NCBI RefSeq assembly: GCF_002571385.2
Contig: NW_019217892.1
Span: forward strand, 384,156 to 448,155
Direction: 5' to 3'
From: Stylophora pistillata
Taxonomy: Eukaryota
Length of the DNA: 64,000 bases
Shown here: positions 1-64,000 of the stretch, piece after piece
Position numbering within the stretch: position 1 is the stretch's first letter
Layout: every line of letters begins with the position of its first letter
Notes under the pieces: model-generated
What the model was told of the DNA's origin: nothing
The model's database searches: none
Seen by the model: only the letters and a program-made list of their open reading frames with translations
Position numbers and translations under genes: made by a program

Positions 1-25560: not shown

Positions 25561-26802
25561 AGACTGAGATGGGACTGGAGGACAATCTCTAAGCACAAAG
25601 AAAACAGCAATATAATATTAATAGTTTATTAAGGTTTTATTCACAAGAAATAAGCAAATGACTGCAAACTTTTAATAGTTATTTCCAACATTGTTTTTCG
25701 ACATAAAAAGGCAAGGATTATTACAGAGCATATAATTTTAGTGATTTTTATGTCTCACAGTACACAGCATTTTATTGATAAGCCAGATTACAAAAAACAA
25801 AAAGGTTGATGACTGAAGTTCTCTTCCATGACGTGCACCACATCCAGAATGGTTGCACCACTAGCATAAACACACTCACGACTGTAAACTTAAGTTCACT
25901 TACAATGTAGGTCACTAAAAGCTAGAACTCAAAACTGGAAGGAATAAGACAATCAAAAATGAAATATTTGAAATGCTTCCATAAATGCTTACAGAAATCT
26001 ATGTGTGTCTCTCTCTATGTTTGATTCTATAAACACCACAACATACTCTGCCTGAAATCACACACAACACTCATTCCAAAGCTTCCATACTACCTTCCTA
26101 TGGGCTAAGCAAACAGAAAACAAAGGGTGAAACCTAATAGGGTGAAAGCTAACCAAGAATATCTGATAAGCGTTCACCTTTCCAAATCTGCTGGGAAAAG
26201 GAAATCTACACTTGAGTAGTACAAGCCTGACTTTCTGTTCACATCTCACCTCTGTCAAATCTTAACTCAAAAATTCACTGCAACAGCCAAACCAACCCAG
26301 TCTTTCTGATTCTGGAAACAGGTATCTTCCATTCCTGAAGACAGGTTTTACACACTGTACAGCTTGCTTTGTGATTCAGAGAATTTTGTGTCTCTAAATT
26401 CCAAATTCATCAGTTTAGCGGTGGTGTAATTGTTCATTTCTCTTGAATTTTTGGATTTATTGTAAATCCCAAGTAGTATTTTAACAATGACAGGAGTCTA
26501 ACTTTATTTTAGTCACTTACCGTGAGGCAATTTTCAAAAGAAACTTCATTCTAAGATCTTACAAGAACAAACGAGCCAAGAAGTGAAGTTGTAAGAGAGA
26601 CATCACAGTATGCATTAACAGAAAAAATAAAAGATTAGAGCAAGCAGATGGGACAAAGACATATATGGCTCAAAATTATGTTGATAGAGTTAACTGTCAT
26701 CAATTCTAACCGCAGAGAGATGGTATGCAAGGGAAACTAGCAGTCTTCTTGGCACTGCTAATATTTAACTAGTCACATTCTCCTAGATCTGACTTCCAAC
26801 TA

Positions 26803-29724
26803 TTATATCTCTCCCTCATCTTCCTCCATGTTTTCCACCCCTACTGCTTGTCTCTCTTCCTGAACATTCCTCTCCTCTTTAACCCCATTCTCAGGATCTT
26901 TACTCTCACTTTTCTTTCTTTGTCTCCCAGATACTTCTTCTGGACTCTCCCCCTTCATTTCCACATCCCCACCACCATCTGCGCTTTCAACTCTTCCCCC
27001 CTTACTCTCAATCTCACCCTCATTAGATACAGACAACCTTGCATTCTTCATTTGCTCTTCTTCTAGTTCTTGTTCCTCTTCTATTTCTGCTCTTCTTTTA
27101 GCCATTGCTCCTGAAAACAAGAATTAAACAGTTAGTGTTTGACGATGACACTAAAGTCATCAAAAGGCAAAAACAAATTGTGTTATTCCAGTTCCCCTGC
27201 ATGTAACCTTCAAAACATTAATTTTCATCCTTGATTATACATTGAAAGGGAGACAGGGGTTGGTGGAGTTCAGTTCTACAAACCAATTAGGGTATGATAA
27301 TGGAGCAGTGTCTTCCTGATGCAAAGAACTAGGCGTGCTTTAACCGTTTACAAGCTGATGTCAGTATGCATATTCTCCACACTGTTCTCTACACATTTCT
27401 TAATGTGCTGACAAGGACCCCTCAACATGGAGCCCAGTTGGTTAGCATTAAGCCGTGGTGTTTCCCACTAATTACAAGGAAGTAATCTTTAAAAGGGACT
27501 GAAAGGCCATTGAGGGAAATAAAAATGGGAGAATAACAAAAAAAATTACTTTTCACAGTTCTTGTAGATTCCTCCAAGAGTTTCTGCGTCTTGTCATTGT
27601 GTTTGGCTGGAAGGTAGAAGATGGGAGGATTGGCTTTGGTCATGATGAAGTGACTCAATTTTTCACCATGTTTATCCCATTCTTCTTGCTGCAAAAAAAA
27701 AAAAAAAAAGAAAAAATTTTTTTTTAGCTGCCAAGTCAGACAGACTAAGTATTGGATGCCAGCCAATTACTGGGTAAGATGCAGAGGTGTTTTCCTCTTG
27801 CTGACTACCCACAATGTGCTCAACTTCATTTCTGTCAACTCTCGCAATCACAAAAAAAAACAAAAAATTAGATTTCCATTTTGGAAATAACACTCCATCT
27901 CTTTCCACCATAATAGTTTCTTTCTTGAAAAAATAGAACTAATCAAGCCAAATAAAAAAGCCAAATAAAAAAACCAAATGGTATATTTGTAGGGAGATCC
28001 AGTCTTGAGGAAAATTCACAAGTTTGGATAGGATTTTTTTTTCCTTACCAATTCAGCCATATCAACTTTTCTCTGTAACAATCGAAGTTCTGCTTGCTTT
28101 GCTCTTCTTTCTGTGAATAATTCTTTTCTTTGAGAAGACAGTTCTTCTTTCTCTTTCTGTTCAGCTTCTTCAAGCTTCTTGTTGATTTCCTCTCTCCTTA
28201 TTTCCTTTTAAAAATAAAACAGCAGAAATCCTTGCCAGATAAGTTGTTACATTCCGTCATCCACAGACCAATAAAAAAGCTTTGTACAAGACTGACCATT
28301 TTGATTAAAGATATTTCTCTTACATTGGTGAAACTGTGTGAAATTACCTTCTCTGTTTTCTGAGCGCTGTCATCTTTGAACCTTTGTAGAGTTCCCAACA
28401 GCATGCCGAACATTCTCTTATTTCTGAAAATGAACAATTCATTTCAGACATCTCAGATCAACAAAAGTAAACCATGTTCACCTTGTTGGAAGTCCCACAC
28501 CTTACAGAAATGATAACTTTTGCTCACAAAATACAGTAAAGAAAAAGTATTGATAGAGTTAAACAATCATCTGAGAATTGGCGATTTTCAACCAACCTTG
28601 ACTTGGTTTTGTCATCTGTTTTTGTGATGGCGTCTCTCTTGAGGCGAGATGGTGTGGGTGTGGCTACAACTGATGACTGGATAGCAGGCTACCAGAAGCA
28701 AAACAATTGTTTTCACAAGATGACTTACAAAAGAAAAATAAATAAATAAAAAAAAAATAAGAAAACAGCATGAACATTTTGTTCAATTGAAAGCTGTTTT
28801 CATTTTTTTTTAAGCATTAACTATCTTAATTCCTTCATTGCATTCCGTCTCCTATTGGATTTTTTCCCTATTCCCTATCTTAGAAAATTGATGTTTTGTA
28901 GTTCCCTACATGTAGCACCTATATTGTTTTGCAAATTGTAAAAAAAAAAAAAAAATTAATCTAGTACCATCAAAAGATATTATAACATAACCAATGTAAA
29001 GCGCGCACTCTGATTGGTCAATTTAGCATCCCCCATTTGCCCATGGGTGTATGCAGCTGACATGAGCAAATGCAAAGACTATTTTTCTGCATGAGCTTAT
29101 TTTTTCTGGTCACGTAAGATTTGTTAAATGAAAGGGAACTCTTTAGCTACAATGTATCAATGTTATGTTATAAAACAAATGGTGAATGCCACAGCGTACA
29201 CTATTGAGTTATGGATGCACTTGGGAGGTTTGCTAAGTACTCAAGAAGCTAGAGTTACTCTTGGCTATCGCCTCCCGCAACTCTTACGCTTCTTTCGTGC
29301 TTAGCAACCTCCCGCTTGCATCTATAACTCAATAGTGTATGCTGTGGTGTTTGCCATTTGTTAAATATCATAACGACCAGTGAGATTCAATCTTCCAGGC
29401 TTAAAGAAGAAAAGTATGATCTAAATTTACCTTATCTGTGTCATCCTCATCTTCTTCGCCTTCACTATCCAGACGCGAGGAAGGGCGGGTCAGCTCTTGT
29501 GAAGTCCTTGTTCTCACCACTCGGCTCCAGAGTCTAAAAACACAAAACGTATCCAGAAATTCAATCAAGTTCATATATAACTCACACAACTGGGAACTGT
29601 TATCTAAAATGTCCCAGGCATTTCATGAAGTTCAAAAGGACCTTTCAGCAAATCTTAAGACATCTCTGAGCCTTTTTTCCCCAAATAATGGTTTCATTTC
29701 AACTCAAAACTGCAAAATGACTGC

Positions 29725-29762
<38 letters not shown>

Positions 29763-31119
29763 CCTTTATTTATACACGATAATGTTTAAAGCTGAACAGC
29801 TTGTGGGGTAGTGTGTAAATCTAAATAAACTCTTAAATTAAATAAATTCAATAAATTCACTGCTATACAAATTTTTTTAGTTGCACTTCCAAAATTGCAC
29901 AATTTTTTGTCTGTAAACAGGATAGAACAAGGTGAGAGTTGCTTGCTAAAGATTTCAAAATAACTGACAGTTTTGGCTGACTAGGGACTCTTATTAACAG
30001 CCCTTAACAAATCATCTTGATCAGACTGACCTTCCCTGTGCACCAGTAGAATCACGTCGTTTAGTTGCTGGTCCTTGTCCAACTCCCATGTTCCTCTCTG
30101 TGAAGTCTCTCTTCAGTGACACTCGCCGTCCTGCCGCTGGCCTGTATCAAAGCATCACATTCTTATTTGAAATTGTTCTTCATTTTGACACTTACTCTAC
30201 AAATACTATGTGCAGGATTCTTTTCTCCTTGAACTATACTTATCAACCAGTTGTCTGCAGCTTGGTTGATGGAAAATTGTATGGCTAAATCAGGAATTAG
30301 ACTCCATTTTGACTCCTCATAGGAAAGATTCAGTTTTTCATGCATATCTCCATATTCATCACCAAACATGCAAATACCAAGAATAAATATCAGATAGATG
30401 CTTTCACTTGATGAAAAACCATATTGTCATGACCAGGTTATATGGATATGTGTAGCAGCTAGAAGGGAGGGTTGTGAAACAATTCTAGGCCTTAAACAAG
30501 ACATCTTTCATGTAGCCTGAAGGTGGGCAGGTGTATGGGGTTTTCCTGTAATTCACTTCAACAAATTTTAGCTCAAGTAAATCTCATCAACAACTAAATG
30601 GAAACTTGAGGTAAACAGCTGGTCCTTGAAATTTCATCTAGTTCTAAAGGCTGATAAACTTCTGTTTGCATCTCCCGCGGAACGGGTGAGTGGTTTTACG
30701 AAAAGGGTTTCCGATCTTGCAAAACCAGCTGTTTATTGTCGACAGCCGACAACTGCAGGTGATTTCACATTCCTTCTGACTTCCTGTATATTTCCAGGAA
30801 ACATTCTAAGCTTTGGTAACTTTAGGATAGCAACCGTGGACTGGGGTTAACCTAACCCTACTTAAAAATAGTAGTTCTACGAATGAACGAACTGTGAAAA
30901 CAAAGGGAAAGAGCAGAAAGAAGTAATTCGATGCATTTAAGTTGAAGGAAACTCTTCGCACAACAATGTTCGCGGCACTTACCTTTTATGAAAAAACCAC
31001 CTGCATTACCTGAACTCCGAAGGATCTCTACCAGTAAGTTTATTGATGTTTTCATCTACAGATTTCAGCCCTTCCCGAGCTAACTCCAGGTCACGGTGTA
31101 GCTCCGCCACAGTCGCCAT
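26803..31119 (-). CDS. PNN: Pinin (splicing/EJC-associated)
   Basis: MATVAELHRDLELAREGLKSVDENINKLTGRDP, PAIQSSVVAT, RNKRMFGMLLGTLQRF, ELFTERRAKQAELRLL, FIMTKANPPIFYLPAKH. Exons approx 31119-31010, 30143-30031, 29531-29431, 28688-28597, 28423-28348, 28197-28049, 27688-27550, 27111-26803. Confidence 0.93.
29160..29370. repeat. Long imperfect palindromic interspersed repeat
   Basis: Arms ACTATTGAGTTATGGATGCA..GGGAGGTTTGCTAAG and CTTAGCAACCTCCC..TGCATCTATAACTCAATAGT. Confidence 0.75.
29727..29760. repeat. (TAA)n microsatellite
   Basis: About 11 units visible. Confidence 0.95.
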
Positions 31120-31284
31120 CTTGCTTTTTCTCAGACGCGTGTCTTTTTGAGACCGTGATATAACTTGGTCAGCGGCATACTAATTCCAGTCTCCATGTTA
31201 AAAGTTTTTTTTATAGCTTTTTCTATCCTCAAGGAACGCCTTGCAGAAAATGGGTTATTGTGACCACTGCGTTCAAACATTGTT

Positions 31285-32113
31285 ATGAATGTAGGTATTA
31301 ATAGTTATTGTTCTTTGAGTTAGAGCTAATTTTTCTCGCAGCTATCGTAGGAATCAAATTTTCAAACTTAAACTATATTAATTTTTTGTGCCCCCGCATA
31401 CAGTTGAAAGATAACTTCATGCAAGCCAGATCTAGGGTAGTGTGAACTTGGAAGAGTTGCAGGGAAAATGGGAAATTTCGTTTTATCGCTCAAACGATAC
31501 GATATTTTTGGGGGTGATAGTGCCTATGGATATGCGAATCAGAAGGCCCAAGACCTCTTGAGGAAAGGAACTCGATAAAACAATTAAAAAAAAAAAAAAA
31601 ACTTTCATCTTCAAATACTCATGCAGTGGGAGAGAATTATTGCCAGCTGGGGTAAATGATCAATCATGCAGCACTTTTTTTTCTTCTCTTATTTATTTTT
31701 CATTTATCCTTGATCTAACAGGGAGATTGCTGATATGTAGATTGAGGATGTAACACATAATTACCATGGATGTTGTCTCCTTTACAGTTTTCATTTGTCA
31801 TTGACACACCACACACTTTCTCCTTAGTTGCTGTAGGGGAGACTACCATGGGTGTTACTATTATAATATTTTTTCATCTTCATGGAAATATCTAGAAAAT
31901 CAGAGTCATGAGTCAGGGCTTTTAAATGCTTAAATACAATATTCCATGGGGAATTAAGAGTACTAAACTGCATCCAAAATAAATACAACAAGAAAGATGA
32001 AAAAAGGCTGAAAGTTTCAAGAGAAACTGTGGTGCAGCCTGGGTGGGGGTAACAAGGTAATTTGGTTATATCAACTAAGTTGAAATTGTAAATTGGCCAC
32101 CGTAATGAGTAAA

Positions 32114-32148
<35 letters not shown>

Positions 32149-35100
32149 GCAAATGGAGGAATTGTGGGTTGTGTGTGGGTTTATATGCATAAAACGGAGC
32201 TAAGTTATGAGCTTGGAAAAGAAATAGAGAAAGATGTTTTTTGTCTTGTAAAGAGCATGGGACAAAGAAAAAACTCCGAGTTCCCACAAGGAATCGAACT
32301 ACAGACCTTTGGATTCTGCACTGTGAAGCTCTACTACTGAGCCAAAGAGACTCCATGGTGAGCAAGGCCCATTAGGAAGTTCATATATTACATGTGTCCT
32401 GCACACTTCCAGCAAAAAAAGTATAGGCTGGGAAACAGCTTGTGCGCTAACAAAGACATTACCCAAACCCAATCTGATTCTATTTCAGTGTTTGACAGCA
32501 TTAAGACCATGGAGAAATCTGGTTGCTAAAGGAGTAGCTGAAAGTATCGGCCCTGAGAGATCCTTCTACTCATGGCTCAACTTTGTCTTCAACAGGTAAA
32601 TGATGAGGGCTAAAAGAGCCAATAACTTTTCAGCTTTTAAAAATATGTTTTCGGTGTTATTTTTCATACACTTAGGAATACTGCAATAACCACTGTGGGA
32701 GTTTGTGTGTTTGTTCATTGTCAACAATGTCAGTAATATAAATATTGGTAGGAGACACAGTTGGTGTCAAAAGTGATAGATATTGAAATTAATGCTTACA
32801 ATCAGGAAACCACCCAAGTGAGATTTGTGCCCAATAATATTTTAATCATTGAAGGAAGAAATGCATTAAAATCATCTCTATGTGCTATATTATTTCAATG
32901 TTTTAGTATATACTAAGGCATCTATTCACCTCAGTGTCAGTGGTAAGGGATGGAAATTCACCTTGTGGCTTTGTCGTTAGGTGAATATCCGCTACTACCC
33001 ACCTCCTTTTTAGTGAATAGTTAATTATTTGGGTCATATTTTCGGTATGGTATATGATAAGATTACTTCTGTATGGTCAATGCATTTACTAACAGTTTAT
33101 AATACTTAGATAAAATGACACATACAATGGTTAACATCAAATGGTTGGTGAGTGATCTTGTCCAGTCCACTGTCCAAGGTCACTTTCATCTATCAGACCT
33201 TTACCAATTATGCAAGAAATGATACTCTGTAATTTTGTAATCTTTCAGAGTTGATGAAGAGCGTATTAAAGAATTTGGAGCAGACAGGTACTATAATCAA
33301 TAAAATCCAGCTACTGACTCCATTTTGTGGGTCTGAACTTGGAACAAATCCTCCTTGCAAAGTTGACTCCAGGATTATTATCCTTTAGTTAGTAAGAAAA
33401 TCTATAATTTAGAGCAGCTCAAGAGTAACAGAAATTCATTTTGTTTGAGTTGTTGTAAACTTTGTATTAGATGAAAAAATGTTTATTCTGCTGAAAATAC
33501 TTGACATATTTGGTTCAAATTCCCCAACCCACCCAGGCAAGGTTCAAATTACCCACCCCCTATTAATGGACAATTGCCAAATGCCTTTCTTTCTTTATCT
33601 ATTTGAGTGAATGTTTTCCCTTCACATGACATTTTATTTTTAAAGATTGTAATGACTGGTTTTTTCTTAAAGGAAAATCTTAATCTAATTCTTATCTTAA
33701 TTTGACTGCCTCCCGGTTAGCTCAATTGGTTAGAGCGCCGGATTGTGTTGCACGGGAGGTTGAGGGTTCGAGCCCTGGCCGAACCAATACTCATGGTNNN
33801 NNNNTGAGCTTCTCTGCGACCATCTCAGCTTTGCTGTGTTGTCAATCAATAGAGTACCTCGCCAAGGGATGCTGCCCATGTGCCAAGCAGCATTGTCATC
33901 GTAGGTGCAGCCCCACAGTTAAACTGTGGATATACCCGTGTTCAGGCTATAGGCATATATATATATTAATTTAAGAATATTCTCTCTTGCACTGTGTTAG
34001 TAGACTTCTTTATGGTATTTACCAACAGTACAAGACTAACTTGAAAAAAACCCACTAAAAGAAGGCACCCATTTACAGTACTTACAAACAGTACAAAACC
34101 CCACCAAAAGAGGGCAGCTATTTTTATGGTATTACACAGTAACAACATGTTGCAAGTTATTAACACTTACATTATCAACTTACGAAGCTAGTACTCCTTT
34201 GTTCAACAAAGCAGGGTTCCAACTCAATGAACCATAGATTACAATTCTGGGACACGTGTAATCTTTCTTTCAATGTCTTGTAGTAGATTGTTCACCTTTC
34301 GTGCTGGTATAACATTTATAAAGTTAAAAGGTGAATGTGTGGAAGATAAGGCATAGTGAAGTTTAAATACGAGTTTAATCAGTGGTGTTATCAATTTCAA
34401 AACCATCTGGAGAAAAAAAGTATTTGCCTGCATGTAAATTTTTTCCATGAAAGTTCTTTCATTTTCTTCAAATATCTCTTGTTTGTGTATCTCTTTGACA
34501 ACACCAAGAACCACTATCTGACCCTTGATCCTTCGCATCACTGGGCCACCTGAGCAACCAGGCCTGAGTGAGCAATGTAATGTCACTAGTGGCTCTTTAT
34601 AGAATTCTTTCTTGTACCCAGACACCTTGCCATCTACAAATAGCGCTGTTTCCCCCATATGGGTAGGTGGGTAGCCAAAACAGAAAACTGACTGGCCTAT
34701 TAATAAGTCTAAACAACTCAACTTAAATGGAAAAATTCCGGTGTCCTTAAAATTAAGCTTAGGACAGTGAAGTAAAGCTAAATCATTTTTAAAATCAACA
34801 TAAACATCTTTAGAGGGCAGTTGGTGAATGGCTTCATTAGAAATGAATACTCCGTACTTCTCCTTATCATTGAGATATTTTCGGAGCACATGTTCATTGG
34901 TAATAATTAAACCATCGCCGATGAGAAATCCAGTTCCATATGAAATCGTTGTTAGTTTTTTGGCCTCTTCATATTCCGTCAGAATGCCACCCCTTTCATC
35001 GTCAACGTTCTTTCTCTTTTCGGCATCGCCTTGTCCCGGTTTTGGGTATCTGTCAATCAGCTTTTTTTCATCAAACTCATCAATAGCAGACTTAATGTCA

Positions 35101-38100
35101 AAAATACTGAAGGTAGCCTCTCGGCTATTTCGTACATTAGGAAAGATATCAGTATCTTCTTTTAGAGTACCTGCAAAACAGTCTCTTACTCGACGTTCAG
35201 CCTCACTGCGAAAATATTCACGTTCTTTCGCGTCTTCGTATTCTTTCGTTAATTCAATCCACTTTTGGTCGATTGCATCCTTTAATTCTTTAGATCCATC
35301 CCCTTCATCGTCTGGATATTTGAGGAGTCGTCCTTCGTTATCAATCGCTTTAACGGCATTTAAAATGTCAGTGATAGTGTACCTCTCTCCTACCTTGTGT
35401 TTCAGAAGCCCCATATCACCGGCAAAGTTCCCAGCGAAGCAATCTCTCACTCTTCGCTGCGCTACAATCCAAGAATATTCGCGCTGTCCATTAGGGTCAA
35501 CTTTGGCTTCCTCCATCTCTCTGGAGACATCAGCTCTTCGTTTGTTGATCGTCGCATTCACTTGTTTTATTCCGGGGCCCTCCTCATTTCGGTACTTTTC
35601 AACGTACTTAACCTCGTCAAAATTAAGAAGCGCTTGATGAATTATATGGATGTCATATCTTTTCATCATCGAAATGTTATGTTTATTACGAACATCATAA
35701 AGCTTGAGAGGATCGAAAAGAATCCACGAGTCAAACCCGCGCGGAAAGGGACCCCCATAACAACCCCGCAATCGTATGAGAGCAGTCTTTCGATCGTATT
35801 CCTGAAGTTCTGCAAATCTGCAGATCTGGACCTTGACACAGGCATTCAAAGCTTTTCTGCCGTCGTCGCCCAGTACATCTTCGCTGTCCATGGTTTAATT
35901 TTCCGGATCTTACGTAAATTTTACTGAATCGGAATCTCTGGTATATACAAAGGCTCATAGTTTCACTTTCACTGCAAGAGCTAGGCCTGAGTTCGACAGC
36001 CGGACATGTGACTATGTGCACGTCACGTGATGTTAAGCCGCCTCGTCCCAGGCTATCCCGAAGCTGCGTTAAAAAGAAGGCATGCACAAATGAATCGATG
36101 TTACCCAGTTGCGTGCCAACTTCAGGCGGAAACTGTTAAGGAAAACGTGAGTTGTCACGCAAATAATAAAATTACGAAGAGAAATGGGAAAGGTCAATGG
36201 ATATCGGTAAAACGGTATTCAGCTGGTTATTTGCCTATTCGTTGTGAACTTTACCAAAAAAGCTATAGACTTTTCTAAAGGCCCGTTTTCGACACGCTTT
36301 AAACATTTCTTACGTTTTCAGCAATGTTGGACGACCTGTTCAAACGCACCGAACATTTGGTTCAACAATTCGTGTTGAATACATATTGAAGCAAATGTTG
36401 AAACCATTCAAACGGCCCTTAACAATGTGACCTTGAAATTCCGACCTTAATCGAACAAAACGGGCATACGTTGAATGGTTACCTTCTCTACTAGAAAATT
36501 ACCTCTGCTTTATTTTATTATGATTATTGAGAGCCAGTTCCTTTGTAAATTATCCAGAATCTGGACGTCAAATAATAATGACATCATTAGAAAGGAATTT
36601 TTTTTTGCTAGACACGGAAGTCAGTTCATTTTACATTTATCTCAGACGTCATGGATTTTCTGTAACTCCAAACACTAGTAGGCCCACGTTTTCAAGATTT
36701 GTACATTTGATGTTTGCATTAAACAGATAAGAAATTTTCTATTTAAGATTTGTAATGCCTGTAAAGGTAGATGTTTTCATAAATCCTTTCCTTTCCAGTC
36801 AACTAAAAAGTGCCATTTCATTTAAAAACTCAAAGTTTTGATTTTAATTATTAATTTGCCACAAACATTACGAGCAAGTAATGTCAAATCTGTCATTAAC
36901 TGAAGAAAAGAAATAAGCAATGTAGTGAGGAAGTTTAATTGGACCAACAGAAGCCAGAAGCTTAATGTGTATTTTAACTTACAGTAATGTGAGTTTAGCT
37001 GATAACTTTCTCATGGAAATACTTAAAATGAACAAGAGTGTACAATTTTTGCTCTTTAAGGGTAGCAGCTGAATGGATACTACGTTGTGGAGGAACTGTC
37101 AAATTTAAGAATTTTGAAAAGTGGATCCAGAATTATAATGCCATACCAGATGGACCCAAAGGGAAGTTTTCCCTGGAAGCAATTAGTGCCAAAGGAATAA
37201 GTGTAACCACTGGTGGTCTTCAGCACCTTGGTATTACTTGTACATCAATCCAGCCCCTTTAATTTTTTAACACTTTTATTTAACCCTTTGACCCATGAGA
37301 GTGATTAGCATCTAATTTCTCTCTAAAATATCAACCTCAAATCACATTAAGGTCAGTTCTTGATTGTTAAAAAAAATTGTTTTGTAAGTACCCTAGGAAA
37401 TGAACATAGGAACAGCATTGAGAATATGCATACTGATGTAAGGGTGTAAAAGCTAGAGGCCATTGTTGTCACAGTTTTTCCTAGTTTTGGTAACATGAAG
37501 CTACCAGGAGTAATAAGCTGCTCTCTCTGATAAGGGTTTTCAGTCTTTTGCAGGCTACTCGTAGCAGTTTGTCTAGCTTCCTCAACAGTTTGCTGGTACC
37601 CATTTGTACTTCTAAAAGGGCTGGAAAACTGTGAGAATGAAGTGTTTTTCTCAATAATACAACAAAATGATCTTACCAGGTCTGAAGTGCAGACCTCAGG
37701 CTCCACCATGTTTCCCAATATTTTCCTTTGTTAAAATTACAATAAAGATATTGACATGAAATAACTATTAGTGTCAGGCTTCTTTTTTTCACCCTCTTTT
37801 CATTGCCTCTTCTTTTATGGCCCCTTCCCCAATTCTTCCTTAATTTTCTAGTCTGTGATATCAATTTCCTTTCTTGAGAGCATGCATTTCAATCATCATC
37901 ACAATGTGCATCTCATTACCTTCTTTCAGATGGACTGCAGCACCTAAGACATCTGAATGTAAACAGCTGTGTGTATGTAACCAACATACAAAAACTTCTT
38001 CCTGTGAAAGGAAGTTTGGAGGAGCTGGACATCGGAAACTGTGTTGCATTATCAGATATATCACCACTCTTTGAATTTAAGTAAGTGAAGAAGGATTAGC

Positions 38101-59211: not shown

Positions 59212-62200
59212 TCAGCCAATTGTTTCATTTCCTTTCTTACTTTCCACCTTTTCAAGTACCACACCTGAGGAGGTTGTGTTTTGAAGTTTCTGTAAAAGAT
59301 TAAGAAGACAGAGAGGGAAAAGGGGGTTTGAAAACTATTACCACTGGACTTTTTAACACTTGAATTCCCAAAACCTTATTGTTGATTCTCCCGTCTTGCT
59401 GCTACACATTTCCTTGTAAATTACTTGCTAGAATTTGTTGTTATGTGGAGAAGACAACTTCTTCCTAATAATAATGTTGCTTAAATGCCATATTTTCACT
59501 TTATGTATATTTTAATGTGTACAAACATTCCAAGAAGGTTAACACACTTCTAAAGAAGAGCCTTCAGCTTTAAAGAGTACTTGGACAGCGGTGATGGGTA
59601 CACACAACATAGAAGCACGAGCTATGATCCAGCCCAGGCCCTCGGCCCATCCGAGGGTATGGTTTTTCCTCGTATGTCAGGGGCTGACACTTGGTGACAC
59701 TGAACAGAAAGATTCCCTGAAATTAAACCGGTGACCCAAATAGGTCTCAGACTTGATGTGCGGGAGGTCGAGGGTTCGAGCCCCGGCCGGACCAACACTC
59801 AAGGTCTTAAAATAATTGAGAAGAATATGCTGCCTTTCTATAACATCAAGAAATGGTTTAGATATTCTAGTCTTCTCGGATAGGGACGAATAAATGGAGG
59901 TCCCGTCTCCTGCAGGGTTAGGGGTAGGAGACGTTAATTTCCCACGCACGAGATTACTGTGTGATGGATGTCCTCCCCTGGGGTGGGATGGGTGGGTGTT
60001 GTCTTGCGATTATATGAGCCTCTGGCTCGGGCAATAGGGGCAACCATGCCCCACGCAAAGACATTAAACTTGATTACAGGAAAAAAACATATGGTAATCT
60101 GCGGTCTTTCCTTACACTTAGGTAGCACGGAAAGGCGTAAAAATCTTGAACAAAAGCTCATCTTTCAAACCGGCAGTCTAAATCCCACAGGGATCAACGA
60201 ACGCTTTTCATTTCACTAATTTATTCTTGTTTTTCTCGCTCCATTCTCTGCCTTTAAAAGCATACACAACCCACAATTCCTCTATTCGCTCCGACGAAGG
60301 GATAACGCTCGAAACGTCTGCTTTTGTAATCGTTACGGTGGCCAACTTACCACTTCAACTTTGTTGATATATCCAAATTATTTCTACCTAATAAGAATGT
60401 TGCTTAAATGTCTTATTTTCACTTTATGTATAATTTAATGCATACAAACACTCCAAGAAGGTTAACACACCTCTAAAGAAGAGCCTTCAGTGTTACAGAG
60501 TACTTCGACAGCGGTGATGGGTACACACAACATAGAAGCACAGGCTATGATCCAGCCCAGGCCCTCAGCCCATCCGAGAGTATGGTTTTTCCTCGTATAT
60601 CAGGGGCTGACACTTGGTGACTAAACAGAAAGATTCCCTGGAATTAAACCGGTGACCCATAGACCCAAACAAGTCCCAGACTAAGAGCAGTCCTGCTTTT
60701 CGACAAAGTTCGTCGCGCGAGTTAAAAAAATCGATGAACTCAAAGTAGCAGGTTTGAAACCAGGCATGTGCTTTTTGTGCTTGTGATCCCATGTTACTTA
60801 TATGAGTTTCTGTGAAATCTTCACCCCAGATCTTCCTATAATTATATCAAACTGACTTTACTACCAAACAGTCCGTAAAGATTCTCGAGTTCACTGATTG
60901 TTATAACTGAAAAAGGGCTGTTCCCTGAGTATTTATCGTGATTTATAAACTTATCACGATATGCAAGCTTCTGCAAATACAATGCATAAAAGAAGTGTGG
61001 TCTTTATTCACTTACGATCAGCATCACAGGCGAGACGAACTTCCAACAGATCACCCACCACTTGGACACAGGATACCCAATAGTTCTCGCGATTTTGTCT
61101 GCGAAGTTTTGCGCACCTGCATGATCATCAATTTGATGGGACTAGCATACGAGCGCAATTTGCCACCAGGATTTATCAGGAGTAGTTATTGACACTAAAT
61201 ATGTAAAGGCAGTTGGCTACCCTGCGAGAGTGAGCCGAACGTTGACAGTAGTAAGCCAGGGCAAAATTTATAAAAAATGACGAATGAAGTGTGTTAAATG
61301 TGGGCGGTATCCGGTCAGTTCGCCACCACCAAACNNNNNNNNNNNNNNNNNNNNNNNNNNNNNNNNNNNNNNNNNNNNNNNNNNNNNNNNNNNNNNNNNN
61401 NNNNNNNNNNNNNNNNNNNNNNNNNNNNNNNNNNNNNNNNNNNNNNNNNNNNNNNNNNNGAAAGAGAGGGGTCTGGCACTAATCATTAGTGCCAGACCCC
61501 TGGTAGATCTTTCCCGATTCGTCTCAAATCTTCTTACGTACCGAAACACGCGAGGCCCGTAGCCCTATAACAAGAGCTAATGGAATAACATCAAGTCAAG
61601 ATGGACTGTTCTTACCATAAATCCAACCGACAACAATCGACTCAAATATCATCAGAAACAGTAATGAGATTCCAGCAGAAAAGGAATCAAGTAGGATGAA
61701 CGCGTATATACCGCCCTGAAAATATATTAAAAGAGATTTCAATTATTTTAAATCTTTCGAACATTTTTTTAATCATGCGAGTTTTGAATTTGAGCTCATC
61801 ATCAACAACTAAACCCTTTGATCTCTAAGAGTAACTAGCGTCTAACTTCTCCAAAGAAGTTCTTGATTACTAACCAAATTCTCCTTGTCGACACCTTGAG
61901 AAATGTATAGTGAACAGTATGGAGAATATGCATACTGATGTTACGGTGTAAAGGGTTAAAGACGAAACCTTGTGGGTGGGTTGCGACTTCCCGAGAATTT
62001 AAACATCACTGCTTATGGTCGAAGTGAAGTCGGACGCAGATCTTCAAGAAACATGGTGTACTGTGTCAAAAGACATTAAAAGGTTTGAACGGGGGCAGGG
62101 GGCGAGGGGGAGGGATAGCATTTGATCCTGTAGTCTGATCGTACGGGTAGGGTAAGTCCCGGGTAGGACTGTTGTCGGTAGTGGTGAATGACGGTTCGGC

Positions 62201-63343
62201 AACTTTAGCAGAAGTCATCATCAGAGTCGAGGGAAGTTATAAGTGTGGTTCCTGTGAACTGATTGGTCAGTTTAGGTCGTTGAAACGTCTGTCACAGCTG
62301 ACAACGGTCCTTCTCAGGAGACCCTCACCTGGGGTTACAAAGTGTTGTAGGGATTTCAGAAAAATTGCAACAAACCAAGTTAATTTACACACGTTAAATT
62401 CTCACCTGTGTTACACAAGGTAAACCCAAAACAAACATGATCAGGCACACGGTCAAAACAACAGCTTCCCTGTATCTGTGTAGCAACTCAGGGTACTGGC
62501 CAATGATGGCGGCCGCTACTATTTCTACTGGTCCAAACTGAAAGTTTCGAAGAGAAAAAGACACTACAGCCAACATAAGGACGTAAAAAACATGATTTAA
62601 AGCTTTTTCTGGTGAAAGAGCGTATTTTTTTTTATTTAAAGGCAACCTAGTTTAATTTACTCCAAGATTCTAGCAAGAGGCCAGTACAGTTAGATTTAAC
62701 TCCAAGCTTTCTACGAGCGATTCAGAAAATCTAAATGTACCAAAACCTTACGAGACAGCTCAGAAATGATGATTATAAGTGTAGCCAGAGTAGCCAGTTT
62801 CCAAACTAACCCAGATCTTAAGCGTGTGAAAACACATATGACTAAATCGCGATCGGTAACTTTACTCGTATCTGATTGGCCGAGCCAGAAAGCCCACGCA
62901 GCTCCTAGAACCAATTACCTGTTTTCTAGCCAAACGCCTAAAGACGCTCATGATTCGATCACAATTGGTAACTCTATCTCGTTTCTAATTGGCTGAGCCG
63001 GTGGGGCCATGCAGCTTGTACAACCACTTGTTTTCTTTGTAGAAATTGCTTAAACTGATCGTTGTCGACTACAAATCTTGCACAATGAAAACACAAGTCA
63101 TTGATTTCTTGAACCCTACGTAAGATTCAATTTTCTACTTAGTTTCCCGTCGCTGATGTTCATTCAGTTAAAACTGGTGTAACTAAATGTTTTTCTGGTG
63201 TGAACAGGACATAAGATAGCTTTAGCTTACTTGACTATCGAGACCAAGGGTTATAAGCATGAGAAAGAAGATCACAGACCAGATCTGTGGTGCGGGGAGC
63301 TCTGCAAAAGTGACTGGGTAGACAATGAACACCAGACCTGGAC
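59212..63343 (-). CDS. SLC6 sodium:neurotransmitter symporter, 3' exons (5' part beyond the window); damaged 3' end
   Basis: Exons 63343-63231 ([16 protein letters not shown]), 62537-62406 (FGPVE..GLPCVTQ), 61715-61616 (GGIYAF..VGWIYG). The TM11-12 exon is present twice, both copies frameshifted; a tentative last exon lies at approx 59290-59212. Confidence 0.8.
59756..60075 (+). mobile_element. SINE family A copy 4 (5'-truncated)
   Basis: Near-identical body to 13600-13840. Confidence 0.85.
60262..60380 (+). mobile_element. Penelope-like terminal repeat with hammerhead relic
   Basis: GCTCCGACGAAGGGATAACGCTCGAAACGTCTGC. Confidence 0.75.
62131..62335. mobile_element. Second Penelope-like family, inverted terminal-repeat fragments with hammerhead relic
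   Basis: Reverse complement of 62186-62228: GACTCTGATGATGACTTCTGCTAAAGTTGCCGAACCGTCATTC; inverted partial copy at approx 62270-62335. Confidence 0.6.
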
Positions 63344-64000
63344 CTTCAAGTTAACGAACGATTACGGCCCATTATTGATGTACATTGCTTTAAACAACCT
63401 GCATCAATGATGGATTTTAACCCAGTTATATGCATGTAACCATGGTTTCTTACAAAAATCTGCAAGGTGGGTTTTATGTAGGTTTCGCCCCTATGTAAGT
63501 TCGCCCTCCTACCGTTCGCCTCATCAAATTTAATAAGATCACTCAAAATTTAGTAGTTCTCACTAAAATCTTAAACTCTCTTCCTCACGTGACGAAACAC
63601 GTTTCTTTTTAACGAAATCATGATGAATTTCATCATCAGTCAAAATCCTTGCTCTCACTAAAACGCTCGATTGAAAAAGCACGATAACTCGTTTTCAAAC
63701 GCCGCTGGCCTCTACGTTGCACGAGTGCGTGCGTTTAAGACGATATTGACTGACAAACAGCGTATGAAAACGTGTTGAAAGATTTGGGTGCGAAATTGTC
63801 GCGTTTGATAGCGCGTATCTGTCGAACTGGGGGCGAATTGTCTGGGTTCGAACTTAAAATTGGGCGATTCGTTCGGACACCCAACGTTTTCTTCAGTGAA
63901 ATGATGGAAAAAGATTTCCAACATCTTTCGATAGCGTGTGGCGCAGGAAAATCTCAGTTTCTCGTGTGGCCACAAACATCGGACCTTCGATTTCGCCGTC

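What the first reader, a model, noticed from the sequence alone, without database searches (positions are those of the whole stretch)
34959..35850. The repeats appear inserted inside the protease fold (loop LA), not fused in front of it
Seen: both proteins begin with a conserved A[LF]NACV[KR]V.[IV] before repeat 1, and GTGF follows directly after repeat 3. Established: in HtrA/Trypsin_2 domains an 'xxSVVxI' first strand precedes G[ST]GF, joined by the regulatory loop LA. Inference: ~290 aa of repeats replace loop LA and are placed to occlude or allosterically gate the active site. Domain scanners would miss this topology.
Basis: inference. Interest (0 to 1): 0.75.

Follow-up and report, generated by a model that had tools for sequence, protein, structure and literature searches.

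The report
Repeat array nested inside coral protease
Two neighbouring stony-coral genes encode a cutting enzyme of the HtrA type whose first structural strand is separated from the rest of the enzyme by three copies of a previously undescribed ~90-residue module, an unusual built-in insertion at a loop that regulates activity in related enzymes.

Summary
Two intronless minus-strand ORFs (p1 34239-35891, 550 aa; p2 39601-41307, 568 aa; 51% identical) start with ALNACVKVQI / AFNACVRVKV, carry three ~90-aa repeats, then GTGF and a Trypsin_2 domain.

The topology reading is supported by prediction and comparison, not by experiment.
- **Full model:** AlphaFold2 (pLDDT 85.1) gives helix 8-17 and strand 18-25, the helical array, then strand 314-325.
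- **Superposition:** HtrA1, DegS and DegP align at Z 23-24.5. All 50 listed alignments start at model residue 1-12 and end at 541-546.
- **Array alone:** it folds without residues 1-25 (pTM 0.85) and matches no solved fold (best Z 3.8 of 48,161 chains).
- **Family:** in 128 of 129 complete members, 1 to 5 repeats lie between the same two conserved elements. One natural form has no repeats but keeps the N-terminal strand.
- **Conservation:** residues 5-25 are the most conserved part of the protein.

I saw only alignment ranges, not coordinates. Occlusion or gating of the active site is untested. PolyA RNA contigs cover the gene unspliced. The scan had noted this gene pair before, on this same window (s1-775552). 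This is a new variant of a known kind.

The parts
34239..35891 (-). p1: intronless ORF, 550 aa, HtrA-fold serine protease with a nested repeat array
   Evidence: ORF. Pfam Trypsin_2 scores 67.7 bits at 319-460. AF2 model pLDDT 85.1. PolyA RNA-seq contigs of 2542-2957 nt cover window 34100-36100 colinearly with no joints.
35817..35879 (-). p1 residues 5-25: conserved N-terminal helix (8-17) and strand (18-25), read as the HtrA N-terminal helix plus first barrel strand
   Evidence: DSSP of the model. All 50 listed VIA alignments to HtrA-family chains start at model residue 1-12. Lowest column entropy of the protein, 0.96 bits.
35502..35804 (-). p1 repeat 1 (residues 30-130)
   Evidence: Repeat HMM. 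Helical with a small two-strand bridge.
35226..35483 (-). p1 repeat 2 (residues 137-222)
   Evidence: Repeat HMM; models.
34959..35225 (-). p1 repeat 3 (residues 223-311)
   Evidence: Repeat HMM; models.
34482..34952 (-). p1 residues 314-470: strand 314-325 carrying GTGF (319-322) and the two-barrel protease core with H334, D370 and S447
   Evidence: Pfam. Foldseek to Deg1, Deg2, DegP and HtrA1 at E about 1e-10. VIA Z up to 24.5. Triad residues present in 71, 76 and 75 of 80 aligned sequences.
34332..34472 (-). p1 residues 474-520: second, helical insertion between strand 458-468 and strand 524-529 (loop L2 region by position), lower confidence
   Evidence: DSSP H476-488 and H495-518, pLDDT blocks 58-71. 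Highest column entropy, 2.00 bits. The assignment to L2 is my inference from strand order.
34245..34331 (-). p1 residues 521-549: last barrel strand (524-529) and C-terminal helix (530-549)
   Evidence: VIA alignments end at model residue 541-546 and at the end of the solved protease domains.
39601..41307 (-). p2: paralogous intronless ORF, 568 aa, same architecture (N-terminal motif at 14-23, repeats at 34-317, Trypsin_2 at 325-467)

Best explanation
p1 and p2 are tandem, intronless genes of a stony coral. p1 is covered by polyA RNA contigs. Both encode cytosolic-looking serine proteases (no signal peptide by eye) with an HtrA/Deg-type chymotrypsin fold.

The fold is interrupted. The N-terminal helix and first barrel strand (residues 5-25) are followed by a rigid array of three ~90-residue, mostly helical repeats of an undescribed fold (26-313). 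Only then comes the second strand (GTGF, 314-325) and the rest of the two barrels. So the array sits where HtrA proteases have regulatory loop LA. It is a nested insertion, not an N-terminal fusion.

The family lacks PDZ domains and varies the array from 0 to 5 copies between two fixed anchor elements.

Inferred, not shown: the array is the regulatory or recognition module of the enzyme. It would take over the roles that loop LA (shielding the active centre, linking oligomers) and the PDZ domains (ligand sensing) play in DegP-type enzymes. I put the nested topology at about 0.8 and active-site gating in particular at about 0.35.
For: **Shown by tools**
- Anatomy of both ORFs and their repeats.
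- AF2 model with pLDDT 85.1 and pTM 0.68: H8-17, E18-25, then E314-325. pLDDT is 88-89 over residues 11-30 and 86 over 311-320.
- Foldseek top hits are all Deg/HtrA.
- VIA-align: HtrA1 3nzi_A Z 24.5, rmsd 2.4 A, 196 of 211 residues aligned, model 1..543 against chain 166..370. HtrA1 8se7_F: 192 of 197 aligned. DegS 3lgi_C: 201 aligned. All 50 listed rows start at model residue 1-12, with consistent registers.
- Residues 312-475 plus 519-545 number only 191. An alignment of 199-201 residues therefore needs residues from outside that span.
- The array alone folds at pLDDT 88.8 and pTM 0.85 without residues 1-25, and keeps the same small internal bridges. The 8-residue strand 18-25 is therefore not a partner that repeat 1 needs.
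- In 128 of 129 complete family proteins the order is N-terminal motif, then 1 to 5 repeats, then the GSGF core. The insert length is 33-558 aa.
- The natural repeat-less P0219 (289 aa) aligns to p1 1-57 and 301-550, so it keeps the strand.
- Residues 5-25 are the most conserved region.

**From the literature**
- DegP loop LA is residues 38-79. It shields the active centre and contacts L1 and L2 of the opposite trimer (PMC4339722, passages).
Against: - I could not see coordinates, contacts or PAE. The tools gave only the first and last aligned residue, so pairing of strand 18-25 with strand 314-325 is inferred, not read off.
- AF2 models are predictions from an 80-sequence alignment of one family.
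- A 28-column HMM of the N-terminal segment found only an insignificant match (RKAAPAVV, E 0.56). The match was at the right place, but in only 1 of 2 bacterial DegP-like proteins tested.
- pTM falls from 0.85 (array alone) to 0.68 (whole protein), so the placement of the array relative to the active site is less certain.
- No oligomer model and no activity data exist.
- 14 family proteins have the core but no N-terminal motif. 13 of them start in or at the edge of a repeat within their first 12 residues, and one has an unrelated start.
Confidence: 0.75

Rival explanations
1. The N-terminal segment is an independent conserved motif (a cap of repeat 1, or a targeting, modification or degradation signal). 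In that case the repeats are an ordinary N-terminal fusion to a protease whose barrel is complete from GTGF onward.
For: - Pfam Trypsin_2 and several defence-protease profiles start at or a few residues before GTGF (LmuA profile position 13 and Avs1b position 19 align to residues 315-318). Some Trypsin_2 proteases may therefore have little in front of this strand.
- Sequence similarity of the segment to the HtrA first strand is not significant.
- I saw only alignment ranges.
Against: - The model gives an 8-residue strand at 18-25. The repeats contain only 2-3-residue bridges, and these pair with each other even when residues 1-25 are absent.
- All 50 HtrA-family alignments begin at residue 1-12 in consistent register and cover up to 192 of 197 target residues, including the targets' own N-terminal helix and strand.
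- The motif stays N-terminal whatever the repeat number, and it survives in the repeat-less P0219.
Confidence: 0.12
2. The nested topology is right, but the array is not an active-site gate. It is a substrate- or partner-binding platform or an oligomerisation scaffold that replaces the missing PDZ domains.
For: - No PDZ or other domain is detected, and the protein ends with the protease's C-terminal helix.
- The array is a rigid body (pTM 0.85).
- Repeat number varies from 1 to 5 across paralogues, as in binding arrays.
- In DegP the LA loops also link trimers (PMC4339722).
Against: No partner is known. The fold has no solved relative to suggest a ligand. The same data fit gating equally well.
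Confidence: 0.35
3. The genes are decaying or non-functional duplicates, and the architecture has no functional meaning.
For: - Some paralogues elsewhere in the genome carry stop codons (C49:646235-647245, C49:656894-657904 and C49:648848-649648).
- The family is lineage-restricted: 70 hits among 1.84 billion representatives.
Against: - Both ORFs are intact over 550 and 568 codons.
- Relatives 75-79% identical keep the full length in other corals.
- The catalytic triad is kept in 71, 76 and 75 of 80 sequences.
- PolyA RNA-seq contigs of transcript size cover p1 in 4 of 4 runs from 2 studies.
Confidence: 0.03

Closest known systems
HtrA/DegP/DegS/Deg (MEROPS S1C-type) serine proteases
   Same: - Two-barrel chymotrypsin fold with an N-terminal helix and first strand. 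VIA Z 22.6-24.5 at rmsd 2.2-3.0 A over 181-201 residues; Foldseek E about 1e-10.
- His-Asp-Ser triad.
- A variable element between the first and second strand, which is loop LA (42 residues, regulatory and inhibitory in E. coli DegP; PMC4339722).
   Different: - No PDZ domain.
- The Do-family profile TIGR02037 scores only 25.2 and 19.9 bits against a cut-off of 416.2.
- The LA position holds a folded 288-residue array of three repeats instead of a loop.
- There is a second, helical insertion near loop L2.
- No signal peptide by eye.
- The nearest bacterial 'serine protease Do' relatives are only 30% identical, at E about 4e-4.
Bacterial defence-system Trypsin_2 protease effectors (PADLOC RT-Protease_XI, LmuA, Avs1b)
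   Same: The protease core matches these profiles about as well as it matches Pfam Trypsin_2: RT-Protease_XI 1.2e-16, LmuA 3.6e-12, Avs1b 2.2e-05. These are cytosolic proteases joined to other modules.
   Different: No reverse transcriptase, Lamassu or STAND NTPase part is present. The partner module here is nested inside the fold rather than attached at one end. The host is an animal.
FAM111A/B (vertebrate intracellular Trypsin_2 proteases)
   Same: Intracellular Trypsin_2-type protease with non-catalytic modules N-terminal to the core. Modelling puts S1C enzymes as its closest structural relatives (PMC9798293, passages).
   Different: FAM111 has UBL domains in front of the protease (same paper). 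I saw no sequence link: FAM111 was absent from my PDB sequence hits at E up to 1, but I did not test it directly.
Viral NS3 proteases completed by a cofactor strand (HCV NS4A, flavivirus NS2B). Recalled, not from any call.
   Same: A strand that is remote from the protease core (there, in another polypeptide) completes the N-terminal barrel of a chymotrypsin-fold protease.
   Different: There the strand is supplied in trans by a cofactor. Here it is in the same chain, separated by a nested domain array. This is an analogy only.

Membership tests
Pfam PF13365 Trypsin_2 | Score above the family's gathering cut-off (27.6 bits) | tested here: met
   67.7 bits (p1, 319-460) and 57.8 bits (p2, 325-467).
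HtrA/DegP (Do) family | HtrA-type chymotrypsin fold of the protease domain | tested here: met
   On the predicted model only: VIA Z 24.5 to HtrA1 3nzi_A. All 50 listed rows are HtrA/Deg-type proteases or unnamed serine proteases aligned in the same way. Foldseek results.
HtrA/DegP (Do) family | Catalytic His-Asp-Ser triad | tested here: met
   H334, D370 and S447 in p1, present in 71, 76 and 75 of 80 aligned sequences.
HtrA/DegP (Do) family | One or more C-terminal PDZ domains | tested here: not met
   Pfam finds no PDZ at E up to 1. The model ends with the protease's C-terminal helix at 530-549.
HtrA/DegP (Do) family | Family profile TIGR02037 above its cut-off (416.2 bits) | tested here: not met
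   25.2 bits (p1) and 19.9 bits (p2).
HtrA/DegP (Do) family | Trimer-based oligomers with regulatory loops LA, L1, L2, L3 and LD | not testable with these tools
   No multimer prediction and no coordinates were available. Only the position of the LA-equivalent insertion was inferred.
Bacterial defence protease effectors (RT-Protease_XI, LmuA, Avs1b) | Protease joined to the system's own RT, Lamassu or STAND NTPase module | tested here: not met
   Only the protease part of those profiles matches (profile positions 346-489 of 510, 13-176 of 425 and 19-111 of 1924). No such domains appear in Pfam.
FAM111 | N-terminal UBL domains plus a C-terminal Trypsin_2 domain, with orthology to vertebrate FAM111A/B | not tested
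   I only read passages of PMC9798293. No direct comparison was run.

The most novel reading that the evidence does not exclude
The nested array is a sensor that keeps an innate-immune effector protease switched off. Binding of a pathogen-derived factor to the repeats, or cleavage within them, would leave the first strand held in the barrel but free the LA-position block, so the protease fires. That would be a one-chain tripwire. The variation in repeat number (0 to 5) and the tandem gene clusters would then reflect an arms race. It would be a new way of regulating an HtrA-fold enzyme and a new coral immune module with a new protein fold.
Probability: 0.12. Interest if true: 0.85.

Novelty: new variant of a known kind. 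Interest (0 to 1): 0.62.

Why it matters
HtrA-fold proteases are normally regulated by short loops (LA, L1-L3, LD) and by C-terminal PDZ domains. Here a lineage-restricted family has no PDZ domain. Instead it has a folded, copy-number-variable repeat array nested between the first two strands of the catalytic barrel.

- **Annotation.** If the topology is confirmed, it shows that this fold tolerates a ~290-residue (up to ~560-residue) structured insertion at LA. Linear domain annotation cannot report this; Pfam sees only residues 319-460.
- **Fold.** The repeat has no sequence or structural relative in the libraries searched, so it is a candidate new fold.
- **Experiments.** The family has natural 0-, 1-, 3-, 4- and 5-repeat forms. 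That is a ready-made series for testing how an LA-position insert controls an HtrA-type active site.
- **Biology.** The family is expanded in tandem clusters in stony corals, and p1 is covered by polyA RNA contigs. Its protease core resembles effector proteases of bacterial immune systems. Together these make a role in coral stress or immune proteolysis worth testing.

Tried and rejected
- **Naming the repeats (no result).** Pfam at E up to 1 found nothing. The ESM Atlas feature search of residues 132-315 gave no usable hit. HMMER of residues 1-316 against 1.84 billion representatives gave 70 hits, and the 8 whose sequences I read were all members of the same family. Foldseek against PDB gave 0 hits at E<=0.001. 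VIA-align against 48,161 chains gave 0 at Z>=5.
- **Sequence homology of the N-terminal segment to the HtrA first strand (not significant).** A 28-column HMM was run against two bacterial DegP-like ORFs found on small contigs of the same assembly. I did not build a deep HtrA profile for a profile-profile test.
- **ISRE-like element upstream of p1 (weak).** GAAAGTGAAACT lies at 35959-35970. It is 1 of 2 matches in the window, 0.55 are expected by chance, and 10 of 100 shuffles reach 2 matches. It is absent from the 400 bases upstream of p2. This is not evidence by itself.
- **Repeat-skipping transcript (none seen).** I looked for a spliced isoform that could explain P0219. No joints appear in the contigs of 4 of 4 RNA runs. 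Contigs drop rare variants, so absence is not shown.
- **Literature (nothing found).** Four searches found no description of this family or of a domain nested in loop LA. PMC10236652 holds none of 'trypsin', 'serine protease', 'peptidase' or 'intronless'. PMC3723955 mentions only a kallikrein-like protease and intronless GiMAP genes. The library lacks most subscription journals. I did not ask for supplementary files, and gene-family tables in coral genome papers could list this family.
- **Not possible.** I could not check the contigs of P0219 or of the 14 proteins that lack the N-terminal motif.


Full report
**What is there.**
The window is ORF-poor and about 38% G+C. It carries exon-like pieces of ordinary animal genes: NRDE-2, an M14 carboxypeptidase and a fucose pyrophosphorylase. 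Its genome (G000) is 398 Mb in 5,513 contigs. The closest named relatives of the proteins studied here come from the stony corals Pocillopora damicornis, P. verrucosa and Oculina patagonica.

Two long ORFs lie 3.7 kb apart on the minus strand. p1 is 34239-35891 (550 aa) and p2 is 39601-41307 (568 aa); they are 51% identical. Pfam reports one domain in each, Trypsin_2, at 319-460 and 325-467.

**The observation.**
- p1 residues 14-23 read ALNACVKVQI and p2 residues 14-23 read AFNACVRVKV.
- An HMM built from p1's own repeats places three repeats at 30-130, 137-222 and 223-311 in p1, and at 34-133, 141-225 and 230-317 in p2.
- GTGF follows at p1 319-322.
- The finding's coordinates correspond to residues 14-311.

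**The family.**
- A word-index search with p1 gave 477 proteins at E<=0.001, of which the best 120 were listed.
- An exhaustive HMMER search with residues 1-316 gave only 70 proteins among 1.84 billion representatives. The 8 whose sequences I read were all members or fragments of the same family.
- The genome itself holds 21 matches: 2 in this window, 14 on contig C49 between about 618 and 685 kb, 3 on C1351 and 2 on C404. Some carry stop codons.
- I had 228 proteins in hand: 226 fetched plus p1 and p2. Of these, 129 have the N-terminal motif within the first 60 residues, the GSGF core and the serine motif.
- In 128 of those 129 the order is N-terminal motif, then repeats, then core. Repeat counts are 1 (10 proteins), 3 (70), 4 (29) and 5 (19). 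The distance from motif to core is 33-558 residues, median 297.
- The one exception, P0219 (289 aa; 3 member sequences on 6 contigs), has no repeat. It aligns to p1 1-57 and to p1 301-550. It is a natural array-less form that keeps the N-terminal element.
- Seventeen proteins have the core but no N-terminal motif. Three are bacterial Do-type proteases. Of the 14 family members, 13 begin in or at the edge of a repeat within their first 12 residues and one has an unrelated start. They look like truncated gene calls.
- Residues 5-25 are the most conserved region of the protein. Mean column entropy is 0.96 bits there, 1.37-1.50 in the barrels and 1.63-1.86 in the repeats.

**The fold.**
AlphaFold2 on an 80-sequence alignment gave mean pLDDT 85.1 and pTM 0.68. 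In order along the chain the model has:
- helix 8-17 and strand 18-25;
- three mostly helical repeats, each with a small two-residue bridge;
- strand 314-325 (carrying GTGF) and the remaining strands of two barrels;
- a lower-confidence helical pair at 476-518;
- strand 524-529 and a C-terminal helix at 530-549.

Foldseek's best PDB matches are Deg2, Deg1, Deg9, DegP, HtrA1 and DegS, at E about 1e-10.

VIA-align on Foldseek's list gave Z 22.6-24.5 for the 50 entries shown.
- HtrA1 3nzi_A: Z 24.5, rmsd 2.4 A, 196 of 211 residues aligned, model 1..543 against chain 166..370.
- HtrA1 8se7_F: 192 of 197 aligned.
- DegS 3lgi_C: 201 aligned, model 1..544 against chain 42..252.
- DegP 3otp_F: 191 aligned, model 2..544 against chain 11..258.

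All 50 rows start at model residue 1-12 and end at 541-546.

The start points are in register between independent chains of one protein. Deg2 gives 110<->10 and 112<->12. DegP gives 11<->2 in four entries and 12<->3 in a fifth.

Nearly every residue of the short HtrA1 chains is aligned, and those chains begin with their own N-terminal helix and first strand. The model must therefore supply equivalents ahead of GTGF. Residues 312-475 plus 519-545 number only 191, fewer than the 199-201 aligned to DegS.

With the DegP register (model = DegP minus 9, assuming no gap in that stretch), loop LA of DegP would begin at model residue 29. LA is residues 38-79 according to PMC4339722 (passages). Repeat 1 begins at 30.

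I saw only ranges, not coordinates, so the strand pairing itself is inferred.

The array alone (residues 26-313, 51-sequence alignment) folds at pLDDT 88.8 and pTM 0.85. It keeps the same small internal bridges as in the full model. Repeat 1 therefore does not need residues 1-25. The only long strand available to pair with the 8-residue strand 18-25 is in the protease. This argues against the refutation condition, though again without contact lists.

**What the array is.**
It has no Pfam family and no Atlas lead. It has no Foldseek match at E<=0.001; the best is 0.82. No VIA match reaches Z>=5 among 48,161 PDB representatives; the best is Z 3.8 over 65 residues. That is below what the tool reports as typical even for models without a clear match. 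Each repeat keeps an R-x-R-D-C-[FY]-A-G helix, a Y-x-I-x-D-I strand-helix and a K-Y-P...long-helix segment. On present evidence it is an undescribed module.

**What the protease is.**
- The triad H334, D370, S447 is present in 71, 76 and 75 of 80 sequences.
- By sequence it is a distant Trypsin_2 member, not a Do-family member. TIGR02037 scores 25.2 bits against a cut-off of 416.2, and MarP scores 36.3 against 250.
- PDB sequence hits are weak: RsgI9 2.9e-4, SplB 1.4e-3, HtrA1 2.1e-3.
- The nearest non-family proteins are bacterial 'serine protease Do' at 30% identity and E about 4e-4.
- Profiles of bacterial defence-system proteases match the core about as well as Pfam does: RT-Protease_XI 1.2e-16, LmuA 3.6e-12.
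- There is no PDZ domain.

**Expression.**
Seven polyA RNA-seq runs from two studies hold 87-93% of the sampled words of 34100-36100. In 4 of 4 runs laid, contigs cover the stretch colinearly with 0-8 differences, no indels and no joints. Three of the runs do so with single contigs of 2,542-2,957 nt. This fits an unspliced mRNA. The tool warns that contigs in an RNA library do not prove transcription and hide rare isoforms.

**How it most likely works.**

*Shown:* the linear anatomy, the family-wide invariance of the two anchor elements around a variable array, the HtrA-type predicted fold, and the intact triad.

*Inferred with good support (about 0.8):* the array is nested between the first and second strand, at the LA position.

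*Inferred by analogy only (about 0.35):* the array shields or gates the active site. LA does this in resting DegP, where it contacts L1 and L2 and also links trimers (PMC4339722). A recognition or scaffold role that replaces the missing PDZ domains is equally compatible with the data.

The boldest reading not excluded is a one-chain sensor and effector whose array is a tripwire. I put it at about 0.12.

**Novelty.**
Four full-text searches and look-ups in four papers turned up no description of this family or of a folded domain array in loop LA. The protease kind is known. The nested, copy-variable array and the repeat module are new as far as I could search. Earlier notes of this scan on the same window (s1-775552, s1-775644) had flagged the gene pair and an upstream ISRE-like element. 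I found the element, but it is statistically weak and absent upstream of p2.

Noticed in passing
window 34332-34472 (p1 residues 474-520): A second insertion in the protease: two helices (476-488, 495-518) between the penultimate and last strands of the C-terminal barrel, which is the loop L2 region by strand order. pLDDT is 58-71 and this is the most variable region of the family.
   Followed up: partly
window 35959-35970 (minus strand), 68-79 bases upstream of the p1 ATG: An ISRE-like GAAAGTGAAACT with a TATA-like tatatac about 20 bases downstream. The window has 2 matches against 0.55 expected, and 10 of 100 shuffles reach 2. There is no such match in the 400 bases upstream of p2.
   Followed up: partly
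protein P0219 (289 aa; no locus fetched): A natural repeat-less family member. It aligns to p1 1-57 and 301-550, so about 250 residues of the array are missing while the N-terminal strand is kept. It has 3 member sequences on 6 contigs. I could not tell whether it is a genomic deletion, a pseudogene or a spliced isoform.
   Followed up: partly
proteins P0179, P0183, P0173 (no loci fetched): One-repeat members in which the rest of the LA-position insert is a long acidic, Ser/Asp-rich, low-complexity stretch instead of further repeats.
   Followed up: no
G000:C49 about 618,000-685,000 (L005, L006, L007, L009): A tandem cluster with 14 matches to p1. It includes intact frames of 684-739 aa and copies with 1 to 10 in-frame stops, so the family shows both expansion and decay in this genome.
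   Followed up: no
L001 (G000:C2372:5143-8443) and L002 (G000:C4432:1-1245): Intronless bacterial-type DegP/Do genes with a signal peptide and PDZ region (441.9 bits, over the TIGR02037 cut-off) on small contigs. L001 also has a pseudouridine-synthase-like ORF beside the gene. These are probably bacterial contigs in the coral assembly.
   Followed up: no
p1 C18, C44, C151, C238 (window 35838-35840, 35760-35762, 35439-35441, 35178-35180): One nearly invariant cysteine sits in the first strand and one in the R-D-C-[FY]-A-G helix of every repeat. This could be a redox or metal feature. E. coli DegP also has a regulatory disulfide inside LA (PMC4339722).
   Followed up: no
window 553-5481 (minus), 10512-11210 (plus), 55087-55656 (minus): Exon-like ORFs of ordinary genes flank the protease pair: NRDE-2 (139.6 and 43.9 bits), M14 zinc carboxypeptidase and a fucose pyrophosphorylase domain. 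The two intronless genes therefore sit among intron-containing host genes.
   Followed up: no
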